Shown here one piece after another: positions 1 through 64,000 of a DNA stretch of 64,000 nt. The stretch is from Alphaproteobacteria bacterium (lineage in GTDB: Bacteria; Pseudomonadota; Alphaproteobacteria; UBA2966), in contig OZ219858.1 in assembly GCA_964291395.2 (NCBI GenBank), positions 1,264,953 to 1,328,952 on the forward strand. Direction: 5' to 3'. Under the pieces are notes generated by a model. That model was not told the DNA's origin and made no database searches. It saw nothing but the letters and a program-made list of their open reading frames with translations. Both the position numbers and the translations under genes were made by a program. Every line of letters begins with the position of its first letter. The stretch's first letter is position 1.

Positions 1-1263
1 GCGAAGGACGGGTTCGGTTCCCGACTTGCGCACGACGATACGACCGGATGAACCGAGTCGCGCCCGGCCGTCGTCGACGGCTTGCCGGACCTTTTCGTCC
101 TCCATGGGACGATCACCGTTCACGGAAACGTTGCGCAACACCTGGGGAAACGGGACGAACAGGCGTCCGGCCTCGCTCACGGGTTTTCCAGTCTCGACAA
201 AGACGGCGAGCGCCTGCAGCGCGGCGATCAATCCGTCGCCGGTGGTGTTGAAATCTCTCAGAATGATGTGGCCCGACTGCTCGCCGCCCACGTTGTGTCG
301 GTGTTCTCGCATGTGCTCGACGACGTAGCGGTCGCCGACCGGCATGCGCTCCAGCTTCAGTCTTCGTTCCGACAGATACCGTTCCAGGCCAAGATTGGAC
401 ATCACGGTGGCGACGATCGTGTCCGACGCCAGCCGATCCGCCGCTTGCCAGTGGGTGGCAACCAATGCCATCAGCTGATCACCGTCAAGCAATTCCCCCC
501 GTTCGTCGGCAAGCACGACCCGGTCCGCATCCCCATCCAGGGCCATCCCGATATCGGCGCCGTGGGCAACAACCTGACTGCACATCGCCTCCGGCGAAGT
601 GGAACCGCAGCCGTCGTTGATGTTGGTACCGTCCGGTGAGACGCCCAGGGGGATGATCGTGGCGCCGAGTTCCCAAAGGACGGTCGGCGCGACACTGTAG
701 GCCGCGCCGTTGGCGCAGTCGACGACCACCTTCACGCCGTCGAGGGTCCGTTCCTTGGGAAACGTGTTCTTGGCGAATTCGATATAGCGTCCTTCGACGT
801 CGTCGAGGCGGTTGGCGCGTCCGAGGCCCCCCGACGGCGCCATGCCGCCTTCTCCGCCCGCGCCCAACCGCGCTTCGATCTGCGCCTCGACCTCATCGGA
901 CAACTTGTATCCATCCGGACCGAACAACTTGATTCCATTGTCCTGGTACGGGTTGTGGGAGGCGGAGATGACCACACCCAGATCCGCTCTGAGCGATCGG
1001 GTCAGCATGGCCACCGCAGGCGTGGGCATGGGTCCGACCAGGGTCACGTCCATGCCGACCGCAATGAAGCCCGCAGTGAGTGCCGACTCGATCATGTAGC
1101 CGGAAAGCCGGGTATCCTTGCCGATAACGACTCGATGCCGATGCTCGCCGCGGAGGAACTGGCTGCCCGCCGCCTTGCCAACGGCCAAGGCTACGTCAGC
1201 CGTCATCGGCCATTCGTTGGCCGCGCCGCGAATTCCGTCAGTCCCGAAGTACTTCGGTGCCAT
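1..1263 (-). CDS. glmM: Phosphoglucosamine mutase, 3' end runs off the window
   Basis: Reverse strand from ATG at 1263 reads [13 protein letters not shown]... with [10 protein letters not shown] and VVISASHNP phosphoserine motif; follows folP. Confidence 0.95.
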
Positions 1264-1348
1264 AGGCAATTTCTCCGGACCCTGCATCGGACTACGGAGT
1301 GTCGGCTTCGATCCGGTCGCGGATCGAATTGAAGGATCGGTTGGCTTT

Positions 1349-2527
1349 CTAGTCCGCAGGGGGTGTCCTTGTACAGTGAAATGGTCGTGTCTGCTCGGTC
1401 AGGTGGGCGTCGATCGCCGCCTGGAAGACAGTCGCCTGGCGGGTTTCGGCCACGTCGTGAACGCGCAACATCTGGACGCCCTGATTCTGCGCCCACAACG
1501 CGGCCGCCAAGGATCCCGGGAGTCGGTCGTCGGCGGCATCGCCCCCCGCCAAACGCCCGATGAAGCTCTTGCGCGAGGCACCCACCAGCACCGGACATCC
1601 AAGCGCATGGAACAGGGACACCCGCGCCAGAACGGCGGCGCTTTGCGGTGCCTGCTTCGCGAATCCGATCCCCGGATCGACGATCAGACGTTCACGCGGC
1701 AGGCTGGCCGACCCGCAGATCTCGATCCGCTCCGCCAGCCAGTCGAAGGCATCGAGCGCGACATGATCGTAGCTCGTCTGCCGGTGCATGGCCGAGAATT
1801 CGACGGGACAGTGCATGAGGACTACCGGAACATTCGCCGCGGCGGCGGCTCCTAAACTCCCCTCGCCGGTCAAGGCGCTGATGTCGTTGATCATGGAGGC
1901 TCCGGCGGCCACGCCTTCCGTCATGACCTGCGCGTGCCGCGTATCGACGGAAATCGATACCGAAAGTCCGGCCAGCGCCTGGATCACCGGAATGACGCGC
2001 GAAATCTCCTCGTCCACGCCGACCGGCAGCGCACCCCCGGGGCGCGTCGACTCGCCACCGACATCAATGACGTCGGCACCGGCTTCTACCATCTCATGGG
2101 CCGCATCGACCGCGGCCGATACGGAGGCAACCCGGCTTCCGGCGTAAAAGCTGTCGGGGGTCACGTTGACGACGCCCATGATCCGCGGTCGGCCGCCGGG
2201 AACTCCAGTCAGAGTCGGTGGAGCACGTGTCAGCCGGTCCAGCTGCTCATCGACCGCCCGGCCGTGAGCTTCACTCAGGGACCTCTTCCAGCGATCGATC
2301 TGCGAAAGATCGGCGAGGCCGGCACGGACATCGTTCCCTTCGCGGATCAGGACTTCGCAGCCGGAAAAGACATAGGCGCCACCGGCCAGCGGCAACGTGC
2401 GAGAACGATCCGGCGCTAGAGCGGCTTGGGCCCGCGGAAAAACCGGATGAGGACGCAGGTAAACCGCGACGTCTGGCTCAAGTCTTGAGGGGAGTTCAGG
2501 GGAGTCGGGCACGGCCGCGTTCCCCAA
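1349..2527 (-). CDS. folP: Dihydropteroate synthase with N-terminal extension
   Basis: [35 protein letters not shown] motifs; ftsH-folP-glmM synteny. Confidence 0.95.
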
Positions 2528-2541
2528 GGTCGGTGCCGAAT

Positions 2542-4473
<1,932 letters not shown>

Positions 4474-4607
4474 CCGTCTTCCTCGCTCGAGGGCGGCGTC
4501 TCGCCCCACGTATGACAACATACATTGCTTCGGGAACGCTGTCCCGTGGCAGTGAGGATTGCGGACTATCGCTCTACGCGGTCCCGCCTTTCCATCTCCC
4601 TTCTATT

Positions 4608-4634
4608 AAATAGGGGGAGTCTCCGCTGAGACAA
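4608..4634 (-). promoter_or_regulatory. Possible RpoH (sigma32)-type promoter of ftsH
   Basis: Minus strand TTG-N16-CCCTATTT, resembling the alphaproteobacterial RpoH consensus; ftsH is a known heat-shock gene. Confidence 0.35.
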
Positions 4635-4892
4635 CCGGAAACGACATCAATGTCGCTACAAGTCGCGAGTTGGGTACTGTCCCAAATAGCGACGCCGTGT
4701 GGAGTAGGTCCCTGGGGTCGGACAGCTTCACGCGGCGGCTTTGACCGGCTTGCGGGGCTGTAGGCAACACGGCCCCAGCAAGGAGGCAGCGGCCGCCATT
4801 GCCGGCCTAGTCTTCATTCATGTCAAAACGCGCGCAGCCAACATGGGTGCGCTAACATTCCGTTCATTGAATAAGCGGGAGGAACACGAGTC

Positions 4893-5294
4893 ATGGAGCC
4901 GTTGACACTGGACGAAGCCGTGCGCATGGCTTCGGCAGCCAGAGCCGAGGCCGACAAACTGAATATCAAAGTCGCAATATCGATCCTCGATCCGCGGGGC
5001 GATGTCATCGTCGTACACCGTATGGACGGAGCGCTCTGGCGTTCGGTTCCCATTTCGGAGGGCAAGGCGGCCGCATCCGCGGCCTGGAATACTCCCAGCG
5101 GAGAACTTGCAGAACGCTGGAGCCAGCCGACCTTTCAAGCCCTCTCGATGAGGGAAAACGGGCGACTCATTCCCTGGCAGGGTGCGCTACCCATACGCCG
5201 AGGAGACGGCACGATGGTGGGTGCAATCGGTGTCAGCGGCGCAAAGTCCGAGTTGGACGAACAGGTCGCCTCTGCGGGCCTCGCCGCGCTCTAA
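4893..5294 (+). CDS. GlcG/HbpS family heme-binding protein
   Basis: RMDGA...KA and GAIGVSG motifs; GGAGG RBS upstream. Confidence 0.85.
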   Translation: MEPLTLDEAVRMASAARAEADKLNIKVAISILDPRGDVIVVHRMDGALWRSVPISEGKAAASAAWNTPSGELAERWSQPTFQALSMRENGRLIPWQGALPIRRGDGTMVGAIGVSGAKSELDEQVASAGLAAL

Positions 5295-5531
5295 CGGAGA
5301 TACCCTATTCTTCAGTTCCGACCTTCTAAGCACCGTTAGTCGTGGTGGGAGAGGGTGGCTTCGCCGAAGGAAGATAGTCCGCTAAGGGTCAGAAGTCGAA
5401 GTTCAGCTCCCTCTTCCGGTACGACCGAAAACGGAGCTCGAGCGGACGGCAGAACACCCGTCAACTCACCGGTTCGATTGTCGTTTGGCGTCAACGGGTA
5501 TAATTCATTGAAATATAATAAGAAAATGGTC

Positions 5532-5609
5532 TAGCGGCCCCAACGGGACTTGAGCCAGTGTCTCGACCTTGAAGGGGTCGTGCCCTGGACCTGACTACAC
5601 GACGGGGTC
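5532..5609 (-). pseudogene. Degenerate tRNA-Glu(TTC)
   Basis: GACCCCGTCGTGTAGTCAGGTCCAGGGCACGACCCCTTCAAGGTCGAGACACTGGCTCAAGTCCCGTTGGGGCCGCTA: intact anticodon stem CGACC/GGTCG with TTC, but U33->C, T-loop CTCAAGT, acceptor, D and T stem mismatches, and CTA in place of CCA. Confidence 0.8.
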
Positions 5610-5669
5610 GTGCCGGCCCCTCATCTAGACGCTCCGACCTGTTTACGGCGGCTCGATAGCGCTTCACAG

Positions 5670-5830
5670 GTAGCGGCCGGGCGGTCCGGTCTCGGCGGTG
5701 CAAAATTGATGTGCCATCCATGGCCTTTTGTCTGTTTCGGCGAGGGGCGGGGGATGTACGGGGTGGAGTTCCATGCGGCGGTTCGGCTCACGGTTGTCGA
5801 TGAGGGTCTGAGCCACAGGGAAGTGTCGTC
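5670..5830 (+). mobile_element. IS21-family left end and istA 5' fragment
   Basis: ATG at 5754 gives MYGVEFHAAVRLTVVDEGLSHREVS, an IstA-like N-terminus, then similarity stops; upstream gtagcggccgg...gcaaaattg resembles IS21 ends. Confidence 0.7.
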
Positions 5831-5924
5831 CCGAAGGACGCAATCGGGAAAGCGGCCTGCGGGCTTGCCATGCAGCCGTCGGGAGTGACAGGTTTCGGGT
5901 ATACTAGCAGGAAGGAGCCCGGCG

Positions 5925-6764
5925 ATAATTTCGCGCCGTCACTTTCTCGCGACCTCGGCCGCCTCGGTGCTGCTGCCCTCGGCGGCCCGCGCTGTCGGCG
6001 CGCCGATGCCGATCTTCGACGCCCATATCCATTTCAGCCACGACGCCGCCGAGCGGTTTTCCGCCGGCGAAGCTGTTGCCATTTTGGAGGAGGCGGGGCT
6101 GAAGCGGGCGCTGGTGTCGAGCTCGGGCGACGCTGGCACCCGCGCGCTCCACGCCGCGGCGCCTGACCTTGTCCTGCCCAGCCTGCGCCCCTATCGCCGG
6201 CGCGGCGAAATCCACAGCTGGGTCGACGATTCATCGGTGATCGACTTCCTCGAGGATCGTCTGAAGCGCTTCAAGTGGGTCGCGGTCGGCGAATTCCACC
6301 TCTTCGCCTCGCAAACCGATAAGGCCGTGCCGCGGCGCATGATCGAACTGGCGCAGCAGCACAATCTTCTCCTGCACGCCCATTCGGACGCCGGTGCCGT
6401 CGACAGGATCTTTGCCCAATGGCCGGAAGCGCGGGTGCTGTGGGCCCATGCAGGCTTCGTCGATCCGGATATCGTCGGCCCGATGCTCGGAAAGCACGCG
6501 AACCTGTGGACCGACCTGGCCTTCCGCAGCGAACACGCCTATGGCGGCCGGGTCGACGACGACTGGCGCAGCCTGTTCGCCGACTTCCCGGACCGCGTCA
6601 TGGTCGGCACCGACACCTTCACGCCGGAGCGCTGGCACTATGTCGTCGAGCACGCCGACTGGACCAGGCAATGGCTGACCGACCTGCCGCCCGACCTCGC
6701 CGAAAAAATCGCCTGGCGCAACGGCGAGGCGATGATCCGGCCGCACCTGGCGCAATTGCGCTAG
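5925..6764 (+). CDS. Tat-exported amidohydrolase (amidohydro_2/TatD-like TIM barrel)
   Basis: DAHIH, GEFH, HAHSD, WAHAG, GTD metal ligands; in-frame upstream SRRHFL twin-arginine motif; AAGGAG RBS 7 nt before an ATA codon at 5925. Confidence 0.8.
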   Translation: MISRRHFLATSAASVLLPSAARAVGAPMPIFDAHIHFSHDAAERFSAGEAVAILEEAGLKRALVSSSGDAGTRALHAAAPDLVLPSLRPYRRRGEIHSWVDDSSVIDFLEDRLKRFKWVAVGEFHLFASQTDKAVPRRMIELAQQHNLLLHAHSDAGAVDRIFAQWPEARVLWAHAGFVDPDIVGPMLGKHANLWTDLAFRSEHAYGGRVDDDWRSLFADFPDRVMVGTDTFTPERWHYVVEHADWTRQWLTDLPPDLAEKIAWRNGEAMIRPHLAQLR

Positions 6765-6771
6765 CGGCACG

Positions 6772-7182
6772 ATGGCCCGGTGGTGCCTCGGCGGACCAGC
6801 GCTGGCGGTCGTGCTTGCGCTCGTCCTCGCGACCGGCCAGGCGGCGGCCTGCGCCCGTCCGCAGGGCTGGACCGGCGGCGCGAGAATTGTCGGCGAGCTA
6901 TGGACGGCATGGTGGCGATCGAAACCCGCTGCCATCCCGGTCGGCGCGCATTTTTCCATCCGTTTCCATCTGTGCGGGCCGCCGGTCGGTCGGGTCGGGG
7001 TGCGCGGCTGGATGCCTGACCACCGGCACGGCATGAACTACCGGCCCGCGGTGACTCTGAGCGGCTTTTCCGGAACGGCCGAAGGCCTGATGTTCCACAT
7101 GCCGGGGCGCTGGCAGCTGATTCTGGATGTCCGCGGTGCGGCGGGCCGGGAGAAGCTGACCGCCGAAACGGTGCTGGAGTGA
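6772..7182 (+). CDS. Secreted YtkA/FixH-like protein with His/Met motifs
   Basis: Signal peptide; WMPDHRHGMNY and LMFHMPGRWQL motifs; tight operon spacing. Confidence 0.7.
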   Translation: MARWCLGGPALAVVLALVLATGQAAACARPQGWTGGARIVGELWTAWWRSKPAAIPVGAHFSIRFHLCGPPVGRVGVRGWMPDHRHGMNYRPAVTLSGFSGTAEGLMFHMPGRWQLILDVRGAAGREKLTAETVLE

Positions 7183-8393
7183 CACCCCGGCGTTCCGGCG
7201 CGTCCGTCGCCGCCCGGCTGTCGCGATTTATAATTGTAATCTTTGTACTTTCAGGCATCGCGGTGTCGGCGCCAGCGCTCGACTTCACTGCCGAGGAAGA
7301 ACGTCGGATCCTGCGCCATGGGCCGTGGCCGCCGGCCTCGCGGCCCGATCCGAGCAACCGGGTTTCCGGCAAACCGGCCGCCATCGCCTTCGGTCGGGCG
7401 CTGTTCTTCGATCCGCGCCTGTCGTTCTCCGGTGCGGTCTCCTGCGCAACTTGCCACCCACCGGGCCGGGCTTGGACCGACGGCCTGCCGCGTAGTCGCG
7501 GGCACCGGACCGTCGACCGCAACGCGCCCAGCCTGTTCAACCTGCGCTTCAACCGCTGGTTCGGCTGGGACGGCGCGCAGGACACGCTGTGGGCGCAAAA
7601 CCTGCGGCCCCTGCTCGATGGCCGTGAAATGGGCGTCGGCCCCAGCGGCGCGGCGCGGCTGGTCCGCTCCGACCGGCAGCTTTCCTGCAGCTACCGGCGC
7701 GCTTTCGGCGTAGCGCCTGGCGCAGATGACGCATGGATTTTCGTCGATCTCGGCAAGGCGCTGGCGGCGTTCTTGGAAACCCAGGTCACCGGCCGCACGC
7801 CGTTCGACGATTTCCGCGACGCCCTGGCGCGCAACGATGCGGCCGGCCAGGCTCGCTATCCTGCCGCCGCCGTGCGCGGCCTACGCCTGTTCGTGGGCCG
7901 GGGCAACTGCGCCTTCTGCCATTTCGGCCCGACCTTTACCAACGGCGAGTTCGCCGATGCCGGCGTGCCGCATTTCGTCGAACCCGGCCGGGTCGATCCC
8001 GGCCGGCACGGCGGCATCCGTAAATTGCGCCGGAGCCCGTTCACCTTGCTGGGCCGCTTCAACGACGATGCTCAACGCTCCACCGCCGCCAAGACACGCT
8101 ATGTCCGTCTGCGCCAAAGTAACTTCGGCGAGTTCCGGGTGCCGGGCCTGCGCAACGTAGCGCTCACCGCGCCCTACATGCATGCCGGCAGCCTCGAGAC
8201 GCTCGCCGACGTCGCCCGCCACTATTCGACGATCGACGAGGAACGGCTGCACGCCGGAGGTGAACGGATTTTGCGCCGTCTGGACCTGAGCGCGCGCGAA
8301 CAGGTCGACCTCGTAGCCTTTCTCGAAACGCTGACGGAAAAAACACCGCTTCACGAATTCGTAGAGAAAACCGGAAACGCCTTGTGTCGATAG
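7179..8393 (+). CDS. Di-heme cytochrome c peroxidase/MauG/MbnH family enzyme
   Basis: Signal peptide, LFFDPRLS, CATCH and CAFCH heme sites, WDG, FRVPGLRNVALTAPYMHAG; GTGA overlap with the upstream gene. Confidence 0.92.
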   Translation: MTPRRSGASVAARLSRFIIVIFVLSGIAVSAPALDFTAEEERRILRHGPWPPASRPDPSNRVSGKPAAIAFGRALFFDPRLSFSGAVSCATCHPPGRAWTDGLPRSRGHRTVDRNAPSLFNLRFNRWFGWDGAQDTLWAQNLRPLLDGREMGVGPSGAARLVRSDRQLSCSYRRAFGVAPGADDAWIFVDLGKALAAFLETQVTGRTPFDDFRDALARNDAAGQARYPAAAVRGLRLFVGRGNCAFCHFGPTFTNGEFADAGVPHFVEPGRVDPGRHGGIRKLRRSPFTLLGRFNDDAQRSTAAKTRYVRLRQSNFGEFRVPGLRNVALTAPYMHAGSLETLADVARHYSTIDEERLHAGGERILRRLDLSAREQVDLVAFLETLTEKTPLHEFVEKTGNALCR

Positions 8394-8397
8394 GTTC

Positions 8398-8490
8398 CAG
8401 TTGCCGCCTATGGCAGTCCAAATTCTTCAGGATCTACCACGCGGGGTGAACAATCCCTGGGTGTTTCCGGACCGTATCGTGAATACGCTG
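8398..8490 (+). pseudogene. Tyrosine recombinase/integrase internal fragment
   Basis: Translates QLPPMAVQILQDLPRGVNNPWVFPD, like the LPR..NPWVFP segment of phage-type integrases; no catalytic motifs around it. Confidence 0.5.
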
Positions 8491-8567
8491 ACCCGTTCTG
8501 AAAGTTGGTCGCCGTTTGCACGCTTGCGTGGAACAGGGACGTTCATGCCGGCCGAAAGATATTGACC

Positions 8568-9038
8568 TCAATCCCCCGCGAACGCGATCAATCGCCCACA
8601 GACGAGTGCTCCCAGCCAGCAAACCGTTGAGAGGATAGCATGACCGGCTAGGCGGGCGCGCGGGGCGTCCTTGAGCAGGAACCCGTAGACCCGGCACAGA
8701 GCGAGCGTAGACAGTACCCCGACAGCGATGAAGGTTAGCTTGAGCTGCAGAAATCCGACACCACTGTATTCCCGCGCCCGGATCGAGAACAGCAGCGGTC
8801 CCGTGAGCAGGGCAAGGGTCAGCCCGCTCGCTGCAACGGGCGTGAGCACCCGCACCACCGCTTCGCGAGAGATACCATGCCACACGCCAAGAAGCCGCAG
8901 ATTGAGCGGGACGACGGACCCGATCAGCAGGGCGATCGCGAAGATGTGCGCGGTGTTGACCGCGGCATAGACCCAGCGGGAACCCCGCAGAGCCTGCGCC
9001 AGGGCCGTCCCCTCGAGCGCCGCGAACAGGGCCTCCAA
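8568..9038 (-). CDS. Four-TM membrane protein (DUF6644/DUF2214-like)
   Basis: Hydrophobic segments, TAHIFAIALLIGS and FLQLKL motifs; TTG start 4 nt after the upstream stop inferred. Confidence 0.75.
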   Translation of the reverse strand: MEALFAALEGTALAQALRGSRWVYAAVNTAHIFAIALLIGSVVPLNLRLLGVWHGISREAVVRVLTPVAASGLTLALLTGPLLFSIRAREYSGVGFLQLKLTFIAVGVLSTLALCRVYGFLLKDAPRARLAGHAILSTVCWLGALVCGRLIAFAGD

Positions 9039-9042
9039 GGTC

Positions 9043-9411
9043 TCAGTCGCGCCCGGGGTAAAGGACGTACTCGCGTTTGCCCAGGAATAGCCGTTCCACC
9101 TTGATCCGTTTTTCCGACACATCGTCGGCCGGTTCACCGATCAACCGGATTTCGACCCCTTCGGCCAGATCGCCGTCCTTGAGGCCGGCGCGTTCGTTGC
9201 GCCAGGGTTGACCGACCTCGGCCGTCCATTCGTCGCCTTCCACGTCGATCTTCAGAATGCCGTGGGGATTGCCCAGGCGGACGGTCATGATAATGCCGGT
9301 CAGATCGATATTGCCGCCGGTCGTCCACGACCAGCCGTGATGGGCCAGAGTCCCGACCGTCGGAGCCGTGAGTCCCAGGGCCAGGACCGTGATGAACAAG
9401 AGCCTCATCAT
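9043..9411 (-). CDS. Secreted DUF6152-like protein
   Basis: AGGAG RBS, signal peptide ending TLA then HHGWS, and NPH motif. Confidence 0.8.
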   Translation of the reverse strand: MMRLLFITVLALGLTAPTVGTLAHHGWSWTTGGNIDLTGIIMTVRLGNPHGILKIDVEGDEWTAEVGQPWRNERAGLKDGDLAEGVEIRLIGEPADDVSEKRIKVERLFLGKREYVLYPGRD

Positions 9412-9629
9412 AGTGCTCCTCCGATGCCGCAAGCGTTGCTGGGAAGGTTGCGTCACGCGATCGGACATTCAAGCCGACACTTCCCAGACAACCGTCAAGT
9501 CCGTGGCGATTATACTCTTGGAGAATAGATGACCGAACTGTTAAGCAAGGCACGTGCCTGGGTGAGTAGCTGAAGGGGTTTCCTGCAAGTAAGGATCGCC
9601 GGCAGCTCGATGCCGGTCGTGATCATGTC

Positions 9630-9767
9630 CTGCGCTGCCTGGAAGAACACGAGGCCAAGGTTAAGGCGTTGCAAAATGCGCTGATCGCCGGAGAGCGGTC
9701 GGGAGAGCCTCGCCGGTTCGACGACGAGGCTTTCGAGAAGGGCATGAGGGACAAGCATGTTCGGTGA
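9630..9767 (+). pseudogene. 3' half of a ParD (CC2985-like) antitoxin
   Basis: LRCLEEHEAKVKALQNALIAGERSGEPRRFDDEAFEKGMRDKHVR*; N-terminal RHH domain and an intact parE are absent. Confidence 0.7.
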
Positions 9768-9793
9768 CCAGCGGGCGTGGCGGTGTGGGATAT

Positions 9794-9822
9794 GTGTTCC
9801 CGACCACGCGGGGATGAACCCG
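9794..9822 (+). CRISPR. Single orphan, degenerate type I-E-like CRISPR repeat (not an array)
   Basis: GTGTTCCCGACCACGCGGGGATGAACCCG versus the I-E type GTGTTCCCCGCGCACGCGGGGATGAACCG; no second copy or cas gene seen. Confidence 0.6.
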
Positions 9823-9841
9823 TCAATTCCTTTCGGCAGAG

Positions 9842-11212
9842 TCAGCCGAAGAGAGGGACACTCCCTGAAAACGGCGGAAATACCAGTGGCCGGTCCGGAG
9901 CGAATCTGGCGTCAAGCGCCAGGCCGGAGCCTTTTCGACGATATTCGAGGTGCGGAACGTCGACGAGCCCGGCGTGATCCCAGAGTGCCGGCAACGCCGC
10001 GCGCGCCGCAGTGGGAATCTCCGAATCACGGGCTCGCAGGCGCGTTTCAGGATCCTCCATCACAATTCGCCATCCCTCGACACCCAATCGACGCACCTCA
10101 CAGGTCCTTTCGGGGTCGGAAAGCGCGCGGCCATCTACCCGAACGTCAAAGCGCGCGTCCCAGCGACGGCTCTGGCCCGGGCGAAGGGTCACTGAGTGTC
10201 CCGCCCCACGGGCCTCGCGGCAGATCAACAGCCGCCCCGTGTGACCGATGATCCGACAGCCCGCCAGGGTACGGCCTTTCGGTGCCTTGCCGCTCGCGAC
10301 TTCCGTGTAAGCCCGCTCCAGGCGGTCATATCTGGGCGGCGCCGAACGGGCCCCCACGGCGGATACGACACGCGACAGCACGCGCAGCCCGACCTCATCC
10401 GGTGCCGCGAACAGAGCGTCCTGGTCAAGCCAGCAGAATCCCGCTTCGTGAGATTGCACGCAATTCCGAACCAGCTCCGATGCATAGTGCTCGAGAGCGG
10501 CGCGGGCACGTCCCAGGCGACGAGCCGACACGGCGATACCCTGTGCCGTAACGCCGGCCGCGTTCAACGCCGGAAGGAGGCCGCGAATCCGCGACCGAGC
10601 GAACTTAGAGTCCCTGTTGGAGGGGTCCTCGATCCAAGGATGTCCGAGGTCCTTCACGGTAGCGACCAGGCGCGCCTTTGGCATGTCGAGCAGAGGGCGA
10701 ACCAGACGAATGCCGGTTCGACGCGACACCGCCGCCATGGCCGCGAGACCGTCCAAGCCGCTCTTGCACCCAAGTCTCAGGAGGAACGTTTCCGCCTGGT
10801 CATCGCGATGGTGGGCGAGCAGAAGATCGCGCAGCCCATGGTCCCGGCACCATGACGACAGGAGCTCATAGCGTGCCTCGCGGGCCGCTTCCTGAATTCC
10901 ATGAATGGGCTTGCGCCCCGTCCATTCCAGGATGTGCGCTTCGATCCCACCGCGCGCCAACCACGCGACGACGCGATGGCATTCCCCGGCCGACGCCGGA
11001 CGAAGGCCGTGGTCGACAACCAGGGCGCGGCATGTACCGCCGCGGGCCGCGGCCCAACGATGAGTCAGGAGGCATAGCGCAATGCTGTCCACGCCGCCGG
11101 AGGTTGCCACCGCCACCCGGGGGGGCGAGGCGAACGGTCCCACCGAGTGCACCAGTCCCTCGAACTCGGGTGCACCGATGGGCTCGTCGTCAGCACACTT
11201 CATGGCGATCAA
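9842..11212 (-). CDS. tilS: tRNA(Ile)-lysidine synthetase
   Basis: SGGVDS PP-loop, DHGLR, AHHRDDQAET, EDPSN. Confidence 0.95.
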   Translation of the reverse strand: MIAMKCADDEPIGAPEFEGLVHSVGPFASPPRVAVATSGGVDSIALCLLTHRWAAARGGTCRALVVDHGLRPASAGECHRVVAWLARGGIEAHILEWTGRKPIHGIQEAAREARYELLSSWCRDHGLRDLLLAHHRDDQAETFLLRLGCKSGLDGLAAMAAVSRRTGIRLVRPLLDMPKARLVATVKDLGHPWIEDPSNRDSKFARSRIRGLLPALNAAGVTAQGIAVSARRLGRARAALEHYASELVRNCVQSHEAGFCWLDQDALFAAPDEVGLRVLSRVVSAVGARSAPPRYDRLERAYTEVASGKAPKGRTLAGCRIIGHTGRLLICREARGAGHSVTLRPGQSRRWDARFDVRVDGRALSDPERTCEVRRLGVEGWRIVMEDPETRLRARDSEIPTAARAALPALWDHAGLVDVPHLEYRRKGSGLALDARFAPDRPLVFPPFSGSVPLFG

Positions 11213-11218
11213 GGCGCC

Positions 11219-12259
11219 TTACTCGCACCCGGCCTTTTGCCATTCCTTTTGGTTGCGCACCTTGATCCTGTCAGCCGAATCCGGGAATTTCTCGTTGAGT
11301 TCCTGGAACGCCGCGCAAGCTTCATCACCCCGACCGAGGCGGGACAGAGACATGCCAAGCTTGAGCAGATTGTCCGGGGCCTTGATGCCCGTGGGAGAGG
11401 TCTGGTAGCCCTCCACGAAGACCGCGGCGGCTTGATTGTAGTCCTCGCGGACGTAATGGGATTCTGCAAGCCAGTATCTGGCGTTGTCGGCGAGCTCGTG
11501 ATCGGCATGGGCTGTCAGGAATTCCTCGAATGCCCGTTCCGCCTTGACGAGATCCTGGGAACGGAGCAGCCGCAGCAGGCTCAGCGCAAAGTCGTAACGC
11601 TCTTCCGGAGTCCCTTCCGGCAGCAGCGATTTGAGCCGTGCCGGGGTCGGGGATGCGGTTTCCACGGCGCTCCCTGGGGGAGGCAGCCGGTCAACGGGAA
11701 TCGTTCCCAGCACGCCCGGCTGGCCTGACGGACCAGGAACCTGGGGCGCCATGCCTGAGCCGCCCGCCTCAGGTGCCGGCGTGTCGGTCCGGGATTGTGC
11801 CGGGGCTACGTCCTGGGTCACCATGGCCGTCACCTCGGCGAGGGTGCGCTCGATGGCGGACAGTCGGAAATCAACGTCCTCGACCAGCTTGTCGAGTCGC
11901 CGGCCGGCCGTATCGACCTTGTGCCTGATCTTTTCGATCTCGCCGGTGAGGCCGCGAAGCTCGCCCTCAAGGGCGGTCACGCGTACCAGCGCGCCGGCGG
12001 CTCGCCGTTCATCGATCCCCACCCCTGTTTGCGCCCGATCCTGCTGGGGTGAAATCGGACCAGGCGCTGCCGGAGCCTCACCCCGGTACACCTGACGTTG
12101 AAGATCCACGATATCCTGGCGCAGGCGTTCGACTGTCTCACGCAACGATCTCGCTTCACTGCTTTGAGCCGATACCGGTTCAGACAGCACGAGGCCGGCC
12201 AGCACCAAGAGGATCAGGCGCACCGCCGCGAGAGTTGGTTTTGAACCGGGTTGCATCAT
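11219..12259 (-). CDS. cpoB: Tol-Pal system protein YbgF/CpoB
   Basis: Signal peptide, coiled coil, TPR with NARYWLAES and KAPDNLLKLG; follows pal. Confidence 0.92.
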   Translation of the reverse strand: MMQPGSKPTLAAVRLILLVLAGLVLSEPVSAQSSEARSLRETVERLRQDIVDLQRQVYRGEAPAAPGPISPQQDRAQTGVGIDERRAAGALVRVTALEGELRGLTGEIEKIRHKVDTAGRRLDKLVEDVDFRLSAIERTLAEVTAMVTQDVAPAQSRTDTPAPEAGGSGMAPQVPGPSGQPGVLGTIPVDRLPPPGSAVETASPTPARLKSLLPEGTPEERYDFALSLLRLLRSQDLVKAERAFEEFLTAHADHELADNARYWLAESHYVREDYNQAAAVFVEGYQTSPTGIKAPDNLLKLGMSLSRLGRGDEACAAFQELNEKFPDSADRIKVRNQKEWQKAGCE

Positions 12260-12395
12260 AGGGGACTTGGGTTTTCGGAGGCGGCTTGCATCGATCTCGA
12301 CCGCGCCATGCTGCGCTCAATTTCATGACAGCGCACGATTTTGTCCAAATTAAGTCAATCGGGCTGCGCCGATCAAATCGATCACGTCAAACGAC

Positions 12396-12431
12396 GAAGC
12401 CGCCCGGCGGTCAGCGACCGCGGGCGGCTTC
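12396..12431 (-). terminator. Strong hairpin downstream of pal
   Basis: GAAGCCGCCCG...CGGGCGGCTTC 11-bp stem with inner CGGTC/GACCG; weak U-tract. Confidence 0.5.
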
Positions 12432-12457
12432 GGACGCGCGATATCGCGAACTGGAAA

Positions 12458-13000
12458 CTAATTGATCGTGGTGACCCCGCGCCGGTTCTGCGCCCACGCA
12501 GCCTCGTTGGATCCTACGACCTCCGGTCGCTCCTTGCCGTAACTGATGACATCGACTCTCGAGTCCGAAACTCCGAGCGCGACGAGATAATCGCGAACGG
12601 CCGCCGCGCGCCGTTGACCGAGCGCCAAATTGTATTCCCGCGTCCCGCGCTCATCACAATGCCCTTCGATCGTCACCGTCACGCTCGGATATTGCTTCAG
12701 CCAGGCGGCTTGGCGATCGAGGGTGTCTCGGGCCTCGAGTTTCAAGTCGAACTTGTCGAAATCGAAGAAAACGCGATCACCGACGTTAGCCACGAGATCG
12801 GCGTGAGAACCGGGCTCGGGTCCCACCTGTTCCTCGACTTGCTGAGGTTTGCTTTCGACCTTGGCGGTTTGAGTGGGCTGAGGGGTGGATGACGTTACCG
12901 CGCCACCCGTACCGGACGCCTCACCACTTTCTTCCGGCGCGGTCGCGCAAGCGGCAACGAACAAGAGCGCAGCAATTGCCGTAAATGCCTTAAGACGCAT
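12458..13000 (-). CDS. pal: Peptidoglycan-associated lipoprotein
   Basis: Lipobox VAAC, EGHCDERGTREYNLALG, NRR. Confidence 0.96.
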   Translation of the reverse strand: MRLKAFTAIAALLFVAACATAPEESGEASGTGGAVTSSTPQPTQTAKVESKPQQVEEQVGPEPGSHADLVANVGDRVFFDFDKFDLKLEARDTLDRQAAWLKQYPSVTVTIEGHCDERGTREYNLALGQRRAAAVRDYLVALGVSDSRVDVISYGKERPEVVGSNEAAWAQNRRGVTTIN

Positions 13001-13171
13001 CGAAAACTCCTTCACGATGACTCCGACGCGCGGAGACCGTAGTAGACAACAGAAGAGCACGGCATCCACACAGCAAATACGGCAGCCGCGCTTGGCCCCT
13101 CTTGAAGGGCCCGGTATTCTGTAAATCCCTGGGATTCTTACGATTCCAGCGGCGAATATAATAGCGCCCTT

Positions 13172-14530
13172 TTACCGAATCAAGGGGGGCGGAGAACTCA
13201 GCGGTGACCAAGCCGGATCGGACGCCTGCGTCGGCGTCACGATACGCCGTTCGTTGTGGCCCGTGAGATCGACCGAATAGAGCGTCGTCTCTCCGCCTGA
13301 GCCGTCGTCCCGGGTGGGCCGCTGCCGAAAGAACATCAAGACCCGGCCGTTCGGAGCCCAAGTGGGCCCTTCGTCAAGGAAGCTCTCCGTCAGCAGACGC
13401 TCGCCGCTGCCATCAGGGCGCATCACGCCGATGAAGAAACGACCTTGGGTGAACTTGGTGAACGCAATGAGATCACCACGGGGCGACCACACCGGCGTCG
13501 CGTACCGGCCGCGAGCGAAACTGATGCGGTGAACATTGCTGCCATCCACGTTCATCACGTAGAGCTGCTGGCTTCCACCGCGGTCAGAGTTGAACGTGAT
13601 TCGCGAGCCGTCGGGAGAGTAGGACGGCGACGTGTCAATTGCCGGGTGCCGCGTCAGCCGCGCTATCCGCCGGGTTCGCAAATCCATCGTGTAGATGTCG
13701 GAGTTGTCGCCTCTGATGAAGCTCATGATGACCTTGTTGCCGTCGGGTGAGAACCGAGGCGCGAAGGTCATACCCGGAAAGTCACCGAGGACTTCCTGCT
13801 GTCCGGTATCGATGTTGTAGATGAATACCCGTGGGGTGCCCTGCCGATAGGACAGGTACGTGATCTCCTGCGAAGTCGGCGAAAACCGGGGGGTAAGGAC
13901 GAGGTGGCCGCCGTCCGTCAGAAAGCGGTTGTGGGCGCCGTCTTGATCCATGATCGCGAGCCGCTTGATCCGTGCGATCTGCGGGCCGGTTTCCGCGACA
14001 TACACGATCCGCGTGTCGAAGTAACCGGCTTCCCCCGTCAGCCGCTGGTAAATCGCATCGCTGATCAGGTGCGCGATACGGCGCCAATTCGGAGGGGCGG
14101 TGAAGTACGCCAGTCCGGTCATCTGTTGACCGGCGAACACGTCCCACAGTCGGAATTCGACACGAAGCCTGCCGTCCTCCAGCTCGGTCGTCGTGCCAGT
14201 CACCAGCGCCTGCGCGTTGATCGCCCGCCAATCGGGGAAACGGGGCTGCACCTTCATCGCCGCCGGTGTCTGAATGAACGCCCTGCGGTCGATGGGCCGG
14301 AAAAGGCCCGACCGCTCGAGGTTGCGGGCGACGAGATCCGCGATGTCACGCGCCGCCCTTTGGCCGCCTTCGTTCTCTGCGTGAAATACGCTTATCGCGA
14401 TGGGGAGCGGATCGACCACGCCCTGGGTGATGTCGATCCTGAGAACGGCTGACGCCGGTGCGGCCACGAGCAGGATGGCCGCCGTCAAGAACGGGGCGAC
14501 CGCGCCTTTGAGGGTTGCCAACACACGCAT
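13172..14530 (-). CDS. tolB: Tol-Pal beta-propeller protein
   Basis: PD40 repeats (PRFSPDG, PSYSPDG), [10 protein letters not shown]. Confidence 0.96.
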
Positions 14531-14535
14531 GGCGA

Positions 14536-15399
14536 CTAGCCGAGCATTTCCCTCGGGTCGAACGTGAGCTCGATCTCGCGCCAGCGATGGTACTTGGTGA
14601 ACGGCATTTTGAACGGCTCGCATTTTAGAACCGCACGAATAGCACTTTCCGCCGCCGCCCGGAAAAACGGGTCGCCAGCCAGTCGCTCATCGTCGACGAT
14701 CTGCGGCTCACGACGCAAGGACCCGTCCGGATTGAGGAATACACGAATCGTCACGACAAGATCCTCTGCGTAGCGTGCCCCGGCTTGAACGATCCAGCAG
14801 CGCTCGATCTGCGTTTTGAGAGCATCTACTTCCGACAATGTCAACGGTTGCCCTGCCAACGGCTGGGCGGTCCGGGACGTGATCTTGGGCGGCGCCCTCG
14901 GGGTTTCGGGCGTTTCCGGTGCCGACCGCTTGCGAGGTGTCTTGTCGATCAACGCCGCGATCCGGTCGGCATCGAACTTGTACTTCTTCGATTTTACATC
15001 CTTGGGCGCTTCGGGCTTCGCCTTGGCCACCTTTCCTGCCGGCGGCTTCGGTTTACGCTTGGGTTTGGCAACCTTCTTGGGCGGTTTGGGCTTGGGCCTG
15101 GGTTTCGTCTCGGAAACGACGACCGCGACCTCCGCCTCCGGCTCAGCGGAGGCCGGCGGCGCCTCGACCAGCTTTGGCGGCTGGGGTTTTTGTCGGGGGT
15201 TCGGCGGCGGCTTGTCCTCTTTTACCGGTTCCGACTTCGGACGCGCCGCCCTGGTTTCCTCGGAGATGGTCACGAGCTCCACGACGACAGGCTGCTCCAC
15301 GAGTTCCGGATCCGAACGCGACCACTCGGGTAGGCCCACGACACTGATCCACAACACCGCCATGTGAATGACGGCGGATATGAAAATCCCGTTGCGCAC
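14536..15399 (-). CDS. tolA: TolA-like energy transducer
   Basis: N-terminal TM with S...H motif, Pro/Lys-rich linker, C-terminal CW...C domain; located between tolR and tolB. Confidence 0.88.
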
Positions 15400-15405
15400 C
15401 GTCCA

Positions 15406-15864
15406 CTACTGCTCGCGCACTCCTGAAACGTTGGATCTCGCCGTGATGAGCGCCACCCGCGAAAAGCCCGCCCGGTTGATGGTTCCCATGACCTCCATAA
15501 CGTGCCCGTAGGGAACGTTCCGGTCGCCACGCACGAATATCCGTATGTCCGGCTTGTTGTCGGAGATCGCAATCAACCTCGGGACGAGGTTATCGAGTTC
15601 TATGGCGGTCTCCTGCAGGAACAACCGGCCCTGTCCGTCGATGCTCACGGCGAGGGGTTCGTCCTGCCCTTGAATGACCCCCGCCTTCGTCTTGGGCAGA
15701 TCAACTTGAACGCCGACGGTTAGCAGGGGGGCCGTCACCATGAACACGACAAGCAGCACCAGCATGACGTCGACGAATGGCGTGACGTTAATCTCGCTCA
15801 TCACCTTGAAGTCGCGCCCCGCACGAAGGCGAGGCCCGCGGCGACCTTGGATCACCACCGCCAT
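15406..15864 (-). CDS. tolR: TolR
   Basis: SEINVTPFVDVMLVLL, RGD. Confidence 0.95.
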   Translation of the reverse strand: MAVVIQGRRGPRLRAGRDFKVMSEINVTPFVDVMLVLLVVFMVTAPLLTVGVQVDLPKTKAGVIQGQDEPLAVSIDGQGRLFLQETAIELDNLVPRLIAISDNKPDIRIFVRGDRNVPYGHVMEVMGTINRAGFSRVALITARSNVSGVREQ

Positions 15865-16604
15865 CAGTTCGCCTGTCTGTGCTCGTCGAGTTGACGGGAG
15901 AGGATGGCCGAGAATTCTCCGGCGAAACTCTCGAGGCGGTTTGCATAGCGCAGAATATCGGTCGAGAACTTGTTATAGGCGACGACTGCGGGAATCGCCG
16001 CGACCAGCCCCAGCGCCGTGGCAAACAGCGCCTCGGCAATACCGGGAGCCACGACAGCCAAGCTCGTGTTCTTGGTAAGGGCGATGGCCTGAAAGCTGTT
16101 CATGATTCCCCAGACCGTCCCGAACAATCCGATAAAAGGCGCGGTCGATCCGACCGTGGCGAGAAAGCCCAGATAGCGCTCCAGATTCTCCACCTCCCGA
16201 TTCATGGTCAGTTGCATGACCTGTCCGATCCGGTCCTGAATGCCGGCATGGAGGGTTCGTTCGTTCCCGGCGCCTCCCGCGGTGCTTCGCCGCCATTCCC
16301 GCATGGCTGCCGCGAACAAGAAGGCCATCGGGTGATCCGGCTGCCCTCCGATCCGATCGTAGAGGTCCTCCAGCGAACCTCCCGACCAGAAAGACTCTTC
16401 GAAGTCGTCTGCCTGCACCACCAACCGGCGCAGCCTGAGTATCTTTTCGACGATAATCGCCCAGCACCAGAACGAAGCCAGGATCAACACGAGAAGTACG
16501 GCTTTCACGACGACGTCGGCGCGCAGAAACAAACCGACCAAAGAAAGATCCGCAGCGCTCACGGAGCCCGCCAGAACAGCTGCGTCAATTGCCTCTTTTT
16601 CCAT
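15864..16604 (-). CDS. tolQ: TolQ
   Basis: ATVGSTAPFIGLFGTVWGIM, APGIAEALFAT. Confidence 0.95.
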   Translation of the reverse strand: MEKEAIDAAVLAGSVSAADLSLVGLFLRADVVVKAVLLVLILASFWCWAIIVEKILRLRRLVVQADDFEESFWSGGSLEDLYDRIGGQPDHPMAFLFAAAMREWRRSTAGGAGNERTLHAGIQDRIGQVMQLTMNREVENLERYLGFLATVGSTAPFIGLFGTVWGIMNSFQAIALTKNTSLAVVAPGIAEALFATALGLVAAIPAVVAYNKFSTDILRYANRLESFAGEFSAILSRQLDEHRQAN

Positions 16605-16606
16605 GC

Positions 16607-17086
16607 CTAGTTCGTCGTGTTGTTCACGGTGGCTGCGCCCGGCCGCGAGTGTGGCAAGGCGGCGAGCGATTCCTTGACGGGTGCCGGCAGGCGTCGGGGC
16701 TTTCCGGAACGGTCGAGGCACGCGACATTCACGATTGCCTTGACCAGGTCCGTGCCATTCCGCCGGACGATTTGCTCGGCTTGGAGCGACGCGCCGCGAA
16801 TGTCGGTGAGACGGGTGTGGACCTCCAACTCGTCGTCGAGCCGCGCCGGCGCCAGGTAAGCCACTTCGCAACGCCGCACGGCGAACGTGACGTCGCCGTC
16901 TTCGAGCAATGCACGCTGTTGGATTCCCGCAAGGCGCAGGAGATCGGTACGGGCGCGCTCGGCGTACTTCAGATAGTTGGCGTAGTACACGACGCCCGTC
17001 CCGTCGGTGTCCTCCCAGTAAACACGCAACGGCAGCACGTGCACGGAACCCTGCAGCCAGCCGCTGCCGGGACGGCCATCAACCAT
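16607..17086 (-). CDS. ybgC: Tol-Pal-associated acyl-CoA thioesterase
   Basis: [17 protein letters not shown]. Confidence 0.93.
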
Positions 17087-18128
17087 CTTCGACATCCTCC
17101 TCGGCAACCAGTTCCAGCTGGGCCGGGAACTGCTGCGGCGCTTGCAGGCCGAGGTGTCCAAATCCGGACGCCGTGAGCATGCGCCCGCGTGACGTTCGTT
17201 GGGCGAGTCCCTGTTGAATGAGGAATGGCTCGATGATCTCTTCGATCGTGTCCCGCGGCTCGCTCAGTGCGGCCGCCAAAGTGTCGACCCCCACCGGGCC
17301 TCCGCCGTAGTGGTCCGCGATGAGGGCGAGATAACGGCGGTCGAGGGCATCGAGGCCTCGGACGTCCACTTCGAGGCGACCGAGCGCGCCGTCGGCAACG
17401 TTCCGATCAATGGATGTCACGCCTTCTACGGTGGCGAAGTCGCGGACCCTTCGCAGGAGGCGACCGGCCACGCGGGGCGTTCCGCGAGAGCGTTTGGCGA
17501 TTTCGATTGCCCCGTCGCCGGTGATTTCGACGTCCAGGACACGTGCGCTCCGCTCGACGATTTCCCGCAACTCATCGAGCGCGTAAAAGCCCAACCGGGC
17601 ATGGATCCCGAAACGGTCTCGGAGCGGTGTCGTCAGCAACCCCGACCGGGTCGTGGCGCCGATCAGCGTGAACGCGGGCATATCGATACGTACGGAACGC
17701 GCCGCCGGGCCTTCGCCGATGATGAGGTCGAGGTGAAAGTCCTCCATGGCCGGGTAGAGGATCTCTTCGACCGCCGGGCTCAGTCTGTGGATCTCGTCGA
17801 TGAACAAAACGTCCCGCGGGTCGAGGTTGGTCAAGATCGCGGCGAGGTCTCCCGCCCGGGCGACCACGGGACCCGAAGTTGCCCGAAAGCCGACCCTCAG
17901 CTCGCGGGCAATGATTTGCGCCAGGGTCGTCTTGCCGAGGCCAGGCGGGCCCACGAACAGGACATGATCCAGGGCGTCGCCGCGGCTACGTGCGGCGTCG
18001 ACGAACACTCGCAGATTCTCGCGGATGGAATGTTGTCCGATGAATTCATCCAGTGCCTTGGGCCTGAGACTCGTTTCGACGGCGTCGTCGGAACCGAAAT
18101 CCGCCGCGATGACACGTTCGTCCGTCAT
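17079..18128 (-). CDS. ruvB: Holliday junction helicase RuvB
   Basis: [20 protein letters not shown]. Confidence 0.97.
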
Positions 18129-18736
18129 CGCCCCAACTCCTTCAACCCTGCCTTGATCAGCGCTTCGACCGACGTGTCGTCACCGAGCGCCGAGGCCACG
18201 CTGGCAACGGCTCCGAACGCCTCGGCACGACCATAACCCAGATTGACGAGCGCAGAGACCGCGTCACCGGTTTCAGTGCCCGGCCTTTCGGTCTGTGGCC
18301 CGATGGCGTCGCCCGCACCCACGGCAACCGTCAACTGCGGGATCTTGTCCTTCAGCTCGGCGACGACCCGGCTCGCAAGCCTAGGTCCGACACCCGGTGC
18401 CTGAGTGAGCGGCACGTCGTCTTGTGCGGCAACCGCGCGGAACAGATCCGCCGGGGAAAGCACCGACAGGACTCCAAGAGCAACCCGGGCGCCGATGCCC
18501 TGCACGGTCTGCAGTCTTCGAAACCAGTCGCGCTCGGAGGCCTCGGAGAACCCGAACAAATGGATGTGATCCTCGCGGACGTGCGTTTCGATCTCGAGAG
18601 TTACGGAATCGCCGATGCGAGGCATGGCGTCCCTGGTCCGGCTCGAGCAGAACACCTGATAACCGACACCGCCGACGTCGACGACAACATGATCGTCTCC
18701 CGCCAGGCGCAGGACGCCATGAAGCCATGAGATCAT
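18125..18736 (-). CDS. ruvA: Holliday junction binding protein RuvA
   Basis: DVGGVGY, HVRED, HhH motifs. Confidence 0.96.
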
Positions 18737-18737
18737 C

Positions 18738-19295
18738 TCACGGGCCTCCCCCAACGACCGACGCGGTTCGCGCCCGAGTCCGGCGTCCCGACGCTCGCTT
18801 CGGCGGCGATGGCATCCATCGTTGCCGGGTCGAGCGGTGATGGGCGTGGCAGATCGCTATCGCCAGGGCATCGGCGGCATCGGAATTGTCGATGGCGATG
18901 CCACCGAGCAAGGTCCGCACCATCATATGCATCTGTTGCTTCGCGGCGTGACCCACGCCGACGATAGACTTCTTTATGAGGTTTGCCGGGTACTCGGCGA
19001 CGGGCAATCCGCGCATCGCCGGTGCCAGCAAGGTCACACCGCGGGCCTGCCCCAGCTTGAGCGTCGAGACGGGATTGCGATTGACGAACGTCTCTTCCAC
19101 CGCTGCTTCCCGAGGCTCAAACCGTGCCAGGACGGTGGTGATGCCTTCGAACAGCTGGCGCAGCCGTTGCGAGAATTCGGCGTCCGACCTCGACGTCACG
19201 ACACCGTTCGCGACATGCCGCAGCTGATTGCCGGACGCATCGATCACGCCCCAGCCCGAGCGTCTCAATCCAGGATCGATTCCGATGATTCTCAT
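18738..19295 (-). CDS. ruvC: Crossover junction endonuclease RuvC
   Basis: [19 protein letters not shown]. Confidence 0.96.
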
Positions 19296-19325
19296 CGGGC
19301 AACCCTGATCGGACCGTACATCCCC

Positions 19326-20075
19326 TCAGGCATCGAGCTGATCGAGAACGTCCTTGGGAATATCGAAATTCGCAGACACTCGCTGAACGTCGTCGTTGTC
19401 CTCGAGCGTCTCGAGAAGCTTGATCAGCGAGCCCGCCTGAGACTCGTCGACCGGAATCGTCGTCTGGGGCTTCCACGTCAAACTCGCGTTTTGCGATGCC
19501 CCGAACTGCCGTTCCAAGGCGTCCCGGACCTCGTTCAAGTCGTCGGGATCGCAATTGATCTCGTGACCATCCTCCGTCGTCTCGCAATCACCCGCACCGG
19601 CCTCAATGGCGGCTTCGAGCATTTCCTCCTCGGAAGCCGCTTCTGGCAAGTAGTTGATCGAACCCACGCGATCGAACATGAACGAGACGCTTCCCGTTTC
19701 GCCCAGAGCTCCGCCGAATTTGCCGAAGGCCGAGCGCACGTCGGCCGCGGTGCGGTTGCGGTTGTCCGTCAAGGCCTCGACAATGAGGGCCACGCCCGCG
19801 GGCCCGTACCCCTCGTATCGGACCTCTTCGTAATTCGCGTCGTCTTCACCGGTCGAACCCCGCTTGATCGCCCGCTCGATATTGTCCTTCGGCATGTTGG
19901 CCGCCCGCGCGGCCGCGACGGCCGCGCGAAGCCGGGAGTTCATTTCCGGGTCTGCCATTCCCGTTCGCGCGGCGACCTGAATCTCCCGCGCCAGCTTGGA
20001 GAACAGCTTGGACCGTCTGGCGTCCTGTGCGCCCTTGCGGTACATGATGTTCTTGAATTGCGAATGGCCTGCCAT
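19326..20075 (-). CDS. yebC: YebC/PmpR family protein
   Basis: [23 protein letters not shown]. Confidence 0.95.
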
Positions 20076-20237
20076 CGATTCACGTAATGTATTTGGTTGG
20101 TAATTTCAGGAAATATACCAAATATTGTAGGAGGGAGCAGGAATTCCCAGGGTGGTCCGAAGATGCGCCACTGGTCGGGCGAGACGACAATCGTCGATTT
20201 AGGAGAGCAATGTGGCGGATTTTTGACCGCTCCGCGC

Positions 20238-21050
20238 CTAAGCAGGCCCGGCGGGTATGAGGTGCCCGCCGATGCGGATGGGGGCTATGGACGTGGCGAA
20301 TCCGCTCGAATCATCGGTTTCGACACAGACGCCGCATAGCGTGGCGTTGCCCAACGCTGGCGTGAACCGTCCACCAGGGATCTTGTTCACGAACCTGTTG
20401 ATCGGTTCTTCCTTCTCCATCCCGATTATCGAGTCATAGTCACCGCACATCCCGAGATCGGTTTGGTAAGCGGTCCCGCCTGCAAGGATGCGGGCATCCG
20501 CCGTCGGCACGTGAGAGTGCGTTCCCACGGCCATGGAGGCCCGTCCGTCGACATAATGACCCATGGCATTCTTCTCGCTCGTCGCCTCTCCGTGCACGTC
20601 GACGACGATGGCGTCGGCCTCGCGCCCCAGTCGGAGAGGAGCGAGTTCGTCGTCGATGCGCGCAAAGGGATCATCGAGCGGATCCATGAACACCCGGCCC
20701 ATCACTTGAATGACGACGACCTTTCGGTCTCCCGGCAATTCGTAGAGCCCGACGCCGCGGCCGGGCGTACCCGAAGGATAGTTGCACGGCCGCAACAGGC
20801 GTTCCTCGGTGTCGATGAAGGTGAATATCTCCTTCCGATCCCAGACGTGATTTCCGGTCGTGATCACATCCACGCCGGCATCGAAGAACTCGTCACAGAT
20901 CTTGGGAGTGATTCCAAATCCGCCAGCCGCGTTCTCCCCGTTGGCGATCACGAAGTCGACGTTCAACCGCTCCCGCAGGGCCGGAACGTGTTCGCAGACG
21001 GCTTTCCGTCCCGAGCGGCCGACCACGTCGCCTACGAACAGCAGTTTCAT
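20238..21050 (-). CDS. YmdB/TIGR00282 family metallophosphoesterase
   Basis: GDVVGR, NGENAAGG, GNH, HGEATSEK, GTHSH. Confidence 0.92.
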   Translation of the reverse strand: MKLLFVGDVVGRSGRKAVCEHVPALRERLNVDFVIANGENAAGGFGITPKICDEFFDAGVDVITTGNHVWDRKEIFTFIDTEERLLRPCNYPSGTPGRGVGLYELPGDRKVVVIQVMGRVFMDPLDDPFARIDDELAPLRLGREADAIVVDVHGEATSEKNAMGHYVDGRASMAVGTHSHVPTADARILAGGTAYQTDLGMCGDYDSIIGMEKEEPINRFVNKIPGGRFTPALGNATLCGVCVETDDSSGFATSIAPIRIGGHLIPAGPA

Positions 21051-21625
21051 GCGAATGTCCTCGCAAAGACTTCGGTGACGACCCAGTCCAGGCGTTCGTC
21101 CGTTTCGTCATGCGGAACGGCATCGACCTCCTGGCCGGCGTAAGCGAATCCGACCGCCAGGCAGTATTTCGCGTCTCGACGCAGCGAACGGATCGTGCGG
21201 TCGTAGTAGCCGCCCCCGTATCCCAATCTGAACCCGTACTTGTCAAACGCCAACAGCGGCACGATCAGCACCTCCGGTACGATAACGTGCGCGTCGGGAG
21301 GGGGTTCGCTGGTCCCGAACTCACCCCTCACCAATGGATCGTCGGGAGCCCATTCGCGAAACTCCAGGGGACGTTCGCGCCCCGGAACGGCCGGAAGGGC
21401 GCAGCGCGTGCCCCGCCTTCCCAGCTCCGTCAGCAACGGTCGCGGGTCCAGTTCGCCTTGGATCGGCCAGTAACCGGCCACGATGCGCGACCCCGCCCCC
21501 CCTATTCGATCGAGAAAATTGTCGGCCGCGAGTTCCGCGGCATTCCGCAGCGCCGATTCGCGTAGTTTCAGGCGCCGTATCCGGGCAACCTCTCGCAAAG
21601 ACGCCTTGGCAGAGATCTCGTCCAT
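21047..21625 (-). CDS. 5-formyltetrahydrofolate cyclo-ligase
   Basis: RLGYGGGYYDR motif; downstream of 6S RNA; start uncertain (alternative GTG at 21685). Confidence 0.93.
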   Translation of the reverse strand: MDEISAKASLREVARIRRLKLRESALRNAAELAADNFLDRIGGAGSRIVAGYWPIQGELDPRPLLTELGRRGTRCALPAVPGRERPLEFREWAPDDPLVRGEFGTSEPPPDAHVIVPEVLIVPLLAFDKYGFRLGYGGGYYDRTIRSLRRDAKYCLAVGFAYAGQEVDAVPHDETDERLDWVVTEVFARTFA

Positions 21626-21708
21626 AACATCAAGAATACGCGATGCCGTGCCGCATTCGTTCGCGCGGTCGACCGGCAAATTCACGATGGATAGCGGGAA
21701 ACGCGGCC

Positions 21709-21865
21709 GGCGGGACCGCCGCAGCCGTCAACGGAGCCGATCCTCTGTGGCCTGCATGTGCAGGTGGGCGCCGCGTACCGAGACCGCAATCCCGGCAGAG
21801 ACGGCTCCCGACAGATCGGTTTGACCCCAGGGACGATACCGTCGACGCGCCGGGCAGAACCCGCC
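21709..21865 (-). ncRNA. ssrS: 6S RNA
   Basis: Lies between zapA and the cyclo-ligase; termini GGCGGG/CCCGCC pair; alpha-type TCCCTGGGG...GGGAGC...GCCCACCT motifs. Confidence 0.85.
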
Positions 21866-21876
21866 GTCCCTCCAAA

Positions 21877-22227
21877 TTAGGTGCTCTGCAATCGATCGGC
21901 AATATCGTCGAGACGCGCCGCAACCCGGTCGATCGCGGTGTTTGCCGCCTTGACGACCTCGCCTGCGGCCTTGTCGCCGACCAGTTTCATGTCGGCGATG
22001 TCCGACTCGAGGCGGGCAATGGCATTGCGAGAATCGAACAACTCATCCGCGATGAGCAGTCCGGCCATGAGCATGAGACGCGCTTCTCCGACCTGGCCGA
22101 TCGATCGCACCAATTCCGTGACGCTGCGGTTCAAATGGTCCCCGAGCTCGAGCAGATGCTCCTCTTCGCCATCCTCGCAGGCAACGAGGTATTCCCGGCC
22201 GTTGACCGTCATCGCAACCTGGGCCAT
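21877..22227 (-). CDS. zapA: Cell division protein ZapA
   Basis: VNGREYLVACEDGEEEHL...LMAGLLIADEL. Confidence 0.92.
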   Translation of the reverse strand: MAQVAMTVNGREYLVACEDGEEEHLLELGDHLNRSVTELVRSIGQVGEARLMLMAGLLIADELFDSRNAIARLESDIADMKLVGDKAAGEVVKAANTAIDRVAARLDDIADRLQST

Positions 22228-22228
22228 G

Positions 22229-22528
22229 TCAGGCACTGAGCACTTCGCGGAGCCGGCCGATCGTCTCATCCAGCCGATCCCGAACAGTGTCCGTTATGTT
22301 TTCCAGGACGCGGTACTCGACTTGCGCGTCTTCCAATGCGGTCGCAAGGGCATTCTTCTCCGCCTGCAACGAATTCAGCCGGGATTTCAGGGAATTGACT
22401 TCAGATTCGAGCGATTCGACCCGCTTGGCGGTGGACTTCTCAACCGCCGAAATTCGATCCGCGATTGCCTGTTCGAGCCGGCTGGCCGATCGTTCCAAGC
22501 GGTCGGTGGCCAAAACCTCTTCATTCAT
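22229..22528 (-). CDS. Coiled-coil DUF4164-like protein
   Basis: Coiled coil ending RLDETIGRLREVL; conserved position upstream of zapA. Confidence 0.8.
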   Translation of the reverse strand: MNEEVLATDRLERSASRLEQAIADRISAVEKSTAKRVESLESEVNSLKSRLNSLQAEKNALATALEDAQVEYRVLENITDTVRDRLDETIGRLREVLSA

Positions 22529-22617
22529 GACCTTCGTCCTCCCCGCCCCGTCCGGCGGTCGGCCAACAAATGATTTATTATTTTATCCAAAGGGGTTATC
22601 TGATGACCTTGGCAGGC

Positions 22618-22647
22618 AGCATAGGCTTGGTTTCGAAGCGCCGTCAA
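22618..22647 (-). promoter_or_regulatory. Putative sigma70 promoter for DUF4164-zapA-ssrS
   Basis: TTGACG-N18-TATGCT on the minus strand. Confidence 0.45.
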
Positions 22648-23121
22648 CCGCGTGCGCCGTGAGGGATCGAAACCTGAGCAATGCTTGAGCGACCGTCCCG
22701 ACACTCTCCAAACCCCAAACCGGGCGCTCCCAATGTGGCCATCCTTTATGAAGCATGCCACGGCCTCGGGGTTGCGTCCGGAGGGCTCCATCCGCGCCGG
22801 GGCCTGCGGCGATGCGGCTCCGCTTCGAGGTGCGCCATTTGGCCGAGGTCGAGTTCGCCGCTTGCGTCGGCGCGATACTCACGACTTTTCGTCGGTCAGG
22901 TCGAGAACCTTCCGGTAAATGACGGCGCCGAGCCGGTGGACAACCGCCTGATCTCGTAGAGCTTGACCGCGATGGGGATTTTGCCCCTTCTCGGAACCTC
23001 CTCCGGGGTCAAGTTCGGGGGGAGCACGACACCGTCGCCGTAGTCGACGTTCGGCGATCTTGTCGTCGTCCTGAACTAGGACGCTAGCCTGACAACGTCG
23101 TGAACGTGAAGGTAGACTTCC

Positions 23122-23787
23122 ATGATGGCTTCGACCGGATGCCGCCTCTATTTGGTATCGCCGCCCAAGGTCGACGCGCTGCGCTTCTCCGAGCAGCTCA
23201 AGGCCGCGTTCGACGGCGGCGACGTCGCCTGCCTCCAGTTGCGGTTGAAGGACCGCGACGACGCCGAAGTCTTGCGCGCGGCGGAACTTCTGGCACCCAT
23301 CTGCCACCGGTATGATGCCCCGTTGCTCATCAATGATCGTCCGGATCTCGCCGCGGCCAGCGACTCGGACGGTGTGCATATCGGTCAGGAAGATGCGACC
23401 TTCGAGGAGGCCCGGGAGCTTCTGGGACCTGACAAGATCATCGGTGTGACATGTCACGACTCACGCGACCTCGCCATCACCGCCGTGGAGAACGGAGCCG
23501 ATTACGTGGCGTTTGGCGCGTTCTATCGGACCGGCACGAAGTCCGCCAAGACGCGGGCCGCGCCCGATATCTTGAAATGGGTCGCGGATACCATGCCGAC
23601 ACCGACCGTTGCCATCGGTGGCATCACACCGCTGAATTGTCCTCCGCTGGTTCGAGCGGGCGCGGATTTTCTGGCTGTCATCTCGGCCGTATGGGACCAC
23701 GAACATGGACCGACGGCCGGAGTCCGTGCCTTCAACGATGCGGTCGCGCGCACATTGGACCGGGATCCCGGCGACTCGGTTCAATGA
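23122..23787 (+). CDS. thiE: Thiamine-phosphate synthase
   Basis: QLRLK, LINDRPD, DGVHIGQED, VAIGGI. Confidence 0.9.
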   Translation: MMASTGCRLYLVSPPKVDALRFSEQLKAAFDGGDVACLQLRLKDRDDAEVLRAAELLAPICHRYDAPLLINDRPDLAAASDSDGVHIGQEDATFEEARELLGPDKIIGVTCHDSRDLAITAVENGADYVAFGAFYRTGTKSAKTRAAPDILKWVADTMPTPTVAIGGITPLNCPPLVRAGADFLAVISAVWDHEHGPTAGVRAFNDAVARTLDRDPGDSVQ

Positions 23788-23883
23788 CGGTTCGATCAAT
23801 TGAACGGGTATGGACAAGCTGTTAGGTTCCGCGCCTCCGGGTAGATTTGACCGGGACCCGGACCCGGACCGCAAACCAAGATC

Positions 23884-24450
23884 ATGCGAATAAACGGCAA
23901 TGCAATCCGGCCGGGAATGGTGATCGAGCACAACGGTGAATTGTGGACTGCGGTCAAGATCCAGCATACGCAGCCGGGCAAGGGGGGCGCCTACCTTCAG
24001 GTCGAGCTCAAAAACCTGAAAAACGGATCGAAGCTCAACGAGCGGTTCCGTTCATCCGAATCGGTCGAGCGCGTTCGGCTCGATCAAAAGGAGCATCAGT
24101 TCCTGTACGCGGATGGCGAAATGTTCACGTTCATGAACACCGAGACTTATGATCAGACTCAACTCCCTTCGGATCTCGTCGGCGAGCCTGCCGTGTTTCT
24201 GCAAGACGGCATGATCGTGACGATCGAGAGCTACGAAGGCACTCCCATCCGAGTCGAACTTCCCGAGACCGTGACCATGGCGGTAGCCGAGACCGAGCCC
24301 ACGGTCCGGGGACAAACGGCGGCTGCCTCGTACAAACCCGCCATCCTGGAAAACGGCGTACGCACCATGGTGCCGCCGTTCATTGAGATCAGCGACCGGA
24401 TCGTGGTCAACACGGCCGACGGAAGTTACGCCAAACGGGCTGAAGCCTGA
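23884..24450 (+). CDS. efp: Elongation factor P
   Basis: PGKGGA loop, SYKPA. Confidence 0.97.
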
Positions 24451-24481
24451 GTCTTCTTGCCCACTATCGGGAAGGCCGAAC

Positions 24482-25288
24482 ATGGCAGTCCGATCCGCGT
24501 TGATCAACGTCATGACGGGCGCCGCCCGCAAGGCCGCGCGGACCCTCGTTCACGATTTCGGCGAGGTCGAACAGCTCCAGGTTTCGATGAAGGGGCCCGC
24601 GGATTTCGTGTCCGCCGCGGACAGGCGTGCGGAACAGATACTCCTCGCGGAACTCACGTCAGCCCGCCCCCGTTATGGCGCGCTCTTGGAGGAATCAGGT
24701 GAGATCCAAGGGGAGGACACGTCGAATCGCTGGATTGTGGACCCCCTCGACGGGACACTGAACTTTCTCCACGGAATTCCGCACTTCTGCCTCAACATCG
24801 CGGTCGAACGCGACGGCGAGATCATTGCCGGCGTCACGTACGATCCTCTGCGCGACGAGATGTTCTGGGCGGAGAGAGGCGCCGGCGCATACCTCAATCA
24901 CAATCGCCTGCGTGTCTCTACTCGCGAACGTTTGGAGACGGCGGTCCTGGCAACGGGCCTTCCACCACGGCAGCGGCGGAATCATCGCGGCTTTGCCGCG
25001 GAGCTATCCGCCATGACGCCGAAAACCGCCGGTATTCGGCGTTTGGGGTCCGCGGCGCTCGATCTCGCCTACGTCGCCGCAGGCCGGCTCGACGGGTTCT
25101 GGGAAAAGGGGCTTGGTCCTTGGGATCTGGCGGCCGGGATCGTGCTGGTCCGAGAAGCCGGGGGATTTGTGGGAGAGATGGGCGGCGGGAGCGACATGAT
25201 GAATACCGGCGACGTCATCGCGGCGAATGACCGCCTGTTCGACACGATCGGGGAGACGCTTCGAAGCGCGGCGAGCGAAGGGCAGTGA
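24482..25288 (+). CDS. suhB: Inositol monophosphatase family protein
   Basis: WIVDPLDGT, GSAALDLAYVAAGR, WDLAAG. Confidence 0.93.
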   Translation: MAVRSALINVMTGAARKAARTLVHDFGEVEQLQVSMKGPADFVSAADRRAEQILLAELTSARPRYGALLEESGEIQGEDTSNRWIVDPLDGTLNFLHGIPHFCLNIAVERDGEIIAGVTYDPLRDEMFWAERGAGAYLNHNRLRVSTRERLETAVLATGLPPRQRRNHRGFAAELSAMTPKTAGIRRLGSAALDLAYVAAGRLDGFWEKGLGPWDLAAGIVLVREAGGFVGEMGGGSDMMNTGDVIAANDRLFDTIGETLRSAASEGQ

Positions 25289-25418
25289 CGACGCCTCCTA
25301 CGGCCTCGGTGCAGCAGACGAAGGCCCACGGGAATTCCCGTGGGCGACACCCTGGCTAACCTGTTGTCGGGTTATACCCCCTGAGCTATTGTGCCTGACC
25401 GCTGAGTGGGCGAGGGGG

Positions 25419-26507
25419 ATGGCCGCAAGACACATAATGGAGTCAGATCAGGTCATGTCGTTTTGCGTGTCGTCGGCGCAGGCTGCCCAATGCACAAGGT
25501 TTCGTTCCGCCGCCACCATGTTGGGGGCGCTGGTACTTTCTTCGTGGCTGACAGCGGAGGCTTTGGCACAGTCCACGGTGGTCATCGGCGGCGGCGGAAG
25601 GCCTGCGGTAGAGGTGAATCTCGACGCGCTCGATCGCCCACGAGGCCAATTCTCCAGTACGGGCCGGCGACTTCTCATGCCGGGAGAGCGGGGGACGGAA
25701 GCCGTGCGACTGCGCTTTCCCGGTTCCGTGGTGGGGGACTCTTCCACACCGGCAGCATCACCTCCGACCTTGCAGCGTCCCGTCTCCGCACCCCGACCTC
25801 GAGCGGCACGGCAAGCCGCCGGACCGATGCCCGCCTTGCCCCCTCCGAAGGTAACGCAACGCGCTGTCCAGCCACCGGTTCGAGCGGCAGCTCCTGCGTC
25901 CAAGCCCGTACCGAAGGCACCTCCGCCCGCTCCCAAAGCGGCGGCGCCCGCTCCGGCCAAAGCGGTCGCGTCGCGGCAGGTCGCGCCCGGATCCACGCCA
26001 CTCCCGAAATTGGCGGCTCCACTATCGCCGGTTGCTGAGGCGCCGCCGCCGACTCCGAAAGCGCCGCCCGCCAGGGCTGAGCAGGCACCCGTCCGGAACG
26101 CCGTGGTACAACCCAAGTCGTCGCCGGCGGCGGTACAGCCCAGTCGTACGGAGCGCCGGGTCGCCGCGCTGCCCCGGGTTCCGTTGCCACCGGATGGCGG
26201 ACAAATTCTTCGCATCGATTTCCTCGGCGCAAGTACGCGGCTGACACCGGACGCCGAACGAAGATTGGGGTCCCTGGCCGTAACGATGATGAAGAGCGAC
26301 GGCCGTCTGCAGTTGAAAGCGTACGCGGGCGGGACGGTCGAAACCCTCAGCTCGGCGCGACGCCTCTCGTTGTCACGTGCACTGGCGGTACGTTCATTCC
26401 TTATCGAACAGGGAATACGAAGCACGCGGATCGATGTTCGAGCGCTGGGACGCGCGGAGGACGACGGGCCACCTGAACGCGTTGACATCGTCCTCCTGAC
26501 CCAGTGA
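25419..26507 (+). CDS. Secreted protein with Pro/Ala-rich linker and C-terminal OmpA-like domain
   Basis: Signal-like segment ending ALAQ; ARRLSLSRALAVRSFL..RIDVRALG; start uncertain. Confidence 0.8.
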   Translation: MAARHIMESDQVMSFCVSSAQAAQCTRFRSAATMLGALVLSSWLTAEALAQSTVVIGGGGRPAVEVNLDALDRPRGQFSSTGRRLLMPGERGTEAVRLRFPGSVVGDSSTPAASPPTLQRPVSAPRPRAARQAAGPMPALPPPKVTQRAVQPPVRAAAPASKPVPKAPPPAPKAAAPAPAKAVASRQVAPGSTPLPKLAAPLSPVAEAPPPTPKAPPARAEQAPVRNAVVQPKSSPAAVQPSRTERRVAALPRVPLPPDGGQILRIDFLGASTRLTPDAERRLGSLAVTMMKSDGRLQLKAYAGGTVETLSSARRLSLSRALAVRSFLIEQGIRSTRIDVRALGRAEDDGPPERVDIVLLTQ

Positions 26508-26584
26508 CCGCAACCGACCCCAGAGGCGACCGACCAAGAGCGGGCGAAAGGCGCCCCCGCTCGGACGTCGCTCCAGGTGTTCGC

Positions 26585-27727
26585 ATGACTCGTCCCCAGG
26601 GTTTTCTGATGCGGATGAGCCTTTTCGTCGTGGCCGTCATCGGCGCAGCGGCATTCCTCGCCGAGCAGCTGGAACGCTCGTTCATGGCCAACCCCGGCCT
26701 CAACGGGCTGATTCTCGGTGTTCTGTTGCTCGGTATCGTCTACGTATTCCGACAGGTCCTGGTTCTGGGACCCGAGGTCGAGTGGGCCGAACGCTTTCGC
26801 CATCGCGACTCCGGCGTGACGGTGCATCGACCCCCGACTCTCCTGGCCCCGATGGCGACGATGCTCGGTGATCAACCCAACCATCGCTGGCTTTCGACGT
26901 TGTCGATGCGCTCCTTGCTCGATGGCATTGCGTCGCGGCTTGACGAATCCCGAGAAATGGCCCGGTATCTGATCGGCCTTCTGATCTTTCTCGGCCTTTT
27001 GGGCACTTTCTGGGGCCTTCTTCAAACCGTAACGGCGGTCGGCGATACGATCCGTGATCTCACGGTGGAAGTAGACGATCCTGGCGCCCTGTTCGGGTCG
27101 TTGAAGGCAGGACTGGAGGCCCCGCTTGCCGGAATGGGGACGGCGTTTTCGTCGTCTCTGTTTGGTCTCGCCGGATCCCTCGTCCTTGGATTCCTGGAGC
27201 TCCAGGCAGGTCAAGCGCAGAACCGTTTCTACAACGAGTTGGAAGAATGGCTTTCCAGCATCACCCGACTCTCGTCGGGCATCGGTGTCGGGGATGGCGA
27301 GCAATCCGTGCCTGCGTACGTGAGCGCGCTGCTGGAGCAAACGGCCGAAAGCCTGGATACGTTGCAACGCACGATCGCCCGCAGCGCGAATGACAGTGCA
27401 TCGGCAAATTCCACCCTCCTGTCCCTGTCCGATCGCCTGGCAAGCCTTACCGATCAAATGAAATCGGAACAGGGCCTCATGGTCAGGCTTGCCCAAAGCC
27501 AGATGGAAATGCAGCCGGTCTTGGAACGACTGACGGAAGCCGCATCGGCAGGAACGACGATCTCCCTGGACGAGGCGAGCCGCGCGCATCTGCGCAACCT
27601 CGACGTGTACGTCAAGCGCTTTCTCGAGGAGTCCGGTCCTGCCCGTGAGCATCTCATTCAGGAGTTTCGCAGCGAGATAAAGTTGCTCGCCCGGACGATA
27701 GCGGCGCTCGGGCGCGACTCAAGATAG
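26585..27727 (+). CDS. MotA/TolQ/ExbB-family channel protein with long C-terminal helical tail
   Basis: Four TMs, LIFLGLLGTFWGL and GMGTAFSSSLFG motifs. Confidence 0.85.
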   Translation: MTRPQGFLMRMSLFVVAVIGAAAFLAEQLERSFMANPGLNGLILGVLLLGIVYVFRQVLVLGPEVEWAERFRHRDSGVTVHRPPTLLAPMATMLGDQPNHRWLSTLSMRSLLDGIASRLDESREMARYLIGLLIFLGLLGTFWGLLQTVTAVGDTIRDLTVEVDDPGALFGSLKAGLEAPLAGMGTAFSSSLFGLAGSLVLGFLELQAGQAQNRFYNELEEWLSSITRLSSGIGVGDGEQSVPAYVSALLEQTAESLDTLQRTIARSANDSASANSTLLSLSDRLASLTDQMKSEQGLMVRLAQSQMEMQPVLERLTEAASAGTTISLDEASRAHLRNLDVYVKRFLEESGPAREHLIQEFRSEIKLLARTIAALGRDSR

Positions 27728-27745
27728 CGGCAAAGGAACGACGCC

Positions 27746-29116
27746 GTGCCCGCGCTCGTCAGTCGAGGAAGAATGCGGCGCAGCGACAACATCTGGCCGG
27801 GGTTCGTCGATGCGCTCGCGACCTTGCTGCTGGTCATCATCTTCGTTCTCGCCGTCTTCATGATTACGCATTTTTTCCTCAGTCAAGCTCTGACGGGGCG
27901 GGACGAGGCGCTCCAGCGACTGAACAGACAGCTGACGGAAATCTCCGAACTGCTCGCTTTGGAACGCCGATCCAACGAGGACTTGCGCCTCAATGTCGCC
28001 CAGTTGTCGGCGTCGCTGCAGAAATCGACACGTGAACGCGATCAACTCGCCCTCGATCTGGATGAGACGGAATCCAGGCTGGCTGCCGCGGTGGAGACAG
28101 TTGCCGCGGATCGCGAAACCATCGAGGCGCAGCTCGGCGAGATTGAGCGTCTCAAACGTGACATCGCCGCGCTGACGTCCGTGCGAAATGATCTGGAGCA
28201 ACAGGTGGGCGCACTCGCCGAGTCCCTCGACGACTCCGAGGCGCTCGCCGCGCGGCTCCGAGAAGAAAGCAAGGAGCTCGAAGCACGGCTCCGGGAAGAA
28301 AGCAAGACGCTCGCCGCACAGCTTCGCGACGAAAGTAAGGCGCTTGAAGCACGCCTCGCGGACGAACGGGAACGGACCCTGTTGGCCCAACGGGAGCTGG
28401 AAGATCGTGAACTGCGGCTTGCGGAGCTCCAGCGTCTGTACAATGAGAGTACGGACTCCTTGAGCAGGGAAAGGGATCTGTCCGCCGAGGCCCGCGCTCA
28501 AGTTGCGCTCCTGAACCAACAGCTCAGTGCCGTGCGCCAGCAACTGGCGCGTCTCAATGCCGCCTTGGAGGCGGCCGAAGCGAAAGACGAGGAGCAAGAG
28601 GCCGTCATCGCCGATCTCGGCAAGCGGCTTAACGTGGCGCTGGCCCAAAAGGTCGAGGAGCTCTCGCGCTATCGATCGGAATTCTTCGGACGCTTGCGCG
28701 AAGTTCTGGGAGACAGAAGAGACATTCGCGTGGACGGCGACCGGTTCATCTTCCAGTCGGAAGTCCTGTTCGCGTCGGGCTCCGCGGAAATCGGTAGCAA
28801 CGGACAACGGCAACTCGCCCAGCTTGCGAGGACCCTGCTGGAGATCGCGAAATCGATACCGCCGGAGATCTCCTGGGTCCTGCGTGTGGACGGCCACACC
28901 GATGTCATCCCGATCTCCACCCCCAGATTTCCCTCAAACTGGGAGCTTTCCACGGCCCGGGCTGTTTCCGTGGTCAAGTTCCTTGTCGATCAAGGCGTAC
29001 CGCCGGCGCGTTTGGCGGCGACGGGTTTTGGTGAATTCCAGCCTCTGGACTCGCGCGCCGACGAGATCGGCCATCGCCGCAATCGGCGCATCGAACTGAA
29101 ATTGACGGAGCGCTGA
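27746..29116 (+). CDS. MotB-like protein: TM Asp, long coiled coil, OmpA peptidoglycan-binding domain
   Basis: WPGFVDAL TM motif; VDGHTD, NWELSTARA, NRRIE. Confidence 0.88.
   Translation: MPALVSRGRMRRSDNIWPGFVDALATLLLVIIFVLAVFMITHFFLSQALTGRDEALQRLNRQLTEISELLALERRSNEDLRLNVAQLSASLQKSTRERDQLALDLDETESRLAAAVETVAADRETIEAQLGEIERLKRDIAALTSVRNDLEQQVGALAESLDDSEALAARLREESKELEARLREESKTLAAQLRDESKALEARLADERERTLLAQRELEDRELRLAELQRLYNESTDSLSRERDLSAEARAQVALLNQQLSAVRQQLARLNAALEAAEAKDEEQEAVIADLGKRLNVALAQKVEELSRYRSEFFGRLREVLGDRRDIRVDGDRFIFQSEVLFASGSAEIGSNGQRQLAQLARTLLEIAKSIPPEISWVLRVDGHTDVIPISTPRFPSNWELSTARAVSVVKFLVDQGVPPARLAATGFGEFQPLDSRADEIGHRRNRRIELKLTER
28244..28375 (+). repeat. Four imperfect 33-bp (11-aa) tandem repeats inside the MotB-like coiled coil
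   Basis: LAARLREESKE/LEARLREESKT/LAAQLRDESKA/LEARLADERER. Confidence 0.8.
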
Positions 29117-29152
29117 CAAGAGATCGGAACTTCACCAATAGATTCTTGCAGA

Positions 29153-30958
29153 CTACTGCGCCGCCGCGACCGTATCCGCGTCCTCGGACGTCTCGAACTG
29201 CAGTTGAGCCAATCGCGCATAGAGTCCGCCCTGTGCCATCAACTCCGCGTGGGTTCCGCTGGCCACCACGTCACCGGCATCCATCACGACGATCCGGTCG
29301 GCCTTCAGCACGGTGGGCAGGCTATGGGCGATGACGAGCGTCGTTCTGCCTTCCATGAGCGTCTCGAGCGCTTGCTGAACCATCCGTTCGTTTTCCGCAT
29401 CGAGTGCGCTGGTCGCCTCATCGAGGAGAAGTATCGTGGGACTGCGTAGAATCGCGCGGGCGATGGAGATTCTCTGGCGCTGGCCGCCTGACAGCTGGGT
29501 GCCGCGATCGCCCAAAAAAGTCCCGTATCCGTCCGGCAGCCGCTCGACGAACTCGGCCGCGGCGGCGGCCTCCGCCGCGGCACGGACTTCCTCGTCGGTC
29601 GCTTCGGGACGCCCGTAGCGGATATTGCTCCAGACGTCGTCGGCGAAAATGACGGGGTCTTGGGGCACCAAACCGATGTGCTGACGCACGTCTTCGGGCC
29701 TGGCATCCCGCAGGTCGGTGCCGTCGATGGAAACCCGCCCCGACTCCGGGTCATAGAACCGGAGAAGAAGCTGGAACACGGTTGTCTTTCCCGCACCTGA
29801 AGGGCCGACGAGCGCCAGCCGCTCACCCGGCGAGACCGAAAGAGAGTACGAGGCCAACGCGCGATATCCGGGTCGGGCCGGGTACCGGAAGGTGACCCGG
29901 TCGAAACGAATCGCGCCGCGCGCGGGCCGTGGCAAGCTGACGGGCGATTCCGGGGCGGAGATCCTGGAACTCGTCCCCAGAAGTTCCATCAAGCGTTCGG
30001 TCGCCCCGGCGGCGCGCTGAAAGTCTCCGTACACTTCCGACAGCGATCCAACGGAGCCGGCCACCATGACCGCATAGAAGACGAACGCGGCGAGTTGACC
30101 GCCGGTCATCGTACCGGAGATCACATCGCGCGCACCGATCCAAAGAACGATGTCAACCGCACCGAACACGAACAGGATGATGATGCCGGTGAGCAGGGCG
30201 CGGGACTTGATCTGGCGGAGGGCCGTCGTGTAGGCGGCCTCGACGATCCCGCCAAATCTCCGGCGGTTGGCGTCCTCGCGGCCAAACGCCTGTATCGTCT
30301 GTACTGCATCGAGAGACTCGCCGGCGAATGCGCCGACATCCGCCACCCTGTCCTGACTCTCGCGGGAAAGCCGCCGGACGCGGCGGCCGAAAAACACGAT
30401 GGGCAATACGACCAGGAGGACGATCAGGAAGACGAGGCCCGTCAGCTTGGGGCTGCTGACGATCAGCAGAATGGAGCCGCCGACGAAGATCATCATGTTA
30501 CGCAGAGCCACGGATGCGCTCGATCCCACGACGGACTGAATGAGCGTCGTATCCGTCGTCAGTCGGGAGAGGATCTCTCCCGTACGCGTCGACTCGAAGA
30601 ACTCGGGGCTGAGGCCGACGACATGCTCGTAGACCTTGCGGCGTATATCCGCGACGACCCGCTCACCCAGGGACGACACGGCGTAGTACCGGCCATACGT
30701 CGCCACGGCGAGCAACGCGACAACTCCGAGCAGCGCGATGAAGTATTGATCGAGAACCGTACTGTCGGCGCTGAATCCGAAATCGACGACGCGGCGAAGT
30801 GCCTGACCGATCGCAAGGACGGCGCCGGCGGCGACTATGAGAGAGGCCAGCGCCGAAACGATGCGAAGCCGATAGGGCCGAAGGAATCCGGCAATGTGCC
30901 GGAGGACGTTGACGCTGTCGCCCTTCGGCCTGTCTTCGATGAACGGTTTTCTACTCAC
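29153..30958 (-). CDS. MsbA-related ABC exporter (fused permease/ATPase)
   Basis: Six TMs, GPSGAGKT, LSGGQRQR, LLLDEATSALD. Confidence 0.92.
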   Translation of the reverse strand: MSRKPFIEDRPKGDSVNVLRHIAGFLRPYRLRIVSALASLIVAAGAVLAIGQALRRVVDFGFSADSTVLDQYFIALLGVVALLAVATYGRYYAVSSLGERVVADIRRKVYEHVVGLSPEFFESTRTGEILSRLTTDTTLIQSVVGSSASVALRNMMIFVGGSILLIVSSPKLTGLVFLIVLLVVLPIVFFGRRVRRLSRESQDRVADVGAFAGESLDAVQTIQAFGREDANRRRFGGIVEAAYTTALRQIKSRALLTGIIILFVFGAVDIVLWIGARDVISGTMTGGQLAAFVFYAVMVAGSVGSLSEVYGDFQRAAGATERLMELLGTSSRISAPESPVSLPRPARGAIRFDRVTFRYPARPGYRALASYSLSVSPGERLALVGPSGAGKTTVFQLLLRFYDPESGRVSIDGTDLRDARPEDVRQHIGLVPQDPVIFADDVWSNIRYGRPEATDEEVRAAAEAAAAAEFVERLPDGYGTFLGDRGTQLSGGQRQRISIARAILRSPTILLLDEATSALDAENERMVQQALETLMEGRTTLVIAHSLPTVLKADRIVVMDAGDVVASGTHAELMAQGGLYARLAQLQFETSEDADTVAAAQ

Positions 30959-31091
30959 GCCACGATTCTGAAGATTTCAGATTCTTGAAGACCGTGGAAC
31001 TCAATGCAGGTCGGTTCACCTTGCCGGAACAAGGACTCGTACGATATAACCCGCTGCCTGACCCCAGAAGATCGTTCTCGGGAGCGTCGCG

Positions 31092-31319
31092 ATGAAAAAG
31101 GACATTCATCCAGATTATCATACGATCACCGTCGTCATGACGGACGGTACCAGCTTCGAGACACGCTCGACCTGGGGCAGCGAAGGAGACACGCTGACCC
31201 TCGATATCGATCCCAAGTCGCATCCGGCCTGGACCGGCGGCGCAGGTCGCCTGGTCGATACGGGCGGCCAAGTCGCCAAGTTCAACAAGAGGTTCAGCGA
31301 ATTCGGCCTGAAGTCCTGA
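31092..31319 (+). CDS. rpmE: 50S ribosomal protein L31
   Basis: [10 protein letters not shown]...[10 protein letters not shown]. Confidence 0.97.
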
Positions 31320-31483
31320 TTTCGTTCCCGTAGCCATCTTCGGTAACGCGCCCTTCGGGATGCACTATTTGATTCTGAAGCGGTTCCGGTTCGACCGGAA
31401 CTGCGAAAGTACTCTTTATCAAATGGGATGTGGCCCCGCGACGGCCATCGCGGGGATGGTTTGCATTCGCGGTGCAGACGCCG

Positions 31484-32272
31484 CTAGATCGCTTCCCTGA
31501 GCGCATCGAGCACCTGATCCGGCCTCTCGATCATCGACATGTGCCCGCAGGCATCGAGGAAAACCGTTCGGGCGGACGGAATCGCGTCCGCCAGATCCCG
31601 TACGGCACGGGGCGGAGTCATCCGATCTTCCCGCCCCAGCACCAGAAGGACGGGACAGTGAACGCGTGACGCCGCATCCAAGCCGTCTCGATAATCATTG
31701 CACGCACAGAGGTCCGTGTAGAGCACGTCGTCGCTCGCCTTTTCGAGCAGGCGTTCGGCGCCTCCCGTCATCCACAGACCCGGAGCCTTGTGCCCGCCGA
31801 GCTGAGCGCCCCGACCGTGGCCCCATACCTTGATCATGTCGATGGCTTGGTGGTCATTCGCCTTTGCGGCTGAAAGAAGCTCTTCGCTCACCACCATGGG
31901 ATACGCGGTTGAAAGCAGCGCGGCCGCGACGACACGTTTGGGAAAGCGGGCGCACAGCTCTAGCGCAATGAGGGACCCCATACTGTGACCCACTACCGAC
32001 GCAGCCTCGATGTCCGCAGCATCCATGAGTCTCGAGAGCCAATCCGCCATGTCGCCGACCGAGGTCAGCAGCGGACCTTCGGAACGCCCATGTCCCGGGA
32101 GATCGACAGCCAGCACATTGCGCCCGTGGTGCGCAAAAAACCGCGTCTGCAGCACCCAGACGGTGCGATCCATGCCTGCTCCGTGCACGAGGACCACGGC
32201 CTCTTGCCCCGGTTCGTGCGACCGCCCACCGGTTGTGGCGAACGCGCGCTTGCCATCGACCTGAAGTTCCAA
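31484..32272 (-). CDS. Alpha/beta hydrolase
   Basis: HGAG, DLPGHG, GHSMG nucleophile elbow. Confidence 0.9.
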   Translation of the reverse strand: MELQVDGKRAFATTGGRSHEPGQEAVVLVHGAGMDRTVWVLQTRFFAHHGRNVLAVDLPGHGRSEGPLLTSVGDMADWLSRLMDAADIEAASVVGHSMGSLIALELCARFPKRVVAAALLSTAYPMVVSEELLSAAKANDHQAIDMIKVWGHGRGAQLGGHKAPGLWMTGGAERLLEKASDDVLYTDLCACNDYRDGLDAASRVHCPVLLVLGREDRMTPPRAVRDLADAIPSARTVFLDACGHMSMIERPDQVLDALREAI

Positions 32273-32293
32273 GATCGCGTTCCTTGACCCGAA

Positions 32294-33586
32294 CTAGCGC
32301 TGCGAGACGCGCAGGCCGCGGTCGAGATCGTCGATGAGATCCTGCGGATCCTCCAGTCCCACGGAGAGGCGGATGAGATCCTCGGAAATTCCCGCGGCCT
32401 CGAGCGCGTCAGCGTCCATCTGCTGATGCGTCGTGGTCGCGGGGTGAATCACGAGTGACTTCGCATCACCGACGTTCGCCAAGTGAGAGAACAGGCCGAC
32501 CGCCTCGATGAACTTCCGCCCCGCCTCTCGGCCGCCCTTGATCCCGAAGCTGAAGACCGCGCCACATCCTTTCGGGAACCGAGCCTTGGCGAGCTCGTGA
32601 TCCCGATGGCTCGGCAATTCGGGATAACCGACCCAGGCGACGGCCTCGTGATCGTCCAAAAATGCGACGAGGCGGCGCGTGTTGTCGACGTGCCGTGTCA
32701 TGCGCAACGGGAGAGTCTCGATGCCTTGGATGATGTGAAACGCGTTGGCGGGACTCATGCAGGCCCCGAAATCCCGCAGTCCTTCCGACCGCGCCCGCAT
32801 CACATAGGCTTGGGGTCCAAATTCCTCGACGAAATCAAGGCCGTGATAACCGGCGTAGGGCTCGGTGAGCGTAGGAAACTTACCTGACGCTTCCCAATCG
32901 AACGTCCCTCCGTCTACGACAACGCCGCCAATGGCAACCCCGTGGCCTCCCAAGAACTTGGTTGCCGAATGCATGATCAGATCGGCGCCCCATTCAAGCG
33001 GCCGGAAGAGATAGGGAGTCGCGAAGGTGGAGTCGATGAGAAGCGGCAAACCCGCCGCGTGCGCGATTTCCGCCACAACGGGGATATCGAGTATTTCCAA
33101 CCCTGGATTCCCCAGCGTTTCACCGAACAGCAAACGCGTTTCCGGCCGAATGGCGTCCTTGAACGCCTGCGGGTCACGCGGATCGACGAAGGTGGTTTCG
33201 ATTCCGAACCTGGGGAGCGTGTGGGTGAACAAGTTGTGCGACCCGCCGTAAATCGAACCGGACGAAACGATGTGATGTCCGGCGTCGAGGATGGTCGCGA
33301 CGGCGAGATGAAGCGCCGCCTGACCGCTCGCGGTACATACGGCGCCGACGCCCCCTTCGAGGCTCGAGATTCGTTCCTCCAGCACCGCCGTAGTCGGATT
33401 GGAGATCCGCGAATAGATATGACCTGCCCGCTCGAGGTTGAACAGCGAGGCGGCGTGATCGACGTCCTGAAACACATAAGATGTCGTCTGATACACGGGA
33501 ACCGCGCGTGATCCGGTCGCCGGATCGGGATGCTGACCCGCGTGCAGGCTCAGTGTGTCAAATCTCGGGAAGTTAGGCTTGGCCAT
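32294..33586 (-). CDS. metY: O-acetylhomoserine aminocarboxypropyltransferase (MetY-like)
   Basis: [22 protein letters not shown] lysine, [11 protein letters not shown]. Confidence 0.85.
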
Positions 33587-33763
33587 GCGTCCGTCCCTTC
33601 GGAAGAGCGCAACCTATCCGGCACTCCGGTGCGCGTCCAGCGCACTAGACGTACGACGCGACATTGGGTTGGGAGGCGTCAAGAGTGGTTTGGTGGGGAA
33701 GGCGACCGGCCGGATGAAGAAGGTTCAACGAAACCGGCGAACCGTCGGGGGCGGGGTCCGGCA

Positions 33764-33949
33764 CTACTTCTTGAACAGCGATTCCGCGTCTCCCCGCACG
33801 GCTTTTTTCGAGGCGATGACGTCGCGAATACGGGCGATTTCCTCTTCGAGTTCCGAGATCCTGTTCTCCAGTTCCTCGATCCCCAACGTCTCGAGCTTGA
33901 TCGGTTCCGGCTGCTTGACCGGTAGACCGTCGAGATCATCCATGGTCAT
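33764..33949 (-). CDS. DUF1192 family small protein
   Basis: LGIEELENRISELEEEIARI...AESLFK. Confidence 0.8.
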   Translation of the reverse strand: MTMDDLDGLPVKQPEPIKLETLGIEELENRISELEEEIARIRDVIASKKAVRGDAESLFKK

Positions 33950-34174
33950 GGCTTCTCCCCGCTCGGTGACGTTCCTCTCGAGGCGGTGTACCACTGTACG
34001 TGATCGTCGGACAATGGCTCAACGGCTCTTGCAAGGCTGCCGGCGCCGGTCCATATCATCGGGGGCGGCACCCGGGGCACATCTGCGCAAATGGACGAAT
34101 TCGCTTGTGCGGGAGGCCCGAAATGGACATGGTGCCGGAAGTTCACTGCGGCCAACCGCAAGAGGAGTTCTTTC

Positions 34175-35044
34175 ATGCCGCTGCCGTTGATGCCCAAGGC
34201 AACCGCTGTTTGGCTGATCGACAACACATCACTGACGTTTGACCAGATTGCCGAGTTTTGCGGTCTGCATCCGCTCGAAGTGAAGGGCATCGCGGACGGC
34301 GAGGTGGCGATCGGCATCCAAGGTCGCGACCCGGTTCCGGACGGCGAATTGACGCGAGAAGAGATCGAACGGTGCGTGGCCGACCCGAGCGCGCGGCTGA
34401 ATATGGCGACGTCCGATATTCCCCGGCCAAAGGCGCGGACGAGCGGCCCCAAGTACACGCCGGTCACCAAGCGCCAGGACCGTCCCAACGCCATCATGTG
34501 GTTGCTCCGTTATCATTCTGAGTTGTCCGACGCTCAGATTTGCCGGCTTGTCGGTACCACCAAGCCGACCATCAATTCGGTGCGTGAGCGCACCCACTGG
34601 AATATGGCAAACCTCAAGCCGATCGACCCGGTGTCCCTGGGAATGTGCTCGCAAGTTGAGCTTGACGAAGTGGTGACCAAGGCTCACGCGAGGCTGCGGT
34701 CGCGTGAGCGCCGAGAAGCGCGGGAACACGCGCGCGTGGAACGCGAGGCGGCGGGACCAACGACAGCCGCCGTCAAATCTCCCGCTGCGGCGCCTTTGGA
34801 AAATCCAGCGATTCCCGTGGAAATCGTGCCGGACCCGGAGGGGCCGGCACCGGAATCACCCGCCGAGCAGTCGGTTCATAGCGTGGAGAGCGTTTTCGGT
34901 GCCGCACCGGAACCGGCGCCCTCCGAGCCTGAACCGACAACGTCTGCGGTGTTCCGGACCCCGGAACCGTCGGATTCGGAGTCATCGGCTCCGCTGCGGC
35001 ATGGTGATGGGTCTCCTCCCGAGGAGGCAGAGCCCGCGACTTAG
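34175..35044 (+). CDS. trcR: DUF1013 family (TrcR-like) regulator with Pro/Glu-rich tail
   Basis: PLMPKATAVWLIDNT, KYTPVTKRQDRP, RTHWN. Confidence 0.85.
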   Translation: MPLPLMPKATAVWLIDNTSLTFDQIAEFCGLHPLEVKGIADGEVAIGIQGRDPVPDGELTREEIERCVADPSARLNMATSDIPRPKARTSGPKYTPVTKRQDRPNAIMWLLRYHSELSDAQICRLVGTTKPTINSVRERTHWNMANLKPIDPVSLGMCSQVELDEVVTKAHARLRSRERREAREHARVEREAAGPTTAAVKSPAAAPLENPAIPVEIVPDPEGPAPESPAEQSVHSVESVFGAAPEPAPSEPEPTTSAVFRTPEPSDSESSAPLRHGDGSPPEEAEPAT

Positions 35045-35158
35045 GGCGGTTTCCAGTTTGACTGGAATATGGGGTGCGGCCCCTATGAGCTCGGGCGCGC
35101 CGCGTGCTTGACCCGTCAGGGTGCTCCCCTCTGCGAAACCGCAGCTGGGCGTGATCGT

Positions 35159-36508
35159 CTACTGATGGATCGTTTCCAGCTCCCGCATGCGCCGCCGAAG
35201 GTATTCACGGCGCTCCTCCCCGTCGTAGGCATCGGCGTCCATCACGGCGCCAACGACCTGCCGCCCGAGTTCGCGCAAGAAATCGCGGTCGTCGCCGTTG
35301 CTCCGCGGCGGTATTCCGAGAACCGTGTCGTAGCAATGCGTGTGGATGGGCTTGCGAGACTCGCACTGACGCGTCAGCTCCGTACGCGGGTCGTATTCCC
35401 CTCGGACGGACCGGCGTAGCATACGGCGGAGCGTTGCGACACCCCGATCGGTCGTACCGAGATGTTCGAGCGCATGAATGGCAATGGGGCGCTGTGATAC
35501 CTGTGCTTCCCAGTCTCCGGGCTCCCGTTGCATTGCCTCGTGGCTTCGATGACCCGTCTGGCCGAAAAAATCGACAGTGTCGACGCCGCACTGGTCTTCG
35601 CGGCCCAATCCCTGTGGATCGACTTCACCGTTGAAATGTCGGAAACCGAACATCCAGCAGTGGGTATCGTCCACCGGCACGATCCATTTGGTGAGGCTCA
35701 CGCCCGTGAAGTACTTCACCTTCTCCGCCGTTTCCCAAAGCGCCGTCGTTTGCCCGAAGTTGGGAAGCATCGTGTGATTGCCCTTGATCCACACTAGATT
35801 TCCGATCCGCCGGCTGCCGATGTACACCATGCCGTTCGGCACATCCGCAAAGTCGAGCACGGGGACGGCTCCATAAGATTCGGTGAGCTGAACGTTGCTC
35901 ATCCGAGTATGCAGAAAGGCCGCGTGGACCGGATCCATGACATTGTCATGGACCTGCAACCAGTTGCAGGGATGCCAAATTGAGTACGGCACCAGCCGGT
36001 TGCCTGCGGGCTCGACGTAACAGTCGTATATGGGGAACGGCGGCAGGTCTTCAGGTGGACCCAGATAGGCAAAGACGAGGCCGTCATGCTCGCGCGCCGG
36101 ATAGGCGCCATGACGAAACGAGTCCTTGAGGCGCGAGTCGGAAGGCTCGCCAGGAGTCTCGAGAATCGTGCCGTCGGTATCGAAGAGCCAGCCGTGATAA
36201 CAGCAACGAATGCCCCGCTTCGACACGATGCCATATTCCAACGACGTGCCCCGATGGCTGCAGTGCCGATGGAGAAGTCCGATGCGACCCGTTCGGTCGC
36301 GAAATGCCACGAGATCCTCTCCCATGACGCGAATCGCCTTGGGCAGGTCGTTCAACTCCCGAGAAAGGCAGACCGGTTGCCAGAACTTACGCATGAGCTC
36401 GCCCATGGGTGTTCCCGGTCCGGTTTCCGTGAGCTCCGAGTCATGGGCCGGAACGTCGCCCATGAAATAGGCGCCGTAGGGCGTCCGAATGGATGCGGCT
36501 TCGGTCAT
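35159..36508 (-). CDS. Rieske non-heme iron oxygenase alpha subunit (phthalate dioxygenase-like family)
   Basis: CSH...CCYH Rieske ligands; DPVHAAFLH mononuclear Fe motif. Confidence 0.9.
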   Translation of the reverse strand: MTEAASIRTPYGAYFMGDVPAHDSELTETGPGTPMGELMRKFWQPVCLSRELNDLPKAIRVMGEDLVAFRDRTGRIGLLHRHCSHRGTSLEYGIVSKRGIRCCYHGWLFDTDGTILETPGEPSDSRLKDSFRHGAYPAREHDGLVFAYLGPPEDLPPFPIYDCYVEPAGNRLVPYSIWHPCNWLQVHDNVMDPVHAAFLHTRMSNVQLTESYGAVPVLDFADVPNGMVYIGSRRIGNLVWIKGNHTMLPNFGQTTALWETAEKVKYFTGVSLTKWIVPVDDTHCWMFGFRHFNGEVDPQGLGREDQCGVDTVDFFGQTGHRSHEAMQREPGDWEAQVSQRPIAIHALEHLGTTDRGVATLRRMLRRSVRGEYDPRTELTRQCESRKPIHTHCYDTVLGIPPRSNGDDRDFLRELGRQVVGAVMDADAYDGEERREYLRRRMRELETIHQ

Positions 36509-36550
36509 CGGTCCAGCCGTTCGCCGAAGGTTACGACCGCGGCGAATACA

Positions 36551-37330
36551 TTACGCTTTGGGTGGCATGACGTGGTTGAGGGCCAGCCGTCCTCCCTCCA
36601 CATAGATGGTCTGACCCGTGATGTAGCTCGAATCGTCGCTCGCCAGGAATAGCGCCGTGCCCGCAATATCTTCGGGTTGACCCATGCGGTGCAGCGGCGT
36701 TCGCGACATCACCCGGGCAAAGGACTCCTCATCGGAGAGGACCACCGCCGCCATGTCGGTTTCGATCGATCCGGGTCCGATGGCGTTGACCCGCACCCCC
36801 CGATGAGCCAGGCCGATGGCCATGGATTTGGTGAGACCGTTGACACCCGCCTTCGAGGCGACGTAGGCCGCCTGATTGCCGATTGCCATGACGGCCGTCA
36901 CTGATGCGATATTGATGATACTGCCGGCTCCCCGCTTTACCATTTCCCGGGCCGCCGCCTGACACACGAAGAACGCACCTTTGAGGTTGATGCCGACGAC
37001 CCGGTCCCACTCGGACTCCTCCGTTTCAAGCACGTCCGAACCGTCGATTGGGATGACGCCGGCGCAATTCAGGGAAACGTCGAGCCCACCGTAGGTGTCG
37101 ACGGCGGCCTGTACTAAGGCAGTCACCTGCTGCGGATCTCTGATGTCCGTGCGTTTGTACAGGGCTCTGCCGCCATCCGACTCGATTTCCGCGGCGACAA
37201 CGGTTCCTTGATCGTCGATGACATCCGCGATCACCACCGCCGCGCCCTCGGCGGCGAACCGTTTGGCGCAGCCCCGGCCGATCCCCTTGCTGGCGCCCGT
37301 GATGATCGCAACTTTTCCCTGGAGTTTCAT
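36551..37330 (-). CDS. Classical SDR oxidoreductase
   Basis: TGASKGIG, YVASK. Confidence 0.92.
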   Translation of the reverse strand: MKLQGKVAIITGASKGIGRGCAKRFAAEGAAVVIADVIDDQGTVVAAEIESDGGRALYKRTDIRDPQQVTALVQAAVDTYGGLDVSLNCAGVIPIDGSDVLETEESEWDRVVGINLKGAFFVCQAAAREMVKRGAGSIINIASVTAVMAIGNQAAYVASKAGVNGLTKSMAIGLAHRGVRVNAIGPGSIETDMAAVVLSDEESFARVMSRTPLHRMGQPEDIAGTALFLASDDSSYITGQTIYVEGGRLALNHVMPPKA

Positions 37331-37369
37331 GCCCGTGCCTCTCCCGGACCGGTCTGAGTTTCGGTGGAC

Positions 37370-38155
37370 CTATTCATCGAACGGCAAAACGATGTTCTGG
37401 ATCAACCGCCCGCCGTCAACGAACATCGTGTGCCCCGTGAGATAGGCGGCGTCGTCGCTGGCCAGGAACAGTGCCGCGTTGGCGATCTCTTCCGGCTCGG
37501 CCAGCCGTCCAAGCGGCGTTCGCGCCAATACGCGCTTCATCGCGGCGCTTTTGCCGTCATATCCGAGAGCCGACTCGGAAAGCTCCGTCCGGACCGTTCC
37601 CGGCCCCACCGCATTCACTCGAATGCCCTTGTCCGCCAATGCAAGACCGATGCTTCGGGTCATCTGAAAGACCCCGGCCTTCGACGTGCAGTAACTCACC
37701 TGATCGGGCATGCCGACCATCGCCGTGACCGAGCAGATGTTGACGACGGATCCTTTGGTGCCGGCCGCGACCATGCGGCGAGCGGCGGCTTGGGTCATCA
37801 GGAACACACCTCGTAGATTGACGCGCAACACCTGATCGAAGGAAGCAATATCCGTCTCGAGGAATCTCTCGTTGCGGATGATTCCGGCGTTGTTGACGAG
37901 AACATCAACACCGCCGAATTGCTCCGCCGCCGACGCAACGAGGTGCTCCGCCTCCGCGGGATCGCCGATGTCGGCCTGCACGAACGCGGCGCGATGCCCC
38001 GCGGCCTGAAGGTCGCCAACCGCTTTCTCTCCGAGCTTCGCATCGATCTCTCCGACGACGACGGAGGCGCCTTCCTCGGCGAACCGCTTCGCGGTCGCGA
38101 AACCGATTCCACGGCCACCACCCGTCACGATCACTGTCGCGTTCTCGAACCTCAT
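37370..38155 (-). CDS. Classical SDR oxidoreductase
   Basis: TGGGRGIG, NNAG, YCTSK. Confidence 0.92.
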   Translation of the reverse strand: MRFENATVIVTGGGRGIGFATAKRFAEEGASVVVGEIDAKLGEKAVGDLQAAGHRAAFVQADIGDPAEAEHLVASAAEQFGGVDVLVNNAGIIRNERFLETDIASFDQVLRVNLRGVFLMTQAAARRMVAAGTKGSVVNICSVTAMVGMPDQVSYCTSKAGVFQMTRSIGLALADKGIRVNAVGPGTVRTELSESALGYDGKSAAMKRVLARTPLGRLAEPEEIANAALFLASDDAAYLTGHTMFVDGGRLIQNIVLPFDE

Positions 38156-38192
38156 GGGTCCGCCACCTCCGATCTTTGCGTTGAACATAAAG

Positions 38193-38984
38193 TCATGCGG
38201 CCGGGAGTTCGTCGACCGGCATCACGTGGTTCAACGCCAGCCGGCCACCGTCGGGATAGATGATCTGTCCCGTCATGTAGGAGGATTCGTCGCTCGCCAG
38301 GAACACCACCGATCCCGCGACATCCTCGGATTCACCGATGTACCCCAACGGAATACGCGACAGCACGCGGCGATAGGCGGATTCGTTGACCAGAACGGCC
38401 TCGGCGACCGCGGTCTTGATGGTGCCGGGTCCGATCGCATTGACCCGAATGCCGTGCTCCGCGAGCGCCAAGGCCATGGCCTTCGTCAGACCATGAATGC
38501 CGTGTTTGGATGACACGTAGGCTGCCTGATCGGGATTGGCGAGTGTCGACAGCATCGACGCCGTGTTGACTATGCTGCCGGCGATGCCCTGGTCCACCAT
38601 GTGCCGCGCCGTGGCCTGGGCCACGCGAAATGCCCCGAAGACATTGATGTCCATGATGGTGCGCATCTCTTCCTCGGTCATCTCGAGGAAGGCTGTCCCG
38701 GGCCCGATGACCCCCGCGTTGTTGAACAGGATATCGACACCGCCCATGAAGTCGACGCCTGCGGCAATGAAGTTGTTGACCTGGCCGATGTCGGTGACGT
38801 CACACTCGACAAACGAGGCCTTCCCACCAGTATCTGTAAGCTCCCGAGCGGCGGCTTGTCCTTCGTCAACGAGAATGTCTCCGAGCACGACGACCGCGCC
38901 TTCGGCCACGAACCGCCGGGCGCTGGCAAGACCGATGCCCCGCCCGCCCCCGGTGATCAGCGCCCGTTTTCCTTCCAATCGCAT
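38193..38984 (-). CDS. Classical SDR oxidoreductase
   Basis: TGGGRGIG, NNAG, YVSSK. Confidence 0.92.
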   Translation of the reverse strand: MRLEGKRALITGGGRGIGLASARRFVAEGAVVVLGDILVDEGQAAARELTDTGGKASFVECDVTDIGQVNNFIAAGVDFMGGVDILFNNAGVIGPGTAFLEMTEEEMRTIMDINVFGAFRVAQATARHMVDQGIAGSIVNTASMLSTLANPDQAAYVSSKHGIHGLTKAMALALAEHGIRVNAIGPGTIKTAVAEAVLVNESAYRRVLSRIPLGYIGESEDVAGSVVFLASDESSYMTGQIIYPDGGRLALNHVMPVDELPAA

Positions 38985-39077
38985 GACCTTTCCTTTCTCC
39001 AAGCCACCAGAGCATCGCAATTGACGTCGCGGATCGATCGGGCGGTAACCGAGATGAGTGCCGGATCGTCTCCCGCG

Positions 39078-40988
39078 TCAGGAAGACGCGCCGTGACGGG
39101 TGTAACCGATTCCCCGCAGCGCTTCTTCGATTTCCCCGAGGATGGCGGGGTCGTCGATCGTGGCCGGCATCTTATATTCCTCTCCGTCCGCAATCCGGCG
39201 CATCGTTCCCCGGAGAATCTTGCCCGACCGCGTCTTGGGCAGGCGCTCGACGACGGTGGCCTCCTTGAACGACGCCACCGGCCCGATGCGATCGCGGACA
39301 AGCTGAACGACTTCGACGACAATCTCCTCGTGCGGCCGGTTGACACCCGCCTTGAGCACGAGAAGACCGACGGGAATCTGACCCTTGAGCTTATCGTGAA
39401 CACCGACCACCGCGCACTCGGCGACGTCCTGGTGACTTGCCAGCACTTCTTCCATGCCGCCCGTGGACAGGCGATGGCCGGCCACGTTGATGATGTCGTC
39501 CGTGCGGCTCATGATGTAGAGGTAACCATCCTCGTCCTGGTAGCCCGCGTCTCCCGTCTCGTAGTAGCCGGGAAAGTCCTCGAGATAGGAAGACAGATAC
39601 CCCTCGTCGTTGTTCCAGAGGGTCGGCAGGCAGCCGGGCGGCATCGGCAGCTTGATGACGATCGCGCCGGTCGCGCCTGCCGCGACCTCCTTGGCGCCGT
39701 CGTCCACGACGCGCACGTCGAAACCGGGCGCCGGTTTCGACACCGAACCGTGCTTCACCGGCAACAGGCCGAGACCCGCATAGTTTCCGCCGATCATCCA
39801 TCCGGTCTCCGTCTGCCACCAATGATCGACGACGGGGACTCCAAGCCGGTTCTCGGCCCATTCCAAGGTGTCGGCATCGGATCTTTCCCCAGCCAGGAAC
39901 AACGTCCGGAAACTACCGAGATCGTACTTGCCGATCAGCTTGCCGTCCGGATCGTCGCGCTTGATCGCCCGGAACGCCGTCGGCGCCGTGAACAGCACCG
40001 AACACTTGTGCTCGGAAATAATGCGCCAGTAGACGCCCGCGTCGGGCGTGCCCACGGGCTTCCCCTCGAAGAGGATGGAGGCGCACCCGTGGATCAGCGG
40101 CGCGTAAACGATGTACGAGTGGCCGACGGTCCAACCGAGGTCGGAGGCGGCCCAGTACACTTCACCGGGCTCGACCCCGTAGACGTTCGGCATGCTCCAG
40201 GCCAACGCCACGAGGTGTCCGCCGTTGTCGCGCACCACTCCCTTGGGCACGCCGGTCGTGCCGGACGTGTAGAGAATGTACAGAGGGTCGGTCGCCCGGA
40301 CCGGCACGCAATCCACCGGTTCCGCCTCATCCATCGCCTCCTTCCAATCGATGTCGCGCCCCGGAATGAGGTCAGTGGCATGTTGCTTGCGCTGCAAGAT
40401 GATACAGGTGTCGGGCTTATGCCGCGCGATTTCGATGGCTTCGTCGACCATGGGCTTGTATTCGACGATCCTGCCGGGCTCGACACCGCAACTCGTGGCG
40501 ACGATCATTTTCGGCTTGGCGTCGTCGATGCGCGTTGCCAACTCGTTCGCGGCGAATCCACCGAATACGACGGAATGCACGGCGCCGATCCGTGCGCACG
40601 CCAGCATGGCGACGGCGGCCTGCGGCACCATGGACATGTAGATGATGACGCGATCGCCCTTCTCGATTCCGTGTCGGCGGAGAACACCGGCGAAGCGGGC
40701 GATTTTGTCCTGAAGCTCGGCGTAGGTGAAAATCCTCTTCGAGTCCGTGATGGGGCTGTCGTAGATGAGCGCTGGTTGATCGCCGCGCCCATTCTCCACA
40801 TGGCGGTCGATGCAGTTGTAACAGGTGTTGGTCTCACCCCCGACAAACCAGCGGTAAAATGGCTCGTTCGAGGAATCGAGGACGATGTCCCACTTCTTGT
40901 ACCAATGCACAGCCTCCGCCGCGGCGGCCCAGAATCCCTCGGGGTCGGACTGCCATTCCGCATAGACTTCATCGTACCTGCTGGTCAT
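39078..40988 (-). CDS. prpE: Propionyl-CoA synthetase
   Basis: YTSGTTGVPKG, DHWWQTETG, LPKTRSGK. Confidence 0.88.
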   Translation of the reverse strand: MTSRYDEVYAEWQSDPEGFWAAAAEAVHWYKKWDIVLDSSNEPFYRWFVGGETNTCYNCIDRHVENGRGDQPALIYDSPITDSKRIFTYAELQDKIARFAGVLRRHGIEKGDRVIIYMSMVPQAAVAMLACARIGAVHSVVFGGFAANELATRIDDAKPKMIVATSCGVEPGRIVEYKPMVDEAIEIARHKPDTCIILQRKQHATDLIPGRDIDWKEAMDEAEPVDCVPVRATDPLYILYTSGTTGVPKGVVRDNGGHLVALAWSMPNVYGVEPGEVYWAASDLGWTVGHSYIVYAPLIHGCASILFEGKPVGTPDAGVYWRIISEHKCSVLFTAPTAFRAIKRDDPDGKLIGKYDLGSFRTLFLAGERSDADTLEWAENRLGVPVVDHWWQTETGWMIGGNYAGLGLLPVKHGSVSKPAPGFDVRVVDDGAKEVAAGATGAIVIKLPMPPGCLPTLWNNDEGYLSSYLEDFPGYYETGDAGYQDEDGYLYIMSRTDDIINVAGHRLSTGGMEEVLASHQDVAECAVVGVHDKLKGQIPVGLLVLKAGVNRPHEEIVVEVVQLVRDRIGPVASFKEATVVERLPKTRSGKILRGTMRRIADGEEYKMPATIDDPAILGEIEEALRGIGYTRHGASS

Positions 40989-41249
40989 CGGTGGTCCTCT
41001 CTTGCGCTTGACGGTTGCGTGCCGAGTCAAAGGATGCGCATTCAATCGCGCCGAGTCGAGAGGCGGTGGTGTCGGTGCCAGACCGAGTTCAGACAGATAT
41101 GAGACGCGGCACTTTGCGGATGCTGCCCAGTCTTGGAACTGGCGGCGGTCGGCACCAAACTCACGAACCGGCTTGCAGTGGGTAGGTTGGCCGGCATCGC
41201 GAATGTCTCGAAAGATCCTTCTCTTGAATCCGTCGGGCCCGCTCCCATA

Positions 41250-41266
41250 TTTAGAATGATTCTAAA
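41250..41266. promoter_or_regulatory. Irr iron control element (ICE) upstream of dps
   Basis: TTTAGAA-TGA-TTCTAAA, a perfect match to TTTAGAA-N3-TTCTAAA, immediately before the dps RBS. Confidence 0.8.
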
Positions 41267-41284
41267 ATCAAGGAGGGCTCCACA

Positions 41285-41779
41285 ATGTCGCAGACATTGC
41301 ATCCCACGAAGATCGACATCGCCGATAACACGCGCTCCGTGATGATCGACATCCTCAATGCACGACTGGCCGATTCAATAGATCTGGCAAGTCAGATGAA
41401 ACAGGCCCACTGGAATGTCAAGGGACCGACGTTCATCGCGCTGCACGAGTTGTTCGACAACATCCATGATGCCGTTCAGGGTCATATTGACGATATCGCG
41501 GAGCGTATTGCCGCGCTGGGCGGTACGGCACGGGGCACCGCAGCCGTGGCGGCGGGCGCTTCGGTTCTTCCCGCCTATCCGCTGGATGTACACTCCGGCA
41601 GCGAACATGTGGAAGCGGTAAGTACTGCCCTGGCGGTCTTCGGCAAGAATGTTCGTGAAGCCATCGTGGAGGCCGGAGAGGTCGGCGATGCGAACACCGA
41701 GGACCTGTTTGTTGGCGTTTCCCGCGATATCGACAAGAACTTGTGGCTGGTCGAGGCACACGCCCAGGCGGTGCACTGA
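41285..41779 (+). CDS. dps: DNA starvation/stationary phase protection protein
   Basis: KQAHWNVKG, LHELFD, DDIAER. Confidence 0.95.
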   Translation: MSQTLHPTKIDIADNTRSVMIDILNARLADSIDLASQMKQAHWNVKGPTFIALHELFDNIHDAVQGHIDDIAERIAALGGTARGTAAVAAGASVLPAYPLDVHSGSEHVEAVSTALAVFGKNVREAIVEAGEVGDANTEDLFVGVSRDIDKNLWLVEAHAQAVH

Positions 41780-42076
41780 GCCGGGATGTCCGTCTTGAAA
41801 TCCGACCAACCGTCCCGCCTGTCCCGACCACCGACCGCCCCGCCGTCCGGCGCTTCGCAGTGCCGATCTCTGGAATCTCAGATGCGGAAAATCAATGGGT
41901 TGATATCCTCCTGACCCCCGAGTTGCAGAAGTTGGGCTAAGCCCCTGCGTCAGCATCCAATGCCCGCCGCGGGCGCAGCTTCACGACAGCCTCGGTCTCA
42001 CGGCATTGATCGATTGAGCTTCGATGACCTAAGACTCGATGCATCCCGACGGTATCTTGTTTCAGGGAACGGAACC

Positions 42077-43711
42077 ATGACCGCGAAGTCGATCTACGAG
42101 GCGCATCTGGATCAGTCGTCCGCCAACCATCAAGCGCTATCGCCGTTGAGCTTCATCGAGCGCACTGCGGCCGTCTATCCGGATCGGGTCGCCATTATTC
42201 ACGGAGAGGCGCGCCGCACGTGGGCGGAGACTTTTGCGCGCTGCCGCAGGCTCGCCTCCGCGCTGTCGAAGTGGGGAATCGGTCATGCGGATACCGTCGC
42301 CGTCATGGGTGCCAACACGCCGGAGCTCTACGAATGCCACTTTGGCGTGCCGGCCGTTGGCGCCGTCCTCAATGCTCTCAACGTGCGTTTGGATGCCGAT
42401 ACCATCGCCTTTATTCTCGATCACGGCGAAGCCAAGGTATTGATCACCGACTCGGAGTTCTCTGACACAATCAAACAGGCACTGGCCAAGACCAAGGCTC
42501 GTCCCATCGTCGTCGATATCGCCGATGCACTGGCGGAAACTGCCGGGGATCGGTTGGGCGAGACGGACTACGAGGCATTGCTCGAGGTAGGGGATGGGGA
42601 TTTCGATTGGCAGCCGCCCGCCGACGAATGGCAAGCGATCTGCCTCAACTACACGTCTGGAACGACGGGCAATCCCAAGGGCGTCGTCTATCATCATCGA
42701 GGCGCCTACCTGAACGCTTTGGGGAACGTTCTGGCATGGTCCATGCCGCGTCACCCGGTATACCTGTGGACACTGCCGATGTTCCATTGCAACGGCTGGT
42801 GCTTCCCCTGGACCCTCGCGGCCATGGCCGGCACGAGCGTCTGTTCTCGCCGGGTCACCGCCGCCGACATATACGCCGCGATCGCCGATCACGGCGTGAC
42901 CCACCTCTGCGGCGCGCCCATCGTGATGAACTTCATCGTCAACGCCGCCGACCATGAGCGCCGATCGTTCGATCACCAAGTCAACATGATGACCGCGGGC
43001 GCACCGCCTCCGGCCGCGCTCCTCGAGTCCATGCAGGAGATCGGATTTGACGTGACGCACGTTTACGGCTTGACCGAGACTTATGGTCCGGCCGTCGTCT
43101 GTGATTGGCACGAGGAGTGGAACGCGCTCGGCGCCGTCGAACAGGCCGAGCGCAAATCGCGCCAGGGCGTTCGCTATCCTGTGCTCCAGGACCTCGCCGT
43201 CATGGATCCCGCGACCATGACCGAAGTTCCTGCCGATGGCGAGACGATGGGCGAGGTGATGTTCCGGGGGAATATCGTCATGAAAGGGTATCTCAAGAAT
43301 CCTACGGCCACCGAAGAGGCTCTGGGAGACGGGTGGTTCCATTCGGGCGACCTCGGCGTGCGGCACCCGGACGATTACATTCAGCTCAAGGACCGCTCCA
43401 AAGACATCATCATTTCCGGGGGCGAAAACATCTCATCCATCGAGGTCGAAGACACGATCTTCCGGCACCCAGCGGTATTGAATGTCGCGGTGGTGGCCAA
43501 ACCCGACGATAAATGGGGGGAGACGCCGTGCGCCTTCGTCGAGCTGAAAAGGGACCCGGACACGGTCACCGAAGGTGACATCATCGCCTTCTGCCGGGAC
43601 AATCTCGCCCACTTCAAATGCCCACGATATGTGGTTTTCGGGGAATTGCCGAAGACCTCGACCGGAAAGATTCAGAAGTTCATCCTCCGCGAGAACGCGA
43701 AGTTCATTTGA
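42077..43711 (+). CDS. Acyl-CoA synthetase (AEE21/DmdB-like)
   Basis: NYTSGTTGNPKG, TLPMFHCNGW, YGLTET, LPKTSTGK. Confidence 0.9.
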   Translation: MTAKSIYEAHLDQSSANHQALSPLSFIERTAAVYPDRVAIIHGEARRTWAETFARCRRLASALSKWGIGHADTVAVMGANTPELYECHFGVPAVGAVLNALNVRLDADTIAFILDHGEAKVLITDSEFSDTIKQALAKTKARPIVVDIADALAETAGDRLGETDYEALLEVGDGDFDWQPPADEWQAICLNYTSGTTGNPKGVVYHHRGAYLNALGNVLAWSMPRHPVYLWTLPMFHCNGWCFPWTLAAMAGTSVCSRRVTAADIYAAIADHGVTHLCGAPIVMNFIVNAADHERRSFDHQVNMMTAGAPPPAALLESMQEIGFDVTHVYGLTETYGPAVVCDWHEEWNALGAVEQAERKSRQGVRYPVLQDLAVMDPATMTEVPADGETMGEVMFRGNIVMKGYLKNPTATEEALGDGWFHSGDLGVRHPDDYIQLKDRSKDIIISGGENISSIEVEDTIFRHPAVLNVAVVAKPDDKWGETPCAFVELKRDPDTVTEGDIIAFCRDNLAHFKCPRYVVFGELPKTSTGKIQKFILRENAKFI

Positions 43712-43770
43712 CCCGGATGCGGCGGCAACCCGGGCGGCCGTCCCGCCGCGGCGGGACGGCCCAAGAGTCT

Positions 43771-43941
43771 TCAGTGCTCCGCGCCGAGCCGCGCGATCTC
43801 GTCCTTGATCCGGAGCTTTTGGCGCTTGAGATCCGACAACACCGCCGAGTCAGGCATGGGTCGCCGGTTCTCTTCCTTGATGGCTTCTTCAAGGTCGTGG
43901 TGCATTTGCCGTAGCGACTCCATACGCGCTTCGACATTCAT
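43771..43941 (-). CDS. DUF465/YdcH family small protein
   Basis: H..LEEAI...LKRQKLRIKDEI. Confidence 0.85.
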   Translation of the reverse strand: MNVEARMESLRQMHHDLEEAIKEENRRPMPDSAVLSDLKRQKLRIKDEIARLGAEH

Positions 43942-44027
43942 ATGGCATGTCCTCCTAGCGTGACCAATGGCCGGCATTTAAGCATAGGCAGGGTCCGGCG
44001 TCAGCGACGGGTTGAACTTCGGAATGA

Positions 44028-44597
44028 TCAGGTTTCGAAGCGGGACAAGATCGCGATCTTATCCGCAGGGACGTCAGGATAGGCTGCCGAAAGCAGTGTC
44101 GCGGCCCATGCCTGCTCCTCCGCCGACGATCTTACCTTGAGAAGGGACAGGTATTGAGCCAAATTCTCGGCGGCGTCCATGGCCGCAGCTTCCGATGGCA
44201 TGCTCTGATCGTCTTCCACGGGAACACCGTCCGCCAGAAACAACTGTTCAGCGTGCTCGGCGTCAAGTTCCGCCCGCTTAATGGTCGCGCGCACGAGTTC
44301 GGCATGGTCCTTGGATACCGGAGGCGTCCATTCCTTCAGCAGATCCCGGAGTCCGCGGAGCGGCAAGATGACCTGATCGCGCCACGAGGCTATCTGTTCC
44401 AATAGCTCGGCAAGGCGGGCTCGCGTGAGACGCCCGCCCCTCCGCTGAGCAATCCACAAGCAATAGAGCAGAACGTTCACGTCGGCGCCGTGGCGCTCCT
44501 GAAGCTTGAGACAAGCTTCGGCGACGCCCGCCTTGGCGTAAGTATGTATGGAGAAATCCCAGAACGGATTGTCGGGAAACGACAAATCCACCCCCAA
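44028..44597 (-). CDS. TIGR02444 family protein
   Basis: FWDFS..Y...CLKLQ..G.DVN, ELDAEH.EQ. Confidence 0.85.
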   Translation of the reverse strand: MGVDLSFPDNPFWDFSIHTYAKAGVAEACLKLQERHGADVNVLLYCLWIAQRRGGRLTRARLAELLEQIASWRDQVILPLRGLRDLLKEWTPPVSKDHAELVRATIKRAELDAEHAEQLFLADGVPVEDDQSMPSEAAAMDAAENLAQYLSLLKVRSSAEEQAWAATLLSAAYPDVPADKIAILSRFET

Positions 44598-44693
44598 CTC
44601 TTCCGTTCGGCGCCCATCTTCGGGAAACGCGACCGAACTCCAATTTCTGCTATTCTAACGTGGAATAACGTCTCCTGGTCCGGTGGAGCGGGA

Positions 44694-44900
44694 ATGGACG
44701 ACCGGGACCTCGCCGAACTCAAGCACAAGCTGGAAGACTTGCGGACGGCACACCGCGACCTCGACGACAGCATCGAGGCGCTTGTCAAAGCGGGAAGCCG
44801 CGATCAGCTACAACTGCAGAGACTGAAAAAACGGAAACTGGCGCTCAAGGACGACATAGCACGCCTCGAAAACGCGCTGGTACCTGACATTATCGCTTGA
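44694..44900 (+). CDS. DUF465 family small protein
   Basis: HRDLDDSI...RLKKRKLALKD...PDIIA. Confidence 0.88.
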   Translation: MDDRDLAELKHKLEDLRTAHRDLDDSIEALVKAGSRDQLQLQRLKKRKLALKDDIARLENALVPDIIA

Positions 44901-45085
44901 GCGTCCTCGAGCAGGAGGTCCTGTTCGCACCTGCCCAAGCGGCTCGTGCGCAAGGCTCGCGTGACGACCCCCAGACCGGATTATCCGGGACTGTCTGAAG
45001 CCGATATCCTCTGGCCAGCGTCACATTCTTGCGCCGTTTCGGGGTACCCCGCTACATTCCGCACGCGCAATGCAGGGAGAGATGA

Positions 45086-45574
45086 ATGGCACAAGGTAAT
45101 CCGATCGTAGGCATTCTGATGGGCAGCCAGTCAGATTGGGCGACGATGAAAAACGCTGCCGATACATTGGAAAAGCTCGGAATTCCGTACGAAGCCCAGG
45201 TGATTTCGGCCCACCGGAATCCAGACCGGCTCGATGATTATTGTGCGACGGCCCAGGAGCGGGGTCTCAAGGTCATCATCGGGGGCGCGGGTATGGCAGC
45301 CGCGCTACCGGGGGTGATCGCCGCGAAGACACCACTGCCGGTTCTCGGCGTACCCATGGAGAGCAAGCTCAACGGTCTCGACAGCCTGCTATCGATGACG
45401 CAGATGCCTGCGGGCGTTCCCGTCGGCACGCTGGCGGTCGGGCGCGCGGGCGCGGTGAACGCAGCGCTGTTCACCGCGGCGATCCTCGCCCTGAGTGACG
45501 GGACGATCGCCCAAGCGCTGAAGGATTTCCGCACCGAACAATCGGCGGCAACCGTAGAACTGCCCAAGGACTAA
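45086..45574 (+). CDS. purE: N5-CAIR mutase / AIR carboxylase
   Basis: [19 protein letters not shown]. Confidence 0.95.
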
Positions 45575-45587
45575 AAGGTACCCGGAA

Positions 45588-46244
45588 TCAGGCGGGACGA
45601 CGGCGCATGGGTGAAAATCTCGCCCCACGCGCTGCAAGTTTGGTCAATCTTGCCGTCAAGCCGTCGACACGTCCGCGCGCCTTTTGTATCCGCATGACAT
45701 CCTCGATACGGCGCTCGAGGAACGCCCACGTGTCGGCAAAACCGTCCGAATGATCGTCCAACCAATAGAGCAGCGTGGATGAATACACTCCCGCGAGCAA
45801 GGCGCGCTTCGTGTAGAAGTTGAAGTCGGTCGACGTATCGCCGATACCCGTCCATATGGCGTCAACCGTTCCGTAGAGACTGCGGAGGGCACGGGGTGCG
45901 TTGAACGGAAGGGCGTGCACGGCAACGGCCCGGCGGACCGCTTCACGATGTGGTGCCACGGCTTCGATCCTGAGGCGGATCGCGAGCGCGATGCGCTCCC
46001 GGATCCTGAGCGTTTCGAGGTCTTGCTTCGCCAACGCCTCGACCATGTCTTCGTCGGCGGACTTGATGAACGCGCCGACCATGCCGGCGGCACCTCCCGG
46101 AAACGCCCGCCGAACCAACTCGAAGTCCTCACCCAGATCCTTTGCCGCGTGCTTGAGAGCCCGCCGGCTCCAGCCGTCGAAGGACACGTGTCTCAGGAGG
46201 GCGGGCAGATAGCGTCGGCGAATCTCATTCCCGCGTTTAGCCAT
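45588..46244 (-). CDS. COQ9 family (rpsU-divergently transcribed) protein
   Basis: FDGWS, GDTSTDFNFYTKR. Confidence 0.9.
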   Translation of the reverse strand: MAKRGNEIRRRYLPALLRHVSFDGWSRRALKHAAKDLGEDFELVRRAFPGGAAGMVGAFIKSADEDMVEALAKQDLETLRIRERIALAIRLRIEAVAPHREAVRRAVAVHALPFNAPRALRSLYGTVDAIWTGIGDTSTDFNFYTKRALLAGVYSSTLLYWLDDHSDGFADTWAFLERRIEDVMRIQKARGRVDGLTARLTKLAARGARFSPMRRRPA

Positions 46245-46824
46245 CGGACATCTCCGCTTCGACATGACCGGACTTGGCCGCCACCTCCTCGGCCTCCTCC
46301 ATCGTGCGATGGAACTCCGATTCGAAGACGAGTTTCGCAAGGTCGGTCATCCGCATCGGGTACAGGATACCATCGAGATGGTCGCATTCGTGTTGGACCA
46401 CCCGGGCGTGCATGCCGTGAACCGTACGGTCGATCTTTCCGCCGTTCAGTGTCAGGCCGCGATAGCGTATAGAGGCATGACGGGGAACCTCTCCCCGCAG
46501 TCCGGGAACCGAAAGACAGCCCTCCCATCCGTACACCAGCTCATCGGAGAGCGGCTCGATCACTGGATTGAACAGGACGGTCAAATCCCGCTCGGGCGGG
46601 TCGTCGGGTTCCCGATCGGAATCGCCGTTGGGCGCGTGAAATATGACGACGCGCTTGGGCACGTGAACTTGTGGCGCGGCCAGACCTAGGCCTTGGGCAT
46701 CCGCCATGGTCTCGATCATGCTGTGGACGAGATAGCGGATTTCCGGCGCATCGGGGTCTGCGACCTCTTCCGCCCGACGCATCAAGACCGGGTGTCCCAT
46801 GCGCGCGATCTTAAGTATGGCCAT
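46237..46824 (-). CDS. def: Peptide deformylase
   Basis: GLGLAAPQ, EGCLS, HECDH. Confidence 0.95.
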   Translation of the reverse strand: MAILKIARMGHPVLMRRAEEVADPDAPEIRYLVHSMIETMADAQGLGLAAPQVHVPKRVVIFHAPNGDSDREPDDPPERDLTVLFNPVIEPLSDELVYGWEGCLSVPGLRGEVPRHASIRYRGLTLNGGKIDRTVHGMHARVVQHECDHLDGILYPMRMTDLAKLVFESEFHRTMEEAEEVAAKSGHVEAEMSDG

Positions 46825-47022
46825 GGGCCTAATATGTGGGGACGCAGGGGCAAGGTAAAGGCCACAGACATAACGATGCGCCGGACCCGGCCTCTGTGAG
46901 AAGGTGGACAGGCGCTTTCAGCCTGTGTTAAAGAGCGCGGCCCGCTCTTCACCGCCGGTTACCGTGGGCGGATCGGGCAACGGGAATGGTTCCGGAAGCT
47001 CTGCCGAACGGAGGAACGAAAA

Positions 47023-47232
47023 CTGGTTCAAGTCATCGTCAGAGACAACAATATCGATCAGGCCCTGCGCGCCTTGAAAAAGAAGATGCAGCGCGAGGGG
47101 ATTTTCCGCGAAATGAAGCTTCGGAACCACTACGAAAAGCCGTCGGAGAAACGGGCCCGCGAAAAGGCCGAGGCCATCCGGCGTGCCCGTAAGCTGGCTC
47201 GCAAGAGAGCCCAGCGCGAGGGGAACAACTGA
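47023..47232 (+). CDS. rpsU: 30S ribosomal protein S21 (missed by ORF track; CTG start)
   Basis: (M)[25 protein letters not shown]...[10 protein letters not shown]; GGAGG RBS 8 nt before CTG. Confidence 0.95.
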
Positions 47233-47312
47233 CGCGTGATCCCCGGTTCAACCGGCGACCTGACAACATTCCAGAAGTTTCCAGACCGACCCCGGTGATG
47301 GGGCAGGCCGGC

Positions 47313-48707
47313 CTATAACGCCTTCACCACACCTTCCGTGAGTTGTTTCGCGTCGGCGAACAGCATCATGGTGTTGTCCCGGTAGAAGAGATCGTTGTCG
47401 ATGCCCGCATACCCCGGCGACAGCGACCGCTTCACGAACAACACGGTCCGTGCCTTGTCCACGTCCAGAATGGGCATGCCATAGATGGGGCTACCCGGAT
47501 CGTCCCGGGCTGCCGGGTTGGTTACATCGTTGGCACCGATAACGAACGCGACGTCCGTACTCGCGAAATCCGAATTGATCTCTTCCAGTTCGGCCACTTC
47601 ATCGTAAGGAACGTTAGCCTCCGCCAACAGCACGTTCATGTGTCCCGGCATGCGGCCGGCCACGGGATGGATGGCATAGCGGACACGGACGCCCGCCTCT
47701 TTCAACTTGTCGGCCATTTCCCGAAGGGCATGTTGGGCCTGGGCAACAGCCATTCCGTATCCTGGCACGATAATTACGGAACCGGCATTCTTCATGACGA
47801 ACGCGGCATCCTCGGCGCTTCCGGACTTGGTGGACTTGTCACCGGCTGCGGTGTTCGCAGCTGTGGGGTCGCCTCCAAATCCACCGAGGATCACGCTGAA
47901 GAACGAGCGGTTCATGGCTCGGCACATGATGTAGCTGAGGATGGCACCGGAAGAACCGACGAGTGCACCCGTAACGATCAACGCCGAGTTTTGCAATGTG
48001 AACCCGATGCCCGCCGCCGCCCAGCCGGAATATGAATTGAGCATCGAGATGACGACCGGCATGTCGGCACCGCCGATCGGAATGATGATCAGGATCCCGA
48101 TGAGGAAACTGAGGGCGGTCATTGCCCAGAACAGTTCGGGCGACTGCTCCAGCGTGAAACAGGCCAGGAGCGCAATAGTGACGATTCCGAGCAGCAGATT
48201 GAGCCAGTGTTGACCGGAAAACACGATCGGGTTCCCCGAAACCAGCCCCTGCAGCTTGGTGAAGGCAACGATCGATCCCGAGAAGGTGATCGCGCCGATC
48301 GCGGCGCCCAATCCCATTTCGATGCGGCTCGACAGGAGGATGGCACCAGCCGGATCGGTGATACCGTACGCCCGCGGATTGTCCAGGGCGGCGCCGGCGA
48401 CGAGGACCGCCGCCATTCCGACGAGACTGTGAAATGCGGCGACCAGTTGGGGCATCGCCGCCATCTGGATCTTCAGGGCCACGGTCATGCCGATGAGACC
48501 GCCGATCGCGAACGCCGCGAGAATCCAATCGTAGGATACGACCTCGGGATCGATCACCGTGGTCAGGATGGCGATCGCCATTCCGGCGATGCCGTAGAGA
48601 TTCCCGGCCCTCGCCGTCTCGGGAGACGATAGGCCGCGCAGAGCAAGGATAAACAAGACCGAGGCGACGAGATACGCGATTGCCGTCAGATTGCCCGAAA
48701 TGGCCAT
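47313..48707 (-). CDS. pntB: NAD(P) transhydrogenase beta subunit
   Basis: GGADMPVVISMLNSYSG, HPVAGRMPGHMNV. Confidence 0.96.
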   Translation of the reverse strand: MAISGNLTAIAYLVASVLFILALRGLSSPETARAGNLYGIAGMAIAILTTVIDPEVVSYDWILAAFAIGGLIGMTVALKIQMAAMPQLVAAFHSLVGMAAVLVAGAALDNPRAYGITDPAGAILLSSRIEMGLGAAIGAITFSGSIVAFTKLQGLVSGNPIVFSGQHWLNLLLGIVTIALLACFTLEQSPELFWAMTALSFLIGILIIIPIGGADMPVVISMLNSYSGWAAAGIGFTLQNSALIVTGALVGSSGAILSYIMCRAMNRSFFSVILGGFGGDPTAANTAAGDKSTKSGSAEDAAFVMKNAGSVIIVPGYGMAVAQAQHALREMADKLKEAGVRVRYAIHPVAGRMPGHMNVLLAEANVPYDEVAELEEINSDFASTDVAFVIGANDVTNPAARDDPGSPIYGMPILDVDKARTVLFVKRSLSPGYAGIDNDLFYRDNTMMLFADAKQLTEGVVKAL

Positions 48708-48710
48708 CGC

Positions 48711-49001
48711 CTATTTCTTTCTTCGAAACATACTCAGCATGCGCTGCGTGACGGTGAAGCCGCCAAAGATATTGATGGCGGCCAGCGTCATGGCAATGAA
48801 TCCGAGAATCTTGGCCGTGCTCAGTTCATCAGGCCCGGCGGCGATCAGCGCCCCCACGATGATGACGCTGGAGACCGCGTTGGTCACCGACATCAACGGC
48901 GTGTGCAATGCGGGAGTCACGCTCCACACGACGTAGTAACCGACGAATATCGCGAGGACGAAGATGGTGAGCTGGAAGACGAACGGATCGACCGCTTCCA
49001 T
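48711..49001 (-). CDS. pntAB: NAD(P) transhydrogenase alpha2 subunit
   Basis: [17 protein letters not shown]. Confidence 0.95.
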
Positions 49002-49006
49002 GTCTA

Positions 49007-50161
49007 TCAGCCCCGATTTGCGAGAAGCGGATGAACGACGGTGCCGTCACGGGTCAGAGCGGTGCCCGCGACGATCTCGTCGTTCCAGTCGATCTTCAGA
49101 CAGTGGGTCTCGGCGTCGATCAGCGGCGTGAGAAAATTGAACAGATTCCGGGCATATAGTGCCGAGGCGTCCTCGGCGACACGGCTGGGCACGTTGCGGA
49201 AGGCGATGATCTTCACGCCGTTCACTTGGACGATTTCATCCGGCCGAGACAAGGTGCAGTTGCCGCCCGCCTCCACCGCCAGATCGACGATCACGGACCC
49301 TGAATTCATGCTAAGCACCATGTCGTCGTCGATGAGGGTTGGCGCCGGGTGTCCGGGAATGAGCGCCGTCGTAACGACGATATCCTGGCGTGCGATGTGG
49401 GCGCGGACGAGTTCCGCCTGCTTGCGCTGGTAGTCCTCGCTCATTTCCTTTGCGTAGCCGCCTTCCGTTTCTGCCGACGCGGATTCCTTATCCTCGACCA
49501 TCACGAAACTGGCACCGAGCGACTCCACCTGCTCCTTCGCGGTCAGCCGTACGTCGGTCGCCGAGACGATCGCGCCCAACCGGCGCGCCGTGGCGATGGC
49601 CTGCAGTCCGGCGACTCCCGCCCCCAAAACGAAAACCCGGGCCGGCGCGACAGTCCCTGCCGCGGTCATCATCATGGGCAATGCCCGATGGAACTCCGCG
49701 GCGGCGTCGAGAACGGCCCGATAGCCCGCGAGGTTGGACTGTGAGGACAGCGCATCCATGCTCTGCGCCCGCGTGATTCGCGGTATCAGTTCCATGGCGA
49801 AGGCCCTGATACCGTGCTCCGCATACTCGTCTATTTTTGACCGCTGATCGAAGGGCGCGAGAAGTCCGACGAGAACCGCGCCTTCCTGGATCATATCGAG
49901 CTCGTCCGAATCGCCCTCGTCGCCTGTAATGGGGCTCTGAACCTTCAAGACCACGTCGGCGCCGCTCAGCGTTTCGACCTCCGAATCAACGATCTCCGCA
50001 CCCGCGTCCCGGTAGAGCTGATCCACGAAGTTCGATTGCAATCCGGCATCGTGCTCGACGACGACATGCGCGCCGAGATCCGAGAACTTCTTGGCCGTGT
50101 AAGGGGTTGCCGCAACGCGACGCTCATGTTCCCGCCGTTCCTTGGGAACGGCGACCTTCAT
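49007..50161 (-). CDS. pntAA: NAD(P) transhydrogenase alpha1 subunit
   Basis: [25 protein letters not shown]. Confidence 0.96.
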
Positions 50162-50307
50162 GCGTCACCCGGTTTTTCGAGATCGGGTCGTCCCGGATCG
50201 ATGAGGCGAACAGGGCAGGGCACCATCACGAAGTGCCTATCGACCAACCAGAACCGGCACGCCGGGCATGAAGGACGACCAGTTAAATTCTTGGTGTGTC
50301 GGCGTCC

Positions 50308-50436
50308 TTACCAAACGAGGGTGGCCGCCAAAATGATCAATAGTGCAGCGATCCCGATGCAGCTCCACAACGTAAGCCGGCAGAAATCACGCCAAGTTTC
50401 TTGCTGTTGAGCTATGTCCATATCACTGTCGGCCAT
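50308..50436 (-). CDS. aa3-type cytochrome c oxidase subunit IV-like small protein (42 aa, below the ORF cutoff)
   Basis: MADSDMDIAQQQETWRDFCRLTLWSCIGIAALLIILAATLVW; GGAG RBS; usual position upstream of pntA. Confidence 0.8.
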   Translation of the reverse strand: MADSDMDIAQQQETWRDFCRLTLWSCIGIAALLIILAATLVW

Positions 50437-50601
50437 TGGAGGAGTTCTCCTTGAACTACTGAGCCGTCAATGCGTGGCAATATATCAAACGACGGGCGGT
50501 GATCAATATTGGTGCCGATCAAGGGATGGTGAACGGTATCCATTCGATGATCCGCCCAAGTCATGCATCCGATTTGCCGCCGGTAGTCCGTCTCGGATCG
50601 A

Positions 50602-51954
50602 TCATTCCGGGAGCGGCAAGCCGATTTTTTTGAGCAAGCGTGTCTGACTTCGCTTCAGTCGGGTCTCGTCGAAATCTCGGATGAGGTCGTGAAAAATTTC
50701 AAACCAATTGATCTCGGCATCAAGATGGAGAAACACGCCACCCAGACCGATCGCGGCACGGTCCATGAATACGAACTCGCGCGGCGGTCGCACGCCCCCT
50801 TGCTCCCGAAGACGCTGATGCACCTTCGCCGCGACCTCGTGACCATAGACACCGGTAGCCTCGAACTCCTGAATTCGTCGGGGACGATTCTCGAGTAGTG
50901 GCGCGTACACGAAGGCGGCCCACAGGTTCAGGGTGTCGATGATCTCGTCCGAAAGGTCTTCAAATCCCCAGGTCTTGTAGGCGTGCACCGCGAGGTCGTG
51001 ATCGTCGTTCGCGATGGCCCAGTAAAGGTCGATGACGCCCCGGACGAAGCTTGGTTTGAAGATTCGGATGCAGCCAAAATCGAGGAGATTGAGGGACAGG
51101 TCTTCGGTCGCCGAGTAATTGCCCAAGTGCGGGTCGGCATGGATGACGCCGCCGTTGTAGAAGGGCACGTACCAGGCTCGGAATAACGCATGGGCGATCT
51201 CGTTCCGTACTGCAAGTGGTGCGTCGATGAAATCGAGCAAGCGCCGCCCCTCCAGCCAACTCATGGTCAGAAGCCGTCCAGTCGAGAGCTGGGGAACGAC
51301 ATCGGGCACATGGACATTCGCTTCGCCCTTCAACAGTTCGGCATAGAGCTTCACGTGCCGAGCTTCGAGCTCATAGTCGAGTTCTTCGCGCAAGCGTTCC
51401 GCAATCTCCTCGTGGATTTCCTTGGTGTCGACGCTGGGGTCGTACCGGGCGTAAATCGCGAACGCGAGTTTCAATTGCCTCAGATCGGCCTCGACGACCG
51501 AGGTCATGTCCGGATATTGCAGTTTGCAGGCCAGCTCCCGGCCGTCGTGGGACACAACCCGGTGAACCTGTCCCAACGATGCGGCCGCTGCGGCTTCGTG
51601 ACCAAAGGACTTGAACTTGGACTGCCAGTCGGCACCGAGTTCCGCCGCCATCCGGCGGCGCACAAAGGGCCATCCCATCGGGGGCGCGTTGGATTGGAGC
51701 TGGGCAAGTTCGGCGACGTACTCCTTCGGCAGCGCTTCCGGAATCGTCGACATCAACTGCGCCACCTTCATGAGTGGGCCCTTCAGGCCGCCCAACGCTT
51801 TTCTCAGTTCAGCCGCGTGCTCGGTACGATCAAGAGGCAGGCCGAAGACCCGTTCGCCTGCCAATCGCGCCGCCAAGCCGCCGACCGTGCTCGACACCCG
51901 GGCGTAACGTTTCATGCGCCCGGTAAGAGAATCTCTTTCGTCGCCACGAGACAT
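50602..51954 (-). CDS. AarF/ABC1/UbiB family kinase-like protein
   Basis: KVAQ, AAASLGQVH, KLQYP, HADPHLGN, LDFG. Confidence 0.92.
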   Translation of the reverse strand: MSRGDERDSLTGRMKRYARVSSTVGGLAARLAGERVFGLPLDRTEHAAELRKALGGLKGPLMKVAQLMSTIPEALPKEYVAELAQLQSNAPPMGWPFVRRRMAAELGADWQSKFKSFGHEAAAAASLGQVHRVVSHDGRELACKLQYPDMTSVVEADLRQLKLAFAIYARYDPSVDTKEIHEEIAERLREELDYELEARHVKLYAELLKGEANVHVPDVVPQLSTGRLLTMSWLEGRRLLDFIDAPLAVRNEIAHALFRAWYVPFYNGGVIHADPHLGNYSATEDLSLNLLDFGCIRIFKPSFVRGVIDLYWAIANDDHDLAVHAYKTWGFEDLSDEIIDTLNLWAAFVYAPLLENRPRRIQEFEATGVYGHEVAAKVHQRLREQGGVRPPREFVFMDRAAIGLGGVFLHLDAEINWFEIFHDLIRDFDETRLKRSQTRLLKKIGLPLPE

Positions 51955-51959
51955 GCGAT

Positions 51960-52180
51960 TCAGGTAGCTTCGAGTTCGCCGATGAAACCGAAACCGGAGA
52001 TCATCGACAGCCCGTTGTCCCGAAACCGGGGATCGGATGCATCGAGTCCAAGTGGCGGGAAGAGTCCCTCGTGATGCAACGCGCCACTCGTATGAAGCAT
52101 CTCAAAATACCTCTCGGAATCCTTCATGAGAGTCCAGATAGACCGCGTACAGCAAATTTACCAGGCATTCTCCGAGTGCG
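51960..52180 (-). pseudogene. C-terminal remnant of an M3 oligoendopeptidase (pepF-like)
   Basis: ALGECLVNLLYAVYLDSHEGF, a frameshift, then LGLDASDPRFRDNGLSMISGFGFIGELEAT*; position directly upstream of aarF. Confidence 0.75.
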
Positions 52181-52432
52181 CGGGCAGCCATCGGCGCGAC
52201 ACGCCGTACGGGGCGAGGCCGTGCTCCGGGACGGCTTGCGCAGTGTGGGCGAGGACGGCGAGCGCGGCGCGTCTCACGGCGAAATGACGTTCGATCAGGC
52301 GATCGTACTGCACGACGGGTCGTGCCGGAACCGAGGACGGACCGCGAGTGCATTCGGATGGAATATTGAGGCCGGACCCGAAGTCCGACCCCGAAAGTTG
52401 CAGAATGCCGGAACGGTTCCAACCGAACCTCT

Positions 52433-52867
52433 CTAGCCGATGACAAGGAAATGCCCGTGTGCCACAGCGATCGGTAGTTCTGGACCCGATTGCCAAGCAT
52501 CGACCCTGACATTGGCCACACGGCGTCCCCGGCGGGTTACCAGACCCCGGGCATGCGTTTGTTCCAGTCTGCCGCTGCGCAAGTAGTCGACCGACATGTT
52601 GACTGTTTTGGGTAGCTGCCCCGGTGCCAAATCCCACATCAACTGCATCAAGGCCACGTGCTCGAGGAACGCACCGATCACCCCGCCGTGGATCGCGGGA
52701 AGAATCGGGTTCCCGATGATCAGGTCGCTGCCGGCCAGCGTGCAGATCACCGCCTCGCCGTCGAGGTATGCGTCGATCCCGATGAAATTCGCGTAGGGAA
52801 TGGCCTTCGTGATGGCGTTCGGTTCGCCCGCGGCCTTGGCGGCCCCGATGATGTTCATCAGAGTCAC
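52433..52867 (-). CDS. PaaI family thioesterase
   Basis: IGNP.LPAIHGG, VDYLR. Confidence 0.88.
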   Translation of the reverse strand: MTLMNIIGAAKAAGEPNAITKAIPYANFIGIDAYLDGEAVICTLAGSDLIIGNPILPAIHGGVIGAFLEHVALMQLMWDLAPGQLPKTVNMSVDYLRSGRLEQTHARGLVTRRGRRVANVRVDAWQSGPELPIAVAHGHFLVIG

Positions 52868-53364
52868 GTCGAGGTATCGCCGGCCAATTCCTCGAGGCCG
52901 AAGACGGCGTCGGAGGAGTTCATCATGAATGTGCCGACGCTGTTGGCTACGGGGTCGTCTGGATCGCCGTGATACGCGACCGCCCGCGTAAAACCGATAT
53001 TGCGGGTGAGACGGTAGCATCGGGCGTCGGCACGAAGCGGTTCACGGGGTGTCGCCGGCTTGAGGTAGTCGATACGCAGATCCAAGGTGGCAATGGAGAT
53101 CAAGTCGGGCAGCGCCGAGAACACGGCACATCCGGACGCCGTATCGATCAACGTGGTGATGACGCCGCCGTGCAGAACTCCCGTCTCGGGATTGCCGATC
53201 AATCGTTCCTGATAGGGCAGGATCAGTTGCGTACGCCCCGGCGTGATCGCCTCGACGCGAATGCCGAGTTCTCGCCCGTGGGGGATGGAGTCGGCAAACT
53301 TCTGCGCGGTGTCCAAATCCGCGGCGATAGGATTGTGCGACTCGGCGGGGTCGAAACTCGACAT
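52864..53364 (-). CDS. PaaI family thioesterase
   Basis: GNPETGVLHGG, ATLDLRIDYL. Confidence 0.9.
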   Translation of the reverse strand: MSSFDPAESHNPIAADLDTAQKFADSIPHGRELGIRVEAITPGRTQLILPYQERLIGNPETGVLHGGVITTLIDTASGCAVFSALPDLISIATLDLRIDYLKPATPREPLRADARCYRLTRNIGFTRAVAYHGDPDDPVANSVGTFMMNSSDAVFGLEELAGDTST

Positions 53365-54344
53365 CAACACCCGTGATATTCGCGAAACCAGTCCACGAAC
53401 CGCGGAATACCCTCTTTGACCGTGGTTTTGGGCGCGTACCCGATCTCCCGAGCCGCGGCCGATATGTCCGCATAGGTCTCCGGGACGTCACCGGGTTGGA
53501 TGGGCTCGAGTCGTTTCTCCGCCTTCTTGCCCAGCGTCTCTTCCAGCACGTCGATGACGTCAAGCAATGATTCCGCCCGGTTGTTGCCCAGATTGAGGAC
53601 CCTGTGCGGCGGATGCCGGTTCGACCGGAACAGGGGGCGGTCCAGGGCACGCAAAGTTCCGTCGACGACGTCGTCGATATACGTGAAGTCTCGTCGCATA
53701 TCGCCGTAATTGAATACACGGATGGGGCGATCGTTCAGAATGGCGTCCGTAAACCGGAACAGCGCCATGTCGGGCCGGCCCCAAGGCCCGTAGACGGTGA
53801 AGTACCGAAGACCCGTCTGCGGCACGCCGTACAAATGGCTATAAGCATGACTCATCAATTCGTCTGCCGCTTTGGTCGCGGCATAAAGCGAAATGGGCCG
53901 GTCGACGCGGTGCTCCGTTGAAAACGGCACGTTGGTGTTCCCGCCATAGACGGAGCTGGAACTCCCGTAGACCAGGTGTTCGAAACCTTCGGTATGACGG
54001 CAGAGTTCGAGAACGCATGCGTGACCGACCAAGTTGCTCTCTATGTAAGCCATCGGATTTTCGATGGAGTATCTGACTCCCGCTTGAGCCGCGAGATGCA
54101 CGATCCGCTTGAACGGTCCGAACTCGGCAGCGATATCCCGCATCGCGGACAGATCACCGACATCGGCTCGGACGAACCGGAAATCGTCGTGCCGGTTGAG
54201 TCTGGCCAGCCGGGCCTCTTTCAACTGCACCTCGTAGTAGTCGTTGACATTGTCGACGCCGACGACCCGGTCTCCGCGCTCAAGCAATGAGAAAGCGACG
54301 CTGTAGCCTATGAAGCCGGCCGCACCGGTCACCAAAATGGTCAT
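53364..54344 (-). CDS. NAD-dependent epimerase (UDP-glucuronate 4-epimerase-like)
   Basis: TGAAGFIG, HLAAQAGVRYS, YAATK, VYGPWGRPDMA. Confidence 0.92.
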   Translation of the reverse strand: MTILVTGAAGFIGYSVAFSLLERGDRVVGVDNVNDYYEVQLKEARLARLNRHDDFRFVRADVGDLSAMRDIAAEFGPFKRIVHLAAQAGVRYSIENPMAYIESNLVGHACVLELCRHTEGFEHLVYGSSSSVYGGNTNVPFSTEHRVDRPISLYAATKAADELMSHAYSHLYGVPQTGLRYFTVYGPWGRPDMALFRFTDAILNDRPIRVFNYGDMRRDFTYIDDVVDGTLRALDRPLFRSNRHPPHRVLNLGNNRAESLLDVIDVLEETLGKKAEKRLEPIQPGDVPETYADISAAAREIGYAPKTTVKEGIPRFVDWFREYHGC

Positions 54345-54486
54345 ATGTGGGCAATACCCAAGGACTGGCGTGTTGGCTCGCGTTGGAGGCCGCCAACATA
54401 AAACGGCTTTTCGTCCAAATCACGCTAATTCCAGCGATTCGCGGTCTCATTACTGTCGCGCCGAATCATTCAAGAATGCCCTGAAC

Positions 54487-54842
54487 TGTCGAGAACATTT
54501 TGAACTGGCCGATTTATGCACCCTATGAGTTGACCGCTTGTGTTGTGGTCGGGCCGTGGAAGAGGGCAGCGCGCGGCGGCGGCGCTTGCGCCGGTGCGCG
54601 CCGGCGCCGGAAGGTGCGCTCCGGGACCCCCGGCATCTCCGCCGCCTCGGCTTGGCTCAACAGCCGCGCCGCGGTCTCGTCTCGCCTAGTCTCGCCTAGT
54701 CTCGGCTTGTCCCGCTTCGTCCGCCGGGTTGGGCGGGGTGTCGGCGCCGTCCGACGCCTCCAAACCCTCCGTGGCTTGGAGGCCTTCCAAAACCGGACGG
54801 ATCATCTGGTACATGGACCGGACATATCGTGTGTTACCGGCA
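54487..54842 (-). mobile_element. Internally deleted IS1202-family (ISNCY) element with 16-bp target duplication
   Basis: Flanked by CAAGAATGCCCTGAAC (54471-54486) and CAAGAATACCCTGAAC (54843-54858); TG..CA ends with repeated CCGGAC motifs; residual HTH peptide LLSQAEAAEMPGVPERTFRR. Confidence 0.8.
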
Positions 54843-55129
54843 CAAGAATACCCTGAACAAGACAATTCCTTGACGCCCCGCTATACTCTATCCAAATCCA
54901 CTACTGGTGATCGGTGAGTCGTCGTGGGTGCCCCTCAGCGCTCCGTCCTGTACCGCAACGTGCTGGTTTTCGGGCCTGAAGCAGACGAATTCAAGCTTCG
55001 ATCCTGATTGGCAATCGTGAATCAAGAACGACGCCGATACATGGAATTGCTGCCGCCCGCCGGGGAATTGCCACTACCTGCCTGGTGCGCTACCACTTTC
55101 GATGGCCGTCGAATTCCGGAGAGATGCGA

Positions 55130-58100
55130 ATGAGCCTTGCCGCCGTCACGCTTGAGGACAAGTACACGGCATCCAGCGGCCGCCTGTTCATGACGGGGAT
55201 GCAGGCGCTCGTCCGTCTGCCTCTGCTCCAGCGGGACCGGGACCTTGCGGCGGGACTTAATACGGCCGGCTTCATATCGGGCTATCGGGGCTCGCCCCTG
55301 GGCGGCTACGACCAAGCACTGTGGCAGGCCAGCGGATACTTGAACGAACACCACGTCAGGTTCGTTCCCGGCGTGAACGAGGACTTGGCGCTGACTTCAG
55401 CCTGGGGTTCGCAACAACTGCACCTTTACCCCGATACCAAGTATGACGGCGTCTTCGCGATCTGGTACGGCAAGGGTCCCGGCGTCGACCGTTCCGGAGA
55501 CGTCTTCAAGCAAGGCAACGGGCACGGGACCGCCAAGCATGGCGGCATCCTCGCGATCGCAGGGGATGATCCGGCGGCGAAGTCCTCGACCTCGCCCCAT
55601 CAGTCCGAACACACCTTCATCGGCGCGTCGATGCCGGTGCTGGTCCCAGCGGGCGTACAGGAGTTCATCGACTTCGGATTGTACGGGTTCGCCTTGTCGC
55701 GCTTTTCCGGCCTGTGGGTCGGACTCAAGACACTTTCGGACAACGCCGAAAGCACGGCCATCGTCGATATCGATCCGACTCGGCTCGACATCGTCACGCC
55801 CGACGATTTCGAGTTGCCGGCAGACGGTTTGAGCCTGCGTTGGCCGGACGACAGATTCGAGCAGGAGATTCGACTTCACGAATACAAGGTTCCGGCTGCG
55901 CTCGCCTTCTGCCGTGCCAATTCTCTGAATCAGGCCGTGTTGTCAGGACCCCGGCGCCGGTTCGGCATCGTGACGACGGGCAAGGCCTATCTCGATGTGC
56001 GGCAAGCCCTCGATGATCTGGGTATCGACGACAACGCTGCACGCGAACTCGGTATCGCGGTCTACAAAGTCGGTATGGTCTGGCCCCTGGAGCCGGAAGG
56101 AATGATGGCCTTCGCCCGGGGTCTCGACGAGATTCTAGTCGTCGAGGAAAAACGGGGTATCGTCGAGGACCAACTGAAGGACCTGCTCTACCATCTGCCC
56201 GACGGTGAGCGTCCCAGGATCGTCGGTAAGTCTAGTGAAAACGGGGCCCCCCTAATTCCGGTGGCCGGGGAACTGGGCGCGTCGCTCGTTGCCCGGGCCA
56301 TCGCAAAGCGGATCTCTCCATTTCATACGACCGACCGGATTACAGAGCATCTCGCGTTTTTGGACTCCAAGGACGCGGACATCACGTCCCTCGATCCCCG
56401 AGACCAGCGCACTCCCTACTTCTGCTCGGGATGCCCCCATAACACGGGCACCAAAGTGCCTCACGGTTCGTTCGCCAACGGCGGAATCGGCTGTCACTGG
56501 ATGGCTCTGTACATGGACCGCAATACCATCACATACACGCAAATGGGTGGCGAAGGCGCAAACTGGATCGGCTTGGCGCCTTTCACGGGCACGCCGCATT
56601 TGTTCCAGAACATGGGAGACGGGACGTTCTACCATTCGGGGTTGATGGCCGTACGGGCCAACGTCGCCGCCAACACCGACATAACCTACAAGATTCTCTT
56701 CAACGATGCGGTCGCCATGACGGGCGGGCAACCGATCGAGGGCCAGTTGACGGTTCCTGAGATCGCTTGGCAGGTGCATGCAGAGGGCGTCAAGAAGGTC
56801 GCCGTGACGTCGGATGAGCCCGACAAATATCCGATCGGTGCCGACTTCCCCCCGGGAACGACAATCCATCATCGCGATGAACTGATGGAGGTTCAAAAGA
56901 GTCTTCGCGACACCCCCGGTGTCACGGTACTGATTCATGATCAAACTTGCGCGGCGGAGAAGCGTCGGCGTCGCAAACGCGGCCTCTTTCCCGACCCCGA
57001 CAAGCGGGCCTTCATCAATCATCGCGTGTGCGAGGGATGCGGCGACTGTTCGGTGAAGGCTAACTGCATTTCCATCGAGCCGCTGGAGACCGAGTTCGGC
57101 CGTAAACGCGTGATCAATCAGTCCTCCTGTAACAAAGACTATTCCTGCGTCGACGGTTTCTGCCCGAGCTTCGTGACGGTGCATGGTGGTGGGGTCCGAC
57201 GGCTCCGATCAGGCGCCGACGCGGCGGCGGTCTTCACGAGACTGCCGGAGCCGGAACTCCCCAAGATCGACTCGCCTTATGGCATCGTGGTGACGGGCGT
57301 GGGTGGCACGGGTGTCGTCACCGTCGGCGCGCTGCTCGGGATGGCGGCGCATCTTGAAGGAAAAAGTTGCACGATTCTCGACATGACGGGACTCGCCCAG
57401 AAAGGCGGGGCCGTGATCTCTCATGTGCGACTCGCTGAGACCCGCGACAGGCTTCACGCCGTGCGCTTGGGCACCGGCGCCGCGGACGTCGTTCTGGGCT
57501 GCGACATGGTCGTAGCGGCGGATAGGGAAGCCCTGATGCGCATGCGCAAGGGGGCCACGCATGCGGTGATCAACAGCCGCATGACGCCCACCTCCCACTT
57601 CACGCTTGATCCGGATATCGATTTCCACGAAGAACACATGCGTCAAGTCATCCGTGCCACCGCTGGCGACAACTTGACAGATTTCGTGGATGCCACGGGA
57701 CTGGCGACCGCTCTGATCGGAGATGCCATCGCGACCAACCTCTTCCTGACCGGCTACGCCTACCAGCGGGGCCTCATCCCGGTCTCGGCCGAAGCGATCG
57801 AGCGCGCCATCGAACTCAATGGCATCGCGGTGGAAAGCAACGTACGTGCGTTCAATTGGGGGCGCGCCGCCGCCCATGATATCGCCCGTGTCGAGGCGGC
57901 GGCCGAACCGACGTTCCAAGGAGCGGCATCTATTGCCACGGACTCGGAAGACATCGTGGCAATCCGGGAGGCTGAGCTCACCGCCTATCAGGACGCGGCC
58001 TACGCGCAGCGTTACCGTGAACTCGTCGATCGCGTGACGACCGCCGAGCGGAACAAGGCCGGGGGAATGACGGGTCTCGGCGAGGCTGTTGCTCGCTGTT

Positions 58101-58600
58101 ACTTCAAGCTGTTGGCGTACAAGGATGAGTACGAGGTCGCCCGCCTGTACGCGGACGAGAGCTTTTTGTCGGCTCTAAACAACCAATTCGAAGGAGACTT
58201 CACGCTCAGGTTCCATCTCGCGCCGCCCATCGGATCCCGCCGCGACCCGCAGACGGATGAACTGCAGAAACGTGAATTCGGTCCTTGGGTTCTGACCGTT
58301 TTTCGAACTCTTGCCAAATTCAAAAGGCTCCGTGGCACCGTGTTCGACATCTTCGGGCATACCAAGGAACGCCGCATGGAACGAAGACTCATTACGGAAT
58401 ACGAGGGTGTGATCGGCGAACTCATCGAAGGCCTCACCGCGGACAATCATGCGCTGGCGACCGAAATTGCCGCCCTGCCTTCGCAGATCCGGGGATACGG
58501 GCACGTAAAGGAACGAAATGTCGATGGGACGAAGGCACAGGAACAGCACCTGTTGTCCCTCTTCCGGAACCCGACGCCACACGCACGAGCCGCCGAATAG
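55130..58600 (+). CDS. Indolepyruvate ferredoxin oxidoreductase family, fused alpha-beta
   Basis: GYRGSPLGG, CSGCPHN, GDGT TPP motif, CEGCGDC ferredoxin motif. Confidence 0.93.
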   Translation: MSLAAVTLEDKYTASSGRLFMTGMQALVRLPLLQRDRDLAAGLNTAGFISGYRGSPLGGYDQALWQASGYLNEHHVRFVPGVNEDLALTSAWGSQQLHLYPDTKYDGVFAIWYGKGPGVDRSGDVFKQGNGHGTAKHGGILAIAGDDPAAKSSTSPHQSEHTFIGASMPVLVPAGVQEFIDFGLYGFALSRFSGLWVGLKTLSDNAESTAIVDIDPTRLDIVTPDDFELPADGLSLRWPDDRFEQEIRLHEYKVPAALAFCRANSLNQAVLSGPRRRFGIVTTGKAYLDVRQALDDLGIDDNAARELGIAVYKVGMVWPLEPEGMMAFARGLDEILVVEEKRGIVEDQLKDLLYHLPDGERPRIVGKSSENGAPLIPVAGELGASLVARAIAKRISPFHTTDRITEHLAFLDSKDADITSLDPRDQRTPYFCSGCPHNTGTKVPHGSFANGGIGCHWMALYMDRNTITYTQMGGEGANWIGLAPFTGTPHLFQNMGDGTFYHSGLMAVRANVAANTDITYKILFNDAVAMTGGQPIEGQLTVPEIAWQVHAEGVKKVAVTSDEPDKYPIGADFPPGTTIHHRDELMEVQKSLRDTPGVTVLIHDQTCAAEKRRRRKRGLFPDPDKRAFINHRVCEGCGDCSVKANCISIEPLETEFGRKRVINQSSCNKDYSCVDGFCPSFVTVHGGGVRRLRSGADAAAVFTRLPEPELPKIDSPYGIVVTGVGGTGVVTVGALLGMAAHLEGKSCTILDMTGLAQKGGAVISHVRLAETRDRLHAVRLGTGAADVVLGCDMVVAADREALMRMRKGATHAVINSRMTPTSHFTLDPDIDFHEEHMRQVIRATAGDNLTDFVDATGLATALIGDAIATNLFLTGYAYQRGLIPVSAEAIERAIELNGIAVESNVRAFNWGRAAAHDIARVEAAAEPTFQGAASIATDSEDIVAIREAELTAYQDAAYAQRYRELVDRVTTAERNKAGGMTGLGEAVARCYFKLLAYKDEYEVARLYADESFLSALNNQFEGDFTLRFHLAPPIGSRRDPQTDELQKREFGPWVLTVFRTLAKFKRLRGTVFDIFGHTKERRMERRLITEYEGVIGELIEGLTADNHALATEIAALPSQIRGYGHVKERNVDGTKAQEQHLLSLFRNPTPHARAAE

Positions 58601-58626
58601 ATCGATCCGCGACCGTCCGGGAGAAC

Positions 58627-59343
58627 ATGCGCATGGTTGAAGCAGGAGCCGCACTTGTCGTGGGTGCCGGTCCGGGATTGGGATCTGCGGTCGCGCAGAG
58701 GTTCGCCGACGCAGGGATGCCCGTGGCGGTGTCCACTAGGACCCAAAGAACGGTTGCTGCCATCGCATCGGGGATCAACGGTGCCGGAGGAACTGCCAAA
58801 GCCTATGCCGCCGATGCCACCGATGAGGATGCCGTCATCGACTTGTTCGATCGGGTCGAAAGCGATTTGGGTCAGATCGATGTGGTGATTTACAACGCCG
58901 GGGCTTTCATCCGGTCGCCGGTGATCGAGACCTCCGCCGAGGCTTTCATGGACTGCTGGAAAGTTGGCTGTTTCGGGGGCTTTCTCGTGGCGCGTGAGGC
59001 GGCACGGCGCATGCTTCCCCGCAAACGTGGGACCATCCTAGTCACTGGTGCCACCGCCGCGCTCCGGGGAAGCGCCAATTTCGTCAATCTTGCGGTCGGT
59101 AAGTTCGGCTTGCGAGCCTTGGCTCAAAGCATGGCCCGTGAACTCGGCCCCGAAGGAATCCACGTGGCCCACGTCATCGTCGACGGTGTCATTGCTGCCG
59201 AAGATCGCGATCAGACGACCGGGGGTCCAGACGATCTGCTGTCCGCGGACGCTGTCGCTCAGACCTATTTCGAACTCTATTCTCAGCACCGCAGCGCCTG
59301 GACGTTCGAAGTCGATCTTCGACCCTGGGTCGAACGCTTCTAG
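58627..59343 (+). CDS. Atypical SDR oxidoreductase
   Basis: GAGPGLG, YNAG, KFGLRALAQSMAREL. Confidence 0.88.
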   Translation: MRMVEAGAALVVGAGPGLGSAVAQRFADAGMPVAVSTRTQRTVAAIASGINGAGGTAKAYAADATDEDAVIDLFDRVESDLGQIDVVIYNAGAFIRSPVIETSAEAFMDCWKVGCFGGFLVAREAARRMLPRKRGTILVTGATAALRGSANFVNLAVGKFGLRALAQSMARELGPEGIHVAHVIVDGVIAAEDRDQTTGGPDDLLSADAVAQTYFELYSQHRSAWTFEVDLRPWVERF

Positions 59344-59634
59344 ATCATATTTCAGTGTGCTGCGGAAAAGCACGTTTTCCTCGTGGGGGCGAGCACGCGC
59401 AACAACTGTTGCCTCCGGTCGCTAGCAGCCGACCCTCCTGGGATCAGGAGAAGGCCGACGGCGGATTGGGAAAAAGAGACGAACGCATCGGGCCTTTCCC
59501 CTGCAAGGGATAACAGGCCCGGACGTCACGGTGGCGGACAAGTCCGTAGGATGTGCTGAGCAGCATCCGGATTAGGCGGGTTCGAACCCCACTGGCGCTC
59601 GGGTAGGGGGCGTCATATCCAAGAGTGGGGTTAG

Positions 59635-60029
59635 TGCCTCACCGGCGGGGTGAGCTGATAAGCAATGCCTTTCGATTTGTCGTGGATCCTCAAGGCTGGG
59701 TCGTTCCGGATATCGCGGAGAAGCTGTCCAGTCGGGGTGTCTGGCTGCGCTCGGGTTGGGTGGCGATCGTGTTCCATGCCCGCAACGGTTCGGAGCGCGG
59801 ACGCGAACGTTTGGCGCCCGCGAGAGGTGGCATTCCGGTAGTGACGTTGTTCAAGGGGGCGGAATTGAGTTTGGCGCTCGGGCGCGAAAGTATGGTACAT
59901 GCTGCCGTGACTGTACGTGGATTTACGGATCGTGTCCTTCGCGAAGTGTCGCGTTTGGAAGGAGTCCGTACATCCGACGGTCAAACGATGGATGAATTGT
60001 GGTACGTCCGATCCAACGTGGCGGACTGA
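59635..60029 (+). pseudogene. Degenerate, internally deleted YlxR(DUF448)-L7Ae RNA-binding protein gene
   Basis: RFVVDPQGWVVPDIAEKLSSRGVW joins directly to L7Ae-like LRSG...ELSLALGRESMVHAAV; no intact N-terminal R.C motif in frame. Confidence 0.7.
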
Positions 60030-60038
60030 CTTGCGGAT

Positions 60039-62622
60039 ATGAGCGACACGAAAGAAACCGACGAGAAGAAATCGCTTAGCCTGTCCAAACCCGGGCGGCT
60101 TGAGCTCAAGAAGTCGGTCGAGTACGGCCAGGTTCGCCAAAGTTTTTCTCGTGGCCGAACCAAGGCAGTGGCTGTCGAGCGCGTCAAGAAGCGCTCCGTC
60201 GGTCGGAACCGTCAAGTATCAAAGAGCGGGTTTGCTCCCGAGCTTAAAGAAGTCGTCGCACCAACGAAGGCCGAGGCAACCGCTCCACCTCCGGAGCCGG
60301 ATTCTGCCGTTGAAGCGACCGGCGAGGGCGGTGATACGCGGGCTCGGGTCGTTCTCAAATCCCTGACGGAAGACGAGAAGGCGGCGCGAGCCAAAGCACT
60401 GGAAGGTGCGCGTAAGGCAGACGAGGAGGCACGCCGCCGAGCGGAGGAAGAAGCGCGGCGTCAAGCCCTGGAAGAAGCACGCCGGGCTCGAGAGCAGGCG
60501 GAAGCGGAACGCCGCAAAGCCGAGGAAGAGCGCCGAAAGGAATCCGAGGAAGAAGCGCGGCGCAAGGCCGAAGAGCAGGCGCGTCATTCGTTGGGTGAGG
60601 AAGATCAGCCAACGGAGGTTGGCGAGCGCCCTGTTGTTGAAGAGGAAGATGAACGGCCACGCGCGCGGCGCGGACGGTCTGAGCCTCGTCGCCCGCCCGC
60701 GGAGCGCCGTGACTCGAATCGGCGTCGTCCCGGAAAGATGACGGTGACGCAGGCGCTTTCTGGACGCGAGGAGCGGCAGCGCTCGTTAGCGTCCGTTCGG
60801 CGCGCCCGTGAGCGTGAGAAGCGTGCTGCACGCGACCAAGAAGAGCCGAGTCCGCCCAGGAAAGTAATCCGCGAAGTCGTGGTGCCTGAAACCATCACGG
60901 TTCAGGAGCTTGCCAACAGAATGGCTGAGCGTGCGGTCGACGTCATCAAAGAACTCATGAAAATGGGCGTGATGGCGACGGTCAATCAATCGATCGACGC
61001 CGATTCGGCGGAACTGGTCGTCACGGAGTTCGGCCACCGCATACGACGCGTCGCCGAGGATGATGTGGAGATCGGACTGAAGGGCGAGGACGACCCCGAC
61101 GAGACTCTGAAGCTGCGTCCGCCCGTCGTTACCGTGATGGGCCACGTCGATCATGGTAAGACGTCACTGCTCGACGCGCTTCGTGAAACCGACGTAGTCA
61201 CGGGCGAGGCCGGTGGAATCACTCAGCACATCGGGGCCTATCAGGTCGAGCTCGACTCTGGCGATCGTATTACGTTTCTCGATACACCGGGGCATGAGGC
61301 ATTTACGGCGATGCGGGCGCGGGGTGCGAGCGTAACCGACATCGTCGTCTTGGTAGTTGCTGCTGACGATGGAGTCATGCCTCAGACCATCGAGGCGATC
61401 CGTCACGCCAAGGCGGCGGAAGCGCCCATCGTGGTTGCCATCAACAAGATCGACGTTCCTGACGCTGATCCTGCCCGTGTACGCCAGGAACTCCTCAACT
61501 ACGAGCTCGTTCTGGAAGATCATGGGGGCGACGTCTTGGCAGTCGAAGTTTCAGCCAAGGCGAAGCAGCACCTCGACAAACTGGAAGAGGCCATCCTCCT
61601 CCAGGCGGAGGTCATGGAGCTGCGCGCCAATCCTGATCGCGCGGCTGAGGGGGTCGTGGTCGAAGCAAAGATTGACCGGGGACGCGGCCCGGTTGCGACG
61701 GTATTGGTCAGCCGCGGCACCTTGCGGGGTAAGCGATGCGTTTGTTGCAGGCAGTGCTTGGGGGCGTGTCCGCGCACTGGTGGATGATCATGGACGGAAC
61801 GTGGAGCAAGCAGTCCCGTCACAGCCGGTTGAAATTCTCGGTCTCAATGGACCGCCCGAAGCGGGGGACGAGTTCGTGGTCGTCGAAAACGAAGCCCGGG
61901 CACGGGAAATTGCGGAATTTCGTGAACGTCGCCATCGCACGGAGCGCACCACGGTTATAGCGCGCACGACGCTCGACCAGATGCTGGCGCACGCGCGCGA
62001 CGGCGTGGCGGACGAGCTGCCGGTGATCATCAAGGCCGACGTGCAAGGCTCTATCGAGGCCATAGAAGGTGCATTGGAGGGGCTCGGGACGGATGAAGTG
62101 AAGGTCAACGTGCTGCATTCAGCGGTGGGTGGCATTAGCGAATCTGACGTGACGCTCGCTAACGCGTCGGAAGCCATCGTGATCGCCTTCAACGTGCGGG
62201 CTGATCCACAGGCACGGGAGCTCGCGCGCCGAGAAGGTGTGGAGATCATGTACTACTCGGTCATTTACGAGATCACGGATACGGTCAAGCAGATCCTTTC
62301 CGGCATGCTGGCGCCCGCCCGTCAGGAGAACTTCCTGGGCAACGCAGAAATCCGTGAGATATTCGGGGTCTCGAAGATCGGCAAGATCGCCGGTTGCCTA
62401 GTCACGGATGGAACGATACGCCGGGGAGCGGGGGTGCGGTTGCTGCGTGATGATGTGGTCGTTCACGAAGGCAAGCTTGCATCATTGAAACACTTCCAGG
62501 ACGACGTCAGAGAAGTCCGCTCCGGGCAGGAATGCGGTATGTCCATCGAGAACTACCAAGACATTAAGGTGGGCGACATTATTGAAGCCTTCGAGGTAAA
62601 GGAAATCGCGCGGACCCTGTAG
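60039..62622 (+). CDS. infB: Translation initiation factor IF-2, split by a +1 frameshift at 61726-61729
   Basis: [20 protein letters not shown] in the first ORF; KADVQGS and GQECG in the second frame; removing one G from CGGGGT restores [12 protein letters not shown]. Confidence 0.95.
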
Positions 62623-62674
62623 CCGCGTTGAACCTCCATAGCGAGTCGGCGCCGTTGAGGCGCTCACGAAGCCG

Positions 62675-63109
62675 ATGAAGCGTCGTTCAAGCGAAGCAAG
62701 CCAGCGCCAGCTCCGAGTGGGAGAAGAACTACGCCACGCGCTTGCGGACGTCTTTGGCCGAGGAATCCTGAGAGATCCGGCAATCGTCGACCGATCCATC
62801 ACGGTGACCGAGGTTCGACCCAGTCCGGATCTGAGAAACGCTACGGCGTTCGTCATACCGCTCGGCGGGGGTGATTCGATCGACCTGCTTAAAGCTCTGC
62901 ACCGGTGCGCACCCTTCCTGACCAGGGAGGTGTCCAAGCGCGTGCACCTGAAGTTCGCTCCGCGTTTATATTTCGTGTTGGATGGTTCTTTCGATCGTGT
63001 TGACAAGATCGACACCATCTTGCGATCTCCTGAAGTTACCCGGGACCTGAGAGTGGGGGGAGGAGATCAGCCTCTCCCCGACAAGGATCAGGAGTCCGGA
63101 ACGGTCTAA
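62675..63109 (+). CDS. rbfA: Ribosome-binding factor A
   Basis: SQRQLRVGEELRH, SPDLRNAT. Confidence 0.95.
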   Translation: MKRRSSEASQRQLRVGEELRHALADVFGRGILRDPAIVDRSITVTEVRPSPDLRNATAFVIPLGGGDSIDLLKALHRCAPFLTREVSKRVHLKFAPRLYFVLDGSFDRVDKIDTILRSPEVTRDLRVGGGDQPLPDKDQESGTV

Positions 63110-63112
63110 CGC

Positions 63113-64000
63113 GTGGCGCGTCGCGGCTCCTCTCGAAGACAACGTGGCAGGCCTCTGAATGGCTGGCTTGTCATCGACAAGCCCTCCAGCGTGACATCCG
63201 CCGGAGTGGTTGCGGAGGTCAAACGACGGACGCAGGCAGCCAAGGCGGGACACGGCGGTACCCTGGATCCCTTGGCTACGGGTGTGTTGCCGATCGCCCT
63301 GGGGGAGGCCACGAAAACGGTGCCTTACCTGATGGAGCGATCAAAGACTTATCGATTCACCGTAAAATGGGGAGAGGCTCGTACCACGGACGACGAAGAG
63401 GGCGAAGTAACGGAAACGAGTTCGGTGCGACCCGCGGCCCCCGACATAGAGGCGGCGCTCTCCAAGTTCCACGGCGATATCCAGCAGATACCTCCAACCT
63501 ATTCCGCGATCAAGATAGGGGGACAGCGGGCTTACGATCTTGCCCGCAAGGGACATTCCGTTGAACTCGCACCAAGGTCGGCCCGGATCACGCGATTCGT
63601 GCTGATATCGCGTCGCGACAACAATTACTCAGAGTTCGAGGTCGACTGTGGCAAGGGCACGTACGTGCGAGCCCTCGCCCGCGATCTGGCGGTCGTGCTC
63701 GGAACATGTGGACACGTGGCTCGAATGAGACGGACGCGCGTCGGGCCGTTCGACGAGGACTCCGTATTTTCTCTGGATAATCTTGCCCAACTCGGCCATA
63801 GTGCGGCGCTCTTTGAAGCGATTCTTCCGGTGGAGACCGTGCTGGACGACATCCCGGCGCTGGCCTTGACCGGCCCGCAGGCCGAACGCCTGAGAAGCGG
63901 ACAAATGGTCCGCGTGTCGAATGCCACGGATGGCGTCTACTGCGCACGATCGGCAGAACATCTTGTGGCTTTGGCCGAGGCCAAAGATAGCGAAGTTCGG
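63113..64000 (+). CDS. truB: tRNA pseudouridine(55) synthase, 3' end runs off the window
   Basis: GWLVIDKP, KAGHGGTLDPLATG, QIPPTYSAIK, CGKGTYVRALARDL. Confidence 0.95.
   Translation, partial: MARRGSSRRQRGRPLNGWLVIDKPSSVTSAGVVAEVKRRTQAAKAGHGGTLDPLATGVLPIALGEATKTVPYLMERSKTYRFTVKWGEARTTDDEEGEVTETSSVRPAAPDIEAALSKFHGDIQQIPPTYSAIKIGGQRAYDLARKGHSVELAPRSARITRFVLISRRDNNYSEFEVDCGKGTYVRALARDLAVVLGTCGHVARMRRTRVGPFDEDSVFSLDNLAQLGHSAALFEAILPVETVLDDIPALALTGPQAERLRSGQMVRVSNATDGVYCARSAEHLVALAEAKDSEVR

Follow-up and report, generated by a model that had tools for sequence, protein, structure and literature searches.

Three consecutive genes in a 64,000-nucleotide stretch of alphaproteobacterial DNA (hereafter the window) encode an amidohydrolase-fold protein, a small YtkA-like protein and a two-heme enzyme of the CCP_MauG family. 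The question that this locus raises is whether the three proteins work together as one periplasmic system and, if so, which chemistry they perform. MauG-type two-heme enzymes carry out long-range oxidation of proteins. To our knowledge, few of their partner systems are known, namely those of MauG and its dehydrogenase and of MbnH and MbnP, and we are aware of no function established so far for the related enzyme BthA. An earlier note on this DNA put the trio forward as a candidate new system for protein modification or copper handling.

Locus organization and genomic setting

The features of the locus are as follows.

5910..5917, + strand: Shine-Dalgarno sequence GGAAGGAG serving the hydrolase gene (read from the sequence)
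5925..6764 (first canonical start GTG 5967), + strand: gene for the amidohydrolase-fold protein, 279 aa (ORF list)
6772..7182, + strand: gene for the YtkA-like His/Met beta-sandwich protein, 136 aa (ORF list)
7179..8393, + strand: gene for the two-heme CCP_MauG-family enzyme, 404 aa (ORF list)

The tight coupling claimed for positions 5925-8393 can be read directly from the sequence: the TAG stop of the hydrolase gene (6762-6764) is separated from the ATG at 6772 by a 7-nt gap, and the second and third genes overlap by GTGA (7179-7182). All three proteins carry an export signal, as the earlier note stated, with the caveat that the twin-arginine motif of the hydrolase requires a non-canonical start. 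This motif (SRRHFL) lies upstream of GTG 5967 and is translated only from ATA 5925 or ATT 5928, which sit 7-10 nt after the Shine-Dalgarno GGAAGGAG. At the codon aligned to 5925, the genomes of 20 relatives have ATG (10), ATA (7), ATC (2) or CTG (1), and GGAAGGAG is largely kept upstream of the aligned start in 20 close relatives, being exact in most rows. This pattern identifies 5925 as the real start of the hydrolase gene. The possibility that the gene is a pseudogene without a canonical start was considered and rejected because the ORF is intact, shares 85-94% identity with its relatives, and has ATA, ATC or CTG recurring at the same codon among them.

The 38 further ORFs scanned in the window are housekeeping genes, and the absence of mau and mbn genes from the window held up accordingly. 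No copper genes were found near the trio among these ORFs. Oxidase genes are likewise absent from the window and do not recur in the neighborhoods of the 80 loci described below, and the same is true of amine dehydrogenase subunits and the mau cluster. Scans with Rfam and for promoters and terminators (positions 4500-9600 and 5200-8700) returned one sub-threshold tRNA-like match and one terminator-like site, which is fewer than in shuffled sequence.

Conservation of the trio and natural fusions

Co-occurrence in other genomes had been named beforehand as the test on which the proposal of a joint system could fail. Of 80 loci retrieved from alphaproteobacteria, betaproteobacteria, and Methylomirabilota, 68 have the three genes side by side in the same order, comprising all 23 close loci and 45 of the 57 distant ones. 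The proposal withstood this test, and the trio is a genuine conserved unit. The carriers include Rhodospirillales-type, Burkholderiales, Reyranella, and Methylomirabilota records, and a genome scan identified at least 597 confirmed stretches. The small protein occurs without its partners in five loci, with all of its motifs intact. Comparing the distance matrices of the three proteins gave correlations of r = 0.68-0.87 (none of 999 permutations reached the observed values), and the mean pairwise distance is lowest for the hydrolase (0.31), followed by the two-heme protein (0.42) and the small protein (0.51).

Clustering of neighboring ORFs across the 80 loci revealed no fourth conserved gene. 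The neighbors are TctC, SDR, NIPSNAP, NUDIX, and similar proteins, and the commonest of them, TctC, occurs at 13 of the 57 distant loci in either orientation. In the plasmid collection, only two Variovorax paralogues were detected (32-33% identity), in unannotated records and surrounded by other ORFs.

The three proteins are also joined by natural fusions. Among 83 longer relatives, 44 consist of the YtkA-like domain followed by the two-heme domain and 34 of the hydrolase followed by the YtkA-like domain, giving 78 fusions. None of the linkers in the 29 fusions with inspected junctions contains a second signal peptide, and those of the hydrolase/YtkA-like type are flexible and rich in Ala and Pro. 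In FastTree phylogenies, the YtkA-like/two-heme fusions fall into three separate clades and the hydrolase/YtkA-like fusions into about seven. One of the loci (L029) carries a fused ORF, and one fusion (P0158) is 85% identical to the protein of the window. As the small protein is fused to either neighbor, it looks like the physical hub of the trio, and the existence of both fusion types supports a physical module. The trio is apparently a widespread module of constant composition that has not been described. No description was found in the literature searched, although a similarity network in the supplements of PMC6405878 could already contain a cluster with this family.

The two-heme protein

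The two-heme protein has a Sec signal and two CxxCH motifs and matches PF03150 (CCP_MauG) with 129.4 bits against a cut-off of 25.6 (E = 2.2e-37). Tyr349 lies 15 residues after Met334 of the PYMH motif, and at this column HMMER alignments place Tyr in MauG and chain 6e1c but Met in the peroxidases 2c1u and 3o5c, in agreement with the register given in the earlier note. The inter-heme Trp of the WDG motif, also claimed there, is present in the window's protein as W130. Among 67 relatives, both CxxCH motifs and W127 are kept without exception, Y349 in at least 95%, and W130 in 53. E150, M334, H335, and Y349 are invariant in 39 sequences, the distal residues Glu150 and Gln140 are conserved, and Tyr occupies the Met-ligand column in all 40 fusions that reach this part of the protein. 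By alignment, the protein belongs on the His/Tyr (MauG/MbnH-like) side of its family, where it had first been placed, and Tyr349 would be the predicted ligand of the six-coordinate heme.

The protein is nevertheless neither an equivalog of MauG (NCBIfam TIGR03791, 151.1 bits against a cut-off of 443.85) nor a member of the MbnH family (TIGR04039, 149.9 bits against 362.85). Its best single-sequence match in the PDB is the peroxidase 2c1u (E = 4.7e-30). The best match of the family profile is chain 6e1c, which also gave the only full-length alignment; this chain, named 'Di-heme enzyme' in the PDB, is presumably MbnH.

Could the gene encode an ordinary cytochrome c peroxidase that happens to lie beside two unrelated genes? 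The PF03150 domain and the top match to 2c1u would fit, and the window's own protein does have His (H109) at the position of the peroxidase-type distal ligand. This His is present, however, in only 9 of the 67 relatives. The inter-heme WDG Trp of canonical bacterial cytochrome c peroxidases is shared, but their Met ligand is not, Tyr taking its place family-wide, and neither the gene order kept in 68 of 80 loci nor the 78 natural fusions would be expected of unrelated neighbors. An ordinary peroxidase is therefore scarcely credible.

The YtkA-like small protein

The small protein has a Sec signal, a mature start near Cys27, and two His/Met motifs, MPxHxHGM (81-88) and FHMPGRW (108-114). C27, H109, M110, and W114 are kept in all 59 relatives and C68, M81, H84, H86, and M88 in 58 of them. 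The family comprises 1290 clusters at 50% identity, and clusters in the ESM Atlas are labelled only as 'hypothetical protein / YtkA'. A lipoprotein reading of Cys27 was rejected, as the preceding residues do not fit a lipobox and the Cys persists in fusions, in which lipidation is impossible.

The window's own sequence scores below the gathering threshold of the Pfam family YtkA (PF13115; E = 0.086, 13.9 bits against 25.9), but E-values of 0.1 or lower were obtained with this family for 51 of the 59 relatives, down to 1.1e-8. A profile of the family finds CrdA in the PDB (E = 0.0012), while the single sequence returned only a chance match there (E = 0.85) and nothing in NCBIfam at E ≤ 1. The structural model (pLDDT 90.2) shares the beta-sandwich fold of solved YtkA-like members such as CrdA, and the best Foldseek matches are CrdA (9ll2 and 9ll4, E = 8.8e-5 and 1.3e-4, TM 0.51-0.67), PmoD, and CopC. 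The original assignment as a YtkA-like protein is borne out by the matches of its relatives to YtkA, and the model resembles copper-binding proteins. In Bacillus, YtkA domains take part in the delivery of copper to CuA (PMC13344008).

The earlier note also saw in this protein a Trp-rich candidate substrate of the two-heme enzyme. That suggestion finds little support, as only W114 is invariant (59/59) and the remaining residues are clade-specific: W44 (5/59), W47 (4/59), W48 (15/59), and W80 (5/59). Helicobacter CrdA, for which the analysis brought up no MauG-like partner, also has Trp at the W114 position, and W114 may for this reason be structural, simply a part of the fold. The strand pattern of the model suggests that its side chain probably points into the core.

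The copper-protein folds of the model would also suit a redox pair with a hydrolase whose target is a small molecule or a metal chelate. In this scheme, an imported ligand (e.g., a lactam or a metal-binding peptide) would be opened by the hydrolase, the two-heme enzyme would oxidize the ligand or Cu(I), and the YtkA-like domain would capture the metal set free. In a simpler form, comparable to PcoA/PcoC, the two-heme enzyme would act as a cuprous peroxidase that oxidizes Cu(I) on the small domain with H2O2. The peroxide-activating pocket of the two-heme protein is intact, the trio combines three activities as a single stoichiometric unit, and multi-step enzymes typically show such fusions. On the other hand, the 80 loci have no conserved gene for a transporter, a TonB-dependent receptor or a biosynthetic enzyme near the trio, and no candidate substrate is at hand. 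A His/Tyr heme is also a poor acceptor for steady electron flow (PMC6405878), and this explanation is quite improbable overall.

The amidohydrolase-fold protein

PF04909 (Amidohydro_2) is the sole Pfam match of the hydrolase (33.5 bits against a cut-off of 26.4). The metal ligands H34, H36, E123, H151, H175, and D230 are invariant among 32 sequences and make up a complete binuclear set; judged from the secondary structure of the model, we read the HxH, Glu, His, His, and Asp ligands as lying on barrel strands. The model (pLDDT 88.0) matches LigJ, LigI, TatD, and uncharacterized amidohydrolases in Foldseek (TM of about 0.6, E down to 4.7e-8). Pfam score, TIM-barrel fold, and metal ligands together place the protein in the amidohydrolase superfamily. 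No sequence relative was found in the PDB by single sequence or by profile, and the protein does not fall into a known kynurenine formamidase family, with PF04909 alone in Pfam and nothing in NCBIfam at E ≤ 1. A formamidase role is offered here as a functional hypothesis only. Clusters in the ESM Atlas carry the generic label 'amidohydrolase' and no other.

Rather than acting on its neighbors, the hydrolase may be their client. The YtkA-like protein would then be a tethered metallochaperone that loads the hydrolase site, the two-heme enzyme would oxidize the metal or a conserved Trp or Tyr of the hydrolase, and the matured hydrolase would act on a small molecule. The hydrolase is the most conserved partner and has a complete ligand set, and it has five invariant Trp residues (W99, W173, W214, W237, and W250) in addition to W195 (31/32) and W246 (30/32). 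Most of its distant relatives are Sec-exported, which implies that metallation would occur outside the cytoplasm. The Ala/Pro-rich linkers of its fusions resemble those of a tethered carrier, and the YtkA domains of YcnJ are tethered trafficking domains (PMC13344008). Precedents include the MauG-like BthA, which adjoins a putative phosphatase (PMC6405878), and Flavobacterium phoX, which adjoins a MauG-like gene (PMC8812569). Both precedents, however, are cases of gene adjacency, and the 44 fusions of the small domain with the two-heme domain are left unexplained. Moreover, the His/Met sites of the small protein point to copper, which is not a usual metal of amidohydrolase-fold enzymes. A client hydrolase is rather unlikely on balance.

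A proposed three-protein complex

Our preferred explanation, to which we assign a probability of roughly 0.35, is a self-contained periplasmic complex of the three proteins that can be described in two layers, one of architecture and one of chemistry. The architectural layer is likely. The YtkA/CrdA-like beta-sandwich would bind copper or another soft metal through M81, H84, H86, M88, H109, and M110 and would serve as a hub that docks on both the hydrolase and the two-heme protein. The two-heme protein would act as a MauG/MbnH-type His/Tyr oxidant and not as a peroxide scavenger, and the hydrolase would be an active binuclear-metal enzyme.

The chemical layer is tentative and follows the analogy with MbnH and MbnP. 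The two-heme enzyme would activate H2O2 or O2 to a high-valent state and oxidize a metal-site residue of the docked hub, the candidate being Trp114, which would become N-formylkynurenine in the manner of MbnH acting on MbnP. The hydrolase would then remove the formyl group to yield kynurenine and complete a copper site of His, Met, and kynurenine. The coupling of the genes, the conservation of the trio, the fusions, the folds, and the ligand residues are observed; we infer the Tyr ligation, the identity of the metal, the oxidized residue, and the substrate of the hydrolase. In its most specific form, the trio would be a dedicated maker of protein-bound kynurenine: the tethered YtkA-like copper domain would be oxidized by the MauG-type enzyme and then processed by the hydrolase, which would represent a periplasmic protein-N-formylkynurenine deformylase not known before; so specific an assignment is unlikely.

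Several observations weigh against the chemistry proposed. A one-off substrate fused to its own modifying enzyme would be unusual. With the lowest mean distance of the three proteins (0.31), the hydrolase fits the role of a main catalytic subunit better than that of a helper. Furthermore, Kyn174 of MbnP is made by MbnH, and the passages of a review that deal with MbnP leave the mechanism of kynurenine formation open, name MbnH as the sole enzyme, and make no mention of a hydrolase (PMC11951088). With only MbnH named, the hydrolase may be dispensable for making kynurenine. The occurrence of the small protein alone in five loci and the lack of copper genes nearby in the window were also counted against the preferred explanation as a whole.

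Comparison with known systems

Like the trio, the MbnH/MbnP system has a gene for a MauG-like two-heme enzyme beside one for a small exported metal-binding protein, and the alignment with chain 6e1c places Tyr in the same register. The copper site of MbnP consists of His, Met, and kynurenine (PMC11951088). The partner in the trio is instead YtkA-like, without a sequence or fold match to MbnP in PDB sequence and Foldseek searches; the trio also lacks a WxW motif and mbn genes and has the hydrolase as a constant third member. With MauG of the methylamine dehydrogenase system, the two-heme protein shares the two CxxCH motifs, the Tyr at the ligand column, the inter-heme Trp (in the window), and the distal Glu and Gln, whereas the trio has other partners and is without mau genes or amine dehydrogenase subunits.

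In CorA/CorB and MopE/SACCP, the gene for a secreted copper protein shares a transcript with that for a MauG-like cytochrome, a proposed maker of kynurenine (PMC3912023). Their copper proteins fold differently, a hydrolase is absent, and these systems are confined to methanotrophs, in contrast to the wider distribution of the trio. The hub protein showed no match to MopE or CorA by PDB sequence, profile or Foldseek search. The settings of BthA and its putative phosphatase (PMC6405878) and of Flavobacterium phoX (PMC8812569) resemble the trio in that a His/Tyr two-heme enzyme lies beside an exported metallohydrolase, but those hydrolases are phosphatases without the amidohydrolase fold, and there is no YtkA-like hub. 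BthA is also a weaker match to the two-heme protein (66 bits).

The small protein has the beta-sandwich of CtaK, the C-terminal domain of YcnJ, and CrdA and carries its Met/His motif in the corresponding loop and hairpin. YtkA domains of copper proteins are often tethered to a partner (PMC13344008), as in the fusions of the trio. The small protein differs from CtaK, YcnJ, and CrdA in lacking a lipoprotein signal and any link to cytochrome oxidase or efflux genes, and in its own invariant signature of MPxHxHGM, HMPGxW, and the Cys pair C27/C68. As it has neither a lipoprotein anchor nor a connection with the assembly of cytochrome oxidase, it does not qualify as a CuA assembly factor of the CtaK type.

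Significance

In our reading, the trio is a further form of the theme in which a MauG/MbnH-type enzyme is paired with a partner, with a chemistry that we infer. It adds a widespread set of partners to the MauG-type enzymes, and the natural single chains that join the middle domain to one or the other neighbor could serve directly as constructs for structural work and mass spectrometry. Should the hydrolase complete kynurenine, it would address a step described as unresolved in a 2025 review (PMC11951088). If the trio is a kynurenine-making machine, it would represent a third and widespread class of MauG-type partner systems, with a client hub fused to either enzyme. If the hydrolase is instead the client, the trio would provide the first tested case of a MauG-type enzyme that matures a metallohydrolase. 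In either case, the result would be relevant to how copper is handled in the periplasm of soil Burkholderiales and of the Rhodospirillales-type lineage to which the window belongs.

Gene Organization and Translation Start

Three genes are arranged head to tail on the forward strand, as read from the open reading frames of the window:

5925..6764, + strand, gene 1, amidohydrolase-fold hydrolase, with a TAG stop at 6762-6764
6772..7182, + strand, gene 2, small YtkA-like protein, from ATG 6772 to TGA 7180-7182
7179..8393, + strand, gene 3, two-heme CCP_MauG protein, from a GTG start at 7179
5910-5917, + strand, strong Shine-Dalgarno sequence GGAAGGAG, 7 nt 5' of ATA 5925

An earlier note, made from the sequence alone, had described a 7-nt gap between the first two genes and a GTGA overlap between the last two, and direct reading of the sequence bears out both (TAG ending at 6764 and ATG at 6772; TGA at 7180-7182 with GTG at 7179). 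GC content is 0.68–0.69 over the three genes versus 0.60–0.66 in the flanks.

The earliest canonical start codon of gene 1 is GTG 5967, and its frame is open upstream as far as TGA 5886-5888; 5' of GTG 5967, this frame encodes a twin-arginine signal (SRRHFL, then an Ala-rich stretch). Gene 1 initiates at 5925 on a non-canonical codon, because the codon aligned to ATA 5925 in 20 close relatives is mostly ATG (10) or ATA (7), with ATC (2) and CTG (1) making up the remainder, and most of these relatives retain the preceding Shine-Dalgarno sequence with few or no changes. The recurrence of weak start codons suggests that low initiation of gene 1 is tolerated or selected for. A start at 5925 takes in SRRHFL, and the coordinates and Tat signal previously assigned to this gene were correct; the export signals claimed for genes 2 and 3 are, by eye, ordinary Sec-type signal peptides at the N-terminus. 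The hydrolase signal (window 5931-6005) aligns as Tat in the window's clade and as Sec-type in most distant relatives, and the export route has switched inside one orthologous family.

Conservation Across Genomes

A genome scan using patterns from the two motifs of the small protein, with one genome per species, yielded at least 599 matching stretches; at least 597 passed confirmation, and the analysis proceeded with the 80 best of them. The three genes co-occur in other genomes, as a coupled system would: in 68 of these best 80 loci, comprising all 23 close loci and 45 of the 57 distant ones, the hydrolase is directly followed by the small protein and then by the two-heme protein. The 12 exceptions, all distant, are four without an adjacent hydrolase, one whose two-heme protein is matched only in part (L037), two that end at a contig boundary with the trio incomplete, and five with the small protein alone, which group into two small clades; in L043, one of the four, the hydrolase lies about 1.1 kb further upstream with a TctC gene in between. 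Going by their record titles, the loci come from Rhodospirillales, Defluviicoccus, Reyranella, Burkholderiales, Nitrosomonadales, and Methylomirabilota/Rokubacteria; the titles given to some metagenome-assembled genomes seem unreliable. Identity of the distant loci to the window is 51–67% for the hydrolase, 48–63% for the two-heme protein, and 35–50% for the small protein. Clustering of all ORFs in the 80 loci and comparison of the representatives with Pfam revealed no fourth conserved gene. The distance matrices of the three proteins correlate (r = 0.68–0.87; 0 of 999 permutations as high), although common ancestry by itself would likewise give some correlation.

Other features lie close to the trio:

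4893-5294, + strand, HbpS-like protein of heme-degrading type (PF03928, E = 1.2e-33), upstream
5535-5609, - strand, tRNA-like match (Rfam, 23.7 bits versus a gathering score of 29, E = 0.14)
8568-9137, - strand, membrane protein of 189 aa outside any Pfam family, just downstream
9043-9468, - strand, DUF6152 protein, just downstream, whose predicted mature end begins with two His

By tblastn, the HbpS-like gene is in none of the 80 loci (the best 80 of at least 597). ARAGORN does not call the tRNA-like site, which falls within the 630-nt spacer 5' of the trio and may be the remnant of a tRNA gene. As listed, the two downstream ORFs share 95 nt, so one of the starts is probably later. This pair adjoins the trio in 7 of the 23 close loci; distant locus L063 also has it there, at 31% identity. 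Any connection with metal handling is speculative.

The Three Proteins

The two-heme protein (404 aa) matches CCP_MauG (E = 2.2e-37) and stands outside the MauG and MbnH families, scoring far under the NCBIfam cut-offs of both (151 bits versus 444 and 150 bits versus 363, respectively); as the earlier note stated, no mau or mbn genes are present among the window ORFs. HMMER alignments place Tyr349, 15 residues beyond the Met of PYMH, in a column that is Tyr in MauG chains and chain 6e1c and Met in the peroxidases 2c1u and 3o5c, which agrees at the level of alignment with the MauG-like register proposed from the window. According to excerpts of one study, peroxidases ligate the six-coordinate heme through Met and His, MauG and BthA through Tyr and His, and Tyr-to-His variants lose the bis-Fe(IV) signature (PMC6405878).

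Among the window protein and 66 relatives from the fetched loci (n = 67), both CxxCH motifs and W127 are present in all and Y349 in at least 95%. The Trp of WDG between the hemes (W130), which had been singled out as kept, is present in the window, but across the family only in 53/67. H109, which corresponds to the distal His ligand of peroxidases, is found in 9/67. In a separate alignment of 39 sequences Glu150 is invariant, and Gln140 aligns with a MauG Gln. Judged by the Tyr349 register, the conservation of ligands, Glu, and Gln, and this low retention of H109, the protein is probably of the His/Tyr type; its peroxide site looks competent, and its sequence shows nothing of a reductive-activation switch. 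Near the N-terminus, residues 43-64 (window 7305-7370) form the strongly conserved motif HGPWPP ... DPSNRVSG, in which G48, P49, W50, P51, D57, and N60 do not vary across 39 sequences. The 4aal alignment begins at residue 55, with residues 55-64 aligned without conserved matches, while those to other solved structures begin at residues 64-68; none of the printed alignments covers HGPWPP.

The small protein (136 aa) alone reaches Pfam YtkA at just E = 0.086, and 51 of 59 aligned family members match at E ≤ 0.1. In a library clustered at 50% identity, 1290 clusters match the family at E ≤ 1e-3, and with the limit set to E ≤ 1e-10 there are 218. Residues C27, P82, G105, H109, M110, G112, and W114 are invariant (n = 59), and C68, M81, H84, H86, and M88 are each conserved in 58/59. 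The structure model is a beta-sandwich (pLDDT 90.2), whose best structural match is the Helicobacter copper-resistance protein CrdA, followed by PmoD and CopC, all periplasmic copper proteins.

The hydrolase (279 aa) matches Pfam Amidohydro_2 at 33.5 bits (cut-off 26.4), no NCBIfam model, and no PDB sequence, even with a 32-sequence profile. The model is a TIM barrel (pLDDT 88.0), with LigJ, LigI, TatD, and uncharacterised amidohydrolases as the closest structures (TM about 0.6). H34, H36, E123, H151, H175, and D230, which together make up the metal-ligand pattern of binuclear-metal hydrolases, are invariant in 32 aligned sequences and placed at barrel strand ends in the predicted model. The protein looks like a functional enzyme. 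It is the most conserved of the three by pairwise distances and carries five invariant Trp.

Natural Fusions

Among 83 longer relatives of the small protein (82, plus one from the small-protein family search), custom profiles assigned a small domain followed by a two-heme domain in 44, of which two (P0466 and P0470) seem to stem from faulty gene prediction, a hydrolase followed by a small domain in 34, and other architectures in five. In locus L029, the hydrolase and small protein form one 403-aa ORF (5137-6348). Junctions inspected in 29 fusions look genuine from their sequences. The 19 hydrolase/small-domain linkers are Ala/Pro/Ser-rich, keep the Cys27 equivalent, and show no second signal peptide, while in the 10 small-domain/two-heme proteins a single N-terminal signal peptide is present and the sandwich leads directly into the conserved HGPWPP. 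P0158 is a fusion of the latter kind within the clade of the window; it shares 85% identity with the window small protein, and its second signal peptide is deleted. Of the 44 small-domain/two-heme fusions, 40 extend to the PY[MF]H motif, and every one of these has Tyr at +15. In FastTree phylogenies, the two-heme fusions form three all-fusion clades (37, 1, and 1 members) and the hydrolase fusions about seven clades, with some deep nodes weakly supported.

Because the product of the middle gene is fused to either neighbor in nature, there is strong evidence that the three proteins touch one another as they work, the small domain lying between the other two. Since the fusions join this domain just N-terminal to the HGPWPP motif, the motif region may be its docking site. 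Beside these fusions, and the Tyr where peroxidases have Met, a plain peroxidase with unrelated neighbors is highly improbable.

Proposed Function

From the direct observations, namely the coupling, conservation, and fusions of the trio, the model folds, and the ligand residues, we infer, with a probability of about 0.75, a stoichiometric periplasmic complex in which a MauG-type oxidant and a binuclear hydrolase flank a copper-type His/Met hub. The chemistry on the hub is a preferred but tentative reading, less likely than not, and is proposed by analogy. MbnH makes Kyn174 of MbnP, whose copper site consists of His, Met, kynurenine, and water, and the mechanism of protein kynurenine formation is called still open (review excerpts, PMC11951088); CorA/CorB and MopE/SACCP are thought to make kynurenine likewise (excerpts, PMC3912023). 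In each precedent, a MauG-like enzyme is linked with a small secreted copper protein, the folds of these proteins being unrelated.

By this analogy, the two-heme enzyme would oxidize a Trp of the hub, the candidate being W114, the sole invariant Trp of the small protein, in an HMPGxW hairpin beside H109 and M110. Free tryptophan is converted to kynurenine via N-formylkynurenine, which then sheds its formyl group; such an intermediate must lose its formyl, and taking it off would therefore be a natural job for the hydrolase. Several points count against this chemistry. The position of W114 is also Trp in CrdA, and the strand pattern of the model indicates that W114 probably faces the core. The earlier argument for a substrate from Trp-rich motifs is not supported, as the listed Trp other than W114 are confined to a clade (n = 59). 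MbnH is the sole enzyme named for MbnP kynurenine, with a hydrolase unmentioned, in the excerpts of PMC11951088. The hydrolase is the most conserved protein, with invariant Trp of its own, and five of the best 80 of at least 597 loci retain the small protein alone.

The same points feed the main alternative. Here the hydrolase would be the client, with the small domain as its tethered metallochaperone, and the two-heme enzyme would mature it. This alternative would match putative pairings of BthA (PMC6405878) and of a Flavobacterium MauG-like gene (PMC8812569) with secreted phosphatases, as far as excerpts of both sources go; we consider it only slightly less probable than the chemistry on the hub. 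A reading in which the trio acts on a small molecule or oxidizes Cu(I) is unlikely, and these readings together leave part of the probability unassigned.

No published description of the trio was found in literature coverage that was thin on subscription journals. As a hub-centered complex, the trio would work like the MauG/MbnH-plus-partner systems, but with a partner protein of a different fold.
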